In this document: piece by piece, positions 1-64,000 of the stretch
Layout: every line of letters starts with the position of its first letter
Position numbering within the stretch: position 1 is the stretch's first letter
Virus record (IMG/VR): IMGVR_UViG_3300042914_003763
Location: 32,001-96,000 of that record
Source of the DNA: a virus
DNA: 64,000 nt
Strand: one strand, 5' to 3'
Position numbers and translations under genes: made by a program
Notes under the pieces: model-generated
The model's input: only the letters and a program-made list of their open reading frames with translations
Databases searched by the model: none
Told to the model about the DNA's origin: nothing

Positions 1-2
1 CT

Positions 3-245
3 TCAAGTAATATTAACTTAGGTAATAAGTTACCTTATGTAAGTCAACAAAGTAAACAAATTAAAAAGTTAATTGAAACAAATAGTGTTATTCCTATTGC
101 ATTACCTAAAGCAGTTAGTCAACCTAAGTTAGTTAGTAATAATATTGCAATAAGAAGTAGTAATAAGAAACAACCGTTAACTAAAGTAGGTTATAGTAGT
201 GCTAAGATAACCATTAATTGGTTGTTTAATATTAACAACAATTAA
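3..245 (+). CDS. 3' end of a basic, low-complexity protein (partial)
   Basis: Frame 3 is open from the window edge to TAA at 243-245 (SSNINLGNKLPYVSQQ...NWLFNINNN). Confidence 0.6.
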   Translation, partial: SSNINLGNKLPYVSQQSKQIKKLIETNSVIPIALPKAVSQPKLVSNNIAIRSSNKKQPLTKVGYSSAKITINWLFNINNN

Positions 246-250
246 CAACT

Positions 251-598
251 ATGTTTTTTTTATCTGATATTGATTCAAGTAATTATGGGAGAGGTAAAGA
301 TAGAAAAAAGAGAAAACAAAAAATGAGTAAGTTAGGTGCAGGGTTACGATTGGCTACTGCTAGTACAGTAGGAGCAGGAATGGGTACATTAGCTAGTTTA
401 CCTTGGAGAATTAAATATGGTAATAAAGCTAATTTAATTGGTGCAGGAATTGGTGCTGGTATATTAGGAGGTGCAGCTTATTTAGATCATAGTAATAGTC
501 CTTATTCGCCTATAGGTAAAAAGAAACATAAACCATTTTCAGATAATCATCCTATGAGAAAATTAATGTTTCAAGATATGAGTCGTATTGATGACTAA
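251..598 (+). CDS. Small basic protein with MFFLSD..SNY.R.KD+KKRK leader and Gly-rich hydrophobic helices; putative virion/internal protein
   Basis: ORF; N-terminus resembles 8933..9670. Confidence 0.6.
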   Translation: MFFLSDIDSSNYGRGKDRKKRKQKMSKLGAGLRLATASTVGAGMGTLASLPWRIKYGNKANLIGAGIGAGILGGAAYLDHSNSPYSPIGKKKHKPFSDNHPMRKLMFQDMSRIDD

Positions 599-1064
599 CA
601 ATACTTATGGCGCATTAGATACAGCACATGACATATTACAAGACACCAACTTACTTTGTTTAGGTAACTATATTAAAGATGAACTTAATCGGCGCAATAC
701 ATTAGCTAACACAATTATAGTAAGAACAGTTTATAATTATGATGCTTACAATATTCCAGTAAGCGATCTACCTGTACTAAAGTTATCAAGACAAAGTTCA
801 TTCTATTTACCTAATAACAAACGTAAGTCTAGTATTGAATTACAATACGGTCTTGCATTACCAGAACATGAAAGATTATTACCGTATTTGAATTGGGTAG
901 ATTACAATATTAATCAGATCCTTAGTGTAATAACGCAACTCAAAAGTATATTTATAGAAGAAACAAGTAAAAGGTGTCAGTATCGTACACTAATAAGTGA
1001 AATGGGAATACCTGTTTACTCATTCTTGCGATTTAGTTTTACAATAACAGAAGGAAGCTATTAG
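588..1064 (+). CDS. Putative tail terminator/neck protein
   Basis: 158 aa, directly upstream of the tail tube gene; call from position and size. Confidence 0.45.
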   Translation: MMTNNTYGALDTAHDILQDTNLLCLGNYIKDELNRRNTLANTIIVRTVYNYDAYNIPVSDLPVLKLSRQSSFYLPNNKRKSSIELQYGLALPEHERLLPYLNWVDYNINQILSVITQLKSIFIEETSKRCQYRTLISEMGIPVYSFLRFSFTITEGSY

Positions 1065-1121
1065 TTATAATACGCCGCATAATTAACTTCATTCATTTTT
1101 CTACCTCTAACTAATTAACAT

Positions 1122-1913
1122 ATGTCAATTCTCAAACGCAATGAAACCTTCAAAGGTGTAGCTGAATTAGCAATTATCAGATTGTCTGATGGTGCATTAC
1201 TTAATATCCCTAAACCACTTAACGTAGTCATTGATAACCAAATTGATCAGCGTATTCAAATGACGCAGAACAGTCAAGGTGAAATGACTCGTGCCAATAG
1301 TTACATTAAGGGTCGTACTCCAACAATCAGACTTGTTTACTCTCACATTCAACCTGAATTACTTCAATTCAAAACAGGTAGATTGTATGAAAGTCAAACT
1401 AAATCAATGGATGTAGTTAAATCTTATCTCGTTACTACTGGTACTTTTGCAGGTGAAACATCTGTTAGTAAATCTGGTCATGCTGTACTTGAAGATGCAC
1501 CAAGTAAGGCATCCATTATTCGTAATAACTTGAGTGTTCAGTTAGTTCAACAACCTTACGATACCTTTAATGCTACTACTAATGATACGTTTGCTATTGG
1601 TGCTAATTTAGCAGTTAAGTTCAGCACTAACTTAGTAACAGCAAAAGAAATTGTTACATTAACTACTACCGAATCACTAACTGTAACTGGTATTGGTGAT
1701 GATATAATTGGGGCGCATAAAATAATTGCAATGTTAGTTACTACTGAAAATCAACTAGTTAGTTTCAAAGCTGAAAACTGTTCTTGTTCTTTTGAAGGTA
1801 GTGCTATTGACTTTGGTGCAGATCAAATGGAAATTCCTTGGTTTATCAATGATGTTCCTGGTGCTTGTTTCCCTTATACATTAGACTATACTAGTAAGTA
1901 TGTTGGTTGTTAA
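1122..1913 (+). CDS. Putative major tail tube protein
   Basis: Beta-rich 263 aa in the canonical order tube - chaperones - tape measure. Confidence 0.65.
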   Translation: MSILKRNETFKGVAELAIIRLSDGALLNIPKPLNVVIDNQIDQRIQMTQNSQGEMTRANSYIKGRTPTIRLVYSHIQPELLQFKTGRLYESQTKSMDVVKSYLVTTGTFAGETSVSKSGHAVLEDAPSKASIIRNNLSVQLVQQPYDTFNATTNDTFAIGANLAVKFSTNLVTAKEIVTLTTTESLTVTGIGDDIIGAHKIIAMLVTTENQLVSFKAENCSCSFEGSAIDFGADQMEIPWFINDVPGACFPYTLDYTSKYVGC

Positions 1914-1932
1914 TTAATTACGGTAATACAAA

Positions 1933-2394
1933 ATGACAGTTCATACCATTGAATATAAAGATGAGAAGGGTAATGTAATAGGAACTGACATTATTACAGT
2001 TCCTAAGAGATCAAAACTTAAAGAGATATTAGTATTACAACAAGCATTAATTGAGGGAATGTATCAGCACATTGATCCCATTAAAGTAAAATGTGTTTAT
2101 TCAGGTAGTTTATTACTTGATGATGCTGTATGGGGTAATGTAGAAAAATTAGCTAAGTTAATACCTGTTATCGGTAAAGAAGGTGGTATTGATTTAGATA
2201 AACTTGAAAGTGACATTCCTCAATTAATCAAACTATTCTTTTCTCAAAGTTGTGATGATGTAGGAAACATTACCGTTGATTTAGAAGATAATTCGTTTTT
2301 TCTACCTTCTGTACTATCGGAGTTATATAGATTTAACTTCCCTAAGTTCATAAAAGAGATGTTCGACAAAGGACAAGTAGTGAAACAGGAATAA
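1933..2394 (+). CDS. Putative tail assembly chaperone
   Basis: Acidic 153 aa between tube and tape measure genes. Confidence 0.6.
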   Translation: MTVHTIEYKDEKGNVIGTDIITVPKRSKLKEILVLQQALIEGMYQHIDPIKVKCVYSGSLLLDDAVWGNVEKLAKLIPVIGKEGGIDLDKLESDIPQLIKLFFSQSCDDVGNITVDLEDNSFFLPSVLSELYRFNFPKFIKEMFDKGQVVKQE

Positions 2395-2423
2395 ACCAAC
2401 AACCAATAAGCGGTAATTCCGAT

Positions 2424-2639
2424 ATGGAAGAATTAGCTGCATTAATTGAAATATATAAAACAGTTGATGCAGCTTTTCTCATTAGGGATAAACTAACTCA
2501 TCTTGAAATACAAGACTTGATTAAAGAAACAAATGAGTTACGTAAAGATTCAAAACTTAAAGATGCAGAAGAGATAGAAAAAAACTATGCGAAATTAAAA
2601 GAAGAAGATCCAACTATAAGTCAATTCATGAATTACTAA
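2424..2639 (+). CDS. Putative second tail assembly chaperone (gpT-like)
   Basis: In the -1 frame relative to the upstream chaperone; abuts the tape measure gene. Confidence 0.5.
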   Translation: MEELAALIEIYKTVDAAFLIRDKLTHLEIQDLIKETNELRKDSKLKDAEEIEKNYAKLKEEDPTISQFMNY

Positions 2640-2640
2640 T

Positions 2641-5600
2641 ATGTCTCAATTAATGAATGATTATCAACAAGAAGTAGCCCTTAAATTTGAAGGAGAAGAT
2701 AATCTTAGTAAAGTTGTTGATAATATTTCTGAGCGTATTAGTAATATGCAAACTAAGGTTATGGCTGCTAACCTTGGACTTGGAGGATTGAAAAAAGTTA
2801 CAGGTGATAATGTAACTACATTAGAAAAATTTGGAAAACAAATTGCAGCTACAGATAAATTATTAATGAAAGCATTCAATGTAGCAACTTTCGCTAAAAT
2901 CGGCGCAGTATTAGCTGATGGTATTAAGAATGCAACAAGAGAATTATCAGGTTTTTCTACAGGAATTAAAGCATTTACCGCTTCAGGATACACAACTCAA
3001 ATAATTGATGATTTCACTAAGGTTCGAGATGCAATCTTAGGTAGTAAAGAAGCAGTAGATCAATTCAGTTTGCAAGCTTTAACTGCTTATAATCGCTACA
3101 AGAAAGCACAAACTGAAGTAGAAGTATTATTCAGTAAAGGTAGTGAATTTATTGGTGATTTAAGTAAGAACATTCAAAATCTTGTTAATAACGATCTCAA
3201 AAATGCTATAAGTTCGATTGATGCGTTAGGTGCAGCATATCAAGCGGCATCTGCTAGTTTCACAGAAGCAAGTGAAAATACGGCTGTGATGACAGCAGGT
3301 TTGAAGTTAGCTAAAGCTGGTGGTGCTGACACTGGTGCGACAATGAAAGTGTTGACACAAACAATACGTGCTTATAATATGTCAGCTACAGACTCCAATA
3401 AAGTAGCAGCAGTATTGAATAAAACTATTCAGTTAGGTATCACAACGATGCCTGAACTTGCTAATGGTTTTGCACAATCAGCCGTAACAGCTAACGCCGC
3501 AAAAGTTAAATTAGAAGAATTAGCAGCAGGCGTAGCAGCACTAACTCTACAAGGTTTTGATACTCCTAGTGCATTAACTGGATTAGAAGCATTATTCAGA
3601 AACATCATTAACAAAACACCTCAAGCAGAAGCGGCATTACGTAGTTTGAGAGATGAAGTAGGTAAACCAATTAGATTCGATATTGCTGAAATTAAGACTA
3701 AAGGTTTTGCCAAGGCATTAGATGATTTAAATAAAGCGGCTAAAGGTAACGCTGAAACATTAGCAACTATTATCCCAGAAGCCACTGCTTACAATACAGC
3801 ATTAGCGTTAATGAGTAATAATGCTCAACAATTAAAAGATAATAGTAAATCAATGTTTGAGATTACTGAAACAGGTAAAAAAGCTAGAGAAACATTAGAT
3901 GAAGTATTTGGCATTAAGATATCATCACAAGCTGAAAAGTTTGATGCAATTATTAATCGTATAACAGAACAATTTATTCAGTTCGGTGAACAAATAGCAC
4001 CATTCTTTCAAGTTGGTGTAGATGTGTTAGAAAAAACTGTTAGTGCTTTATCTTCTATCTCTCCAGAAATGAAGAAGATAATTGCACAATGGATAATATT
4101 TCAAATGGGCGCAGGTCAAGTTACTAATGCAATTGGACAATTAGTAGGTGCAGCAACTCAAGCGTTTATGATATTCCAAGGTTGGAGGATTTTTACAGGT
4201 TTGTTTAATGGTGAATTACTCAAACAAGTAAAGATAGTACAAGAACTTGCTAAAGCTAATATTGGTTTATTACCTGTAGTTAAACAAGTAATAGGAATAG
4301 ATCAACAACATCTGTTACTAGGACAAGAACTTAATTTACAACAACTTAATAGATTTCAAATTATAGGTAAGTTACGTGAACAAAATTTAGGACTAATTGC
4401 ACAAGCTAAACAGTTAATAGGAATAGATCAATCACATCTACTAGTAGGGCAACAATCATTAACATTAGATGAACAACGAGAAGAAATATTAAATAGGTTA
4501 GTTGAACAAAATAAAGACTATAAAAAAGTATCTAAAGAATTAAGTAACATAGAAAAAGAACATTTAGATATTACAACTAAAGTTAAAGAAGCAGAAGATA
4601 AGTTATCTGAATCATATACTAAGTTAGCTAAAGATAAATACGATAAATCAAAGTTAGAAAAAGAACTTAATTCATCTACTGCTAAATCGGCAGATGAACA
4701 ATATCAGTTAGCAGAACGTTATCAACAACAACAAGAACTTATAGCTAAATCTGAAGCTGAATTAGCAGTTAACAAGAAAAATAAACTTGACTTAGATGAA
4801 AAAGCAGCTAAGTTACAACAAGAAGTTGCTGATAAAACCGCTAAAGCTGAAAAAATCTCACAAACAGTTAAAGATAATACGCTCAAAATACAAAAGGCGC
4901 AGACGTTAGCAGAAGAATTACAACGTAAAGCTGTTGAAGCTAGAACATTAGCTGATTTAGCATCTAGTCAAGCTCAAACAGCTAAAGCAGCCGCAGATGC
5001 AGCAGGTGGAACTAATGCAACACTTAACGCAGCAGCAGAAGTAGCATTAGCTAACGCAACAACTCTTGAAACAGCAGCAGAGGTAGCTAACACAACAGCT
5101 ACTAACGCTAATAATGCAGCAAGAACTTTAGGTACAACATTAGCAACAGAACAAGGTATTGCTGAAGGTAGATTAATTAAAATTAGAACATTAGCAGGAG
5201 AACAAATAGTTAAAAATACATTACTTAACCGAATGTTAGGTTTTTCATTTAAAGACTTAATTCCCAAAATGGATGACGTTAAAAAGACAAGTGGCAACTT
5301 ATGGACTAACTTAAATAAACCAATTAATTTTAGTGGAATTAAAGATGGCGTTAGTAGTTTATTTAGTAAGCTTAGTGGAATGTTACCTATTGTTGGACAA
5401 ATAGGAACTAAGTTATTAACATTCGCACCAATACTATTACCAGTAGCAGGAGCAGCAGCATTACTATATGATCAATTCGCTGGTACTTCTGCTCAAGTTA
5501 GAAAACTGCAAGAAGATTTAACTAAGATAAATAAAGAACTAGAAGTATCAAAACTTAAAACACTACAAGACTTAGATAGTAAAGGTAAGTTGAGTTATGA

Positions 5601-8600
5601 AATGAAGAAACAACTTATTATGATGGAACACAATAATGAGTTAGCTAAACTTAATGGATTTGAAAATACAAAGTTAGTAGGTATATGGGAAAACATTGGT
5701 AATGCAATAGGTGCTGCATTTAATGGAGTAATTGGTTTTGGTAAAGCTATATTTGATATGTTTGATAAAATATTACCTATTTTCAGTTTATATAAAGCAA
5801 TACGGTATGATCAAGTTATTTCTACCTTTAGTGAAATTGAAGCACAGATAGAAAAAACAAGTGCTGCGACTTTAAAATTTGCTGAAGTTAATAGCAAATT
5901 AAAACAAGGATTCACTGATATTGAAAAAGTAAACAAGAAAATACGTGAAGGTAAATCACTTGAACCAGATGATATAACTAAGTTAAAAAATCAAGCTGAA
6001 GAACGACTTAAATTAATTGATGATGAGATAGCAGCTAATGATAGACGACTTGAAGCATTAAAAGAAAAGTTAAAAGATTATGATGCACTTGATCCCGAAA
6101 AACAAAAACAAGCTGCTGCTGAAGATCAAGACTTAGCTAGCCGTAGAGATGTACTTGAAGCACAAAATGAAAATTTAAAGAAGCAACGACAAATAAATGC
6201 TGATACAAGTAAAGCAAATATAGAATACTTACAACAACGTAATATATTTGTTAAACGGTTACAAGAAGCTAATCCTAATAAAAACGATCCTAATAATAAG
6301 AAAAATGACTTCTTAGATGAAGACTTTGAAGGTCAAGTTGGCAATAAAGTTAACTCGTTACAAGTAAGAATGCGCCGTAGTTTTAGGCAATCAAATGAAG
6401 ACTTACAAGAGTATGCTAAGAAAGTTGAAGCTACATTAGATGGTACTAATAAATATATAGATAGAGAAGGTAAAGAAGTTAAACTTGATGTTACTCAATT
6501 AGGACAATATGTTCAAGACTTTGATAAGAATGTAGAAACAACAGTAGCAGGAATAGGTCAGTTATATGAAGGTAATTATATTAATGCTAAGGAAGCTAAT
6601 GAAAAGTTACAAGCAGTATTGAATCAACAAGTAGGTGATACTAAAAAGAAAGTTAAAGATTTGTTTTCAACAGAACAATTACAAGAGTATTATGCTCAGA
6701 TAATTGAATACAGTAAGAATGCCAGTAAAAAACAAATAGACCTATTAAGTAAAGATGCTGAAATACAACAACAATTAATATCAGCAGGTGTTAAATCACA
6801 AATTGATGGCAGTAAGGAAATTAGAAAGATACAACAACAACAACTTAAAGCACAGATAGATGACTTAGAAAAAACATTACAATTACAACTTGATATTGCA
6901 CCAGCATTAAAACAAGAGTTAGAAAAACAATTAAAACTACTAAAAGCACAATTTAATGCGGCGGATAAAGAAGATCAACGTAAGTCAATAGATGAACGTT
7001 ATCAACAACAACAAGTTGCGTTAGATAAAGAAGTAGCCGCATTTAAGTTAAGTCGTGCCAAGTTTGTTTCTACAGAAAAAGAAAGTATTGTTAAGTTAGA
7101 GCAACTACAAAAACAACAACTATTACAACAACAAAATAAATTACAAGAACAACTTAAACTTGTTGGTAATGATAAAGAAGAACGTACTAAGTTAGAAACA
7201 GAGTTATTGAACTTACAACTACAGTATCAACAAATTGTTACTAGTAGTTTACAACGTGAATTTGACAAACGTAATAAGCAATTAAGTAATGATATAGAAA
7301 GACAGAAACTCGAATACGGTAAGTTAACAAGAACGTTATCTAGTACAACAGATAGCTTACAAGAAGAATTGAAGATTATTGAAGCTAGAAACAAATCTAT
7401 TCTTGCAGCTAATCAATATGAAACAAGTAGATTACAAAACCAACTTCGTGTTACTGCTGATATTGAAAAACGTGCCGATATTGAAGTACAACTAGTTGAA
7501 TTAAAAAACAAGAATAGTGAAGTAACATTAGCACAAGAAGCTAAGTCATTACAATATCAACAGAAGTTAGTAGATTTAGGTTTCCAAAAACAACAAATAG
7601 AACTTGATATTAATAAGTTACAAAATGAATCACAACGTAAGTTACTAGAACTAGAACTAAAACGTGCTTTAGAACAAAAGCAAAGTAAAGAAGAAATTGA
7701 AACACTACAAACTAAATTAGATATCAATATTGAAGAATCTAAATCATTAGAAAGTAAAAGTAAGTTACAACAAGAAGTTAGACGTAATCAATTAGAAATA
7801 AACAACTTAACTAAACAAGATTTAGAGTACAAATTAGCATTAACTAGAGAAGGTGGTGAATTAGATGTTGAAATAGCTAAACAAAATCGTGTATTAGCAA
7901 CTTATGAAAAACAAGCACAACAAGCTAAAGTAAGTGCTGAATTAGCTGAAATATCTGCTAACAAACAACTTGTACAAAATAACTTAATACTGAAGTCATA
8001 CGAAAACAGAATTAACTTAACACAGAAACAACTTGATTTAGAGCAACAACAACAAAATAATACTCAACGTATGTTTAAGTTAGCTGGCGATCTTGCAACA
8101 ACAGATTATCAGAAACAAGAGTTTGCTAAGTTAGCAGCACGTCAAGAGTTAATGGCGTTAGACAAGAAACAAGAGATAGAAAAACAATTATTAGAGATAC
8201 AAATAAAAAGTAATAACTTAGCTTTACAAAGACAAGAGATAGAACAAAAGACAGCAGAACTAAAATTAGCAGCGGAACTTAAAGTACAAATAGCTGAAAC
8301 AAAAAAAGTCTTAGCTAGTAAAACTGCTACCAATGAAGATAAAGCAGCAGCATCGGCGCAACTTGAAGCTAAACAATTTGCATACGAAGCTAAGTTAGCA
8401 GAACGTCCACTACTAGAACAACAACGACAGTTAAGTAAGTTTGATGATAATATCAAGCGTTATCAGTTACAACAAAATCAAAGTAATGAAGTACAAGATA
8501 AGTCAGTTGCTTATGCTAAGACTACTTTTGGTATTGGTGACGATATGGAAATATATCGAGCTATCAGAAATAACTTAGCATCTGTAATTGATGATGTAAC

Positions 8601-8913
8601 TAATGAGATTAATAATAAAGACCTTAACTATAACAAAATTTTTTCTAACTCTAATGTAGTTGTACCAGTTGCACCTAAGTTAACTTACGATACTGTAGGT
8701 AAGAATAACATAGTACCATTAAGTAACAACACTAATACAATTAGTAATGATAAACAAGTTGTAATTAACTTCACTAACACTAATGATGTAACTATTGAAG
8801 GTAATGCAAGTAGTAAAGAAGTTACTAACGGTATTAAAGATGCTAATGATGATGCAATTAAAAAGTTGTACGATGTATTTAGGAAAACAAATGTTGAATT
8901 AGGAAATAAGTAA
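2641..8913 (+). CDS. Tail tape measure protein
   Basis: 2090 aa; TP901-like core (GLKLAKAGGADT, KTIQLGITTMPEL) followed by long Q/E/K/L coiled coil. Confidence 0.93.
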   Translation: MSQLMNDYQQEVALKFEGEDNLSKVVDNISERISNMQTKVMAANLGLGGLKKVTGDNVTTLEKFGKQIAATDKLLMKAFNVATFAKIGAVLADGIKNATRELSGFSTGIKAFTASGYTTQIIDDFTKVRDAILGSKEAVDQFSLQALTAYNRYKKAQTEVEVLFSKGSEFIGDLSKNIQNLVNNDLKNAISSIDALGAAYQAASASFTEASENTAVMTAGLKLAKAGGADTGATMKVLTQTIRAYNMSATDSNKVAAVLNKTIQLGITTMPELANGFAQSAVTANAAKVKLEELAAGVAALTLQGFDTPSALTGLEALFRNIINKTPQAEAALRSLRDEVGKPIRFDIAEIKTKGFAKALDDLNKAAKGNAETLATIIPEATAYNTALALMSNNAQQLKDNSKSMFEITETGKKARETLDEVFGIKISSQAEKFDAIINRITEQFIQFGEQIAPFFQVGVDVLEKTVSALSSISPEMKKIIAQWIIFQMGAGQVTNAIGQLVGAATQAFMIFQGWRIFTGLFNGELLKQVKIVQELAKANIGLLPVVKQVIGIDQQHLLLGQELNLQQLNRFQIIGKLREQNLGLIAQAKQLIGIDQSHLLVGQQSLTLDEQREEILNRLVEQNKDYKKVSKELSNIEKEHLDITTKVKEAEDKLSESYTKLAKDKYDKSKLEKELNSSTAKSADEQYQLAERYQQQQELIAKSEAELAVNKKNKLDLDEKAAKLQQEVADKTAKAEKISQTVKDNTLKIQKAQTLAEELQRKAVEARTLADLASSQAQTAKAAADAAGGTNATLNAAAEVALANATTLETAAEVANTTATNANNAARTLGTTLATEQGIAEGRLIKIRTLAGEQIVKNTLLNRMLGFSFKDLIPKMDDVKKTSGNLWTNLNKPINFSGIKDGVSSLFSKLSGMLPIVGQIGTKLLTFAPILLPVAGAAALLYDQFAGTSAQVRKLQEDLTKINKELEVSKLKTLQDLDSKGKLSYEMKKQLIMMEHNNELAKLNGFENTKLVGIWENIGNAIGAAFNGVIGFGKAIFDMFDKILPIFSLYKAIRYDQVISTFSEIEAQIEKTSAATLKFAEVNSKLKQGFTDIEKVNKKIREGKSLEPDDITKLKNQAEERLKLIDDEIAANDRRLEALKEKLKDYDALDPEKQKQAAAEDQDLASRRDVLEAQNENLKKQRQINADTSKANIEYLQQRNIFVKRLQEANPNKNDPNNKKNDFLDEDFEGQVGNKVNSLQVRMRRSFRQSNEDLQEYAKKVEATLDGTNKYIDREGKEVKLDVTQLGQYVQDFDKNVETTVAGIGQLYEGNYINAKEANEKLQAVLNQQVGDTKKKVKDLFSTEQLQEYYAQIIEYSKNASKKQIDLLSKDAEIQQQLISAGVKSQIDGSKEIRKIQQQQLKAQIDDLEKTLQLQLDIAPALKQELEKQLKLLKAQFNAADKEDQRKSIDERYQQQQVALDKEVAAFKLSRAKFVSTEKESIVKLEQLQKQQLLQQQNKLQEQLKLVGNDKEERTKLETELLNLQLQYQQIVTSSLQREFDKRNKQLSNDIERQKLEYGKLTRTLSSTTDSLQEELKIIEARNKSILAANQYETSRLQNQLRVTADIEKRADIEVQLVELKNKNSEVTLAQEAKSLQYQQKLVDLGFQKQQIELDINKLQNESQRKLLELELKRALEQKQSKEEIETLQTKLDINIEESKSLESKSKLQQEVRRNQLEINNLTKQDLEYKLALTREGGELDVEIAKQNRVLATYEKQAQQAKVSAELAEISANKQLVQNNLILKSYENRINLTQKQLDLEQQQQNNTQRMFKLAGDLATTDYQKQEFAKLAARQELMALDKKQEIEKQLLEIQIKSNNLALQRQEIEQKTAELKLAAELKVQIAETKKVLASKTATNEDKAAASAQLEAKQFAYEAKLAERPLLEQQRQLSKFDDNIKRYQLQQNQSNEVQDKSVAYAKTTFGIGDDMEIYRAIRNNLASVIDDVTNEINNKDLNYNKIFSNSNVVVPVAPKLTYDTVGKNNIVPLSNNTNTISNDKQVVINFTNTNDVTIEGNASSKEVTNGIKDANDDAIKKLYDVFRKTNVELGNK

Positions 8914-8932
8914 ACCAATCATTAATATACAT

Positions 8933-9670
8933 ATGTTATTTTTTCTATCTGATTATAAATATTCTAATTATGCTAGAACATTAGGTGCTAAAGATAAGAA
9001 AAAGAGAAAAAGTAATTTGTTACGTAACGTAGCTATAGGTGCTGGTGGATTAGCATTAGCTGGCGGACTAGGTTATTTAGCATTACGAGGAAAAGGTAAA
9101 CCAAGCGGTGGATCTAATTCGCTTAGTGGTGCTAGTTCACCATCATCATCTACTACACCTTCTGTATCAAATAATAGAGCATTAAATGATGTTGATGTTA
9201 AAATTGAAGCACCTAAAATTAAACAATCTAAACCACAAATAGAGTCTCAATCAAGAATAACACCTCAGAGTGAACCCACTAAACCATATCCAACTAGAAG
9301 TTTCACACAAGATGAATTATTACAACGTGGTAACTTGAAAGCTAGATATAATTCAGATCCTTTATATACAAATAAGAAGGTAGGTTTATATGGTAGCTTA
9401 ACTAAAAAACAACTTAATTCAAGACGTATTGCAGAGAGAAGACAAAAAATTGCAAATGAGTTAATTACTTCTCCTAATAAAAATAATTATACAGGTATTA
9501 ATAGCAATAGGTATAGTTACGTTCAGAGACCTGGTAAATCAACATTGTATGGATCTAAAGATTCTTACGATACACAAATAAGAAAATCAATATCTAAAGA
9601 TATTAAGTCACTGAACAAATCCTACATAGATAGTAATTACAAAACATACCGTAACTACATTAACTTATAA
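8933..9670 (+). CDS. Highly basic protein with MLFFLSD..SNYAR..KDKKKRK leader, Gly-rich TM-like helix and disordered tail
   Basis: ORF; paralogous N-terminus with 251..598. Confidence 0.65.
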   Translation: MLFFLSDYKYSNYARTLGAKDKKKRKSNLLRNVAIGAGGLALAGGLGYLALRGKGKPSGGSNSLSGASSPSSSTTPSVSNNRALNDVDVKIEAPKIKQSKPQIESQSRITPQSEPTKPYPTRSFTQDELLQRGNLKARYNSDPLYTNKKVGLYGSLTKKQLNSRRIAERRQKIANELITSPNKNNYTGINSNRYSYVQRPGKSTLYGSKDSYDTQIRKSISKDIKSLNKSYIDSNYKTYRNYINL

Positions 9671-9698
9671 TGATAGTAGTTAAATTAGGAAATAAGTA

Positions 9699-10322
9699 AT
9701 GTTACAATTTAGTATTTCAATACCACTATTTAAAGCATACGTTCGTAATGAATACTTGTTTAACTTAGAAGAGCAACATAGTAACATAACACCTGTAGTT
9801 GCATTTGGTTGTACATCACTAAATGGTCGCGCTATTGGTTTTCATATTATGACTAACGGTGGAGCGCAAGTAGCACGTATTCCTGTTAGTGGATTAGTAC
9901 ATAAAGAAGATGCCCCTAACTTACCATTAGATTGGTTACAGTTATGGGATTGTTTCAGTTATCAAGTACAAGCAGTAACTTACGATTACCTTAGTGAAAT
10001 GAAATGTAAGGTACTACTTAAAGATCGTAATTGGTATGAAGGTCAATATATGTTTACTTTAGATTGGATAGGTGGTGATTATGCAGAAGAAGCTAGTGAA
10101 TATAAATGCGGTCATGTTATTGCATTAGATAACGGATGTTTTGCTATTCAACCTAACAACAGGATATTCTGGTTAGGTGATCCTAGTTTCATAACACAAC
10201 CGCTAACTGCTAATCCTGGTTACAAAGTTAATACATATAACTGGAAGTGTGAAAATAGTGGTTCTAAGTGGTTAACTGAAAATAGTGATAGGTTTTTCTA
10301 TGAGGTAGAAACAAAAGAGTAG
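9699..10322 (+). CDS. Conserved phage protein of unknown function
   Basis: LQLWDCFSY, YMFTLDW and LDNGxFAxQPNNRI motifs recalled from widespread phage hypotheticals. Confidence 0.65.
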   Translation: MLQFSISIPLFKAYVRNEYLFNLEEQHSNITPVVAFGCTSLNGRAIGFHIMTNGGAQVARIPVSGLVHKEDAPNLPLDWLQLWDCFSYQVQAVTYDYLSEMKCKVLLKDRNWYEGQYMFTLDWIGGDYAEEASEYKCGHVIALDNGCFAIQPNNRIFWLGDPSFITQPLTANPGYKVNTYNWKCENSGSKWLTENSDRFFYEVETKE

Positions 10323-10358
10323 TTATAATAAAGATAAGGTACATTTAATTAACTACTC

Positions 10359-10396
10359 AACTCTCTTAGTTGTATAACTAAGGGAGTTTTATTTTT
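10359..10396 (+). terminator. Rho-independent terminator
   Basis: AACTCTCTTAGTT / AACTAAGGGAGTT stem followed by T-tract. Confidence 0.75.
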
Positions 10397-10466
10397 GCTA
10401 ACCACACACAAAACAAAATTGGTAGTTATAATAGAGAGGTAATTAATTAGATACGGTAACACTACT

Positions 10467-11303
10467 ATGAGTATCGAGAAAGTTAAACCAGTTGTTGACG
10501 ACGGTATTGAGTTTTATATCTCAAGTGATGAAACTGCTTCTGGGATGAGTATTAGCGGTTTATCTGCATTTATAACGGTAGATCGCCGAGTAATAGGACG
10601 TTTGGTAGAAAAAATTAATTCTACTGAGGATGGGCTTGTAGAGCTACCTGAATGTCTGAAACCCTTTCAGGGTAATGCTTTGAGTCCGGGCTTAGAAGGA
10701 ATCAACAGAGCTAAAATTATACCCTCAACAACGTGTGAAGCTATAATTTTCTATTATGCTTATGAATCTGATAATATTTCAGATGAAGTTAAACAAGCTG
10801 CTAAATTTGCCCATCGTAAATTTGCACAACTTGGTTTACATCAACACATTAAAAATATATCTGGATGTATTGAAAAAAGAAATGAAGACTTATTATTAGC
10901 TGAATTTAGATATATTAGAACTGAATTAGAATCTGTTAAATCATTAAGTAGAGAATTAATCGTGATTAGAAATACCACTACTGCATTTATGCCAGGTTGT
11001 AAAGACTTATTAGATGAAATAGTTGAATCAACAGGCGATGATAACTTGTATTTACCTACTGAAGATGGTGCATTATCAATTGAAGGTTGGTTACACAATA
11101 AAGGTATAACTCTAACATCAACTAAATTTAGACAGTTAGCTCACATAACAGCAGCAACGTTCAAGTCAATGACTAAACAAGATCCAAGTAAAGCACATTT
11201 CAAACTTGTTAATGGTAAAACTAAATATAATGTAAGTGTTTATGAACCACAACACTTTGCAATTATTCAAATGTGTTTTAACAAAATATTACATGATGAC
11301 TAA
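10467..11303 (+). CDS. Antirepressor-like DNA-binding protein (DGIEFY..SISGL family)
   Basis: Paralogous with 35382..36239 and 40789..41577. Confidence 0.6.
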   Translation: MSIEKVKPVVDDGIEFYISSDETASGMSISGLSAFITVDRRVIGRLVEKINSTEDGLVELPECLKPFQGNALSPGLEGINRAKIIPSTTCEAIIFYYAYESDNISDEVKQAAKFAHRKFAQLGLHQHIKNISGCIEKRNEDLLLAEFRYIRTELESVKSLSRELIVIRNTTTAFMPGCKDLLDEIVESTGDDNLYLPTEDGALSIEGWLHNKGITLTSTKFRQLAHITAATFKSMTKQDPSKAHFKLVNGKTKYNVSVYEPQHFAIIQMCFNKILHDD

Positions 11304-11320
11304 GAGATAGAAAAAAGGAT

Positions 11321-11360
11321 AAAAATAAGGCGTGTTTCAAGCGATTCACGTCTTATTTTT
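11321..11360. terminator. Bidirectional terminator between convergent genes
   Basis: AAAAATAAGGCGTG...CACGTCTTATTTTT, flanked by an inverted pair of GATAGAAAAA motifs. Confidence 0.7.
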
Positions 11361-11430
11361 CTATCTATATTTAATTACTTAACCCTTATCTCTTCAACTT
11401 TCCATTCATTAAACAGGAATAAACCTAATA

Positions 11431-11694
11431 CTAACAATCATCATCAAACTCCTTAATTGTTTTGTCAAACATAAGTTTATCAGCAAAATCAGATATCTCT
11501 TTCATATCACTATTAAGATTCAACCAATAGTTATACATACTTGTAAATGCTTCCAAATCTACTTCTAGTAAATTAAGTGCATATTGTATTTTAATCTTAT
11601 TACAACAATAAGCAATACAAACTAAATTTAATATTTCATCTGTACTTATTGTTCTGTTATTTTTACATAACTGTTCAAACATCATTACCTCCAA
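11431..11694 (-). CDS. Hypothetical protein
   Basis: ORF with GGAGG ribosome-binding site. Confidence 0.55.
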   Translation of the reverse strand: MEVMMFEQLCKNNRTISTDEILNLVCIAYCCNKIKIQYALNLLEVDLEAFTSMYNYWLNLNSDMKEISDFADKLMFDKTIKEFDDDC

Positions 11695-11742
11695 TCTTAT
11701 TAGTCACAAAATCCATTAGTTCATTCACTTTTTTCTACCTTT

Positions 11743-12423
11743 CTATTTAATTTTTGTAACTACGTCTACTAAATCAACTATACGCCATTTATTACTCTTG
11801 GCATTAACTTGATACACAACTTGATTATCTAAATCTAATCCAGTTAACCATCCTGTAGCATAAGCACTTGTGTCAATATCCCACCAGCCACGTCCAGAAG
11901 CCACGTTACCAGGCTTAACTTTACTAAAGGTACTTGTTATCGTATGACCTATTACGACCTGCTTATCGTCAAAGTAGGGTGTGTTAATTGAATGGAATGG
12001 TTGTCGTATGCGCCGGAAGTCGTCTGGTTCTTGTTGTTCAAATGTCTTAGCGGGATCTAATCCTGCATGACAAATAAAGTAATCACCTAAGTCAATATAA
12101 AGTGGTAGTTGTTGCATGAACGCTAAGTGAATATCCCATAACTCAGGATGCTTATAACAGTATTGATCTCTAGTTCTGTTACAATAATATTCCTTCTTTT
12201 TTTTACCTGCTTCAATCATCATCCATTCATGATTACCTTGAACCGAATGAAAGTTAGATGTTGTTCTTACTAATTCAACTACTTCAGGACTACCTTTACC
12301 ACGATCTATTAAATCACCAACAAAGTATATTTCATCATCGTTAGTAGGGTTAACAAGATCCAATAACCTACATAAAGTAATGAAATAACCGTGTACATCT
12401 CCAATAACAATACGACGTTTCAT
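11743..12423 (-). CDS. PPP-family metallophosphoesterase (Ser/Thr phosphatase-like)
   Basis: GDVHG, GDLIDRG, GNHE, HAG and GHT motifs. Confidence 0.92.
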   Translation of the reverse strand: MKRRIVIGDVHGYFITLCRLLDLVNPTNDDEIYFVGDLIDRGKGSPEVVELVRTTSNFHSVQGNHEWMMIEAGKKKKEYYCNRTRDQYCYKHPELWDIHLAFMQQLPLYIDLGDYFICHAGLDPAKTFEQQEPDDFRRIRQPFHSINTPYFDDKQVVIGHTITSTFSKVKPGNVASGRGWWDIDTSAYATGWLTGLDLDNQVVYQVNAKSNKWRIVDLVDVVTKIK

Positions 12424-12515
12424 AATACAACAGTAATAACAGTTAAATCGTACTTACTTAACATATCTATTATTCCTTTAACTACAATAAGATAATGTAA
12501 CTATATTATCTTATT

Positions 12516-13025
12516 ATGACTTGTAACTACGTTAACACTAATATTCGTAAACTATATTTTGAATGTCAAGAAACAATACTAAATCAATTTAATATTGATA
12601 CTAAGAATAGAGCTACTATTAATAGTGTTAGTTATTTAATGTTACCCGTTGATGGTAATAACTATACTAGAAATATAACTGATACAACAGGTAAGCAAGA
12701 TACATTTAGTAGTGCTAGTATCACACCTAAGTTAGTAACAGTTAGTTTTACAGTTAATGTAGAAGATCAACAATGGAAGATGAAACGTTGTTTAAGTTAT
12801 TTAGCTAAGTCTAGTATTAGTAGTAGTTACACTACGTTTATTCCTGTAACTTGCTTAGATTATGTAAGACCTGAAATAGAAGATGATATTATGACATCAA
12901 GGAAAGGAATACTTAATGTTGAATCAGGTGGTGGTACTAGTGGCACTGATGGAACAGGTAAACCACTTTATGTAACGCCTTATTCAATTACCTTTACAGA
13001 GATAGAAAAAAGATTAGTAATGTAG
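12516..13025 (+). CDS. Putative distal tail protein
   Basis: Beta-rich, ends YSITFTE; lies between tape measure and baseplate genes. Confidence 0.4.
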   Translation: MTCNYVNTNIRKLYFECQETILNQFNIDTKNRATINSVSYLMLPVDGNNYTRNITDTTGKQDTFSSASITPKLVTVSFTVNVEDQQWKMKRCLSYLAKSSISSSYTTFIPVTCLDYVRPEIEDDIMTSRKGILNVESGGGTSGTDGTGKPLYVTPYSITFTEIEKRLVM

Positions 13026-13073
13026 TAGTATATCAATTAGGAACTAGTTATTACAGTTCAAAGAGCTATCAAG

Positions 13074-13103
13074 TTGACATAATAGTTAGACTTATATTAA
13101 GAT
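13074..13103 (+). promoter_or_regulatory. Sigma70-type promoter for the first RNA
   Basis: TTGACA-18 nt-TAAGAT, ending 10 nt before the tRNA-like RNA. Confidence 0.65.
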
Positions 13104-13113
13104 AGCTCTATAT

Positions 13114-13217
13114 GCAGAAGTGACAGAGTGCTTAAATGTTGATACTAGCTAGACGTGGGAAGTGAAACTAGATATTCCATACTTAACACACCGTACGTTG
13201 GAATCGTACCTTCTGCA
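13114..13217 (+). ncRNA. tRNA-like RNA with non-canonical 53-nt centre
   Basis: Acceptor GCAGAAG/CTTCTGC+A, D-arm ACA..TGT, T-arm GTACG-TTGGAAT-CGTAC; no canonical anticodon arm. Confidence 0.7.
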
Positions 13218-13218
13218 A

Positions 13219-13385
13219 TTCACGTTATGCGTGAACTAGAGATACACTAGATTAATTGGGACGATTAACGTCCTGGTAACAATGTATCAATTAGGATGTA
13301 GCCGATGGACGTAAGTTCAACATCCCGTTACCTGTATGGTCGTGGCAATTCCGGTAAAGACGTTCGATGAGTGAATAACTCAACC
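13219..13385 (+). ncRNA. Putative structured RNA
   Basis: Series of hairpins and nested stems GGTAAC/GTTACC and GGATGT/ACATCC, plus TGGAC-GTAA-GTTCA; GC-richer than flanks, no long ORF. Confidence 0.45.
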
Positions 13386-13403
13386 TTTTACTTAGTTATG
13401 TAG

Positions 13404-13432
13404 TTGACATACTCTAACTCAATAACTATAAT
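13404..13432 (+). promoter_or_regulatory. Perfect consensus sigma70 promoter
   Basis: TTGACA (13404-13409), 17 nt, TATAAT (13427-13432). Confidence 0.85.
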
Positions 13433-13579
13433 TACCAATAAAGCGTAGGTACTCTTTGATATAAAGTTAGTAATACTAGCAGAATATTAGACCCTACGCG
13501 ATGATTAAAACAGTGATGGTAAAAAAATCAGTAGAGTTATCGTTAATGTGCTTTATGCTCCGTGTAACCCTACTATTAT

Positions 13580-13650
13580 GGGACTATAGTGTAATGGTAA
13601 CACAAGGTTCTGTCTAAACCTTATTGCAAGTTCAATCCTTGCTAATCTCA
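13580..13650 (+). tRNA. tRNA with GTC (Asp) anticodon, atypical identity elements, no encoded CCA
   Basis: GGGACTA/TAATCTC acceptor, GTGT/ACAC D-stem, AGGTT-CTGTCTA-AACCT anticodon arm, GCAAG-TTCAATC-CTTGC T-arm. Confidence 0.8.
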
Positions 13651-13676
13651 TTAAACATCAAGCTAAAACAACAATT

Positions 13677-13710
13677 AACTCCAGTAGCAATTAAGTCACT
13701 GGAGTTTTTA
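13677..13710 (+). terminator. Terminator closing the RNA island
   Basis: AACTCCAGT...ACTGGAGTT followed by further T residues. Confidence 0.75.
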
Positions 13711-13737
13711 GTTATTGAAAAATGGTACATCTTTCGT

Positions 13738-14007
13738 TTACCTATTATTAACTTGCACCTCTCTTATTTCAACTTCACTACCATCAATAACAGTAATAGT
13801 GTAGTTACCATTATCATGATAAACACAACTAACTATCTTAACATCACCTGTTAACTTATCAAGTTGTACTATACGTTCTTCTTGTAGTAAGTTACCATCA
13901 TAGATATAACTTATTGTTTGTTTGAGAAACTGACTTTCCCAATTGATAGTAGTGGTAAGTCCTAACTCATTAGTAACTGTAGTTTCTCTATCATTAACGT
14001 ATTTCAT
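13738..14007 (-). CDS. Hypothetical beta-rich protein
   Basis: 89-aa ORF with natural composition; start codon overlaps that of the divergent gene. Confidence 0.55.
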   Translation of the reverse strand: MKYVNDRETTVTNELGLTTTINWESQFLKQTISYIYDGNLLQEERIVQLDKLTGDVKIVSCVYHDNGNYTITVIDGSEVEIREVQVNNR

Positions 14008-16762
14008 GTGGCAACTTACTTCTCCTAACTTATCTTACTTTGAATATTATGCTAACAGTGCTAATAACTTATCTATTCTTAAACCTAATACTTCGTTTAC
14101 TGGAAGTGGTTTATTAACTAAACTATTTCAAGAACTAACTCAAGTTAATACAAGTGTTACTGTTGGATCTGAATTTAATACATATAATTTTACTACAACT
14201 AATATTCCATTAACAGTTACAAGTAATAATACTACCTTTAAGTTAGCTAGTGATTACAGTAATCCGTTACCAGACGAATTTACTTTCAATAATAATGTAG
14301 TTACTATTTACAGTTCGAGTACATTAAATACTGTTAGTTACATTAATAAACCACCTATTGATACGTTAGCTGTTAGAACAATACCATCTTTTTTCTACAA
14401 TTTACCTGCTATTGGTGGATTTAGTATAACAGACAGTTGGCAGGATCATCCTACTGCTAATTTAGTATTTATAACTAAACCTAACCTATTACAAGAATAT
14501 CGTACAATTTTCAAAACTGGTGCATTAGTAGATATATACGGATATAGTTTTCTTGTAAATAGTTATAGTGAAGATGTAAGTAAAGAAGATTATTCAGCAA
14601 CAGTATCGGTTAGTCTACGTGGTAAGTGGGAGATGTATATGAATCTACCCATTGAACTTAATCCTAATCCTGGTGTATTAAAAGATAACTTTCAAGATCC
14701 AGAATGTCAGATAGGTTATAACCCAATTAATAGTAATAATTATACATCTATTAATGCTATAGCAGGTAAAATTGGAGCAAGAATTTCAGGTTTAAATACT
14801 CCAATTAAAGTTCCTACTAATACACCTGATAGCATAACTACAACTCTTTCAGGAGAGATAGAAAAATGGTTAGATATTAAAAGTAGTGTAATTGATTATT
14901 CAGACGGTAATACTATTCAAGTACGTAATATTAATACAGTACAAACCCATTATATTAACGATGGTATGTTGTTGTCTAACTTCAATACAACAATAAATCG
15001 TAAACCAATTGCGCCGTTAAGTTCAGGTAATATTAGTATTAATAACATTAATTACACAGCACTTGTTCCAACAACAATAACAAGTAAACCTATTTTTTCT
15101 ACCTTTGAAGATAATAATTTAATACCTAAACCTACATTACAAAATTATGTTGTTTCTGATGTATTTGATAATAGTGGTAATAAGATTGTAGATGTAAATG
15201 AACCAACTCAAACTTTACCACCACGTTATCAACAACGTAAAGTTAAAAGAAGAACTTACAATAAAGGTGATCTTGATGCTCCTTTTTGTCCTCCTAATGT
15301 AATTAAGTTAACTGATTTATCTCTTAACTTTGATAAGAGTGGTGTAACTAAAACCATAGTTATAGTAACAGAAGAAGATGGTTTTCCTATTACTGAAATA
15401 ACAAGACGTTATGGTTTTGCATATAGGGCTGTAGATATAACAAAAGTGATTACTGTTAATGGTAACGATTTAAAACCTATCTTAGAGGAAGATTATCCCG
15501 CAAATTGGTGGGTTTTAATTGAAGAAAAAGTAACTACTTATTTATATGATGACGGTTTAAGTGCTGATACCGGAACTGGTTATTTACTTGGCTACGACAT
15601 TGTAGGTAGTAGGTTATTACGTCCTGAAGTGGAAGGTGATGATATTTATACACAAAAATATTATCTTGAATTTAATTATAAAAGCGGTAGTCCTAAACCT
15701 ACTGACTTTGAAACAGCTAAATATAATACTTATGTGTTTAGATATATACCTTTATATGGCGCAAAAAGATATTTGTTAAACGCACATCGTGATCACTATA
15801 AGAACTTTGAAAATGAAGAGAAATTTTACAAAAAGTGTAACAAAGATGGTTCTAGTAGTTGGGAAGTACGTCCTGATTATGTTGAACCTATGTTCGCTAT
15901 TAGTGAAGCAGAGGAAATAAGTTGCTATTTACAAGTTAGTAACCCTAAAAACTTATTACGTGATGTTAAAGCAAATCCACCTGAACCATATTACCCACCA
16001 CTCATTACAGGTGAAGAATCATATCGTCGTAGTTTCATTAACATATTAGAATCTAAAAATACAACTAAAGCTATCTTTACAGTTGATAGTATACCAGAAC
16101 AAGATCGGTACATAACTTTTAACTCTACTTTTTCATCACAAGAACCTGGATTTGGTGCAGTTCTAGAAGAAACAAGTACAAGTCAAACTGATGGAATACC
16201 ACCTGTTCACACAAAAAAACCTAAACCTTATGAACTCGTAGAATCTAAGAAAGAAGATAAACCTAAAGAACAAAAACAGTTTAGATATGTACTATTCACA
16301 AGTCCATATAACGGTGGATTCCCACGTACAGGTAGTTTCAGTTTTGAAAAAGCTAATAGTGTAGATGAAGTAATTCGTGCTGTAAATAATCAACTTAAAA
16401 TTGATGATATTCGTAATACTCTAAGTAGTAGTTGTACTATCCCATTAAATATGAGTATTAAGAGTGGTGATAAAGTTGTATTAAGTGTGGAAGGAACAAC
16501 ATATAAACGTAGGGTAATCTCAGTTCAACATAACTTTGTATTTGAAGGTATTAATACAGTTACTAGATTACCTCTTGTTACTGGTACTACTCAATTAACA
16601 ATGGGAATAGATAGGGATAATATTAACGTTAGTAGCATTAAAGAAGTTATCCCTAAACCTAATAGTAATAACAGTAATAGTAGTGGTATATTAGATATAA
16701 TTAAAAAAGATATAACGTTGGGATCACTATTACCAAGTGCATTACCGGGACGTGGACGATGA
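14006..16762 (+). CDS. Putative baseplate hub/tail tip protein
   Basis: About 918 aa from ATG 14006 (MWQLTSP); C-terminal IKSGDKV...RVISVQHNF hub-like motif. Confidence 0.6.
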   Translation: MWQLTSPNLSYFEYYANSANNLSILKPNTSFTGSGLLTKLFQELTQVNTSVTVGSEFNTYNFTTTNIPLTVTSNNTTFKLASDYSNPLPDEFTFNNNVVTIYSSSTLNTVSYINKPPIDTLAVRTIPSFFYNLPAIGGFSITDSWQDHPTANLVFITKPNLLQEYRTIFKTGALVDIYGYSFLVNSYSEDVSKEDYSATVSVSLRGKWEMYMNLPIELNPNPGVLKDNFQDPECQIGYNPINSNNYTSINAIAGKIGARISGLNTPIKVPTNTPDSITTTLSGEIEKWLDIKSSVIDYSDGNTIQVRNINTVQTHYINDGMLLSNFNTTINRKPIAPLSSGNISINNINYTALVPTTITSKPIFSTFEDNNLIPKPTLQNYVVSDVFDNSGNKIVDVNEPTQTLPPRYQQRKVKRRTYNKGDLDAPFCPPNVIKLTDLSLNFDKSGVTKTIVIVTEEDGFPITEITRRYGFAYRAVDITKVITVNGNDLKPILEEDYPANWWVLIEEKVTTYLYDDGLSADTGTGYLLGYDIVGSRLLRPEVEGDDIYTQKYYLEFNYKSGSPKPTDFETAKYNTYVFRYIPLYGAKRYLLNAHRDHYKNFENEEKFYKKCNKDGSSSWEVRPDYVEPMFAISEAEEISCYLQVSNPKNLLRDVKANPPEPYYPPLITGEESYRRSFINILESKNTTKAIFTVDSIPEQDRYITFNSTFSSQEPGFGAVLEETSTSQTDGIPPVHTKKPKPYELVESKKEDKPKEQKQFRYVLFTSPYNGGFPRTGSFSFEKANSVDEVIRAVNNQLKIDDIRNTLSSSCTIPLNMSIKSGDKVVLSVEGTTYKRRVISVQHNFVFEGINTVTRLPLVTGTTQLTMGIDRDNINVSSIKEVIPKPNSNNSNSSGILDIIKKDITLGSLLPSALPGRGR

Positions 16763-16935
16763 CACAAGAAGAACTATTACAGAAACTCAAAGATGAACTA
16801 AAAAAGTTATTGCAACGCAAAGTAACTGTAACAGAGGTAGAAAAAAATTATGTAGTTGATATAAAAGGGACTCAAATTAAAGTCCCTAAGATAAACAATA
16901 ATGTTGTTAGTAGTAATAAGTTAAACAGTAAGTAA
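16759..16935 (+). CDS. Small protein translationally coupled to the hub gene (58 aa; not in ORF track)
   Basis: ATGA overlap; MTQEELLQKLKDELKK...NKLNSK*. Confidence 0.55.
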   Translation: MTQEELLQKLKDELKKLLQRKVTVTEVEKNYVVDIKGTQIKVPKINNNVVSSNKLNSK

Positions 16936-16985
16936 AACAATAGCGGCGTAACAGTTGTAGTTGATTCGCCGCTTAGTTAATTATC

Positions 16986-17300
16986 TTATTTTTCTACCTT
17001 TATTTCACTAACAGTTTTCTTCATTTCACTAGCAATACGATATGCTATTTCATCAATACTTAAATTCTCAATATCATCAATAGGTATTTCCTCTATTTCT
17101 ATATCACTAAACATTTCTTCTAGTTCAGCTTTACGTTGTTCTAGTACAGTTACATCGTATGACAATTTAATGCACTTAATAAATGTGATTGCTGTTGCAA
17201 TAACTAGTTTAGATAATCCACTTACTTTAATGTAAGTCTTATTAGCTATAACTTTAGCTTTGAGTTTAGTTAAATTAGTCTTGAATTGCTCTAGAGACAT
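16986..17300 (-). CDS. Hypothetical protein
   Basis: ORF with ribosome-binding site. Confidence 0.55.
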   Translation of the reverse strand: MSLEQFKTNLTKLKAKVIANKTYIKVSGLSKLVIATAITFIKCIKLSYDVTVLEQRKAELEEMFSDIEIEEIPIDDIENLSIDEIAYRIASEMKKTVSEIKVEK

Positions 17301-17405
17301 TAGCTGTTCCCTTAATGATGTACTTTACTTTGATATTATAGCGTTAGTCTAGTTAATCTTATTACTAGAGTACCTGCCGGAAAAGAGATAGAAAATAAAG
17401 GACGA

Positions 17406-17993
17406 TTAATCAGCTAATGAAACATTTAATATTTTTTCTATCTCTTGTTGTATTCCCCATACATCATTATCTTGTTGTGAATATGGAGTTATATTATTAC
17501 GTGCTAATTGAATTAATTGTTTAATTAAATAACTGTGATTAGTATTACGTTTTTGAAGTTTATATTCTAAGTTTCGTACTTGATCTCTTAACTCATCATT
17601 CTTTTCTTCTAGTTCTGTTACTTTAGATTCAAGTTCATCTATTCTCTTATCGTAATTACTACTACCATTACAAAGTAACTCATATACTTTAGCTAATACG
17701 TCACTTGATATATGTTGTAAGTCAACTTCTTCTATATCATTAATTAACTTTTTACGTAATTGATTAACTCTTAACTCCTCTAATTGTTTAGGTGTTGGTA
17801 AATAAATATGAGGATTATCTAACCAATTGTATTTATTTTTAGGTCTAATTAAATTACCAGTTTCCTTATTGAACTTATTACTACCACATATTATTTGTGT
17901 CTTAGTAACATGAGTTACTGTAATCAAACGTGTGCTAACTCTAGTTGCATAAACAACAGTATCACCAACTATTACATTATCTAAGTTATTCAT
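17406..17993 (-). CDS. Hypothetical protein with small beta-barrel N-terminus and coiled coil
   Basis: ORF with AGGA ribosome-binding site. Confidence 0.6.
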   Translation of the reverse strand: MNNLDNVIVGDTVVYATRVSTRLITVTHVTKTQIICGSNKFNKETGNLIRPKNKYNWLDNPHIYLPTPKQLEELRVNQLRKKLINDIEEVDLQHISSDVLAKVYELLCNGSSNYDKRIDELESKVTELEEKNDELRDQVRNLEYKLQKRNTNHSYLIKQLIQLARNNITPYSQQDNDVWGIQQEIEKILNVSLAD

Positions 17994-18055
17994 TTACGTC
18001 TCCTAAATTAAACTACTACAATGAATAGATAGAACAAACAATAACACATTACGGT

Positions 18056-21000
18056 ATGACTTATACAAGTTACGCTTCTGGGAGATCAACCTTACCAATA
18101 TCAGGTAACACTTTTGTAGTTACTAACAATGGTAACTTAGGTGTAACAGGAACTTATTATGTAGGACTAATAGCAGAGAATCGTGTTGGTTTATCACTAA
18201 CATCAACATTAACTGCTGTTACGTTAACTACAACAAGTAAATTAACTATTACATTACCTACAATATTAGCTGGTGAAGACTGGCAAAACATTATTATTGG
18301 TGCATCATTAACTAATGATGTTACTACTTTAACTCAAATAGCTAGTGTGAGTAAAGTAGATTTTTCTACCCCTCTTGTATTAACTACTAATCAAGTATTC
18401 AAATTAACGTTAGTTGAACGTACTGTAGCTAATCCTGCGGCATTACCTGTAACACCAGAACAAGGTTTATGTCGTTACATTACATCACTTAACTACTATT
18501 ACAAGTATGACAAGTATAGTGATAAGACTGTTGATAACCTTAATGTACTTAACGCTACAACTGGTAGATGGTTACGAATTGGATCAATAAGTACATATCA
18601 AAGTAACACTAGTTCAAGTGGTGGTTGTGATGTTGATGTAAGAACACCTAACTTAACTGTTGTTACTCCTAATTACTTGTGTGATGGTAGTACAGGAGAG
18701 GGTGTTTTATATTGGTTACGTAATGATGGAGATGATGACATTCCTAGTGGTACTAGAATTAGTTGTCTTATTAGATTAGGAGATGAAGATTACTCTCAAC
18801 GTTTCAGCGGAATGTTTGAGTTAGAAATAATGGGTTATGTTAACTTAACCAGTGCTGTTCTTGATATAACAGCGAGTAGTAATCCAATAACTTATGATCC
18901 TAAAGTTGAATGGTTAACATTAACTGAAGATTTACAACCTAATAATGCAGTAGTAATTAAAGTATCACCTCAATTTCGTGCCGAACAATTAAGTGGTGCA
19001 ATTCCATATAATGCTGCTATTAGTGCTTACTTACAGTTTTCACCAACTACAGGTATTTACACACCTGGAGTATTTGGTAACTTGATTTATCAAGATAGAA
19101 ATAAATGGCGCATTGTTCCTAATACTGGTTTATCACTATTACGATTAGCTGGTAGTGGTATTGTTGCTAAACAGGAACTTAATGCTCTTGGTGATTACAT
19201 TGTTACAGGACTTACTGCTAATACTGCTAACCAGAATATTTTTCTATCTAGTAACGGTACTGCTTTTGTTAATGCAGCTAATACATTAGATGGTGTTGCT
19301 AAACGTTGTAAGGTCAGTACAGTTAATGGCACTGGTATTGTAACTAGTTATGGTAATGTTAACTTAGATAACACTAAACAACTAACAGTAACAGTTAATT
19401 ATCCTACTGCAATAAGAAGTGATTATCCTGATACGTTAATAGCAGGATTAAATAAAGGTAAGTTTAATGCAAGTAAAGTTGTTATATATATTAAGAACAG
19501 TAGTAACCAGTATTTCAAAATAGAAAAAATTATAACTCCTAATGTAACAAGTGATAGTTGGACTGTTGATTATAGTGAGTTCTCAAGTGCGGCGTTACCA
19601 TCTGTAGATAATAACTTTGGATTGTACAAACCTACTTCAGTTACACCAACTACTACTACTGTTGCATCTACTTTTACAAGTGGTAGTTACGAAGTGTTAA
19701 TTGCGTTTGTTTATAGTGGAGTAGTTACAGTAATTGATCATAGTGTTAGCGAGTTGTATGAAATTACTGCTGATCTACAAACTATATTTGAAACAGTAGC
19801 TACAGTATGGTATAGCGATAATGGTATTCCAAGTAATTCATTAGGTGAAAACGGCGCATATTATCTTAACTATGATACTGCTAATATTTATAAGAAAGTT
19901 AATGATACTTGGGTGTTAGATGGTAATATTAGCGTTAGTACACCATCATTTGGAACTATTGCCGTTAGTGGTCAGAGTAATGTAGTAGCTGATAATAGTA
20001 ACGACACCTTAACTCTTGTAGCAGGAACAGGTATTACATTAACTACTAATGCAACAACTGATGCTATTACTATTACTGGAACTAGTGTTAGTAATACATT
20101 TAGCACTATTGTAGTAGCAGGACAATCTAACATAGTTGCTGATAGTGGAACTGATACATTAACTATTGAAGCTGGGAGTGGTATTACTTTAACTACTAAT
20201 GCAACTACAGATACATTGACTATCGCTAGTAATGTAGCTAACAATACTTTTTCTACCTTATCTGTACCAGGACAAAGTGATATAGTTGCCGATACTTCTT
20301 CTGATACTTTAACTATAGTTGCTGGTAGTGGTATTACTTTAACTACTAATCCTACAACCGATACGTTAACTATCACAGGTAGTAGTGTTAGTAATACGTT
20401 TAGTACAATTGCAGTTAGTGGTCAATCTAATGTAGTAGCTGACAGTGCTAATGATACTCTTACATTAGTTGCTGGTACAGGAATGACTATTACAACTGAT
20501 GCAACTAGTGATACTATTACGTTAGCTACTAGTGGAACTAGCGCAACTGTTAATGTTGGTACTGTAACTACACTTAACCCTAATCAATCTCCTACTGTAA
20601 CTAATACTGGAACTACAAGTGCTGCTGTATTAGCATTTGGATTACCATCTGCTCCAACTACATCTATTGGAACTGTTAGTACATTAAGTGCTGGATCTAG
20701 TGCTACAGTTACTAATACAGGAAGTAACGGTAATGTTGTACTTAACTTTGGTATTCCACAAGGAGCAACTGGAAATGTAAGTTCTACTCCTAATTTAACA
20801 TTAAGTGAAGTATCTGTAGCACCGGCGACTTTAACAAATGAATTAAAAGTTTTTAACAAGAATAATGCTTTATTTCTTAAATTAGAAAGTGATGGGGCTG
20901 AATCAGAAATAGCTCTTAAAAAATCAAGAAAAGATATTAGTATTATATCAAGTTCTTTATTTAATGCAGCCCATCAACAAACTACATTTACGGCTAGTCC

Positions 21001-21313
21001 TGGATTTATTTGTTATGGGATTGCTACAGATAAACCTGCTAGAATAAGATTGTATAATAATACAACTAAACAAGCCGCAGATGTTGGTAGGATTATTCCT
21101 TCTACATTACAAGCTGCTTTAGATTTTAATGCTAGTGGTGCTGGTTTATTGTTAGATGTTGTAACCACTGTGTCACTATTAACTATTCCTTTATCGCCAA
21201 TAGTTAATATTGCAACATTACCAAGTTCAACATCTATTCCAATTACAATAACCAATCTTTCTGGATCAACAGGAACAGTACAAGTAACTTTAACAATAAT
21301 GGAGATTGAATAA
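18056..21313 (+). CDS. Tail fibre/adhesin-like virion protein with tandem repeats
   Basis: Thr/Ser/Gly-rich 1085 aa; four 50-aa repeats; GTVTTL..TVTNTG..FGxP repeats. Confidence 0.75.
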   Translation: MTYTSYASGRSTLPISGNTFVVTNNGNLGVTGTYYVGLIAENRVGLSLTSTLTAVTLTTTSKLTITLPTILAGEDWQNIIIGASLTNDVTTLTQIASVSKVDFSTPLVLTTNQVFKLTLVERTVANPAALPVTPEQGLCRYITSLNYYYKYDKYSDKTVDNLNVLNATTGRWLRIGSISTYQSNTSSSGGCDVDVRTPNLTVVTPNYLCDGSTGEGVLYWLRNDGDDDIPSGTRISCLIRLGDEDYSQRFSGMFELEIMGYVNLTSAVLDITASSNPITYDPKVEWLTLTEDLQPNNAVVIKVSPQFRAEQLSGAIPYNAAISAYLQFSPTTGIYTPGVFGNLIYQDRNKWRIVPNTGLSLLRLAGSGIVAKQELNALGDYIVTGLTANTANQNIFLSSNGTAFVNAANTLDGVAKRCKVSTVNGTGIVTSYGNVNLDNTKQLTVTVNYPTAIRSDYPDTLIAGLNKGKFNASKVVIYIKNSSNQYFKIEKIITPNVTSDSWTVDYSEFSSAALPSVDNNFGLYKPTSVTPTTTTVASTFTSGSYEVLIAFVYSGVVTVIDHSVSELYEITADLQTIFETVATVWYSDNGIPSNSLGENGAYYLNYDTANIYKKVNDTWVLDGNISVSTPSFGTIAVSGQSNVVADNSNDTLTLVAGTGITLTTNATTDAITITGTSVSNTFSTIVVAGQSNIVADSGTDTLTIEAGSGITLTTNATTDTLTIASNVANNTFSTLSVPGQSDIVADTSSDTLTIVAGSGITLTTNPTTDTLTITGSSVSNTFSTIAVSGQSNVVADSANDTLTLVAGTGMTITTDATSDTITLATSGTSATVNVGTVTTLNPNQSPTVTNTGTTSAAVLAFGLPSAPTTSIGTVSTLSAGSSATVTNTGSNGNVVLNFGIPQGATGNVSSTPNLTLSEVSVAPATLTNELKVFNKNNALFLKLESDGAESEIALKKSRKDISIISSSLFNAAHQQTTFTASPGFICYGIATDKPARIRLYNNTTKQAADVGRIIPSTLQAALDFNASGAGLLLDVVTTVSLLTIPLSPIVNIATLPSSTSIPITITNLSGSTGTVQVTLTIMEIE
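19949..20540 (+). repeat. Four tandem 150-bp coding repeats
   Basis: FxTIxVxGQSxxVADxxxDTLTxxAGxG units start at 19949, 20099, 20249 and 20399. Confidence 0.9.
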
Positions 21314-22110
21314 TGCCTAATGCAGTAATTACATCAACTACATTCAGTGCCGATGGTACTCAAGCATCTATCATAAATCAACTTAATACAGCAATGTTAA
21401 CGGCTGGGTTTACTCAGATTGATAGTTTTGTGACGGCAGGTAACGAACAAAGGGTATGGCAATTTGATGCAGATCCTGCTGATACCTTATATGGTAAAAT
21501 GACAATTCACGGGGGTTTCAGTGCTACTACCACTTTACGAGTAAGAGGATATTCTTCATATACACCTGCCACAGATTCAGGACTGAATGAAAGCACTACA
21601 TCATCAACAGGTGCAGCAGCTTTAACTTCAACCTACACTTTGTACATCTGCAATCATCCCGAAGTAAGAGGTGTAATCATGATGGAAGGTTCAACATTCA
21701 GGAAGTTTTTTGGTTATATGCGACCATCGGTTAAACCACCTGCTTGGGGTGATTTTACTTATGGTTTTATGGATTCAGGTACAAACCCTTATGTTTCTTC
21801 ATCTCTACAGACAATATCATCTTTAAGACCTGCTACGGTTAGTGTTTCAATTGGTACTGTCGGATATATTAACAATACTACACCAAACATAGAAATATGG
21901 AATGGGAGACCTTTTATAACCAACTGCTTGCTATCGGACATCACAAATACAAAACCTATCGCTTTTTTTAGCAATGATATTATCTCTGTAGGTATGTCAG
22001 GAATGAATATTTTAAATGAATTTTTTAATCCTATAACTAACTCTACCTATACTATCTTTGATAATCCAGGAGCTTCATCCAGAATGGCAATAAAAACAGC
22101 AGGAGCGTAA
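21313..22110 (+). CDS. Putative tail fibre-associated/receptor-binding protein
   Basis: TAATG coupling to the fibre gene; beta-rich. Confidence 0.55.
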   Translation: MPNAVITSTTFSADGTQASIINQLNTAMLTAGFTQIDSFVTAGNEQRVWQFDADPADTLYGKMTIHGGFSATTTLRVRGYSSYTPATDSGLNESTTSSTGAAALTSTYTLYICNHPEVRGVIMMEGSTFRKFFGYMRPSVKPPAWGDFTYGFMDSGTNPYVSSSLQTISSLRPATVSVSIGTVGYINNTTPNIEIWNGRPFITNCLLSDITNTKPIAFFSNDIISVGMSGMNILNEFFNPITNSTYTIFDNPGASSRMAIKTAGA

Positions 22111-22111
22111 T

Positions 22112-22309
22112 ATGGAAGGTTTGTTTTATCTAAATTCTTATGTTGTAGGTGTTATAAGAAGAACAGCAAATCCATTCTTGAATACATATACGTCAGCAAT
22201 TAGAAAACAGACAGGAACTTTTTCATTAATAGGTACGGGAGGTGGTGAATCTACATCTGTAACTGTACCAACTACAGGGCAAATTTATCCACGAACGATA
22301 AATATTTAA
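22112..22309 (+). CDS. Small virion-associated protein
   Basis: Coupled ORF ending PTTGQIYPR; followed by terminator. Confidence 0.5.
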   Translation: MEGLFYLNSYVVGVIRRTANPFLNTYTSAIRKQTGTFSLIGTGGGESTSVTVPTTGQIYPRTINI

Positions 22310-22317
22310 TGAGTGTC

Positions 22318-22341
22318 AGTGGGTGAAATTCCCACTTTTTA
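22318..22341 (+). terminator. Rho-independent terminator
   Basis: AGTGGG-TGAAATT-CCCACT-TTTT. Confidence 0.7.
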
Positions 22342-22345
22342 ATAT

Positions 22346-23998
22346 ATGAACGAACGTAAACTAATAGATGAAATTAAGCTATCACTTCAACAAGAAGTTA
22401 TTGCTGGTTATTGGAATGGTAAAGTATTTGTTAGTGATGACAAGAAAACATATACTAACATTATTTCTAACTCTCAACCTATTGGAGTAGGTTTCATAGT
22501 ACCTTATGAGGGTAGATGGTTACTTGTTGTTGGTAATAGTAATAGTGAAGGTAGAAAAAATATTATTAATAGTAAGAGAAGTAGACGTAAACCTTTGATA
22601 GAGGAATTAGTCTATCCTGTTATTACTTTATTTAATATTGATCAAACTTTTGAAAACTCATTTGAAAAAGAAACTAGATGGGTATATTTAGGTGGGAATA
22701 AACCAAGTAATAGATTAGCAGTTAGAAATGGAGAGGATGTGGAGTTTATAAATATTCCTTTTGAGATAGAGGGAGAAGTTACAACAGCAATAAGAGGTTT
22801 TATATCAAGTAAAGATATTTATTTTAAATATAATGTTGGAATGCTAATCACTTTTTTATCAATTATAAATAAACAGAAAATAATGACAACAATAGAATTA
22901 ACTGGAGGTACAGATGTAGGAATGTGTGAGATATATAAAGGTGACGGGTTATGGGAATCAAGTCAATTTATCTCACGAAATCAAATGCACCCCGTCACAG
23001 TAAATGGAGAATTTTTAACATTTTCTCGTTCAGAACAAAATGGATCTGTTTACGCAACTTGGAACGGTAACTTTTCTTGGGAAAGAACAAGTCCATCTCC
23101 ATTGTTTCCCAACCAATTTCCACCATCCTATACAGATACAGTTATTGCGTCCTTACCTGTTTTGAACTTTAAAGAGGATTACTTTTTACAAGATTTAAGT
23201 TTCGTGATAGAGGCTGAGGGCGGCATTCCTTTGAACAATAAAATATATACAGAGGAGACAAACAACATCACTTTAGTTAACAAAAAAACTGGAGCATCAC
23301 GAGCTATTAACTCTGATGATTATATTCGTATAGCTAGTTATTTTACTGATGAAATAACAGATACAAGTGGTGTAATTACCGCTTTATCGAGATATCTGCC
23401 AAATTTGCAACCTGAATACATGATAGGTATGCCAATACTTTTTTATTATGATGATCATTTACATTATGGATTCATAGAAAATGCTGTTATAGTAACTGGA
23501 TTTTCATCCAATGGACGGGAATTTGTAGATCAAGGATTGAGAGTAACAATGTCATTTACTAAAAAAGTAAAACGTCCTTGTAGCTTCATTGGATTAATAG
23601 GACACAATGGTTCTTTCTTCAATTATTTCTATAAAAATAGCCCAGGGTTTATAAGATTAAGACCAGATTTTATAGGTTTTGATAATATAGAAGTTTTTTG
23701 TGGCCAATACGAAAAATTTACAAACATAAATGATAGTCACTTACTTCATTTAGATTGTACTAGGATAGTACATTTAGATACATTAAAAGGTAATAAAATC
23801 TATTCAGTTATATCACCTAGAAAAGATTTAGAAGGAAAAATATTAGGAGAGTTAAAGGATACTGTCTACATAGAAGTCTGGAAGATAACAGAAGACGGTA
23901 AAATACTGTATTCTGACTTGATAACAGCTAATTATAACAACCTCAAAGAATCTCGATTTGATTTTAAAAATATTTATGCACACAATTATGTGTTGTAA
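22346..23998 (+). CDS. Hypothetical protein, possibly variable host-recognition virion protein
   Basis: 550 aa; aromatic-rich body whose codon usage looks different from neighbours. Confidence 0.55.
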   Translation: MNERKLIDEIKLSLQQEVIAGYWNGKVFVSDDKKTYTNIISNSQPIGVGFIVPYEGRWLLVVGNSNSEGRKNIINSKRSRRKPLIEELVYPVITLFNIDQTFENSFEKETRWVYLGGNKPSNRLAVRNGEDVEFINIPFEIEGEVTTAIRGFISSKDIYFKYNVGMLITFLSIINKQKIMTTIELTGGTDVGMCEIYKGDGLWESSQFISRNQMHPVTVNGEFLTFSRSEQNGSVYATWNGNFSWERTSPSPLFPNQFPPSYTDTVIASLPVLNFKEDYFLQDLSFVIEAEGGIPLNNKIYTEETNNITLVNKKTGASRAINSDDYIRIASYFTDEITDTSGVITALSRYLPNLQPEYMIGMPILFYYDDHLHYGFIENAVIVTGFSSNGREFVDQGLRVTMSFTKKVKRPCSFIGLIGHNGSFFNYFYKNSPGFIRLRPDFIGFDNIEVFCGQYEKFTNINDSHLLHLDCTRIVHLDTLKGNKIYSVISPRKDLEGKILGELKDTVYIEVWKITEDGKILYSDLITANYNNLKESRFDFKNIYAHNYVL

Positions 23999-24083
23999 TA
24001 ATAACATTATTAATTTTGTGTCATATGATTACAGTTATCATCCTGCATAATAGTAATAGATAACATATTAAATTAATGTAACT

Positions 24084-25439
24084 GTGAATAACTTATTTCT
24101 AACTTCCAAGATTACAGCATTAACAACAGGAGTAGTACAAACTTTAAGCAATCCTAATAAACATACAATAAAAGAATATAAGGAAACATTACGTAATCCT
24201 TGGTTACGTGCTTGCATTAGAATGAAAGGTCAACGTGCTGCTAACTCAATAGGAGAATACCAATTTAAGAATAAAGAGATAGAAAAATGGGTTAAAAATA
24301 ACATTAACAACGTACATGGTAACTTACGTGAATTAGTTGGTGTGTTAGCTAGTGGTGCTAGTGCATTTGGACATATGGCAGTTGAAACAGCTAAGGAACG
24401 TAAGTACGGTAATAAGTTCCGTAAAATTGAATGGCACTTAGGTGGATTTAACGTATTAGATCCTGAACGAGTACATTATGCAGGTAACTATGGCGCAATT
24501 AGTTATGTTAAATATCAAGATGCTGTTAGAGAATTATATATACCTTATGAAAAATGTCTTCATATTACTAACTCAGGAACATTAGACTTTAATAATGGTA
24601 GTGTTTATGGCGATCCAGATTGTGAAGTAGCTTTTCCTTACGTTAAGTTGTATAACATTATAATGTCTGAAATGGCTATTAGTGCTAAGACATTAGCTAC
24701 TGGTATTATTGTTGGATTAGCAGATGGAGATAATACAGTTTACTTGTATGACAATAACGGTGATCCGTTACGTGATAGTAATAACAACTTAATCAAACGT
24801 AATGCAGTACAACATCTAGCTGATCAACTAAAACAACTAGAAAATAGAAGTCATATTGTTACGGATAAGAAAAATAGTGTTGTACCATTACAAATACCAG
24901 CAGGTGAACAGTTCTGGACAATTAGCGAGAATATGTTGAAACGTAATATATTTGCTAGTTGCGGTGTTCCAGTAATGGTATTTGATGAAGGTAGTAGTGC
25001 AATAGCTACTGCAACATTAAGTGTGAAACAAGAAACAACTCTTGATACCACTATTGCTGATATAGTGGCGCAAATTAAGGATCAATTGATAGAAAAAGTT
25101 ATACGTCCGTTGATTGTTGCTAATTTTGGTAAGCAATCCGACTATGGCGATTTCGTAGTTCAAGCAAGCGCAGATCCAGCACAAGACAGCTTAATAACCA
25201 GCAACTTGATGACAGCATTCAGTCTTGGATTGTTACAATCAAGTGATATTGATGCAGTTAACGCATTACGTGAAAGGTTGAAACTACCACCTGTAACACC
25301 CGAACAACAGCAACAACAAGCACAAATGACAGCTATGTTACAACAATTGCAACAACCTGCTGCACCTGAAGCTGACCCTAATAGTCAACCTCAAGAACAA
25401 CAGGATGAAAGTTATGATCAGCAATATCTAGCAGCGTAA
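24084..25439 (+). CDS. Portal protein (Mu gp29/DUF935-like)
   Basis: AFGHMAVE, YGDP, QLIEKVIRPLIVANFG and LRERLKLPP motifs; Q-rich tail. Confidence 0.8.
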   Translation: MNNLFLTSKITALTTGVVQTLSNPNKHTIKEYKETLRNPWLRACIRMKGQRAANSIGEYQFKNKEIEKWVKNNINNVHGNLRELVGVLASGASAFGHMAVETAKERKYGNKFRKIEWHLGGFNVLDPERVHYAGNYGAISYVKYQDAVRELYIPYEKCLHITNSGTLDFNNGSVYGDPDCEVAFPYVKLYNIIMSEMAISAKTLATGIIVGLADGDNTVYLYDNNGDPLRDSNNNLIKRNAVQHLADQLKQLENRSHIVTDKKNSVVPLQIPAGEQFWTISENMLKRNIFASCGVPVMVFDEGSSAIATATLSVKQETTLDTTIADIVAQIKDQLIEKVIRPLIVANFGKQSDYGDFVVQASADPAQDSLITSNLMTAFSLGLLQSSDIDAVNALRERLKLPPVTPEQQQQQAQMTAMLQQLQQPAAPEADPNSQPQEQQDESYDQQYLAA

Positions 25440-25555
25440 TCAAGAGATAGAGAAAATAAGGTGCATTTAGAGGATGCTGCTATTTAATCATTATTTGTAA
25501 TTGCTTATCATAACTACTCCCGTATTGTTTCTTTACATTCTTGTAACCAGATGTT

Positions 25556-26974
25556 TTAATCTTCATCTGTGTATTCTATTTCGACATTTTCTTCAGAATT
25601 ATGTTCTTGTAACTCGATGTAACTTGTTACACTATTATTTTCCAAATTAAATTCAATTACTTCAAGTAAGTCTTTTTTGTGATAGATAAAGCAACCATGA
25701 TTCTCTGTGTAAATAATAATCCACTCATCATCAACTTCACTAACAAACGATCTGACCCAACAACCTCTACTACCATCAACGTGCATCCAATGTACTTGAT
25801 TAGTAAAGTCATCATAAGTTAAATTACTTTCCTTATGCCTTGCAAAATCCGTAACGTCTAAATAACTCATCATAAATACTTTTTCACTCCTAACTTACCT
25901 TCTTTTCCATGACCATTACTAACGTTATATAACTGATAAACCTTATTATCATTACGATAAATACCACAACGTTCGTATTTAATTAACAAATCATCTAACG
26001 CAACAAATAGATAACTTACATCACCTTCATACAATGTGTATTCTTGGTTGAATACGTCATCTAAAACTTCACTAACAGTTGTTACAATCATAGTTTTTAT
26101 AATAGATAGAAAAATAATGGTGCGGCGTTCAATCTAATTCGCCGCTTACTTGTGAATTACTTAACTACTTTAATGCTGTTATCTTTCAACAACAACATTA
26201 CTTCATCTAACTTACTTTTTTCTACCTCTATTAAGATAGTTGTAGTTGTTTGTTTTTTCTTCCATAACTTAAACGCTGATTCAAACTCAATTCTAAAATT
26301 AACAGCATCATTAACAAAGTAACCTAACTCTGTTAATTCGTATTCTTCATCGTCATTAAGTACCCATATATTAGGATACTTATCACAATCCCATAATATA
26401 TCTGCTGGTAATTCAAATGTATCGTCATTCCAAAACTGTTTAATTTCACTACCTAATACTTTCATAACTAATCTCCTAATTTAATTAATGTATCTCTAAT
26501 CGTAATTAGTCTTCTTGTGGTGTCGGTACAAATTTATAATTTAACTTCAATAAATTTTGCATAGTAGCATAACCAGGACTACCATTATGTTCTTTGTAAT
26601 CGGGTATTGCTAATGAATGTTCGTTATATCTAACACCATTAGCACCTGTTTCAGTAACATCAACATACAATATTAAGTTACCACTACTTTCACGTCTCCA
26701 TTGCATTAATTTACTGTGGGACATAATACACTCCTACAATTACGTTATTGTTATACATATTGTCATAAGTTAAGTTAGTAACTTGTAGTTGTAATTCTTG
26801 ATTAGCAATTGAAAGATTAGTTGCTAACTTAACAAAGTGTTTAGCTAGATTAGCTAATTCTTCCTTACTACACTTACCACTGTCAATATGATCAAGTAAC
26901 TTAACTTCATTAATCTTTGTTTGTAACTTTGACTTAGCTAAGATATCATCCATGATTAGTAACTCCTTGTTCAA
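25556..26974 (-). other. Run of five small hypothetical ORFs (25556-25873, 25870-26091, 26157-26465, 26506-26724, 26711-26974)
   Basis: Co-oriented, overlapping or closely spaced ORFs. Confidence 0.6.
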
Positions 26975-27425
26975 TTAGATAACACATTCCTATAGCAGCA
27001 CTATCACTACTATGATCAGATAGAAAAATAGACTTATCAACTTTAAAATAATTAGCAGCGTTACTAGCTACTAATTCTTTATCAGCTTTACCATCTCCTG
27101 TTACTTGTTTCTTTATATGAGTAGCACTATATGAAATTATAGTAGCACCAACTTTAGCAGCATTAAGTTTAATAACACCTAATGCTTGACTAATGTTAGT
27201 ACCATTAACACCTCTACCAATGAAACAAGGTTCTTCATACACAAATACTTCAGGTTTGTACTTATTAAATAACTCGCCGTACTTGTTATCTATATTAAGT
27301 AACTTATCCTGAAGTAATTTGTGTTTACTAACTACATCACCTACTTCTAATATAGTTAAGGTTGTTGTGTCAATAACACAGTAACTATTATTTATAACAC
27401 CACAATCAGTTCCGATTAATATCAT
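26946..27425 (-). CDS. ruvC: RuvC-like Holliday junction resolvase
   Basis: IGTDCG, YEEP, IKKQVTGDGKADK and DHSSDSAAIG motifs. Confidence 0.9.
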   Translation of the reverse strand: MILIGTDCGVINNSYCVIDTTTLTILEVGDVVSKHKLLQDKLLNIDNKYGELFNKYKPEVFVYEEPCFIGRGVNGTNISQALGVIKLNAAKVGATIISYSATHIKKQVTGDGKADKELVASNAANYFKVDKSIFLSDHSSDSAAIGMCYLIEQGVTNHG

Positions 27426-27576
27426 AATGATATTACAATAAGGTAATTGTTAATATCATAACAATATTAATCAATCAATCTTCTAACGCTCATTGTAATA
27501 CTTTATTAAATTACTCTACTTTATCAATAGTTCCATTAAGTGCGGCGATCAACTCTTCTACTGTTATTAGTTTCAT

Positions 27577-28071
27577 TTATTTTCTCCTCACATAGTCAAC
27601 ATAACTGTAACCATCATTCATTACTGTTTTTTCTATCTCCCATTCGCTATTCACGAATCGAAAATAAGTATCAGCATCGGGAAAATCTTGAAAAATATGA
27701 GTAATATACATCTTCTCCACATGAGGTAGAAAAATATTGTATATCTGTGAACCACCAATTACAAACACATCTTTCTTGAAACTTTTAGCAAGTTGTAATG
27801 CAGTAGCAGGATTATTAACATAGTACAACTTACCAAAGTCATCAGTGCTAACATCGTAGTTCAAAGCTGATGATGTGAGTACGATATTGATACGATTAGC
27901 GAGTCTCTGACCACCCAAATCGCCATCAAAAGTTCTTTTACCTACAATGACAACGGTATCAGTTGTAAGCTGCTTGAATCGTCTCTTATCGTCTCTATTG
28001 TTCCACACCAAACCACCATTAGCACCAAGTTCACCGTTATGTCCAATTGCTGCTATTAAGTTAATCGTCAT
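27577..28071 (-). CDS. folA: Dihydrofolate reductase
   Basis: LIAA..NG.LG, D..RFKQLT, GKRTF, L.NR.NIVLT, VIGGSQIY, ADTYF. Confidence 0.93.
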   Translation of the reverse strand: MTINLIAAIGHNGELGANGGLVWNNRDDKRRFKQLTTDTVVIVGKRTFDGDLGGQRLANRINIVLTSSALNYDVSTDDFGKLYYVNNPATALQLAKSFKKDVFVIGGSQIYNIFLPHVEKMYITHIFQDFPDADTYFRFVNSEWEIEKTVMNDGYSYVDYVRRK

Positions 28072-28345
28072 TTTCTTTTTCTACCTCATACATATCAAAT
28101 AAACTTTTTACGTAAAGTAAACCACGTAAATAACCTTCAGTTTCTACAGCATTAATTGTTAGATGATGATCGTTCTTTAGTTCATCAATTAAACGTCTAG
28201 TGTTTTCAATTTCACAATATAATTCTCCATTAACATCTTCGTAGATATCACCTTGTCTAATTAGACTCGCTGTTTTATTTCTAACTAATTGATCAACTTT
28301 CTTATTGATATAAGATTCTAATTCTTGTAGTAAGTTATCTTTCAT
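28061..28345 (-). CDS. Hypothetical protein
   Basis: ORF with GAGG ribosome-binding site. Confidence 0.55.
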   Translation of the reverse strand: MKDNLLQELESYINKKVDQLVRNKTASLIRQGDIYEDVNGELYCEIENTRRLIDELKNDHHLTINAVETEGYLRGLLYVKSLFDMYEVEKENDD

Positions 28346-28347
28346 AA

Positions 28348-28561
28348 TTAACCTCTTCTAATATAATCACGCCAAGATTCATCATTAAACTTTAAGTCAA
28401 CTCGTAATTGTTTAACTTGTAGTTCTAAGTTGTTAATTCTATTATCTTTTGCTTCAATTCTATTAACAAAGTATTCATACATGATTAACAACAGTTTCTT
28501 TTCTTGTTCTGTTAATTCAACATTAATACGTTCTTTAAGCCAACGTTGAAAGTTTTTTCAT
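28348..28561 (-). pseudogene. Small gene interrupted by a frameshift in an A6 run
   Basis: ATG AAAAAA C; removing one A gives MKNFQRWLKERINVELTEQEKKLL...RDYIRRG*. Confidence 0.5.
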
Positions 28562-28578
28562 GTCTGATGTTCACTACT

Positions 28579-28878
28579 TTACCAAGTTAATCCTAAGTTA
28601 TCAGCATTACCTCTACAAGTAAAGTTAGGATTATTATGACAAATCCAACTCTTACTAACTTGTAGTTGTAGTTCTGGTGATTGTTGTTTTAAAGCTTCAC
28701 TACATTCAATATAAAGTTTACAAGTTACTGCACAATCTGAACATGACTTTGGTAGTAGTGGTAGTTCTCTATTATCATAATTTAACATCCTCATAAAGTA
28801 TTCTTCATTGTATTCAGTTTTTGGAGTGATATTACATTTAATTTTTTTCATTTTTCTATCTCTTAATTCTATAAACAA
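28579..28878 (-). CDS. Cys-rich hypothetical protein
   Basis: CxDC ... CH ... CRG; probable start at MKKIKC. Confidence 0.5.
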   Translation of the reverse strand: MFIELRDRKMKKIKCNITPKTEYNEEYFMRMLNYDNRELPLLPKSCSDCAVTCKLYIECSEALKQQSPELQLQVSKSWICHNNPNFTCRGNADNLGLTW

Positions 28879-29632
28879 TCATTTCTTTAACAGGTGTTCT
28901 ATCACCATTACAACTAATACTTCGTGGTGCAATAACATCACTAACTATGAAATCAGCATCACTATATAACTTAACTAACGTATCATCATAACTATTACTA
29001 GCTATAACAGTACAGTTAAGTTGGGATAACCAATTAACTAATCGTAGTTGATCTTCCCATTTGAAGTCTTGTTGTGCATATTTAGTGAATACATTATAGT
29101 AAGGTGGATCTACATATACAAAATCATCATCATTAATCTCAAGTTGTTCAAAATCACTACAAGAGAAACAATAGGTAGAAAAAAGATTAGTGTAGTTAGT
29201 GAAGTCTTGTAGCAACTTAACTGTTTTGTATTTACCGTATGGTACATTAAATTCTCCTTTGTTATTGAATCTACAAAGACCATTGAAACAATGTTTGTTT
29301 AGATAGTAAAACAATAACGCCGCATCTTTAGTTAAGTAGTTATTTTCTTCTATCCAAATATTAAACTGATTACGCCAAGTGTAATAGTAACTTTCATCAT
29401 TAACAAACAAATCTAAGTTAATATCTAGTTGTTGTTGTATTTGTTTATAGAGGTTAATTAAGTGAGGATTAACGTCATTAAGTAATGCAACTTCTGGTTC
29501 AATATGTAATGTAACAGCACTAGCACCACAAAACGGTTCAACTAATCGTTTATAGCTACCAGCATAATAATGTTCTGCTATATGATTAGCAAGGTGTCCT
29601 TTTGATCCACACCATTTTAACAAGGGTTTCAT
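28856..29632 (-). CDS. dam: Dam-family N6-adenine DNA methyltransferase (orphan)
   Basis: KPLLKW.G.K, EPFCGA, FNGLCRFN..GEFNVPYG, VDPPY. Confidence 0.9.
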   Translation of the reverse strand: MKPLLKWCGSKGHLANHIAEHYYAGSYKRLVEPFCGASAVTLHIEPEVALLNDVNPHLINLYKQIQQQLDINLDLFVNDESYYYTWRNQFNIWIEENNYLTKDAALLFYYLNKHCFNGLCRFNNKGEFNVPYGKYKTVKLLQDFTNYTNLFSTYCFSCSDFEQLEINDDDFVYVDPPYYNVFTKYAQQDFKWEDQLRLVNWLSQLNCTVIASNSYDDTLVKLYSDADFIVSDVIAPRSISCNGDRTPVKEMIVYRIKR

Positions 29633-29773
29633 AACTACTCTCCATAAGGAAATAACACTAACAATGGTAAGCTACAGATGGTCGCAATAGTAAAGCTGTA
29701 ATAATCACCAGCTAACCATCTGTCACATAAACCAAATGCAAAACCACCAGATAGAAAAATAAATGCTGCGAGT

Positions 29774-30115
29774 TTAATGTAAGTCATCTGTAAATACCCG
29801 ATCAAATAATTTATTTATGTTGTGTAAGTCAAATGATCCTTCATTTGTTATATTGAAACCTTCATACTTAACATAAGTTAAATCCATAAAAAGATTTATA
29901 CCTACATCAATAGCTAAATTATATTCAACATCTATAACAGGTTCTTGCCAACAATGAATAATTATACTATCAACTTCTTTAATATCATGTTTATCTAAAT
30001 AACTAAACAAACATTCAACGATATTACGTAACTTCTGTATTGTTTCATTATCATAACTAGTCGTTAGTTCTTGTATTCTGTTGTTACAATACCGTAATGC
30101 TTCACTTGTCAACAT
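29774..30115 (-). CDS. Hypothetical protein
   Basis: ORF with GGAG ribosome-binding site. Confidence 0.55.
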   Translation of the reverse strand: MLTSEALRYCNNRIQELTTSYDNETIQKLRNIVECLFSYLDKHDIKEVDSIIIHCWQEPVIDVEYNLAIDVGINLFMDLTYVKYEGFNITNEGSFDLHNINKLFDRVFTDDLH

Positions 30116-30126
30116 AACTATAACTC

Positions 30127-30885
30127 CTAATCTGGTATTCGTTTATTGCGCCGCACAAAGTCTAAAGCCGTTAGTAATCTATTATATGTTTTTTCTACCT
30201 CTTTCAGTCTATCTTCTGATATTTCATCGTTGTGTTCACTTGCAAACTGTATTTGTATAACACCATAATAATTGTTCTTTTCACCATTAACAGGAATAAG
30301 TCTAGTGTAAACAGCTTCTAATCCTATGCTATTAAGATATTGCTTGCAACCATTATCAACGTTAACATCTGAAATAGCATTACGAGTAAACTTATCTGAT
30401 TGGTAAGTTAATAACTCATCTTCTATTCCAGTTACATCAATATTCTTATAGCGTTTACGTAATGATGTTATACCAGTTTTAAGTGACTCATATGCCAGAC
30501 TTAACTTAGTGAAATGAAAACTCCCAACACTAGTACCATTATGAAACAATCCTACTACAACACGATCTGCATCAGTTAACGCTCTTAACTCAATTAATAT
30601 TTGTTCTATTTTCTTCTTCTGTTGAACCGAATCCTTATTGATGTAAGCTATTATGTTACCAGTTGTTGTTTTAAGTAATCTTATTTTACTAATATGATTT
30701 TGTATCACTACTACACTAGCTAGTAGTAACAATAATAAGTTAATAAAACTAATAGTACCTGTTTCTTTATATATTTTAATAGTATCTGTAATTAATTCTA
30801 TTTCTACATTAGTATTAGGTTCTTTAGTTGTACTTGTTGTTTGAGCAATGAACATAAAATATGATGTACGATATTGAATTACCAT
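30127..30885 (-). CDS. Single-TM protein with GAF-like domain; candidate T4 gpT-like holin
   Basis: TM INLLLLLLASVVVI, then ADRVVVGLFHNG...YGVIQIQF. Confidence 0.5.
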   Translation of the reverse strand: MVIQYRTSYFMFIAQTTSTTKEPNTNVEIELITDTIKIYKETGTISFINLLLLLLASVVVIQNHISKIRLLKTTTGNIIAYINKDSVQQKKKIEQILIELRALTDADRVVVGLFHNGTSVGSFHFTKLSLAYESLKTGITSLRKRYKNIDVTGIEDELLTYQSDKFTRNAISDVNVDNGCKQYLNSIGLEAVYTRLIPVNGEKNNYYGVIQIQFASEHNDEISEDRLKEVEKTYNRLLTALDFVRRNKRIPD

Positions 30886-30927
30886 ACATCATATTTTAAC
30901 TGATTACCGTAATACTACTACAATAGT

Positions 30928-31416
30928 TTATACATCGTTATTGTGTTCATCTTTCGTCTCATTACTTAACTTAATAAGAGAAGATAACACTGAATTAAAT
31001 ATTTCACGTTTCTCTTCTATTTGACCACCAGCGATAACTTCGTGTAAATCAAAGTCCTTCGATTCAATACCGAACTCTTTTACATAACTATTCACGTAAT
31101 TAGCCCGATTTAAGTTGGAATATAACCATTTCAACAAATCAAAGGTATAAATATTTGATTCAATTTCAATATCTAAATCCTTTAATTCATTGATACTACT
31201 ATCAGCAATCAAACTAAGTACATCAACAATATAATTATACACATAGTCATCAGGCATCATGTCACCATGAGCTACACGACATAATTCTTGTAATTTAGGA
31301 TCGGCATCATCTTTTCGCTTGTAGGTAGAAAAATTTTCAGTTCGTTCTAACGGTTCAAACTGATCAACATAACGTGCTGCTAATTCTCGTACTGCATCCA
31401 CATTGTAATCTGACAT
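30928..31416 (-). CDS. Acidic helical protein, possible DNA-mimic/anti-restriction protein
   Basis: Asp/Glu-rich; HGDMMPDD..Y and IYTFDLLKWL; start at MSDYN after GAGGA. Confidence 0.4.
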   Translation of the reverse strand: MSDYNVDAVRELAARYVDQFEPLERTENFSTYKRKDDADPKLQELCRVAHGDMMPDDYVYNYIVDVLSLIADSSINELKDLDIEIESNIYTFDLLKWLYSNLNRANYVNSYVKEFGIESKDFDLHEVIAGGQIEEKREIFNSVLSSLIKLSNETKDEHNNDV

Positions 31417-31485
31417 AATTCCTCTTTTTCTATCTCTAATAGCCACCAACAACAGTAATTGGAAACTTAATGAACGGATGACTAA

Positions 31486-32115
31486 TTACCAATTTAAAGC
31501 ACTACTTACAATTGGTAATTCTGTAATGAACAATTGTTTAACTTCATTAGCTAAATCGTAATGTTCTTTCTGTGTGCCAGATTCAGGGTTAGCACGAACA
31601 TTTAAATAATGAATCCAACTCCTGATTGTACCATTCATATACATCTTAGTTGTACTACTCATTGGTAATATACGTCTCGCTGATTCTTTAGCAATACCTT
31701 TATCTAATGCTTCATTATAGGTAGAAAAAAGTAATTGGTTTATGTAATTAACATTATCATCAAACCACTGTTTTGTTTCTACCTCTAAATCATCAATACT
31801 ATTCTGACGGTTTTTCACATCTTGACGACGTGGAATAGTTGGTTCAACTGTGAGAACTTTGGCGTATCGTTGTGAAAACTCTTGAAACGAAAAAGATTTA
31901 TGTCTAATTATTTGTGCTGATATATCTCTCGATGTAGTTAATTCAACACACATATTACCCATTTCAAATATAGACCAGTGTTGATGCTCAATACAATATC
32001 TAAGCAACTTAACAACATCAGGATTATCTTGATTAGCAGAATTACTAACTCTAGCACAGTAACCTATAATTTGTTCTACGTTTGGTGTCATCCAAACAAT
32101 TTTTACTTTATTCAT
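31486..32115 (-). CDS. thyX: Flavin-dependent thymidylate synthase
   Basis: [20 protein letters not shown] and ESAR motifs. Confidence 0.95.
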
Positions 32116-32139
32116 AACATTCCTTATTATTAACTTTAA

Positions 32140-32247
32140 TTAAGATACATAATAATATTCAGAAAATTTAGGATTTTTAGATGAACCAATATAATACTTA
32201 TTGTTTACAGTGTTAAGAATCTTATAAATTCCACAATTATCAGTCAT
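32140..32247 (-). pseudogene. Truncated GIY-YIG homing endonuclease remnant
   Basis: MTDNCGIYKILNTVNNKYYIGSSKN then stop after 35 aa. Confidence 0.75.
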
Positions 32248-32344
32248 AATCGAATTACCGTATATCTATTTGTCTATAAACACCATAATATATATACCAA
32301 TTGCAAGTATTGTTGTTCGCTCATAATTACCTCTAATTGAATAC

Positions 32345-32371
32345 AAAAAGGTGGCATTTTATTACCACCTT
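32345..32371 (-). terminator. Terminator after dUTPase
   Basis: On - strand AAGGTGG...CCACCTTTTT. Confidence 0.65.
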
Positions 32372-32383
32372 ACTGTTAGTTAT

Positions 32384-32863
32384 TTAAATACCTGTACTAC
32401 CAAATCCATTACTACCACGTTTATGTTCTTGTATTTCTTCTACTTCAATTACAGTAGGAACAATAACAGGGAGTACTACAAACTGAGCAATCTTTTGTCC
32501 TGGTTTAATTGTAATAGGTTCATTACTTAGGTTAACTGCTATTACGATAATGTTCCCAGTATATTCATTATCAACAGTGCCAGGGGAATTTAGTATACCT
32601 AATCCTTCTTTTGCCGAACGTCCTGACTTAGCACGAACTTGTCCTTCATATACTAATAACTCAGTTGTACCGTCATTACAGTTGATTAATTTTGGTTCTG
32701 GTAATTGAATAACAATACCCGTATCAATCATACGACGTTCTAACGGTTGAAGTGTAATAACTTCCATGTCAGTTGGACTAGTTAAATCAATTCCACTATC
32801 TAATGAATAGGCTCTAGTAGGAATAATAGCGTTAGGATTAACTTTTTTGATTTGTAATTGCAT
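32384..32863 (-). CDS. dut: Trimeric dUTPase
   Basis: SGIDL, KSG, GTVDNEYTG, KIAQ and RGSNGFGSTG motifs. Confidence 0.95.
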   Translation of the reverse strand: MQLQIKKVNPNAIIPTRAYSLDSGIDLTSPTDMEVITLQPLERRMIDTGIVIQLPEPKLINCNDGTTELLVYEGQVRAKSGRSAKEGLGILNSPGTVDNEYTGNIIVIAVNLSNEPITIKPGQKIAQFVVLPVIVPTVIEVEEIQEHKRGSNGFGSTGI

Positions 32864-32892
32864 TCTTATATTTCCTTATAACAGTTATTAGT

Positions 32893-33609
32893 TTAATTCA
32901 AGTCCAACATTTGAGCTAATGTTTCTTCAAGATAAGCAACATCTTCACCATAGTACAATACGTTATTCTTGTACATTGGTAATGATTCAAGATGTTTACC
33001 TACTCTTAATGCACTAGCAGCACGTTTACTAAATGTATGTCGTTTAGTCCAACTACCTAATCCCTTACTAACTAAATATTGTTGTGCAGTTACAGCTTGT
33101 TCTGTTGAATCGTTATCAGAGTTAAGTATATTGAAACAACCAGGATTACTAATACCTTTACGAGTAAATTGTTTTAATTGATTACTGTCTTCAAGTAAGC
33201 GACGATTAATGTTAGTTTGTTCTTCAATGAACGTGAGTATCTTACTCATATCGTTAACAGGAGAGATAGAAAAATGTCCTGTTTTACGTAAGGTAGGTAA
33301 GACTTCTGATGTTACCCATTTCTTAAACTTCTTAGCTTCAGGTTTAGTGCTGTTGAAGATAGCTGCATACAAACCTGATTCATTTATAATGGAAAGTCTG
33401 AAACTATTGTCTGGTAAGGATTGTGCTATTTCGGGAAATAGCTGAGGATTAATTTCTCGCTTATCTTCATCGTCTATAAGTTGCAACATTTTACCTGTAC
33501 CACTATATTCTAGTAATTCGGATAAATCTTTAGCTACGAACCAATGGTCATTATCTAATTCAACAATTCTAATAGATCCGTAGTTTTCGTACTTAAATAA
33601 CTGTAACAT
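32893..33609 (-). CDS. Bro-N domain antirepressor-like protein
   Basis: WFVAKDL, INESGLY, KPEAKKFKKWVTSEVLPTLRKTG. Confidence 0.9.
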   Translation of the reverse strand: MLQLFKYENYGSIRIVELDNDHWFVAKDLSELLEYSGTGKMLQLIDDEDKREINPQLFPEIAQSLPDNSFRLSIINESGLYAAIFNSTKPEAKKFKKWVTSEVLPTLRKTGHFSISPVNDMSKILTFIEEQTNINRRLLEDSNQLKQFTRKGISNPGCFNILNSDNDSTEQAVTAQQYLVSKGLGSWTKRHTFSKRAASALRVGKHLESLPMYKNNVLYYGEDVAYLEETLAQMLDLN

Positions 33610-33755
33610 CGTAATCTCTTTATTGTTTATCAACTAACTCAGATAATGCTTCAATTTGACTGTCTTTAAGTAATGCTAACACTTCGTTACGCCCCCAACC
33701 AGTTTTAGATTGTAACTTTTGTTGGAATAATTCGTTAATGCGTTCGATTAATTGT

Positions 33756-34088
33756 TTATTGTACATTGTTATTTCTCCTATCACTAATTACAGCAGCTAA
33801 CAAGATACTGTAGTTTACCAAATCAAGTAAAGTGTCATCAATCTTCTCATCTTCAACTAACAATACACCTTGTTGTAAGAAGCTATTAATGCGACTTAGC
33901 TTATCTGAAATTCGCGTCATGATACCAATCTCAGTAGAACAAATACCCATTTTTTCTACTAATTGTAAATTAGCAAATGGATTATTTTTTACTTGAGTAC
34001 CGCAATAGTCATGATTCTTCTTAGAACTAATAGCTAATGCACGATCTGTTAGTTGTTTATGGAACTCGATAAACTGTTCTCTATTCAT
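33756..34088 (-). CDS. DUF1599/nucleotide-modification-associated domain protein
   Basis: KKNHDY, RISDKLSRI, E.IDDTLLDLVNYS. Confidence 0.75.
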   Translation of the reverse strand: MNREQFIEFHKQLTDRALAISSKKNHDYCGTQVKNNPFANLQLVEKMGICSTEIGIMTRISDKLSRINSFLQQGVLLVEDEKIDDTLLDLVNYSILLAAVISDRRNNNVQ

Positions 34089-35303
34089 CTTTTTAAATCT
34101 CCTATTATATCGTTAAGTAACTCACTCATTACCTGATCATGTAAAGGATTACTTCTTTTGGTAGCATTTAACACTAAGTCAACAAAGATATTTTTTGTTA
34201 ACTCATCAGTAATTAATGAAGCAACATTAACTACAATATCATAATCAATTTCATCATAATTATCTTGTAGTTTACGTAATGCTTCTTGTACTTCAATAGT
34301 GTCAGGTAATTCTTGTTGTAGTTGTTTCCAGTTAATCATCACTTTTATTTCCTACTCTTAATTTAACATCTTTAACTACATTACCATTAAACACATAGTT
34401 AAAATAACTATTAACTTATAATGCTTTAGTAGTTAATTCAATTAATTGACACATTAGTTTAACTCCTTATTACAATAACGTTTTACGAAATTAAGCGGCA
34501 ATGATTAGTTAAATCCGCCGCTATTAAATTACTTATTCCAATTTAACTCATCATCTACATCTTTCATTATTTTTTCTACCTCCATTTCATTTTGTTCATA
34601 CTCATCAAGTGCTTCATCTACTATTTCTTCAGCTAAATCGTTAAACATTGAAGGGTGAGTACCATCTTCCAATATTCCATACACATTGAGTGGATCTTTA
34701 ACATTGTATGTAATTTTTATGTGATTTGTAGTAATAATAGTACCATATCCCCAACCACCTCTATGATCTGTATCATATTGACTATCACCAATATGAATAT
34801 GATAATCACCATCAACAAGTTGTAATCTTATATCAACTTCTGTTATCTCATTATCATTTTCGTAATGCAACATAACGTTTTCTATTTCTTGTTTTACTGC
34901 TACAATTAATTGTTCTCTGTTGTACATAACAATCTCCAATTAGTCTGAATATAAATAAAATAAGGAATAGTAACAAGAAACAAATACTAATAACACATAA
35001 CAATTGAAATGCTATTAGTATTAGTAGGAATAATGTGTGACTTAACGTAGTTAGTGTTTCAATCATATTACATTACAGTAATTGAGTTTCAGTAACTCTA
35101 ATATAACCATCTGGTACTTCTGTTAATCTAGTAGCAATACAAGGTTTAGTATTATCACTAGTACACATCCATACTTTAAGTTGTTGTAACATCTCTTGTA
35201 CATCATAGTAACAAGGTAAACAAGTATTATCATCTGCTGATAATTCAGGACAATATCTATCACATGGTTGGAACATAATTACCTCTTTGACTATAATTGT
35301 CAA
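34085..35303 (-). other. Four small hypothetical ORFs (34085-34342, 34529-34939, 34854-35066, 35073-35303)
   Basis: Co-oriented ORFs; one membrane-like, one Cys-rich. Confidence 0.55.
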
Positions 35304-35381
35304 TTCTAACTACTTATGTTTATAATGAAAAAGACGGTGTTGAGTTACCGTCTTGTTGTTTAAACATTAAGTTGATTCATT

Positions 35382-36239
35382 ATGGAAATTGTAACACCTT
35401 ACAAGTCTGAAGATGGAATTACCTTTTACATCTCTAACGATGGTAAACAAACGGGAATTAGTATAGTTGGATTAGAACGACTTTTGGGTTTAGATCCTAG
35501 AAGTTGCTTGTTTACAAAAAGTCAGAATAAGTTGTTATGGAGGATGTCTATTGGAGATGACCCCCTGGAAACTGATCCTGAATGCTTGAAACCTTTATGG
35601 GGTAAAGTTTTTGAACCCACTGCCGTTGGATCAGATGGTGCTAGGATAGTACGTTCTCAAACTATGGTAGCTATTATTGAATATTATGCTTTTGATAGAA
35701 ACAATCCAGTAGCTAAACATAGTTTTAGAGCGTTTGCTAATATAGGTGTTGATAATTGGATTAAACAGACTGTTAATTATACAGTTGATGAAAAACAAAA
35801 TGAAATGTTGAATATGTTACGTCAACTTCATCAAGATATGCAAATTGTTAAAACAAAGGTAGAAAAATTAGAACGTCTTGATGGTATTACAGTAACGTTG
35901 TATCCTGGTGCTAAACATATTAACGATGGTTTATCATCAACCAATCAACTAATGCTAATGGATGATCGTCTTTACTCTGCTAAAGATTGGTTAGCATCTA
36001 AAGGTGTTAAGCTAACTCACGGAGGTTATATTAGTTTTGGACATCTTGTAGCTCAGACTTATAAAACATTAACGGGTAAAAATCCTCAAGTTAAGTACAA
36101 AACAAGTCCACGTAAAAACAAACCTGGTAAAACTGTTAAAGCTAAAGAAGGTTGGGGTTATCGCAACATTGACTTTTACATAATGGAAGCAGCTTATGAG
36201 AAGTTCAAGAAAAAAATGTTGTGGAAAATAGAAGAATAA
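35382..36239 (+). CDS. Antirepressor-like DNA-binding protein inserted against local orientation
   Basis: DGITFYIS...ISIVGL; paralog of 10467..11303; flanked by hairpins. Confidence 0.6.
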   Translation: MEIVTPYKSEDGITFYISNDGKQTGISIVGLERLLGLDPRSCLFTKSQNKLLWRMSIGDDPLETDPECLKPLWGKVFEPTAVGSDGARIVRSQTMVAIIEYYAFDRNNPVAKHSFRAFANIGVDNWIKQTVNYTVDEKQNEMLNMLRQLHQDMQIVKTKVEKLERLDGITVTLYPGAKHINDGLSSTNQLMLMDDRLYSAKDWLASKGVKLTHGGYISFGHLVAQTYKTLTGKNPQVKYKTSPRKNKPGKTVKAKEGWGYRNIDFYIMEAAYEKFKKKMLWKIEE

Positions 36240-36246
36240 GTTAAAC

Positions 36247-36276
36247 AAAAAGAGGGTAACTAAAACCCTCTTTTTC
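36247..36276. terminator. Bidirectional terminator
   Basis: AAAAAGAGGGT...ACCCTCTTTTT between convergent genes. Confidence 0.8.
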
Positions 36277-36302
36277 TAATCTTATTTGATTAAGCGTTAT
36301 TG

Positions 36303-37061
36303 TTAGTATAGTAAAGCGTTTGGACTTTCAAAAAAGCTATAATCATCAGCTACATTAGTTAACTCTTCCAATTCCGGCGCATAACCATCACTGATCAACA
36401 GTTTACTTTGAGTCATGAAAAAGTCCTTGTCTAATCCTGGTACTTTCAAATCACTCATCATCCAATCAAGTGTTTTTTCTACCAATTTGTCAATAGCCCC
36501 TACTTGTTTGAAGTCATGTCCAATGTTAGCTAATACACCACGATTGGTAGCTACATGGCGCATTTCATCCCTACTGACATTACCAGCAAGCATAGATAAA
36601 CTTTCACCACCAAAGAGGCGTAATATGCTCAATGATACCAGAAACACACCCATTTCAGCATAAGCAGCTTTCATGATTGGATGGTAGTCATCAGTGTTCC
36701 ATTCAGCAAATATAGCTTGAGTATCTTTATAATCTTCAAGTAGATAGTCTTCAGCAGCGTATTGAAATGCACGGTAATGTAAAGTTTCATCTCCTATATT
36801 ACTAAGTAATAATTTATACGCATCTTCTGTAACAGGTAATTCTTTTTTAGTAGCATCTGCTATCCATTCACCAACATTAAGTTCAAGTGTTAATGCTAAT
36901 GCAATTACCTTACTTACTGTTTCAGGAACACCTTGACTCATTTGAACTAATGGTGTTTTTGGCATCTTAGAAGCAGTCCATTCAAACCCTGTACATTTAC
37001 CATTTCTAGAATTATAGTTGTTACGAGATTCAAGTAAAGAACGATAAGTTAATTTAGTCAT
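36303..37061 (-). CDS. nrdB: Class I ribonucleotide reductase beta subunit (cyanophage-type)
   Basis: Ferritin-like ligands LEL, DETLH, AEMG and DEMRH; adjacent to alpha subunit. Confidence 0.85.
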   Translation of the reverse strand: MTKLTYRSLLESRNNYNSRNGKCTGFEWTASKMPKTPLVQMSQGVPETVSKVIALALTLELNVGEWIADATKKELPVTEDAYKLLLSNIGDETLHYRAFQYAAEDYLLEDYKDTQAIFAEWNTDDYHPIMKAAYAEMGVFLVSLSILRLFGGESLSMLAGNVSRDEMRHVATNRGVLANIGHDFKQVGAIDKLVEKTLDWMMSDLKVPGLDKDFFMTQSKLLISDGYAPELEELTNVADDYSFFESPNALLY

Positions 37062-37131
37062 GATAGTTAATATAGAGGTAGAAAAAAGGGTTATTAATAC
37101 TAACCCTTAATGTTCATTAAGTTAATCAACC

Positions 37132-38955
37132 TTATTCGGCACAAGCAGCACATTCACCTGGATTGTTGATTGCACAAAACGCTTTCTCATTTTCACTCAC
37201 TGCTGTGTTGGCTACTGCTTTATTGAGATAAGACTGATCAACTTTATCTGCTAACTGATAATAAGTTGTTACTAATGGTGAACGTAACATGAAATCACGT
37301 AACCATTCTTCATCAATTTCACGATACAAGTCAAATGACATACAATGCGCCATTCCAGTTGTATTCATTAATCTTTGGAACAATTCCCATAGTCGTTGTA
37401 CTGCATCAACACCGTTAGATTGAATAAACTCTTTTATTGTTTCTACCTTATTACCGTAATAGTAGAAACCAGCTAACTTATCAACAGTATGACTAGTGCG
37501 TCGTACACGTCTATCTAATGGTGGGTTAATCTGTTTACATACTGTATTACCATCAAGGTCTTGATAACGGAATGCACATGATTGTGTAGGCGCAATCGTA
37601 AACATTCTTTCAAGTCCCACTTCACGTCCTATTTCAGCAGCAGCTTGATAACCTTCGTGAATAGCATTAAATAGTTGCCACTCAATTTTGTTTTGTAGAT
37701 AAAAGTCATCATTAAGATATGCTTCACCTGCTCGAATAAAGTCAAGGTACTTGATATCAAAGTGCGCTAACATATTAGCTAAACCAATCCAACCAATACC
37801 AATTTGTCTGTCTTCTTCTGCTGATAAGTATTGAGAAGCACGACCACCAACTTCATTCTTCCAACGTTTCCATAAATCACAACCTAAATATGCAATCTCT
37901 TTGAACGCAGGAACGATATCTTCAATTTTTTCTATCTGACCACCGTTGATGTGTAATAGTAAGCACGTTGCTTTATCAGCTAAAATTATTTCTTTGCAAA
38001 CTTGCGAGTATAAACGTTCGATACTATAGTTAATACCAAAATAATTAACTTCAATATCTTTAAGTGGTACTCCTATTTCGTAATTAACACCGCCACGTTC
38101 TTCATACCCACAATCAACTTTATATATTGTTTTCTCTAACATTAGTGATTTATCATTAACACGTACTTCTACAAGTTTCATTAATCTCTTGTCTTGTAGA
38201 ATATCTGAATCAACAATAATACCTTTCTTACCACTACCAGGAATGTCAGCTAATGGAACATTGAGGTATTTAATAATATCAGGATGTGTATAGATGAGTG
38301 AAAAAGTCACTATCCCATTTTTGAAGTTCCCACCGCGACGTAACACTTCATTCATCTGACCGCATAACTTCATAAAGCTAATCAAATCACCTTTGTTAAT
38401 GTGATTCAAAATAGCTTCGTAAATAGTTAAAAACGATACAGCACCAGATGATGTTAAACCTTTACCATTATCAATACCTTTGGGACGTAATCGAGATAAG
38501 TCAATTACTGGAATATTACTTGATTCAATAACTTCAATAAATGACTTCCATGATTGTTCGATAGAAACAAAAGCATCTACACTTTCTTCCATTGAATCAT
38601 TAACTGAAATAACTATGTAATCACCTTCATTACGATTAGAATCGTTTAATATAAATAAACGTAACTTTTGTTCATCAGTTAAATCAACATAATCAGGATG
38701 ATCTTCAGGAAGGTAGAAAAAATATTGTTTATCTACTTGAGGTTGACGCGCTTTAAAGTCATCTAAGTTAACACATATACCAGCACCACCTCTTAGCGCA
38801 ATAGATAAATATTTAATTGCGTCAAATATATCATTACGATATTTCTTTATAGAACACGATACAGGCATTAGACTATTACTATTGCCGTTATTTAATTGTT
38901 CAGTATATGATTGAACTCTGCCAGTTAGAGCAATAAACTTGCTTACATCTTGCAT
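37132..38955 (-). CDS. nrdA: Class I ribonucleotide reductase alpha subunit, no ATP cone
   Basis: PVSC, LRRGG, VCKEI, TCLL, IAPT and C-terminal CAACAE. Confidence 0.9.
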   Translation of the reverse strand: MQDVSKFIALTGRVQSYTEQLNNGNSNSLMPVSCSIKKYRNDIFDAIKYLSIALRGGAGICVNLDDFKARQPQVDKQYFFYLPEDHPDYVDLTDEQKLRLFILNDSNRNEGDYIVISVNDSMEESVDAFVSIEQSWKSFIEVIESSNIPVIDLSRLRPKGIDNGKGLTSSGAVSFLTIYEAILNHINKGDLISFMKLCGQMNEVLRRGGNFKNGIVTFSLIYTHPDIIKYLNVPLADIPGSGKKGIIVDSDILQDKRLMKLVEVRVNDKSLMLEKTIYKVDCGYEERGGVNYEIGVPLKDIEVNYFGINYSIERLYSQVCKEIILADKATCLLLHINGGQIEKIEDIVPAFKEIAYLGCDLWKRWKNEVGGRASQYLSAEEDRQIGIGWIGLANMLAHFDIKYLDFIRAGEAYLNDDFYLQNKIEWQLFNAIHEGYQAAAEIGREVGLERMFTIAPTQSCAFRYQDLDGNTVCKQINPPLDRRVRRTSHTVDKLAGFYYYGNKVETIKEFIQSNGVDAVQRLWELFQRLMNTTGMAHCMSFDLYREIDEEWLRDFMLRSPLVTTYYQLADKVDQSYLNKAVANTAVSENEKAFCAINNPGECAACAE

Positions 38956-39058
38956 CTTATTTCTACCTTATGTTGGTTATGTGATTACAGCTTTAATTAG
39001 TCTAACAAGTAGTAGTTGAGGATGACCGTTGTTACTACTACTTGTTTTGTAGAGTTAG

Positions 39059-39556
39059 TTAGTAACCGCAATCATAATCATTAACTATTACACGATCACG
39101 TAATATTATTACTTCAGCATTATCACCAAACTGTTTTTGACATTCCTCTTTTACAGTTTGTAATGCTGAATAAATAACAGATAATAATTTTACTTTATCT
39201 TCATCTATTGTGTTAGTATAAATACGTTTCTTAGTTTCATTATCCCACTCACAATTAAATTCCCACTTAGTCACCACACTATATTCTTCTTTGCCTATTT
39301 CAATTACGGTATCAAAACTACTGTAATTACTTTCATTATCCTTTTTAACAATATAACCAGGATCATCCATCGTAAATGTACAAGGATCTCCATCATTAAA
39401 CGAAGGAATATATTGTATCCATCTAATACCAATAAATTCGGGATACTTATCTAACGTAGAACAAATCTGTTGTTTAATTAAAACAAATAATTCCTCATTT
39501 AACTTTTTACGTTGTGTATCAATTTCATTAATCTTCTTGTACACATCTTCAAACAT
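39059..39556 (-). CDS. Conserved phage hypothetical protein
   Basis: WxQYxPxFNDGDPC motif. Confidence 0.6.
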   Translation of the reverse strand: MFEDVYKKINEIDTQRKKLNEELFVLIKQQICSTLDKYPEFIGIRWIQYIPSFNDGDPCTFTMDDPGYIVKKDNESNYSSFDTVIEIGKEEYSVVTKWEFNCEWDNETKKRIYTNTIDEDKVKLLSVIYSALQTVKEECQKQFGDNAEVIILRDRVIVNDYDCGY

Positions 39557-39558
39557 AA

Positions 39559-39909
39559 CTATTCTCCTAATTTATAAACAGTTGTAATTTTAGTAGGTTT
39601 ACCCATCCAAGATTCTAAAGGTATTAACGATAACCAATCTGCTAATGATGGTATCTTACCTAAATCTTCAAGGATATGTAATTCAGCAATTTCTCTTACA
39701 CTAACTAATTTACCATCTTTGGTAGTTATATTATGCCCAAATATTTGTTCCATAACATAACAACCGTGTGCATGATGATATAAGGCGCGATGTTGCATAC
39801 TAGCATAAGATTGTTTGCTACTATCTAACATATCGTGAATAGGTAAATAATCTTCGGGAATGCCGCCCCATTTTTTAACCGAAGTTAATGCGTGTTCGTA
39901 TGGCTTCAT
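39559..39909 (-). CDS. DUF6915-like His-rich protein
   Basis: HA..SVKKWGG.PEDY..IH..D.SK, HRA..HH, AE.HI.EDLG. Confidence 0.7.
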   Translation of the reverse strand: MKPYEHALTSVKKWGGIPEDYLPIHDMLDSSKQSYASMQHRALYHHAHGCYVMEQIFGHNITTKDGKLVSVREIAELHILEDLGKIPSLADWLSLIPLESWMGKPTKITTVYKLGE

Positions 39910-40248
39910 CTTTTTTCTATCTTATCTAATCAATGTACCGTACTAGTATTTCCTGATCTAACTTAACTAACCATCTTATTAACGTAATATAACAAGGTGG
40001 TTGTAGTTCTGCTAGTAAGTAAACTAAGTCAGCAATTAAGTTGCGTATTATAGTTATGATATTGTTTTTCATTCTTTTACCTCTACTTCAACAACTTCAA
40101 CATCTTGATCGCCATCAACAATTAATATACCAGCTATTTCATGTGCTAGTGATTCATCATCTGTAGTACCACTAACAGGATTACCGTTATTATCTATAAC
40201 TTGATATTGGGACATAGTTAATATAATAGGTAGAAAAATAGTAGTTAA

Positions 40249-40697
40249 TTAAATACCAGACTTAACAAGTTGTTCATTTTCTTCCCTTACCATTTTATTT
40301 CTATCTAGTAACAATTGTTTTTCTTTTTCACTAGCTAATAATCTTTCTAATGATTCAATATAGTTCTTAGGTAATGTACTTTGTCTAGCTTGTTTAAACG
40401 CTTTAACTAAATTAACTTTTGCTTGTCTAACTTCAGGTGTGTTTTTGAGTAAGTTAATGAAAGATAAGATTGATCTTCATTCAGGTAATAATACGTTTCA
40501 GCTTGTCCGAAACCTCCTTGTGGTAAGGATTTACCCTGCGCCGCTACCAGCGTCACCTCACCAAACACTTCAAAATCCGATTGATAAGTACATATTAAAT
40601 CTTTCAGTGACTTATGTTGAATACCAAGTTCCTCAGCAATTAATCTTAAATCAACCACTAAATTTGAATTAATCAACTGTACTGTTAAATTACTCAT
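40249..40697 (-). pseudogene. Rha-family regulator with -1 frameshift in an A5 run
   Basis: IAEELGIQHK...LNEDQ..L.LTYSK; one extra A restores NTPEVRQAKVNLVKAF...LVKSGI* (150 codons). Confidence 0.75.
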
Positions 40698-40788
40698 TCT
40701 AAATTCCTCTTAATTTAGGTAGAAAAAATAGTAAACATCAATTAAGTATTTATACTAAACTAGAGTCAGTAACTCCTGACTCACATAA

Positions 40789-41577
40789 CTAAATACCACT
40801 TTGTACTAATCTAATTGTTGCAATAATATAAGCAACTTTACGTCCAACAAAGATAGTTCGATTACGATTATTTTTCAATGGATTTTTACCTTCTAACAGT
40901 CGAAAATATTGGGCTGATCGTTTAGATATAGTAGCCCAATATTCAGGTTCTAATCTTTCTTCAACCCTTGTATTATTCCATTCAATTAGAAAGTCATTAA
41001 TGCTAATTCCATTTGAATATAGTAAATCACTAACTTCATTTTTGCTTATCTCAAGTAATTCTAAAAACTTATCATATTCAGATACTTCATCTTTAAAATC
41101 GTTTAAGTCTTGATTTTCATCTTTCAATTCTTCATTTTCTTCAATTAATTTAATAGCTTCTAATTGTAATCGTTGTTTTTCTTCTTCAACTGCAATCAGC
41201 TTCTTCAATGCGTCAATATATGAATCAGGAGTTTGAGTTAGCGTTGCTGTACTTTTAACTTCATACCCAGATAATTGATGTAGAAATACTCTGATACCTA
41301 ATATTGCAATTTTATCCGCTAATTCAGGATTATCATTTCTCAACCATTTAACGATAAGATGTTCTGGAATTAGTGCAATTGCTTGTAATCCGCCTCTGGT
41401 AAGGACTTCCGCCGTTTTTATTTCATTTAATTCACACCCTTTACATCTTTTTGATATGGTTGATCTATCTTTACCACTCATCCGAGCATAACCGCTTATA
41501 CTAGCAAAACTCTCGCCTGTTGTATTGTTGATATAAATCTCAATACCGTCTTGATTAAATGCTGTTAAATTACTCAT
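40789..41577 (-). CDS. Antirepressor-like DNA-binding protein with coiled coil
   Basis: DGIEIYIN..TGESFASISGYARMSG; PDSYIDALKKL. Confidence 0.7.
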   Translation of the reverse strand: MSNLTAFNQDGIEIYINNTTGESFASISGYARMSGKDRSTISKRCKGCELNEIKTAEVLTRGGLQAIALIPEHLIVKWLRNDNPELADKIAILGIRVFLHQLSGYEVKSTATLTQTPDSYIDALKKLIAVEEEKQRLQLEAIKLIEENEELKDENQDLNDFKDEVSEYDKFLELLEISKNEVSDLLYSNGISINDFLIEWNNTRVEERLEPEYWATISKRSAQYFRLLEGKNPLKNNRNRTIFVGRKVAYIIATIRLVQSGI

Positions 41578-41734
41578 TCCAATTTCCTCTTAAATTAGGT
41601 AGAAAAATAAGGGGTAATAACACCCCTTATTATAATTAAACTGATGTTACAAATCGTGTTTGGGAATCATAGTAATGAAATTCACTGTTGTACCAATAAT
41701 GACTACAGTTACTACTATTTTCATATCACAACTC

Positions 41735-42052
41735 CTATTTACTCAAAGCTTGTTCTAACTTATCTAACTTAATATCAATAAGTTCTTCTAACTCTTCATT
41801 AGTTACATCAAATATTAACATAACTTGTTGTAACATTATGTAAACATCTGCTAATTCAGTTTTAACGTCAACATCTGTTACTTTACCGTAACGATATTGT
41901 TGTAACGCTAACGATAGTTCAGTTAGTTCTTGTACTACATGGATAAGTTGTTTATCTTGTCCCCATTTACTTATAGCTTGTTTAGCTAAGTCAGGTAATC
42001 TACTTTTCGCGCTTGCTTGATTCATTTGTCCTTGTTTAATGTTCATATCCAT
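41735..42052 (-). CDS. MazG-like NTP pyrophosphohydrolase
   Basis: WG...Q...QELTEL...ELADV.IML.Q. Confidence 0.7.
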   Translation of the reverse strand: MDMNIKQGQMNQASAKSRLPDLAKQAISKWGQDKQLIHVVQELTELSLALQQYRYGKVTDVDVKTELADVYIMLQQVMLIFDVTNEELEELIDIKLDKLEQALSK

Positions 42053-42074
42053 TATATTATTCCTCTATTTGTAG

Positions 42075-44171
42075 TTAGTTAATAGTACCGATCTTGTTGA
42101 TGATTTTGTTCACTTCAGAAATATAGAAGTCGTAATCTATATTATAATCTGCAAAATGCTGCACATCATAGTAGTTGTTGAACATAGTTATGTATGCTCC
42201 TACTGGTGATAAGCTTATTTCACGATCACCTAATACTTGTTCCTTAACTTTGATAGTGGGAATATTAACTCCCTCTAACAAAATATCTTTAAACTTCTTC
42301 ATTCTACCAGTAGCAGGATTAATGCGACTCTCTTCATGATATAAGTGACTCATTCTTATACCACGTTGTACTAATCTTTCTTGGGTTACTTGTGCATTAT
42401 GTTCAACTTTCTTGATGATATTACCAGTAATAGTTGTTTCAGTTACAGTAGGTTTAGACATAAAAAACCTAACTGTCTTTTGTACTTCTTGTTTACTTAC
42501 GATTGTTTCTTCTTGTGTTAATAAGTTTTTTTCTATCTGAAATAGGTAAGTTACAAATTGAGAAGATGTTTTCTGTGACATACAGAAGTCGTATATGTCA
42601 TCGTGTTGATATAAAAACTCTTCTACATCTACACCATCAAAATAATATGCTTGTAATGCTTTAGCTATTACAGGAAATTCAAAACCTTTAAGTATTCCAC
42701 CTTGAGGAATAAATATACCTTTAGTTTTCTTCTTACCGTCTGTAGTTAAAGCCGCATAATTATTTATATCTCTTCTTACATAGGTAGAAAAGTATGATTC
42801 TTCTAATGTGAATCGTGATTCTTTCTCCCATTCTTTATATAAACATCTAACACCTTCTAACTGATCCTTTTTAATGTGTAGTAATAAACCATCTGTATTA
42901 GCAGAAATAACCTTATAACCCGCTAAATATAACCGTTCAATCAACATCAGAATCCAAAGTTGGTTGTTGATAGTAACTTTATACGTACACTGGGGATCAT
43001 ATAAAAAGTAATACGGAAAATTAAAGAGACCATAAATTGTATTAATTTTTATCTTCATACCAGCTTCTAGTACGGAGTACAAGACATTTTCTTGTTTATG
43101 TTTTTTGTACCATAATCGTTTAGATACAACCTCTTCTACTAACGGAATAAATATATCAACATCTAAGTGAGCAGGACAGACCTTATTGTTAATAATTGCA
43201 GTTGGGTATTGTGATGCGATGTCAATATCAAGTAACAATTCATCGTCTGGTACTTTAACAATTAACGGTGTATCTACGCTATGAATACCACCTAATGCTA
43301 CAGTGTAAGTCATTCCACCGTATTCAAGTTCTGGTATATCGCATACGAACTTATCATCATTTTTTCTAACTATGTTAAGTGTCTTAATGAGATAGAAAAA
43401 AGATTGTAGTTCTGGTGTTGTAAAGTTGATTTGAGGGAGGACTATATCTTTAATTGAAATATTCTCACGTGGAGTTCGTAAATATTTAAGTTGTTTAATA
43501 TCGGTATTAGGGTTCTTTTCTAATATCTTTTCGTAGTAAAACTTATCAAACAACTTCTTAGCAATGTAGCTATCAGCCGAACTTAATACATCAATCTTGT
43601 AATGTTGAGATAGCACTTGGCGCATCTCTAATCTTTTTTCTATATGATTGAGAATTTTAAGTGTTATATCAACGTCATTCTTGTTGTAATCAACTAATAG
43701 ATCAAACTCTTCATCTGTTATTTCTTTATCGTAATCAACAGGTAAGTCTTGAATAATAGGATGTTTAAGGTTAACTGCTACAGCTTTGAGTGACTTGACA
43801 CTATATCCTTCACGTATAACTTCTAATAAATCAAGACTATAAAGAAAGTTACTGTTGTATTTGTATGGATTCTTATTACCCTTAATCAGTGTTTGTGAAA
43901 ACTCCCATAACTCAAGTAGTGTTATATCTTTGTTGTAAATTAGATGATCAATAACACCATTATCAAACTGTAATGAGTTATAACCAATCCAACATCTAGG
44001 ATTACTCTTATTAGTGATTAAATTAAGTAACTCATTAATATTATTCTTGTCTTTGTACCAAGAGTAAATACGATATTGCTTAACCTTTAATGAATAACAA
44101 GTAACAACAAGTGCATTTTTAAATATCTCAACGTCGTATATTATTCCTGTTTGTTCTAGTTGCTCTAACAT
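42075..44171 (-). CDS. Family-B-like DNA polymerase with 3'-5' exonuclease
   Basis: YDVE, GYN..FD, YN.ND exo motifs; DIASQYP, K.KIN..YG, ANTDG polymerase motifs. Confidence 0.9.
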   Translation of the reverse strand: MLEQLEQTGIIYDVEIFKNALVVTCYSLKVKQYRIYSWYKDKNNINELLNLITNKSNPRCWIGYNSLQFDNGVIDHLIYNKDITLLELWEFSQTLIKGNKNPYKYNSNFLYSLDLLEVIREGYSVKSLKAVAVNLKHPIIQDLPVDYDKEITDEEFDLLVDYNKNDVDITLKILNHIEKRLEMRQVLSQHYKIDVLSSADSYIAKKLFDKFYYEKILEKNPNTDIKQLKYLRTPRENISIKDIVLPQINFTTPELQSFFYLIKTLNIVRKNDDKFVCDIPELEYGGMTYTVALGGIHSVDTPLIVKVPDDELLLDIDIASQYPTAIINNKVCPAHLDVDIFIPLVEEVVSKRLWYKKHKQENVLYSVLEAGMKIKINTIYGLFNFPYYFLYDPQCTYKVTINNQLWILMLIERLYLAGYKVISANTDGLLLHIKKDQLEGVRCLYKEWEKESRFTLEESYFSTYVRRDINNYAALTTDGKKKTKGIFIPQGGILKGFEFPVIAKALQAYYFDGVDVEEFLYQHDDIYDFCMSQKTSSQFVTYLFQIEKNLLTQEETIVSKQEVQKTVRFFMSKPTVTETTITGNIIKKVEHNAQVTQERLVQRGIRMSHLYHEESRINPATGRMKKFKDILLEGVNIPTIKVKEQVLGDREISLSPVGAYITMFNNYYDVQHFADYNIDYDFYISEVNKIINKIGTIN

Positions 44172-44275
44172 AGTTAACCTCTACTTATTACAAAGATCCG
44201 CTATCTTATTAGAGTAGCGGATCTATTAAGTTATTGTTCATAATGTAGTAACTCTAATTAACTACTCTTACTTAA

Positions 44276-44887
44276 TCAAGCTGCGTAACGTTTAACCGTA
44301 TTAGGTGATTTAAACTCAATTACATTACTGTTACGTGGAGCATATTCAACTACTTGAGGTTGTCTCTTCTGCATCCATGAATTAACAATAACTAATCGCT
44401 TACCTTGTACTACTGCTTCAATGTCATAAAACTTATCAACAGCATCACCACGTATATTACCGTAACGATCTTCATATTCGCTACCAGCTAACGTACCTAC
44501 CAACTTAATCTTTTGGTTATACCTACCTTTTTGCATCTTAACTAATACAAATTGGTGATTAATGTTTTCGTAGATTACCTTACCAGAAATACGAACTACA
44601 TCCCATTCAATATCATCTGGATTCTGATATACTACAACACCGATTACTATGAAGTCAAGATAAGGTGGTTGTTCACCTTCATATTCATAGTAATCGTTAC
44701 TATCATTAGGATTAAGTGTATTAGGTACAAGAACTAAAGCTGACTCTTTTGATAAATCAATTTCACCATCGTCAACTAATCTTTGTACCTTGTAAGAAAG
44801 GGTAGCAGGATATGAGCTACCCAAAATGTTAACTACGTTGTTATCAAAAGTCCCCTTCGTTACTAATCTCGCCATCTGCTTGTTCAT
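44276..44887 (-). CDS. Hypothetical protein in replication module
   Basis: ORF between helicase and polymerase; ends NVIEFK...YAA. Confidence 0.6.
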   Translation of the reverse strand: MNKQMARLVTKGTFDNNVVNILGSSYPATLSYKVQRLVDDGEIDLSKESALVLVPNTLNPNDSNDYYEYEGEQPPYLDFIVIGVVVYQNPDDIEWDVVRISGKVIYENINHQFVLVKMQKGRYNQKIKLVGTLAGSEYEDRYGNIRGDAVDKFYDIEAVVQGKRLVIVNSWMQKRQPQVVEYAPRNSNVIEFKSPNTVKRYAA

Positions 44888-46721
44888 CTATCTTACTCAA
44901 CTGTTCGCATCGAAATGTACGATCTGGAAAACCTACCAGATAATATATATGATACTTATCAGTTGTGTTATATTCCACTTTTTCAACAGAAGTTGAGATA
45001 TACTCATTTTCCACTTCAACAGTAACCGGAGTAGAGATAGAAAAAAGTGGTGGACGTACCATTAACCAAAGTAAGTTTTTAACTTCAGGTGTTAATAACT
45101 CCATTATCTTAACGCGCAAATCAGTCTTCCAACTATTAGTTAATTCCTTGTAACGTACCACATCATTAGTTAATACAGCTTCAGTTACAAGTTCAGCTTG
45201 ACGTTTAATTAAATCTTGTTGCAATTTCACCTCTTCTTCTTTTTGCTTGTTACGTTCAATGGCTTCATCTTCCTTATCTAAAAAGTGAGTTAACCAAGTT
45301 TCACCAGTTTTAGGAATGGCATATAACCATCTTTTTTTTCTACCTGACCTATCAGCATAGTAGATGATTCCTTCGCTGTTAATCATGTCATTGAGGCGTT
45401 CTATGACAAGTTCACGATCTTCACCAACAGCATTAATTAATTCTTCTAGTGTGTAACCAAATGGTAAGCTATGACGGTCATCATATTCAATGTCGCCCCA
45501 TTGTTCATCCCATTGATACCATTTCTCAAACAATAATCGTAACAAGTTATTTTGTAATTGTAAGTTTTCAGGCGTTAATACAGTTTCCTTAATTACTTCT
45601 AATCTCCAACTACAAGCTTCACCATATATCAACTTGTATTGAATAGTTACAGGATCACCATCTCTAGGTATAGTATGAAGTTCGTTGTAATTACCGTTAT
45701 TAGGATCTTCTTTTCTAGTTAAGATAGCCATACCATCGTTAGTGCGACTTATCTTACTACTACCAGCAATACTATCTATTTTTTCTACCTGTGTTTTAGT
45801 ACCGCCATTATAGCTAGTTTTATTATTGTGATGTAGTAATACAATAGTGAAATCGTTTTCATGCGCCATTGTTTGTAAGCCATATAACGCATTACCAATT
45901 TCACTACTAACATCAGTTAACCCTGATTGTCTGATACTACCATTAAGACTATCAATAACAACTAACTTACAATCGTATTTCTTAACTAGTTCTAGTAACT
46001 CTACTTGATGAGTTACTATATCTAAGTTTTTACATAACGTAATACGATTACTGTAAATTAACTCATTATATTGATTAAAATCTTCAAGTTCTAACGTTTG
46101 TAAACCACCAGTTCGTAATCGTTTAGCTGTTGTTTTACGAACATTTTCCTCATTTTGTACAAACAACACATTACCTTGTAAAACTGGACGATTGAGAAAA
46201 TCAATACCAGTAGCTACTGAAATAGTGAGACAACTACCATAAACAGATTTACCAGACTTAGCTTGTGCTGGTACAAGTATCATACCACCTAACGGAATAA
46301 TACCTTTAACTAAATCACGATTAGTTTTAATATCACTATTAAGCAACTCACCTAATGTATATACCTCAATAGGTGATTCCTTAATACTGTAAGATTCGAT
46401 AATTTTTTCTACCTCTCTCTTATCATTAAGATGACGATTTAACCATAATGCTAACTGTGCTTTTTTTCTACCTTTAGTATATGCTTCGGTAGTATTATGT
46501 AAATCAATAACCCTTAACTTAATCTCTTCAATCATTATTTGATCGAAGTCGCTTTGAATAGTATCATATTGCTTACGATAAATAGCACAACCTTCTGCTA
46601 ACTTAACAATTACTTCTTCGTTATTGAAGTTAATTAATGATCGTAAGTAGTTATAATATTCTTGTTCAAGTTCTTGTAATGTTAATAAATTATCAGTTAG
46701 CGTATCTTGAGCAGTAGTCAT
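44844..46721 (-). CDS. RepA/AAA_25-type replicative helicase
   Basis: AQAKSGKS Walker A, LVVIDSL Walker B, LLHHNNK, AGSS. Confidence 0.88.
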   Translation of the reverse strand: MTTAQDTLTDNLLTLQELEQEYYNYLRSLINFNNEEVIVKLAEGCAIYRKQYDTIQSDFDQIMIEEIKLRVIDLHNTTEAYTKGRKKAQLALWLNRHLNDKREVEKIIESYSIKESPIEVYTLGELLNSDIKTNRDLVKGIIPLGGMILVPAQAKSGKSVYGSCLTISVATGIDFLNRPVLQGNVLFVQNEENVRKTTAKRLRTGGLQTLELEDFNQYNELIYSNRITLCKNLDIVTHQVELLELVKKYDCKLVVIDSLNGSIRQSGLTDVSSEIGNALYGLQTMAHENDFTIVLLHHNNKTSYNGGTKTQVEKIDSIAGSSKISRTNDGMAILTRKEDPNNGNYNELHTIPRDGDPVTIQYKLIYGEACSWRLEVIKETVLTPENLQLQNNLLRLLFEKWYQWDEQWGDIEYDDRHSLPFGYTLEELINAVGEDRELVIERLNDMINSEGIIYYADRSGRKKRWLYAIPKTGETWLTHFLDKEDEAIERNKQKEEEVKLQQDLIKRQAELVTEAVLTNDVVRYKELTNSWKTDLRVKIMELLTPEVKNLLWLMVRPPLFSISTPVTVEVENEYISTSVEKVEYNTTDKYHIYYLVGFPDRTFRCEQLSKIDEQADGEISNEGDF

Positions 46722-47538
46722 CTATCAATCTCCTTATGTCGTAATCACGTCCTGCAATATCAACTATATCGTCACCATCACTCATAGTGTGAGCAGCTTC
46801 ACCATAATCAAATATGAAGTATGGTTTACTAACAGCCCAACAAGCTTGCATAACAGCAGTAGCTTTTTTTCTACCCCTCTCATCATTATCAGGTAGAAAA
46901 ATAACTGATGTAATCTTAGGGTTAGTTAAGTTACTTGCTATGTAACTAACGTCCTCTTGTGCAAAAGTAGGTGCTGATAAACAAACATAATCTGTATTTC
47001 GCATAATATAGTCGGCGCATTTTTCGCCTTCTGTCATTAATACACTACCTGATGTTGTAACATAACTACTACCATATAACCCAAAATTATTACTACGTCC
47101 ATAAGTCCAATTAGAATTAATATTTGTACGGTATTTAGGGTAGAGTTCTTTTTTTCGTTCATCATTATAATCAACTCTCTCAACACAAGATAAGGTAGAA
47201 AAAATATAAGTGGTAATGGTGCGATCTGATAAACGCCTTACTTTAGGTAATTGATAAGTTGAAGTTCGTTTAATGGGTGGATCTAATGAAGTAGGAATAA
47301 CAGGTTTAATGAATGAACTAATTGGAGGTGGTAAGTTAGAAGTTGTTATTGGATTAGCACCTAATTTAGTTCGTATTGAATTAGGTGAACAGTTACCTGT
47401 ATAACAACTATACTTACCTGTGTTCTTATGACACTTTAACTTACCACCACAAACAGGACACTCAAATGTGTATTCTGTTCCTAATTCATTAATCAAGTTC
47501 AACTTACCAGCGTGATAATAATCAGCTAGTTTGAACAT
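46693..47538 (-). CDS. DNA primase (Zn finger + TOPRIM)
   Basis: CPVC...CYTGNC; EGEKCA; PDND..G; GDDIVD. Confidence 0.88.
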   Translation of the reverse strand: MFKLADYYHAGKLNLINELGTEYTFECPVCGGKLKCHKNTGKYSCYTGNCSPNSIRTKLGANPITTSNLPPPISSFIKPVIPTSLDPPIKRTSTYQLPKVRRLSDRTITTYIFSTLSCVERVDYNDERKKELYPKYRTNINSNWTYGRSNNFGLYGSSYVTTSGSVLMTEGEKCADYIMRNTDYVCLSAPTFAQEDVSYIASNLTNPKITSVIFLPDNDERGRKKATAVMQACWAVSKPYFIFDYGEAAHTMSDGDDIVDIAGRDYDIRRLIDDYCSRYAN

Positions 47539-47544
47539 TGTTAA

Positions 47545-48691
47545 TTATCTCATACTAACTATTAATTCTTCGTAACTATCAGATAACTTAACAACGTAAT
47601 TACATAATTCATTCATATCTTCAATTACGTTATTTGTCCAATTACCTTCTTGATGTAACTTAACTGCTATTTCTTTTAACTTATTAAGTATTTCTTCATT
47701 ATCAACATCAGGAGAATAAGCATAGTTAGTATTATGATAAGCAACTGAAAAATGATTATCGTCATAATGTGAACTCACTTGTACATTAAATAAATGACCA
47801 TCACTAGTAACACTAAAAGATCCGCTTTCGTATATTAAGTAAGTTGTCATAACTAAATCCATTCTTCTACATCAACAACAGGATAACCATTAGGTACATT
47901 ACGTAACCACATAGCTTTATTACGATCATAATCAGCAATACAATACCAAGTGCCGCCAATTAATTGACGTATTAACTGAATAGATGTAATTAAGTTAATT
48001 AAGTTATTTAGCATAACCATTCTCCATCTTGATAAATAGTAGTTGTTTCTTCTTGAAATCTGTTAAACGCAATATATTCTATATTTGAAATATAAAATTC
48101 ATACCACGTTAGACAATCCTCACTAATGTAATAACGACATTGAAATAAAGTTGGATATAAATCTGACTTATTTAATTCAACATTATCTAATTCAATAACT
48201 ATCCTACCAAAGTTAACAGTAGTTGTGATATTACCAGTTATTCTTTCTATATTATTGCAATTAACTAATGTTCTTCTTATATCAGCTAATTGAATAAGTA
48301 TTAATTCAAGTAACTCTTTATTGTGTGTCATTTCCATACTCCATCTTCAAATAACAACTCTACGTCATTAACAGTACAACGAAAACCACGACTAGTAACA
48401 CTAAGATGATCAACAAATAAGTTATCTAACTTAACATAACTAGCACTAACAATACACTTCTTATCAACATTCATATTGATATTGTTAGCAACACAAAAGT
48501 TATATAGTAACAACAACTTCTGTTTGATTAACTCTACTTCTGTTAGTTGCATTATTATCTCCAATTACTAAGTCAATTAGTGTTTGTAATTGTAAAGGAT
48601 TACGTTTATCGTCACAATTACCGGGACAATAGATAGAAAAACAATAGGGGCATTCTAACATAACAACACCTTTAACTAAACAATGTCGCAA
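47545..48691 (-). other. Small hypothetical ORFs (47545-47862, 48008-48337, 48328-48564, 48500-48691)
   Basis: Co-oriented short ORFs. Confidence 0.5.
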
Positions 48692-49542
48692 CGTAATGGA
48701 AGATAACCACCGCCATCAGCTTGTAGTTCCATTTCTCGCCAATTAATTTTTTCTTGATTAGCATAACCTACAATCATTTTTTGCATCCATTCCCAATAAA
48801 ACTGTAATGAATCAGGATTGATGTAGTAAACAAAAGGTTGTCTACAAGTAGGAGTTATGCCGACTATGAACGCTTTGTTGAATGGATAACTACAATTAGT
48901 ACGTTGATTAAGTGCCGCACTGTAAGCGGCTAACTGAACACAGTATTGCATCAAAGGATAAAAAGGTTCGCCGTTATATGGGCGTACAACAGGTTCTTTT
49001 GTTTTGTAAGTCTTACCATCAGGTTTAAGAATTAACCACGATTTCCAATCCTTTAAAGCAGGTATATAACCATCACTAACTGTTTCTCCCGTATCACGAA
49101 TTATTAAACGGCTACCATCAATGTAACCAATAAAATCAACGTTACCAGCAAAACCACCTACACCTTCTCGATACCAATATGTAGTTTGTTCAACAGCAAT
49201 CGGTTTGATAATAGGAAATAACTTTTTTTCTACCTTACTAAAACAAGCGTAGTTAATTGATCCATCATCTATTGGTACTTGATTATGTGAGAAATATTTT
49301 TCTATTAGATTATGAATCTTAGTACCAGCATTAGCAGCTTTAGTTGTTATAGCATTAGCATTTTCATGACCTACTTTATCACGCCAAGCAAATAAAGCTG
49401 TTTTATCTTTATGATAATCAATCTGAGTAGTTACAGATTTAAGGTGTTTACTGAAGCTACCGTCATGTTCTACTATCTCATAATGTCTACCACTACCATC
49501 TTGCTTAGTTACCTGTTTAGAACTGAAAGTATTAACTATCAT
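48676..49542 (-). CDS. PD-(D/E)XK exonuclease (RecB/Cas4-like recombination nuclease)
   Basis: SVTT, GT.IH..IE, AG.VD, DWKS, QLAAY. Confidence 0.85.
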   Translation of the reverse strand: MIVNTFSSKQVTKQDGSGRHYEIVEHDGSFSKHLKSVTTQIDYHKDKTALFAWRDKVGHENANAITTKAANAGTKIHNLIEKYFSHNQVPIDDGSINYACFSKVEKKLFPIIKPIAVEQTTYWYREGVGGFAGNVDFIGYIDGSRLIIRDTGETVSDGYIPALKDWKSWLILKPDGKTYKTKEPVVRPYNGEPFYPLMQYCVQLAAYSAALNQRTNCSYPFNKAFIVGITPTCRQPFVYYINPDSLQFYWEWMQKMIVGYANQEKINWREMELQADGGGYLPLRCDIV

Positions 49543-49924
49543 TACGTTACTTCATTAACTACATCTTGTTAGTGTAGCTTATTTGTTTACCATATTTAAT
49601 TACAAAAAGAAAAGATGCAGTTGTTATCTGCATCTTGTTATTACTACTTGTTAATTACTTTTCCGATGGTTTATATGATAACGCTAACAACTCACCAAAG
49701 CATTTCAAAAAAACTGCATCAGTAAATCCAATAGGCTTAATTCCATATTTCGGTGCTAAGTAGTTAAATACAAACATTATTATTAGTGATGCTAATAATG
49801 TGAATACTACGTTAGCTATACCATTTTTAATGAACTTTTCCCAATTAATCTTCATTTCAAATAATCCTCATAAGAGATAGAAAAATAAGTTAATAAGGAG
49901 TTAATCACTCCTTACTTTAATCAA

Positions 49925-50392
49925 TTAAAAGTTGTCAGATGCAGATGGTAATTCTTCGTTGGAAGATGCACCGTTAGCACCATCGTCAGACTTCTTAGGT
50001 GACATAGGAGGCTTGTTAAACTTAGTAACCTCACGTACATCGTATTCAATATAAGACTTACCTTCATAGACTCTAGAGCTTTGTATAACGTAACCTTCAA
50101 TGCTGAATTGCGCCCCCTTCTTGATTTTCATCCATTCTTGATCTGGATCAATGAATGCAAATACCTTATCAGCACCAGGAACATTTTCCCAGATATTAAT
50201 AGTAATCCACTGTGTTTGATTTTCCCAGTTATCATCTACTTTTTTTCTACCCGCACTTGCAGCTAAACTAAACTTGATAACTCTAGTATTATTGACATCG
50301 CGTACTTCAGGATCTTTACCTAAGTTACCACTAACTTTAATTTCAAAACCAGTAGGAGCTAAAACGTTATAACGGATTTGTAAGTCTGACAT
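49925..50392 (-). CDS. ssb: Single-stranded DNA-binding protein
   Basis: GNLGKDPEVR, FSLA, TQWI, acidic tail ending DNF; start at MSDLQ. Confidence 0.88.
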   Translation of the reverse strand: MSDLQIRYNVLAPTGFEIKVSGNLGKDPEVRDVNNTRVIKFSLAASAGRKKVDDNWENQTQWITINIWENVPGADKVFAFIDPDQEWMKIKKGAQFSIEGYVIQSSRVYEGKSYIEYDVREVTKFNKPPMSPKKSDDGANGASSNEELPSASDNF

Positions 50393-50847
50393 AATAGTTG
50401 TTCCAATAAAAAATAGTAGTTTTCGGTAATAGTGATATCGTAACACAACTAGGAGTTGATTACTGTTATTATTCACTTACAATTTGTAATTTAACTTTGA
50501 GTGATCCTATTACAGTTAAACACCTCAGAAGTTAGCACCAATATTAATCATTTATTTTTATCGCTTTATTTATTTCATTAACTGAATACCAACATTTAAC
50601 TTCAGTTAACGAATAAAATTTAATATTGTTAAGGTGACTATCTTCTTCAATAAATAAACCACGACTGAAATAACCAATACACCATCCGTCATCAGTAGTT
50701 AGGAAAACAATATGTTGTTCATAAGATGGTAGTTTTTCAGAAGGTTCGTAAATTGTAATATTAACGTTTTTCATTATCATTTATTGCTTCAAATTAATAA
50801 AGAGATAGAAAAGTATTAAGGGGCGACTTAACACCCCTTGAAGTTAA

Positions 50848-51813
50848 TTAGCTAGGTATTGGTTCGAGTTTCTTTTTAGCTTGTTCTATATCAGTAACAA
50901 GTATTTTACCTTTAGTACGAATATCATCTTCTGTGATATTAGTAAAGTCTGTTGTTACAAAAGGATGATCTTTACCTGTTACATCTTTGTATTCAGCTAA
51001 CTTCTTGTTGAACAAATCTAATAACTTAACTTCTACGCCTTGATCTAAGTAATATTTGATTTCAGCTACAGCACGTTTAGCGTTCCATTGTTCAATTTCA
51101 TCTGCTTCGTAAGGAGGAATAACAAATTGCTTATCACGAAAATAGTTAATTCTAGGTGGTTTAGTATTACGTATTACTTGAGCGTCTCTACCTTGTTTAT
51201 CTGTTAATAAGCTAAACTCTAATGCGATATGAAATTCATATTCAATGTCAGCTTTGAAAACAGGAGCTAAACCAACTTTAACAGCTTTAGTCCGGGTCTT
51301 ACCTGTTTTATCAATGTATTCTTCCATGATTGTGTCAGACTTAACACGCGAAGTAACAATCACATGAGCAGTTTTAGATGAAGTAATTGTTTCTCTAGCT
51401 TTAGCTATCTTAGGCGTTACAGTTCCCCAAGCATCTTGAGTTTTTGCTTTATTACCGTTTGTTATTTTATTAACCTCATCTAATGCTCCACCGAGTCCTT
51501 CCCAATACTTAGAGATGGTATCAATAATTATTACACCACCTTCGCCTACAAATGCTTCAGCTTCCTTAAATGCCTTAACTAATGAATCCATTGAAAAAGG
51601 TGCATCAACAGGTAGCACATTAAAATCAGGAAACAAATCTAAAGCACCTGAACTATTTTCATTTTCAGTATCAATTACAACTACTTTATCGGAACTAGGT
51701 GCTAATAATGTAGCTATTTCAATTGCAGTAGTAGTTTTACCTGAACCACTAAGTCCGTAGAAAAACAAGCGAGCTTTTTGTTGACGTTTTGTTGCACGAC
51801 GAATCGATCCCAT
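50848..51813 (-). CDS. Sak4-like (AAA_24) ssDNA-annealing ATPase
   Basis: GLSGSGKT, VIDTE, IIDTIS..W, EYEF; adjacent to SSB and exonuclease. Confidence 0.85.
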   Translation of the reverse strand: MGSIRRATKRQQKARLFFYGLSGSGKTTTAIEIATLLAPSSDKVVVIDTENENSSGALDLFPDFNVLPVDAPFSMDSLVKAFKEAEAFVGEGGVIIIDTISKYWEGLGGALDEVNKITNGNKAKTQDAWGTVTPKIAKARETITSSKTAHVIVTSRVKSDTIMEEYIDKTGKTRTKAVKVGLAPVFKADIEYEFHIALEFSLLTDKQGRDAQVIRNTKPPRINYFRDKQFVIPPYEADEIEQWNAKRAVAEIKYYLDQGVEVKLLDLFNKKLAEYKDVTGKDHPFVTTDFTNITEDDIRTKGKILVTDIEQAKKKLEPIPS

Positions 51814-51917
51814 TATGATTCTCCTATTCTTTTTACGGTGTAACTTTTATGTTGCTGTTTCTTACAAAAGACTTTAATAAGGTACAGTACCAGATTAACT
51901 CAACTATTATAACCGGA

Positions 51918-52385
51918 TTATGCTGCTAAAAATTCATCAAGTGCTAACTTATCTTGATAATCTTTCCATAATTGCATTAGTTGTGGATACTTGTATTGAG
52001 GCGGAATATTATCTTCTTTTCCTCCTAACCAAGCATTAAACGTTCTGTTAGTAGTTAACATAGCAACAGCAACACTACATGGATTATGTAACCAAGTAAC
52101 AAGTAATCTAGCATCATCGGTTATTTGATTACGAACTCCTGTATCAACAAGACGTTGACTTCCTAACTCAACATAGAATACGCGATTGTTACTTCTTTGT
52201 TGCAGTAGAGATTTTGGTTTATCTACCATAACTAAGATATCTTTAGTTCTAGTCCACATTTTGTTATTGTAATAAGTTGTAAATGGATTAGGTAAGTTAA
52301 CCCAGTTAGCGTATTTACTTATAACATCAGTTGCTAATTTATCTTTAGTAAGTAATTGAATAGTGATATTGTTAATTGTTGTCAT
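51918..52385 (-). CDS. Hypothetical protein ending -FLAA
   Basis: ORF from MTTINN after GGAGA. Confidence 0.6.
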   Translation of the reverse strand: MTTINNITIQLLTKDKLATDVISKYANWVNLPNPFTTYYNNKMWTRTKDILVMVDKPKSLLQQRSNNRVFYVELGSQRLVDTGVRNQITDDARLLVTWLHNPCSVAVAMLTTNRTFNAWLGGKEDNIPPQYKYPQLMQLWKDYQDKLALDEFLAA

Positions 52386-52709
52386 GATAATGTATCTCCA
52401 AATAATATTAATAAGAGATAGAAAAATGGGTGCGTTTTTAACACCCATTAATATTCCTTTCCCTCCACTCTTAACTATCTATCAACATAGTCCCAACATA
52501 TGCAAATTTTAAATCACAAAAAAAATCCCCTTTCCAATTCACAATATACTTCGTGTATATCGCCTATGAAGTTACCTGCTTTATCTGTTTCAATTAATAT
52601 GAAATCATCTTCATCGTTATGAAACAACTTCCAATTATCTTTACCAAACATGAAATCACACATTGCGCTGATTAAACCTTTAACTTGTAATTCAGTCATT
52701 TTCTACCTT

Positions 52710-53786
52710 TTAATAAACTAATTGCATTTTATGTTTGAAGATATTAACAGCAGTAGGTTCAACTGTTACAAGGAATTTCTTATCTGGAATACCTGTTTCT
52801 TCATCACCGTATTCAGTAATTACACACTTCGTAGTAGTTAATACCTTAGTTATATCACCATAATTCAAACCTTCAACTATAAATGAATCTAATAAATCAT
52901 AGTTACTATTAACTCTGAAACTTTTCTTACATAATAAATCAGCAGATACAATTTTGTTTAATATTAAACATTCTGCTAACTTATTATCTTCTAATATTTG
53001 TTGAATAGTAACTAGAAAGTGTTGTTCGTTGTAATCTAAGTTCATATCTTCAATTAACTTAGATGGTAAATCTTTGTGCATATTAACTTCATTAATTAAA
53101 GAAGTAATAGCATCAATAGTTAGATAACTTAACTTACCTATTGTCTCAAGTAAGTCGTCTCTGTATTCTTGATACAGTAATAAATCATCCACAATCTCAA
53201 ATATTGCACTATCAGGTAATCTATCAAACTTTTTATGATATCTAATACGTCCAGGTCTATTAAGTAAGTTATCATCAATTCGTAATTCATTAGTCGTAAA
53301 CAAGAACAATCTCTTATGTACATTAGTGTTAATACCATCTAATAAAGATAACACTTCGCTAACATTATCATCTTCTTCCTGATCGTATATCTTTTCAAAT
53401 TCATCAAAGAATACAATAAGTTCCTGTTGTATTTCGTTAATAAAGTCAGGCATATTAATAAATCTTGCATTAACTATAACAACAGGTAATTGTAATTGAT
53501 TACAAATCATCTTAGCCGTAACAGATTTAGATGTACCTTTCATTCCTGAAAGTAATACACCTACGTTGTTATCTACTTTATTCCAAGTTGTAACCACCTT
53601 ATCTATAAAAGGTGTATTTAGATCATACAATTTAGAAGGTAAAATAAAAGTTTCTGATTGCTTATCTAAAAACAACCCAAACTTACATTCTTTTAATAAA
53701 TAAACACCAGCTTCTAATTCATTTATTTCGGTGTTCTTGTTGTTGTAGAAAAAAGAATTACCACTTAATTGCCATACTTTAGTCAT
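52710..53786 (-). CDS. Classical-clade AAA+ ATPase
   Basis: GMKGTSKS (variant Walker A), FFDEFEK, TTN, NRPGR. Confidence 0.85.
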   Translation of the reverse strand: MTKVWQLSGNSFFYNNKNTEINELEAGVYLLKECKFGLFLDKQSETFILPSKLYDLNTPFIDKVVTTWNKVDNNVGVLLSGMKGTSKSVTAKMICNQLQLPVVIVNARFINMPDFINEIQQELIVFFDEFEKIYDQEEDDNVSEVLSLLDGINTNVHKRLFLFTTNELRIDDNLLNRPGRIRYHKKFDRLPDSAIFEIVDDLLLYQEYRDDLLETIGKLSYLTIDAITSLINEVNMHKDLPSKLIEDMNLDYNEQHFLVTIQQILEDNKLAECLILNKIVSADLLCKKSFRVNSNYDLLDSFIVEGLNYGDITKVLTTTKCVITEYGDEETGIPDKKFLVTVEPTAVNIFKHKMQLVY

Positions 53787-53856
53787 GATATTTATGTCCA
53801 ATTATTTAATTTACCTGGATAGAAATGCAAGGGCGACTAAAACCGTCCATTATATA

Positions 53857-56530
53857 TTACAGTAGTGATTCTAGTTGCGTTATTAATTTAAGTTTTTCAT
53901 CGTTATCATGTACTAATAACTGAAGATCCCCTCTTAAATCGTCCATTTCATATTCAATATCATTTTTCTTTTCTTCTAATTCATCTATTCTATTTTGTAT
54001 TTGAGTTATTTCTTCTTTATTGTTAGCGATTATTTGTCTTAACTTATCAATTGGACTAACATCTAAATCATCAATACATCTTAATTTAATGTCGTAGTTC
54101 AACAAAATGCAAACAATACTACGATAACTAAGTTCCCAAGTATCTTGTTTATTCTTACTCGATCCTTGTTCAAGTAGAAATTCCTTATTTCTATTAAGGT
54201 AAGGATATAGTGTTATTTTCTCATATTTGATATGAGTACGTAATACCTTTAATAAGTTACCAACTTTTCTTAGTTCATGTATTTGTAGGTTAAGATCGCT
54301 GCATAACCATTTACGATTATAAAACAATAACTCTTCAGCAACATCTTCTGTTAATTTAGCTATGTCAAATGTAATTTCCATTTTTTCTACCTCTTATTTA
54401 CTGGCTAACCATTCTAATTCTAATTCAGTAAACACGTTAATCAAGTAACCACTTGTAGCTATATATTCGTTACAGTTACTATCAACTGTTTCATCTTTAC
54501 ACCAAACTTCACAATAATCATCTTCATCAACATCTATTCTATTAACGTAATCAGAATAAACTTCTCTAGCTAACAACTCAATATAGTTAGTTAGCTGTTC
54601 CTTCGTTAGTGTAATCATGTTATTAATCCTAATACTTTAGCAAACCTTGTTATCTCATCTGGTTTAATATGATGACAACCTGCAACAATACCTTTACGAC
54701 TAATGTGATTAACCTTGTAACTACCTACTTGAATAGTTTCACTATAAACCTCATTATATTTAACACAACGTTGATATAACTTGAATAACATTTCACATGA
54801 ATCAACAGGAAAGGTTGCACCTTTACTTGTTTCAACTACATCAAAGTAAAGGCGTAAGTAAATATTATCACAATAACAGTAAGGGATATTAACAGGTTTA
54901 CCATCTAACCAATCATGAAACTGCTCTTTATAATACTCTAAATCAAGTGCTAATTTAGTAGCTTTTTCTTCTTCTTCCTTACGTAACCTATCTTCATGTT
55001 CAATTGCTAATTTAACTAATAACTCATCTAGTTGTGTTTCATCTATTCTTTCAAGATGACTAGCATTGAAAAAGCCTATTAGTTGATTAGCTTTAACTAA
55101 ATAACTCTTAGATTGTTCACATAGATAAAGTTTATTTTTTCTAGCTCTATTAGACTTACTTTGTAATTCAGTAGCTTTTTCTATGTAATAGTTGTAGATA
55201 AAATCAACTTCTACGTTTGATGGTGCTAATAAAGGTTTGCTGTTATAATAACCTCTACCGCTTTCATATGTAAACACTTTTAAATGACTACACGCTAGAA
55301 TTATAGATGATTGATGTTTTTTTGTTGTATTACTGAATGGTTCTACATCTACAACTACACATTCTTCACCTTTACTATTACTACGAAATGCAGCTATTTC
55401 TGTACTATAACTATAAAAACTTTTACCCTCAAGCCTAACAGTGGTGTTGTAATTAGCCGCATAATCTTGTGATTGATTAGCAAATAAATGAGCTACTTCA
55501 GCTTGTTTAACTACTGTTCTAACCATGATAATATTCCTGTAATAAAGTTAATGAAATAGAAAAAAATAAGAGGGTTATAAACACCTTCTTATTTAATAAC
55601 TATTTAACTACTCTTTGTTGTCATATATTTCTTGTAACTTAGGTAAATCTTCAACGGTTAAATCGTAATCTTCTAATGGGAAATCTTCTCGTAAATAATC
55701 TTTCTCGTCTAAAGCATTTAACATTTTAGTAATATTACTATCATTGCTGTAAGTAGGTATAACTATTTTCAAAGGTTTATCGCTGTGTACATACCCAACT
55801 GATATTTCACCTGGTAGATATTTGAAACAACTACTATCATTAGACCTAATAGGTAACTTATGAAAATTCCAAATAAGTCCATATTCTCTACCGGAAGAAC
55901 GTTCAGGTTCTAACCACCAATCATTACCTACTAAAACTAAAGTATTGTTTTTGCAGTAATCTATTAAATCTAATGATGTATATTCAAACTCACACGAATT
56001 TACTGCTAGTAATTTAAGTACCCATTTAAAATCTTCCCAAGGACAACTAAACTTACCATCTTTACTACCAATCCATAAAATGTCATCGGTGGTTAGTTTA
56101 TGTTTAGATAAGACATCTTTAAGGTCTATGCTGAAAAAATCTTTAAAATCAAAATACATATACAACTCCTTTATTATTTACCTAATCCAAATTCACTTAA
56201 CTTATAACCATCTTTTCTTTTTGGAACTACATATACATCTATGTTGTAATTAAGATTGTACATAAAATCCTTGGCTTGTTCTTCTGTTACACCACTGACT
56301 GTTATTACTATATTTTCAAAATTAGTAGTAACAACAAGTTGCTTATCAAAATCATAGTAAATAGCACTAATATAGTTAATCTTCATATCATCATCTCTCC
56401 AAGTTTCTAACCAATTACCATCAACGTCATTAACAAATTGTCTTATACCATCAACACCATAAGTTAATCTTGAATCTTGTAGTTGACGTGCAAATTCAAG
56501 ATGTTGTTGTAGTTCACTAATCATAATCAA
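53857..56530 (-). other. Early hypothetical ORFs (53857-54381, 54394-54618, 54615-55526, 55608-56165, 56174-56530)
   Basis: Co-oriented ORFs; 54615-55526 has FYSYST.IA and VETSKGA motifs recalled from other phages. Confidence 0.6.
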
Positions 56531-56588
56531 GAGATAGAAAAATAAGGGGTGAATTAGTGTATATCACCCATTATATTGCATTAACTAA

Positions 56589-56819
56589 TTAACTATTTTC
56601 TTTTATAAAATTCAACCAATTATCTACTTCAGTAACATACTTTTCTTTCAACTCTTCAAATGAATTACCGTATGCAAAGAGAAATACTCCGTCGTCATTT
56701 TCTTCACCAATATAAAGTGCATACCATGAATAAGTATGATTTTTTGTTTCAACAACTACAGCATCATAACCTTTGTATGAAATGGTTAGTCTTTTAATTC
56801 CTTCAACGTTATTACTCAT
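56589..56819 (-). CDS. HicB-like antitoxin N-terminal domain (orphan)
   Basis: YKGY......G.SFEELKE.Y...VD.WL.F pattern. Confidence 0.65.
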   Translation of the reverse strand: MSNNVEGIKRLTISYKGYDAVVVETKNHTYSWYALYIGEENDDGVFLFAYGNSFEELKEKYVTEVDNWLNFIKENS

Positions 56820-56821
56820 TT

Positions 56822-57097
56822 CTATCTCACTTCTTCTAATGTTACAGTAAGTTCTTTTTGTTCTAATTTAACTCGATAAGATAATGCAGTAGAATAATCA
56901 GTTGTTATTACAATAGCTCTACCATTAGTAAGTGCTTCTTGAATTATCTTATCGGCAACATCGTAATCATATTTCAATACACTCATTAGTACCTCAACAA
57001 CATACATAGCAGATAAACTACTATCTTCATGTAGTATGATATGCCAGTTGTTATCGTAGTTTGGTTTGATAGACAACAACTCAAATAATGTTTGCAT
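56822..57097 (-). CDS. clpS: ClpS-like protease adaptor
   Basis: IILHED...YVVEVL...A..II.EA...GRAIV...A..Y...L...LTVTLE aligns by eye with ClpS. Confidence 0.75.
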   Translation of the reverse strand: MQTLFELLSIKPNYDNNWHIILHEDSSLSAMYVVEVLMSVLKYDYDVADKIIQEALTNGRAIVITTDYSTALSYRVKLEQKELTVTLEEVR

Positions 57098-57118
57098 AAC
57101 TAACTCCTGTTATGTGTA

Positions 57119-58969
57119 TTAGCTATTAACGTAATCGTACATTTCCCAACACAACTCTATCAAATCATATTGAGATAAAATAGAATTATCGTGACAATAA
57201 TCACTAATACTATTTATTAATTCAATAACATCAATCCATTTTTTAGGATACATATTAACACTAAAATTAGGATCTACTAATCCTTCAGTTGCAATATCAT
57301 AGAACTTGTTAGCTAATATCCAGATGTCACGATTAGCTAGTTTAATAGCCTCATCGTTATTGTCAGTCATATAACAATAACGATTTTCTAGTATTTCATA
57401 TTTAACAATACTAGGAATTATTTTCTCTATCAGTTTAATCTTATTCCACTTAACATCGTTACTATTCATATGTCATCAATACCTGCTTGTAGTAATGCCT
57501 CTTTGTAAATGTACAACTTATTGTAAGTTGTACGTAACTTCTTAGATGTCTTATTCCACCACAAGTTAAACTTAGCTTCTTGTTCCAAGATGGTTTCTTC
57601 TACATTTTCAACATAAGCTAAGTTAACATAAGTTTGTTTATGTTCCTTCTGTAAGTAGATATCATTAATAATCCTCTCACATTGTCTGATGATAGCTTTA
57701 GCTTCACTAACTGTAGTTACTTCAGGTAGTTCATCTGGTGACGGACTATCAATTTCAGCATTGATAGGAATATTAATAATTCGTTGTTTTATGATTGGTT
57801 TATCTTTAAGCATAACAATTAAAAAGGGTGCTATTAACACCCTATAATAAACTAACTAAATCAATTAAACAGCACTACTTCTGGTGCGTTTGGTGCGTCC
57901 TGTTGTTGTTACTTCTGGATCGCTTTCATCGGTTGTTACTTCAGGTTGAGGTTCAATTACTTCACTTTTTTCTACCTTTTGATTATCTTCAACTAAAGGT
58001 AGTTCTTCACCTGTTACTATCGGTTCACTAACATCTTCACCTTCAACTTCAAACTCAACTTCATCAGGTTTAAGTGTTTCGATGAGTGCAGTTATTCTTC
58101 CACCATTATCTCGATCACCCCAACCACGTTCTTTCTCTGTGACCCAATGTATACCCCGTACACAATCCATCACATCGTAGATTTTGAGATCATCTAATTC
58201 GATTAACTGTTTCGCTTTATCTGCAACTTCAGCATCAATCAGTAAAGATAAAGCGGTAATTAATACCAACATTTTAGCTAAGTCTTGCCTATCACTTTTT
58301 GATGGTAAAGATGATAATACATAATCCTTAATGTCAATCTTTCTAGCTACTGCTGTACCAACACGTCTACGGCTAGTAGTAGCCATCAACTCGAAATTTG
58401 CATCTTCAAAGTCTTTCTTAGTTCTAGCAATAATATCTTCTGGAACTCCATAACTTCTCATGTTATCCAGTGCTACCAATTGTTCAGGACGTAACATAAT
58501 TTCTTCTCTGTTAATGGACATGAATATCTAACTCCTTATATATTACTTGATAAAACGGTAGAAAACAATGGGTTAATAAGAACTAACTCATATAACCACT
58601 ATAACCGCACCAAATTGAACTTATTAACTCACCCCTATTGGATAATCGTTTAGGTTTTTGGTTCATCTCGCTGATATAACGATTATAATGGTTTAACTGT
58701 ATCTCGTACAATGTTGGTATTTTTATATCTCTAACTCGCTCAACCCTCATCTTATGCCAAACTAACTGAACTCGAAGTGGTATAAACTCTTTCATATACC
58801 AATCGCATATTTTTTCTACCTCTTGTTCTTGTTTTCGTTGTTGTTTAATTAAGCTAACATGATATGCAAATTGAATTACAGCTTCTTCTTCAATTGGTTT
58901 CAATATCATGATAGATGGAAACTTCATGTAAGCAGCATACTCAGAAGTAGCACTTGGTATTTGAAACAT
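57119..58969 (-). other. Hypothetical ORFs (57119-57469, 57466-57840, 57865-58521, 58583-58969)
   Basis: Co-oriented ORFs downstream of the Ubl module. Confidence 0.6.
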
Positions 58970-59022
58970 GATTTAAGTAAGGATGTAGTAGTATGTTGAC
59001 GCTGTGTGTGAGAAGCTAGTGT

Positions 59023-59808
59023 TTAGGCTATTGTAATTGGTTCATCAATATCCATACCTGTAATAATTTGATCACCAATCGGATGTCTCCACGCCCATTC
59101 ACATCTAGGTAACAATTTACCGTATTCCATTAAATGAAAGAATACATCGTACCCAAACTGTGATGTACGTTCGTTAGCGGCTAGAGTTTGAGGTTCACTA
59201 ACATGATTAGTATCACAACTACCACCCACTCTAGGCATATTACCAATACTCATATCTATCATATTTGGATACAATATGCGCGGATCTGAACCATATAAAA
59301 TTTTATTATGATTCATGGTAGTAACACATTGTCCGAAAGTTGTTGAGTTACCCATATCAATCAATGTCCAATTTTTTGGCTTATTCAAAGCTTCATTGTT
59401 ATTAGGATCGCCTTTCAAATACTCCCAAAATAACTTACGTGTAGGATTGTTATCTACACATAAGAATATTAGAGTTTGTGTATAGCTACTTAACTTTTCA
59501 ATCAGTAAAAAATGTACAGAAGATATGTTATTAACATAACTGTTATAATAATCAAAATTGCGTGATCTATTACTTAACATACCGTAACATTCTGCCAATA
59601 CTTTGGCTTTAGGTTTGCCGATATCACGTGCATAAAACATCTGACGTGATATGTTTTTCTCTTCAACTACATCTTCATCTACTAAAAAAATAGCAGGATT
59701 AATATTCTGACTAACAATGTAGTTACATAACTTAGCTAGTAACCTACTACCATTACCACCACATCCTATTATGACAATATTAAAAAATTCTTTTTTTAAC
59801 TTAATCAT
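59023..59808 (-). CDS. E1/ThiF-family ubiquitin-like activating enzyme
   Basis: GCGGNGS, DEDVVEEKNISRQ, GKPKA, CVDN, IDMGN, candidate catalytic SC, Q.L.AN. Confidence 0.92.
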   Translation of the reverse strand: MIKLKKEFFNIVIIGCGGNGSRLLAKLCNYIVSQNINPAIFLVDEDVVEEKNISRQMFYARDIGKPKAKVLAECYGMLSNRSRNFDYYNSYVNNISSVHFLLIEKLSSYTQTLIFLCVDNNPTRKLFWEYLKGDPNNNEALNKPKNWTLIDMGNSTTFGQCVTTMNHNKILYGSDPRILYPNMIDMSIGNMPRVGGSCDTNHVSEPQTLAANERTSQFGYDVFFHLMEYGKLLPRCEWAWRHPIGDQIITGMDIDEPITIA

Positions 59809-59817
59809 TGTATTCTC

Positions 59818-60657
59818 CTAAAGTATTTCTAAGTAATTACCTTCTGTCAACTCAATGAAATATGAATCGCTATCTGGTTCATTATCAGTTAGATAGTAAC
59901 TGCGATTAGTAAAATCCAAATAGTGTCGTTCTGGACGTTCATCCAACCATTCGTAACTTATATCTATGTAGTATGAAATATAATCTTCATCCTCATCCTC
60001 ATCATCATCAGCAAATACTAACTTATTAGGACTCCACTCTCTAAGTAACTGCTCAACTGTAGGATGAACAACTTCACCATTTATATACAACGACGGTCTG
60101 TAATCGCCGTTTCTAATACAATCCCAAAAATTGTTGTAGGTTTTGTTAATATTTAACTCATCAATCTCTACAGTACCAGTACACCAACTACCTACTGATC
60201 TTTCAACATTACTCAAAGATAAAGCAACGGCTTTATCTTCATGTTCAGTTAAGAAGTAATAAGTATTTCCATCAAAGATCATTAGATGTTCAGGTATATC
60301 TCTTTCGACAAATCCTATAAATTCACTTTGCTTAATTGCACTTTTCCTTTTACAGTTATCATTACGATAAACATTAATACCACCTATACAATCATCGTAT
60401 AAACGGTATGAACAATCCATACAATTCCGCCAATAAAAATCAACAAATGACTTATCGTAATACTTTAAGTTAACGTTAGTTAATGCCTCCATTTGGAACA
60501 TGATTATACCGTCATTATTGATATCTACATAGTCTTCTTCTGTTACGTAATCATCTTCTTCATCACACCATACTGTCTTTCCTTGGTACTCACTGGCGAA
60601 TGAATACGCAACGAAAGCATTTTTACAATTAGCAGGTAGAATAAGTTCCTTTCTCAT
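59818..60657 (-). CDS. Prokaryotic E2-like conjugating protein
   Basis: LSNV....GSWCTG...FW...N.D resembles Prok-E2 family D; lies between JAB and E1. Confidence 0.65.
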   Translation of the reverse strand: MRKELILPANCKNAFVAYSFASEYQGKTVWCDEEDDYVTEEDYVDINNDGIIMFQMEALTNVNLKYYDKSFVDFYWRNCMDCSYRLYDDCIGGINVYRNDNCKRKSAIKQSEFIGFVERDIPEHLMIFDGNTYYFLTEHEDKAVALSLSNVERSVGSWCTGTVEIDELNINKTYNNFWDCIRNGDYRPSLYINGEVVHPTVEQLLREWSPNKLVFADDDEDEDEDYISYYIDISYEWLDERPERHYLDFTNRSYYLTDNEPDSDSYFIELTEGNYLEIL

Positions 60658-61568
60658 TACACAACTCCTTCTTTTTCTAACTTAGCTATTGCTACTTTAA
60701 CTTTATCTAATCCAAACTCTTGAACTAAATATCGCATTTCATCTTCAACACCCCAAGCACTGAAACTTCTTGTGTCAAACAATTCAAAACCATAATCATA
60801 ATAATTAACTACGGCTTTCTTCTTACTGCCTTTAGGTAGCCAACTGTACCAATGTTCAGTAGAGGGTTGTACAACTTGATTTATGTATTGCCTAATTACT
60901 TGATGTACGTTGTTATGATAATCAGTTTCAACGATCATAGCAACGTCAGCATTGAAGCTTATATCGCTAACAATTCCAGATATAGCCGAATCAGGTAGAA
61001 AAAAGCGTTTATTCTGTTTATTCTTACCATCATTACCTACTACAGTAAAACACCATTTATAGGTGCGATTAACTAAGTCAATATTACTGATTACACAGTA
61101 ACCTTGCTTAATGTGCAACTCATCCTTATCATCAACACCAGATGGATGTTTGATTTGCATCGTATTGTGACTATGAATATGCCAGATATTATCATAATTT
61201 GGTAGGTCAGCAGGATACGACAATGATCTACCTGTCTCTAAATCAACACATGATTGATAATTATAATTGGCACTACCACCTGTAACCATCTGAGTAGGAA
61301 TGATAACTTTCCAGTCATTACGGTATTCATCAAAAATGATTCGAGAATGCACCTCTAAGTCTTGTTCGGCATAATCAAGGAATAGTGTCATCAACTTATT
61401 CCATAAATCGTTAGGAACTTTAGGTAAATTAGGATTAAGTTCAAATATTCCCATTACATAATCATCTATACCATCTTCATAAGGTTGATATACAAGATGA
61501 TTACCATAGTAGGTTTCAAGTTGTGCTATTGTTTCACCAGTCTTCAATCTTAAATTTGTGTTTGTCAT
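60657..61568 (-). CDS. JAB/MPN+ metallopeptidase (de-ubiquitinase-like)
   Basis: Upstream Glu (DLEV), IP.Q.V, HIHSHNTM...PSGVDD.DE. Confidence 0.9.
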   Translation of the reverse strand: MTNTNLRLKTGETIAQLETYYGNHLVYQPYEDGIDDYVMGIFELNPNLPKVPNDLWNKLMTLFLDYAEQDLEVHSRIIFDEYRNDWKVIIPTQMVTGGSANYNYQSCVDLETGRSLSYPADLPNYDNIWHIHSHNTMQIKHPSGVDDKDELHIKQGYCVISNIDLVNRTYKWCFTVVGNDGKNKQNKRFFLPDSAISGIVSDISFNADVAMIVETDYHNNVHQVIRQYINQVVQPSTEHWYSWLPKGSKKKAVVNYYDYGFELFDTRSFSAWGVEDEMRYLVQEFGLDKVKVAIAKLEKEGVV

Positions 61569-61592
61569 GATATGTCTCTAATTAGGTGAGCG

Positions 61593-61628
61593 AAAAAGAA
61601 AGGGGCGATCTAATGACCTACCCCTATT
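61593..61628 (-). terminator. Terminator between Ubl genes and JAB
   Basis: On - strand GGGG-TAGGTC-ATTA-GATC-GCCCC then TTTCTTTTT. Confidence 0.55.
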
Positions 61629-61640
61629 GATTACATCATG

Positions 61641-61943
61641 TTAGCCAGCAACACCCGCAGAAAAGCTCACTGCATAGCGTGTACCATTAACGTACTTGCT
61701 ATTGACATCAATAGCTACACCATTAGCAACAACAGTATATTCACGATTGATATCAGTACCACTTAATTTAGCAGCTGATTCAATAACATCTTTCACTGTT
61801 ACTTCATCTTTAATTTTAATTTCTCTCATATCAGCGACAGAGAATTTAACGTTAACTACAGCTTCACCATTGAACTCAGTTGTAACTTCTTGTTGTTGAG
61901 AAGCTTTAGCAGCCGCAGCGAATAAACGGGAAAATAAAGACAT
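61641..61943 (-). CDS. Ubiquitin-like protein 2
   Basis: Start MSLFSRLF after GGAG; beta-grasp pattern (TVKDVIE..., NG..ID); ends SAGVAG. Confidence 0.8.
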   Translation of the reverse strand: MSLFSRLFAAAAKASQQQEVTTEFNGEAVVNVKFSVADMREIKIKDEVTVKDVIESAAKLSGTDINREYTVVANGVAIDVNSKYVNGTRYAVSFSAGVAG

Positions 61944-62036
61944 AACGTACTCCAATTAAATAGGGTAGAACATTGTTATAGTAATCAGTTACGTGAGGAA
62001 ACACTATGTAACCGTCTAGTTAACCGATTTAATTAA

Positions 62037-62333
62037 TTACCCAGCGATACCAGCAGAAAAAGAGATAGAATATTTAGCACCGTTAACAGGTTTGCTATTA
62101 ACATCTACAACTACACCGTTACATAATACAGTGTACTCACGTGATGTGTCAACGTTAGCTAGTTTAGCTTGAGATTCTATAAGTTGTTTTACCGTAGTAG
62201 CATTACCTACTTTAACTTCTCTTTCATCTGCAACTGAATATTTAATCTTGACAGTAGCTTCACCATTGAACTCAGTTGTAACAGTTGTATCAGGATTAGT
62301 AAAGTTCTTAAACAGTTTGGCAAATAAAGACAT
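62037..62333 (-). CDS. Ubiquitin-like protein 1
   Basis: Start MSLFAKLF; paralog of 61641..61943; ends SAGIAG. Confidence 0.8.
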   Translation of the reverse strand: MSLFAKLFKNFTNPDTTVTTEFNGEATVKIKYSVADEREVKVGNATTVKQLIESQAKLANVDTSREYTVLCNGVVVDVNSKPVNGAKYSISFSAGIAG

Positions 62334-62413
62334 AACGTACTCCAATTAAATAATCGTATTAGTTAGTTACTTGAGGAATCACTAGTAACATAGTTAAGTT
62401 AACTTACGATCCA

Positions 62414-63004
62414 TTATCGTAGATAACCTATCATACCGTTATCGTATTTAGCGATACCTAACATAACCCACAAGTTGATAGTCTGATTATCAATCATATG
62501 TTTCAGTGCTTCAGGTTTAATATTATGAGTTTTACATTGCTTGTATTTTAATAATGCTTGTTCTGTTTCAGCACTTATTGTAATATCCAACCATTTACTT
62601 ATTGCAACAAGTAAAAGTAACTTATCTGTATCTTTGTTTAACCATACACAACCAGGGGCTTGGCCATTGTAATGACCGTAAGTTAAATCTCTAGTAAGGT
62701 AGTTACTGATATATCTATCGTAACCACATTTAGATGACTTAACTTGAAAACCTATGTAATGATCTCCCTTCTTAACTGCAACATCTATTTTTAAATAACA
62801 ATCTAACTTACTACCTGATTCAGTAACCATTACTTTATCTACATCAAGTAGTTGTAATAAGTTACATATGGTAGTTATTGTTTCTTGCTCTTTAATCACA
62901 TTCTCAACTTCAACAATCCAATTATGTTCAATCTTATCAAGGTATTTGGTTATTTGTTTCTTTGATAGTGTTAATGGTTTTGTTGTTGTAATACCGTATG
63001 TCAT
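62414..63004 (-). CDS. Putative PD-(D/E)XK-fold nuclease
   Basis: LD...KID.......FQVKS motif. Confidence 0.5.
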   Translation of the reverse strand: MTYGITTTKPLTLSKKQITKYLDKIEHNWIVEVENVIKEQETITTICNLLQLLDVDKVMVTESGSKLDCYLKIDVAVKKGDHYIGFQVKSSKCGYDRYISNYLTRDLTYGHYNGQAPGCVWLNKDTDKLLLLVAISKWLDITISAETEQALLKYKQCKTHNIKPEALKHMIDNQTINLWVMLGIAKYDNGMIGYLR

Positions 63005-63121
63005 GATATGTCTCCAATGTTAATGAAAAGAATGAGATAGAAAAAAGGAAAGCTTACTAGCATTAGTTGCTAGTAAGCTAAATGTGTTATTAGAGTGAGG
63101 TACGATTAATGATTAAATCAT

Positions 63122-63736
63122 TTAATTGCTGTATGCAGCTACCTCTACTTGTTGTGGGTTGTTAATGTAATTGATTATCTCAGTTTCATTCATTAGATAT
63201 TCTTGATTGTAAACTACCCATCTGTTACCAAGATGTTTCCTAAGAACTACATAATCTTCATTATTATAGCTAAACCTAACACCTTCTCGAACTGAAGTTA
63301 GAAAAACAGTAACGGTATCTGGTAATGGTGCAATTATTTTTTCTACCTCACTTATAGTTAAACCACCATAACCAATACCGGGATAAGGTAATGCAACAGT
63401 CTTAGTTGGATTAGCATTACACCAACTAACTAACATTTCCACTGATTGCTTAATTAAAGTTGGATCAGAAGCATATTTGTAACTGTTTTTTGTTTGAAAT
63501 GCTCCAACTAATTGACCTTCATAATCAACTACAATTAACCCGTATCTAAAATGCTTATTTCGTTGTTTATCAATTAACCCACCAAACTGTTGTTCGATAC
63601 CAGGATATCGCAACTTAACTGACTTAGCACTACCAGCACCCATAATAAGTGCATTACGATTGTTAAGTTCTGAATTAGTAGTCGCTAAATAAAGATCGAA
63701 CTTAGTATCGAACATATCACCAATTCTTAATTGCAT
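63122..63736 (-). CDS. Macrodomain (ADP-ribose binding/hydrolase) protein
   Basis: GDMF, TTN, MGAGSA...K.RYP, FQTK, ALP.PG.GYGGL. Confidence 0.85.
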   Translation of the reverse strand: MQLRIGDMFDTKFDLYLATTNSELNNRNALIMGAGSAKSVKLRYPGIEQQFGGLIDKQRNKHFRYGLIVVDYEGQLVGAFQTKNSYKYASDPTLIKQSVEMLVSWCNANPTKTVALPYPGIGYGGLTISEVEKIIAPLPDTVTVFLTSVREGVRFSYNNEDYVVLRKHLGNRWVVYNQEYLMNETEIINYINNPQQVEVAAYSN

Positions 63737-63921
63737 TATTTAATTCTCCCGGTAAGTACATTATTACAATTTGGACAACAATACATCTCTATCTTTTTCC
63801 AATAGATAGTAACGATGTTATAACCAAACCAATTACAATTACGACATCTATACAAAGACATAATTAATCTCCAAATACGGTAGAAAAAAGTAAGCGGCGA
63901 ATTAGAGAAGTAGTTGTTCAA
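63736..63921 (-). CDS. Small zinc-ribbon protein
   Basis: CRNC...CPNC; probable start at MSLYRC. Confidence 0.5.
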   Translation of the reverse strand: MNNYFSNSPLTFFYRIWRLIMSLYRCRNCNWFGYNIVTIYWKKIEMYCCPNCNNVLTGRIK

Positions 63922-64000
63922 CTTGCGCCGCTAATTGAGTTAATCCCAATTAATTCAATCAACTAACTAACTATCTTTATATTGGACATCTTTAAGTTTA

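What the first reader, a model, noticed from the sequence alone, without database searches (positions are those of the whole stretch)
59023..62333. Complete phage-encoded ubiquitin-like conjugation/deconjugation module (Ubl, Ubl, JAB, E2, E1)
Seen: five co-oriented genes. Two paralogous ~100-aa proteins end in a free Gly (SAGIAG, SAGVAG). The JAB has E...HSH...S..D, the next protein has an E2-like NV..G.WC.G motif, and the ThiF/E1 has the nucleotide-binding GCGGNG, the NISRQ motif and a candidate catalytic SC, but no Zn-binding CxxC pairs. Known: such gene sets occur in PRTRC cassettes and bacterial Bil/Bub-type loci, and Bil is a host defence that conjugates a Ubl to phage proteins. Inference: here the phage itself carries the whole cascade in its early region, with no adjacent sulfur-transfer (thiamine/Moco) genes. 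It may tag host or phage proteins for takeover, degradation or counter-defence.
Basis: partly seen in the sequence, partly recalled or inferred. Interest (0 to 1): 0.92.

Follow-up and report, generated by a model that had tools for sequence, protein, structure and literature searches.

The report
Compact phage ubiquitin-like tagging cassette
An uncultured 117-kb phage carries a real five-gene kit for attaching and removing a small ubiquitin-like tag; it is a stripped-down, rearranged relative of the catalogued but untested "PRTRC" cassette, which turns out to be common in phages, and what it tags is unknown.

Summary
Five co-oriented minus-strand genes encode two paralogous Ubls ending in a free Gly, a JAMM/JAB peptidase, an E2-like protein and a minimal ThiF-type E1. 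Only the E1 reaches a curated family threshold.

- **JAB:** profile-profile match to a Pfam-positive phage Prok-JAB (95%), with the E..HxH..S..D motif invariant.
- **E2-like protein:** profile-profile match to the Prok-E2_D core (90%), aligning invariant Asn, Cys and Gly. A pLDDT 84 model matches almost only E2 enzymes, but weakly (Z up to 4.9).
- **Ubls:** they model as beta-grasp. AF2 confidence was low; pLDDT was about 80 in the E1 co-fold, which gave weak support for binding.

The closest known system is PRTRC (operon type 6d of Iyer et al. 2006). A phage origin is not unusual: 41 of 42 IMG/VR loci found with the E1 profile carry Ubl+E2_D+JAB+E1, as do GenBank phages Dina, Arash and D69. 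This scan had already noted such cassettes on other DNA.

What is new is the subtype: two ThiS-like Ubl genes, then JAB, an E2 with an invariant four-Cys insert, and a 261-aa E1, with no ParB, E or F proteins. A distant 111-kb viral contig conserves the same order.

Targets and role are untested. Verdict: new variant of a known kind, interest 0.55.

The parts
62037..62333 (-). Ubl1, 98 aa. ThiS/MoaD-like beta-grasp domain (about residues 20-98) after a conserved N-terminal MSLFxxLF peptide and a variable linker. Ends G-I-A-G then stop.
   Evidence: ATG start with GGAG leader. Weak Pfam ThiS 0.078. Alignments (G95, A97, G98 invariant in 5 of 5). AF2 pLDDT 44, but 46 of 50 VIA rows are ubiquitin-like/beta-grasp by title, Z 4.7-5.8. 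pLDDT 79-81 in the E1 co-fold.
61641..61943 (-). Ubl2, 100 aa, paralogue of Ubl1 (59% identity). Ends G-V-A-G then stop.
   Evidence: Weak Pfam ThiS 0.011 and NCBIfam thiS 0.036.
62334..62384 (-). 5' leader of Ubl1. Its duplicate lies at 61944-62006 before Ubl2. Both have an identical 19-nt stretch with GGAG and a shared 20-nt box further upstream.
   Evidence: each pattern has 2 matches in the window against 0.01 expected.
61593..61625 (-). Hairpin (10 pairs) followed by a U-run, directly after Ubl2. A possible partial terminator that would give more Ubl than enzyme transcript.
   Evidence: MFE -14.4 kcal/mol for the 66-nt stretch, z -1.7; 12 of 200 shuffles fold as well. The consensus scan did not report it. 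This is an inference.
60657..61568 (-). JAMM/MPN+ (Prok-JAB-like) metallopeptidase, 303 aa. Predicted deconjugase. E72, H132, H134, S143, D146.
   Evidence: No Pfam, NCBIfam, PHROG or PADLOC hit. Motif invariant in 5 of 5. hhalign 95.3%, E 2.1e-8, to Vibrio phage D69 JAB, which is Pfam Prok-JAB 9.9e-9. Atlas: 18 of 30 feature hits in Prok-JAB sets, and structure rows include PRTRC protein A.
59818..60657 (-). E2-like protein, 279 aa. N-terminal long beta-hairpin, four-Cys module (C79, C82, C90, C102), then a UBC-like core with N150 and putative catalytic C159. Its start overlaps the JAB stop (TAATG).
   Evidence: invariants. 2 of 16 relatives give weak Pfam Prok-E2_D. hhalign to Dina PRTRC B 76.7% and to 16 viral E2_D 90.3%, E 1.5e-6. 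AF2 pLDDT 83.7. VIA: 27 of the first 29 rows are E2 enzymes by title, Z 3.3-4.9. Junction.
59023..59808 (-). Minimal ThiF-type E1, 261 aa. GxGGxG, NxxRQ, D119/R124, invariant S197-C198 (putative catalytic Cys). No rhodanese domain and no CxxC.
   Evidence: Pfam ThiF 2.4e-13, 50.2 bits over a cut-off of 28.1. Best NCBIfam match PRTRC_ThiF, 1.8e-20, 73.3 bits under a cut-off of 144.75. Invariants in 25 of 25 and 4 of 4. Cys list. AGGAG 6 nt before the ATG.

Best explanation
This is a functional, compact ubiquitin-like protein conjugation/deconjugation cassette. It is distantly related to PRTRC and is expressed with the phage's replication and early genes.

Proposed cycle, all inferred from homology:
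1. The 261-aa E1 binds either Ubl, adenylates its free C-terminal Gly (tail G-x-A-G) and takes it onto Cys198 as a thioester.
2. The Ubl passes to Cys159 of the E2-like protein. Its invariant Asn150 plays the part of the E2 'HPN' Asn.
3. The E2, perhaps through its own four-Cys (probably Zn) module and long beta-hairpin since no E3 is encoded, transfers the Ubl to amino groups of target proteins.
4. The JAMM peptidase removes it again.

Because both Ubls end exactly at the Gly, the peptidase is not needed for maturation. This differs from the many PRTRC-type Ubls that are tandem or C-terminally extended.

Each Ubl also carries a conserved N-terminal hydrophobic peptide on a flexible linker. 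Tagging would therefore graft that peptide onto the target.

Shown here: the genes, motifs, homology, fold-level likeness and conserved synteny. Inferred: catalysis, thioesters and protein targets. Unknown: which proteins are tagged and to what end.
For: - **E1:** ThiF above the Pfam cut-off, nearest to PRTRC_ThiF over nearly its full length. ATP-loop, Arg, Asp and Ser-Cys residues are invariant in 25 of 25 viral relatives.
- **E2:** profile-profile match to Prok-E2_D (90.3%, E 1.5e-6). The family's invariant N150/C159/G161 align to E2_D's invariant N229/C237/G239. A confident model (pLDDT 83.7) has first 29 fold-search rows of which 27 are E2 enzymes by title.
- **JAB:** full JAMM motif invariant. 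95% hhalign to a Pfam-positive phage Prok-JAB. Atlas leads agree.
- **Ubls:** free C-terminal Gly in both. G-x-A-G is invariant in 5 of 5 across two lineages. Beta-grasp hits number 46 of 50 rows by title and include MoaD and the Bil Ubl entry.
- **E1 + Ubl co-fold:** weak support. Score 0.50 (runs 0.54, 0.35, 0.50) against a best control of 0.00. Partner pLDDT at least 79, and runs share at least 83% of contacts. The mark was reached by 58 of 80 solved complexes and 2 of 110 mismatched pairs. At 0.60 or under it was reached by only 7 of those 80 and by both passing mismatches. My own alignments were used, so the counts hold only roughly.
- **Synteny:** Ubl, Ubl, JAB, four-Cys E2, E1 recurs in L047 at 25-31% identity. 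P0008 (E2) and P0006 (JAB) list the same longest-contig lengths, 32594 and 13226.
- **Gene junctions:** tight or overlapping.
- **Flanks:** no sulfur-transfer domains.
Against: - Nothing biochemical was tested.
- Only the E1 reaches a curated threshold. JAB, E2 and the Ubls have no Pfam, NCBIfam, PHROG or PADLOC hit and no PDB sequence hit.
- The E2 fold matches are weak: Z at most 4.9, in a range the tool says may reflect only a common arrangement. Foldseek found nothing in PDB or BFVD.
- The Ubl AF2 model has pLDDT 44.
- The co-fold pass is in the weak band. E1-Ubl complexes such as MoeB-MoaD are solved, so it may reflect likeness only.
- The Ubls look more like ThiS/MoaD sulfur carriers than like Prok_Ub.
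- No E3 and no target is identifiable.
- The E1 tree did not join the window and L047.
Confidence: 0.7

Rival explanations
1. It is a sulfur-carrier system. The ThiS/MoaD-like proteins are adenylated by the ThiF-like E1 and thiocarboxylated to deliver sulfur to a cofactor, tRNA or phage DNA modification. The JAB and the Cys-rich protein act as accessory or persulfide-relay factors.
For: Both Ubls give ThiS as a weak best-type Pfam or NCBIfam match (0.011-0.078). A source names the 91%-identical P0026 'sulfur carrier protein ThiS'. MoaD chains are among the fold hits. The E1 is ThiF/MoeB-sized. JAB+ThiS+E1 sulfur-assimilation clusters are described in Iyer et al. 2006 (PMC1779556, passages seen).
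Against: The E1 has no rhodanese domain and no CxxC. No cysteine desulfurase, sulfurtransferase or thiolation enzyme lies in the flanking ORFs. The E1's nearest family is PRTRC_ThiF, not ThiF/MoeB. The fourth protein shares the Asn/Cys/Gly core with Prok-E2_D. The Ubls need no C-terminal processing, so a JAB has no maturation role.
Confidence: 0.1
2. The chemistry is the same, but the cassette is a phage-carried exclusion weapon that works as Bil does. It tags structural proteins of competing phages, or of the host's mobile elements, rather than serving the phage's own takeover of the host.
For: [quoted passage not shown] The neighbourhood holds conflict genes: a DarG-like macrodomain (NCBIfam 5.3e-9) two genes upstream (a 196-aa ORF lies between). 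PRTRC-type cassettes ride on many kinds of mobile element.
Against: No PADLOC defence model matches any protein but the E1, and that only weakly to CBASS E1-E2 models. The cassette is conserved at the same place next to the replication/recombination module in a distant relative, which fits a core infection function better than an accessory weapon. There are no data on targets.
Confidence: 0.12
3. The E2-like protein is a non-catalytic UEV/RWD-like adaptor. The E1 alone ligates the Ubl, or the Ubls act non-covalently and the module is partly vestigial.
For: The E2 fold matches are weak and include UEV and RWD proteins. Inactive E2-like domains occur in other prokaryotic operon types (PMC1779556, Table 1 row 6e).
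Against: Asn150, Cys159 and Gly161 are invariant in 19 of 19 family members at 19-79% identity and align with the invariant Asn/Cys/Gly of Prok-E2_D. All five genes are intact in two distant lineages.
Confidence: 0.05

Closest known systems
PRTRC (ParB-Related, ThiF-Related Cassette; NCBIfam TIGR03734-03742), which matches operon type 6d of Iyer, Burroughs and Aravind 2006 (PMC1779556) by composition. An example is Ralstonia phage Dina gp02-gp07.
   Same: ThiF-type E1 whose best NCBIfam model is PRTRC_ThiF. E2 core homologous to Prok-E2_D, which is PRTRC protein B. Prok-JAB-type peptidase. A Ubl with a Gly at the conjugation end. Carried on mobile DNA, phages included. I found no experimental study of it.
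   Different: Order is Ubl, Ubl, JAB, E2, E1, not Ubl, F, E2, JAB, E1. No ParB and no protein E or F (alpha-hel2) in the flanks. No DUF2016 detected on the JAB. The Ubls are ThiS-like and not detectably Prok_Ub. There are two Ubl genes. The E2 has an invariant four-Cys insert absent from the E2_D consensus. No PRTRC model cut-off is reached.
PRTRC-like six-gene cassettes of large phages (Salmonella phage Arash, Vibrio phage D69; IMG/VR loci L005-L046)
   Same: Phage-borne Ubl + E2 + JAB + E1 with a free C-terminal Gly on the Ubl. These hold the window's closest E1 (up to 37% identity) and closest JAB (hhalign 95%).
   Different: Those cassettes have a fixed order Ubl > (about 300 aa) > (about 85 aa) > E2_D > JAB > E1 in 40 of 42 loci. 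Their Ubls are Prok_Ub-type and end ..TGTKG, often as tandem di- or tri-Ubl. Their JABs (about 400 aa) and E1s (346-500 aa) are longer. The window's proteins are shorter and lack the two extra genes.
Bil (BilABCD, types I and II), a bacterial anti-phage Ubl conjugation system (PMC10557695)
   Same: Four functions in one operon (Ubl, E2, JAB-type DUB, E1), a conserved Gly at the Ubl end, and Cys-based E1 and E2. The entry 8tyz ('bacterial E1-E2-Ubl complex') is among the Ubl fold hits.
   Different: The Bil E1 has an inactive plus an active adenylation domain and a mobile CYS domain (passages seen). The window's E1 is a single 261-aa domain. There is no sequence match to Bil components. Bil is a host defence; this is a phage gene set.
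Bub (operon type 6E/DUF6527; PMC11601596)
   Same: A diverged prokaryotic E1/E2/Ubl/peptidase operon. The entry 9eav (BubCD-BubB-BubA) appears at Z 2.3 in the E2 fold search.
   Different: Bub works through oxyester intermediates, and its E1 and E2 lack catalytic Cys (abstract and Introduction). Here Cys198 and Cys159 are invariant. There is no DUF6527 protease.
ThiS-ThiF and MoaD-MoeB sulfur-carrier pairs
   Same: A small beta-grasp protein with a C-terminal Gly plus a single-domain adenylating E1 of about 250 aa. Weak ThiS profile hits.
   Different: No sulfur-donor or acceptor enzymes nearby and no rhodanese or CxxC. Extra E2-like and JAB genes are present.

Membership tests
PRTRC system (TIGR03734-03742) | E1 scores above the PRTRC_ThiF (TIGR03736) cut-off | tested here: not met
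   It is the best NCBIfam hit, but at 73.3 bits against a cut-off of 144.75 (E 1.8e-20, residues 6-232 of 261).
PRTRC system (TIGR03734-03742) | Protein B, a Prok-E2_D (PF14460) E2 | tested here: not met
   No Pfam or NCBIfam hit for the window protein at E up to 1. Remote homology only: hhalign 90.3%, E 1.5e-6 over 73 core columns. 2 of 16 relatives hit weakly, below the cut-off.
PRTRC system (TIGR03734-03742) | Protein A, DUF2016 + Prok-JAB | tested here: not met
   No Pfam hit. hhalign to Dina protein A 0.4%. Related instead to the large-phage Prok-JABs (95%).
PRTRC system (TIGR03734-03742) | Protein C, a Prok_Ub (PF14454) Ubl | tested here: not met
   No Prok_Ub hit. hhalign to Dina C and the Arash Ubl under 1%. 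5-sequence Ubl profile against 8 viral Prok_Ub: 0.2%.
PRTRC system (TIGR03734-03742) | ParB-related protein and proteins E and F (alpha-hel2) in the cassette; order Ubl, F, E2, JAB, E1 | tested here: not met
   Flanking ORFs have no such Pfam or NCBIfam hit. The 218-aa ORF against Dina protein E gave E 1.1. The order here is Ubl, Ubl, JAB, E2, E1, against 40 of 42 viral loci in PRTRC order.
E1 / ThiF superfamily (PF00899) | Profile match above the cut-off, with Gly-rich ATP loop, Arg and Mg-binding Asp | tested here: met
   50.2 bits against 28.1. G15/G17/G18/G20, R55, D119 and R124 invariant in 25 of 25.
JAMM/MPN+ metallopeptidases | E ... HxH ... S..D metal and catalytic motif | tested here: met
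   E72, H132, H134, S143 and D146 invariant in 5 of 5. The H-to-S spacer is 8 residues. The canonical spacing of 7 is recalled, not from a call.
UBC/E2 superfamily | UBC-like fold | tested here: inconclusive
   Model pLDDT 83.7. VIA wide: 27 of the first 29 rows are E2 enzymes by title, but Z is only 3.3-4.9 over about 110 residues at rmsd 3.3-4.3. Foldseek PDB and BFVD gave nothing at E up to 0.001.
UBC/E2 superfamily | Catalytic Cys a few residues after a conserved Asn | tested here: met
   N150 and C159 invariant in 19 of 19 and aligned to the invariant N229 and C237 of 16 viral Prok-E2_D. The likeness to the eukaryotic HPN..C motif is recalled.
Ubiquitin-like beta-grasp modifiers | Beta-grasp fold | tested here: met
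   Secondary structure runs bb-a-bb-b. 46 of 50 VIA rows are Ub/SUMO/Ubl/FERM-RA/MoaD by title, Z 4.7-5.8, 62-77 residues, rmsd 2.7-3.9. Caveat: the AF2 pLDDT is 44. The co-fold gave partner pLDDT 79-81.
Ubiquitin-like beta-grasp modifiers | Exposed C-terminal Gly ready for adenylation | tested here: met
   The stop codon follows the Gly in both genes. G-x-A-G invariant in 5 of 5.
Bil (BilABCD) | E1 with inactive + active adenylation domains and a CYS insertion | not tested
   No structure of the E1 was made. At 261 aa with a single ThiF match it is too short for that architecture as described in PMC10557695.

The most novel reading that the evidence does not exclude
The cassette may be a phage-encoded degradation- or recruitment-tagging system. 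The Ubl would serve as a vehicle that covalently grafts its conserved N-terminal peptide (M-S-L-F-x-x-L-F here, N-F-F-G-R-F in the distant L047 copies) onto chosen host or phage proteins. That would hand them to a host machine such as a Clp protease. The phage also encodes a ClpS adaptor 1.9 kb downstream on the same strand. This would be a viral, prokaryotic analogue of ubiquitin- or Pup-directed proteolysis, built from two interchangeable tags and a Zn-bearing E2 that doubles as its own E3.
Probability: 0.1. Interest if true: 0.9.

Novelty: new variant of a known kind. Interest (0 to 1): 0.55.

Why it matters
PRTRC-type Ubl cassettes were predicted in 2006. In the library I searched, none has an experimental study, while the related Bil, Bub and CBASS systems have become important in phage-host biology.

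First, such cassettes are widespread in phage genomes.

Second, there is a minimal five-gene, 3.3-kb subtype. It has ready-made Ubls that need no processing, a single-domain E1 and an E2 with a built-in four-Cys module, and it is conserved in two distant phage lineages.

Its small size makes it a convenient candidate for reconstituting the chemistry in E. coli. It could also show what a virus of bacteria gains from its own ubiquitin-like system, which is the mirror image of host Bil defence.

The three families involved (JAB, E2, Ubl) escape all four profile libraries tried, so they are annotated as hypothetical everywhere.

Tried and rejected
- **DNA search:** blastn of the 3.3-kb region against GenBank phages gave no match.
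- **PDB sequence searches:** none for JAB or E2 as single sequences, nor for the JAB, E2 and Ubl profiles.
- **Foldseek on the E2 model:** nothing at E up to 0.001 against PDB or BFVD.
- **Ubl against Prok_Ub:** no hhalign signal.
- **JAB against canonical PRTRC protein A:** no signal.
- **E2 against D69 and Arash E2_D single sequences:** weak only.
- **Searches for close relatives:** the JAB profile in IMG/VR and JGI metagenomes, the E2 profile in IMG/VR and P0014 in metagenomes all found none. The 19-sequence E2 alignment was too diverse for the locus finder.
- **Flanking ORFs as extra cassette members:** the 196-, 128- and 218-aa ORFs have no family hits and no homologue in L047, so I left them out. 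The 218-aa ORF is not PRTRC protein E.
- **E1 tree:** a FastTree of 26 E1s, midpoint-rooted, did not unite the window with L047. Both are long deep branches.
- **'Structural protein' labels in phage Arash:** these come from a virion preparation in which 116 proteins, RNA polymerase included, were detected (PMC10585845, passages). I do not read them as evidence of a virion role.
- **Duplicated Ubl leader as a phage-wide promoter box:** it occurs only at the two Ubl genes.
- **Atlas search with the Ubl:** scores of 0.88 or less, leads only.

Full report
**Setting.** The window is bases 32001-96000 of a 117,113-bp IMG/VR virus record with direct terminal repeats, rated complete. It is about 31% G+C. 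It encodes a 2090-aa tape measure, DNA polymerase, primase-helicase, exonuclease and a Sak4-like protein. Its polymerase is at best 29.5% identical to that of any GenBank phage; the nearest are Flavobacterium phages. This is an uncultured, distinct tailed phage. The finding lies at the end of the long minus-strand replication/early block.

**The observation.** The five ORFs are as described.
- Both small genes start at an ATG preceded by an identical 19-nt leader containing GGAG. They are therefore 98 and 100 aa rather than the longer TTG forms.
- Both end with Gly directly before the stop.
- The JAB stop overlaps the E2 start, and the E1 start follows the E2 stop by 9 nt, with AGGAG 6 nt before the ATG.
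- A hairpin with a U-run follows Ubl2. It is modest (z -1.7) and may attenuate read-through into the enzyme genes.
- Terminator-like sites at 63079-63051 and 57843-57825 bracket a larger block. The extra ORFs in that block (196, 128 and 218 aa) have no family hits and no counterpart in the related locus L047. I do not count them as parts.

**E1.** The match to Pfam ThiF is 2.4e-13, above the cut-off. The best NCBIfam model is PRTRC_ThiF (1.8e-20 over residues 6-232), which is below that model's cut-off. In an alignment with 24 viral relatives, several residues are invariant: the GxGGxG loop, D44/D46, N52/R55/Q56, D119/R124, D151/G153/N154, G159/Q160, S197-C198 and Q207/N212. There is no rhodanese domain and no CxxC.

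**JAB.** No library recognises the 303-aa protein. Its five-member family keeps E72, H132, H134, S143 and D146 invariant. Its profile aligns with the JAB of Vibrio phage D69 at 95.3% probability (E 2.1e-8), and that D69 protein is itself Pfam Prok-JAB at 9.9e-9. The ESM Atlas gave supporting leads: 18 of 30 feature hits are in clusters carrying Prok-JAB, mostly viral, and structure rows are named PRTRC protein A. These are leads only, since a score of 0.94 is reached by some shuffled proteins.

**E2-like protein.** This was the doubtful member.
- The word-based search found only two close relatives. A full HMMER search of 1.84 billion representatives found 19 proteins at E up to 0.001.
- I dropped two of these, giant proteins of 5081 and 5855 aa with five short matched stretches each. 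I aligned the other 17 with the window protein and P0002.
- Invariant residues are C79, C82, C102, N150, G156, C159, G161 and D185. Nearly invariant are P8, C90, H124 and Y174.
- 2 of 16 relatives give sub-threshold Pfam Prok-E2_D hits (3.7e-4 and 0.014).
- The family profile matches Dina's PRTRC protein B (Pfam Prok-E2_D, 1.6e-45) at 76.7%.
- It matches a profile of 16 viral Prok-E2_D proteins at 90.3%, E 1.5e-6 over 73 columns. Asn150, Cys159 and Gly161 fall on that family's only invariant core residues, N229, C237 and G239.
- AlphaFold2 with the 19-row alignment gave pLDDT 83.7. The model has a long N-terminal beta-hairpin, a small helical four-Cys module, a four-strand meander, the Asn/Cys loop and helices.
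- Foldseek found nothing in PDB or BFVD. In the exhaustive VIA search, 27 of the first 29 rows are E2 enzymes by title (Z 3.3-4.9, mostly about 110 residues). Lower down are UEV, UFC1, Atg10, a CBASS E2 and a Bub entry.
- The Z values alone would not convince, as the tool warns. The near-exclusive E2 list together with the profile match makes a UBC-like catalytic core the best reading.
- The resemblance of G-S-W-C after an Asn to the eukaryotic HPN...C motif is my recollection, not a tool result.
- The four-Cys module is not in the E2_D consensus and looks like an innovation of this family. I infer, but did not test, that it binds Zn.

**Ubls.** Sequence evidence is thin.
- Pfam and NCBIfam give weak ThiS hits (0.011-0.078). 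One source names the 91%-identical P0026 as ThiS.
- There is no detectable link to Prok_Ub.
- The AF2 model from three sequences had pLDDT 44, though its secondary structure follows the beta-grasp order.
- Searched exhaustively, that model gave 46 of 50 listed rows that are Ub, SUMO, other Ubl, FERM/RA or MoaD by title (Z 4.7-5.8, 62-77 residues, rmsd 2.7-3.9). The list includes the 'bacterial E1-E2-Ubl complex' entry 8tyz. Four rows I could not classify from their titles.
- Co-folding Ubl residues 18-98 with the E1 gave 'weak support'. The score was 0.50 (runs 0.54, 0.35, 0.50) against a best control of 0.00. Partner pLDDT was at least 79, and runs shared at least 83% of contacts. The mark was reached by 58 of 80 solved complexes and 2 of 110 mismatched pairs. 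At 0.60 or under it was reached by only 7 of the 80 and by both mismatches. My own alignments were used.
- Because E1-Ubl complexes are solved, this pass shows likeness rather than proof of binding.

**Relatives and context.**
- tblastn with the E1 found 10 GenBank phage records.
- Ralstonia phage Dina carries a fully annotated PRTRC set: E, C = Prok_Ub, F = alpha-hel2, B = Prok-E2_D, A = DUF2016 + Prok-JAB, and ThiF.
- Salmonella phage Arash and Vibrio phage D69 carry Ubl, about 300 aa, about 85 aa, E2_D, JAB, E1.
- An E1 profile scan of IMG/VR matched 72 stretches, and 42 loci were confirmed. With local HMMs, 41 of 42 have Ubl + E2_D + JAB + E1, and 40 are in that order. The exception is a 4.4-kb fragment. 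The HMMs were built from members of these same loci, and several loci are near-duplicates.
- Pfam confirmed Prok-E2_D in 7, Prok-JAB in 10 and Prok_Ub in 2 of the 11 loci sampled.
- Their Ubls mostly end ..TGTKG or ..AVGTKG at the stop, or are tandem repeats.
- Phage-borne Ubl cascades of PRTRC type are therefore common. This scan had already logged 46 related notes in at least 43 genomes.

**The subtype.** The window's cassette differs from all of these in order and content. Decisive evidence that it is a type and not a one-off comes from L047, a 111,188-bp IMG/VR contig found through the distant E2 relative P0014. L047 encodes:
- two small proteins ending ..SGTAG;
- a 301-aa JAB (31% identity to the window's, E 1.5e-30);
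- a four-Cys E2 (25%, 2.9e-15);
- a 295-aa E1 (28%, 7e-23).

They are in the same order and lie a few kb from a Sak4-like gene that is 55% identical to the window's. Across the five Ubls, the tail G-x-A-G and an N-terminal hydrophobic peptide are conserved while the linker is not. P0008 (E2, 37%) and P0006 (JAB, 47%) list the same longest-contig lengths, which suggests a third lineage.

**Mechanism and rivals.** The best-supported reading is a Cys-based E1 to E2 to target cascade with a JAMM eraser (confidence 0.7). The sulfur-carrier alternative keeps some weight because the Ubls are ThiS-like. It lacks any sulfur enzymes and does not explain an E2_D-type protein. Whether the system serves takeover, self-regulation or inter-phage conflict cannot be told from sequence.

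**Literature.** I saw the following:
- passages of Iyer et al. 2006 (PMC1779556), which defines operon type 6d and describes only tail-assembly Ubl/JAB pairs for phages;
- passages of Chambers et al. (PMC10557695);
- the abstract and Introduction of Ye et al. (PMC11601596);
- passages of the Arash paper (PMC10585845).

Five full-text searches returned no paper describing a phage-encoded E1-E2-JAB-Ubl cascade or any experiment on PRTRC. This holds only for that library, and I saw no supplements.

**Verdict.** It is a new variant of a known, catalogued but experimentally untouched kind. Interest is moderate, 0.55.

Noticed in passing
window 56822-57097 (-): A phage-encoded ClpS adaptor (Pfam PF02617, E 1e-9, 38.5 bits over a cut-off of 23). 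It is on the same strand, about 1.9 kb downstream of the E1. A possible link between tagging and Clp proteolysis is pure speculation.
   Followed up: partly
window 63122-63736 (-): A 204-aa protein matches the macrodomain part of the DarG antitoxin, a DNA ADP-ribosyl glycohydrolase (NCBIfam 5.3e-9, below cut-off; PHROG 335 'phosphatase'). It is a likely counter-defence gene, two genes upstream of the cassette and separated from it by a strong terminator-like hairpin at 63079-63051.
   Followed up: no
window 62037-62333 and 61641-61943 (-); L047 4133-4993: All Ubls of this subtype begin with a conserved hydrophobic peptide (MSLFxxLF, or NFFGRF in L047) followed by a non-conserved linker of 13-40 residues. 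It looks like a docking motif, with an unknown partner.
   Followed up: partly
window 59818-60657 (-), residues 79-102: An invariant C-x2-C-x7-C-x11-C cluster lies between the N-terminal hairpin and the E2 core. It is absent from the Prok-E2_D consensus. It may be a Zn module acting in E1 docking or as a built-in E3.
   Followed up: partly
proteins P0019 (5081 aa) and P0023 (5855 aa): Two giant metagenomic proteins each match the E2 core region (profile positions about 127-184) in five separate stretches. They may be repeats of an E2_D-like motif or a chance beta-rich repeat. They were left out of the alignment.
   Followed up: no
L002 (Salmonella phage Arash) 107-307 (+): A 66-aa Prok_Ub-type Ubl ending ..RRTGTKG lies in a different frame from the annotated CDS at 102-320, so the GenBank call there is probably wrong. 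Arash's E2, JAB and E1 are annotated only as hypothetical or 'structural'.
   Followed up: partly
L003 (Vibrio phage D69) 394-1185 and 4001-4951; L021 4436-4981: The D69 Ubl gene encodes three tandem Ubl units, each ending ..TGTKG, like a polyubiquitin. Its E1 match starts about 200 nt before the annotated CDS, so the gene may be split or mis-started. In the related L021, an HNH/AP2 homing-endonuclease ORF sits between JAB and E1.
   Followed up: no
window 52710-53801 (-) and 13579-13651 (+): An AAA+ ATPase (Pfam AAA, 5.3e-12) lies in the early block. A single tRNA-Asp(GTC) lies between the tail genes.
   Followed up: no
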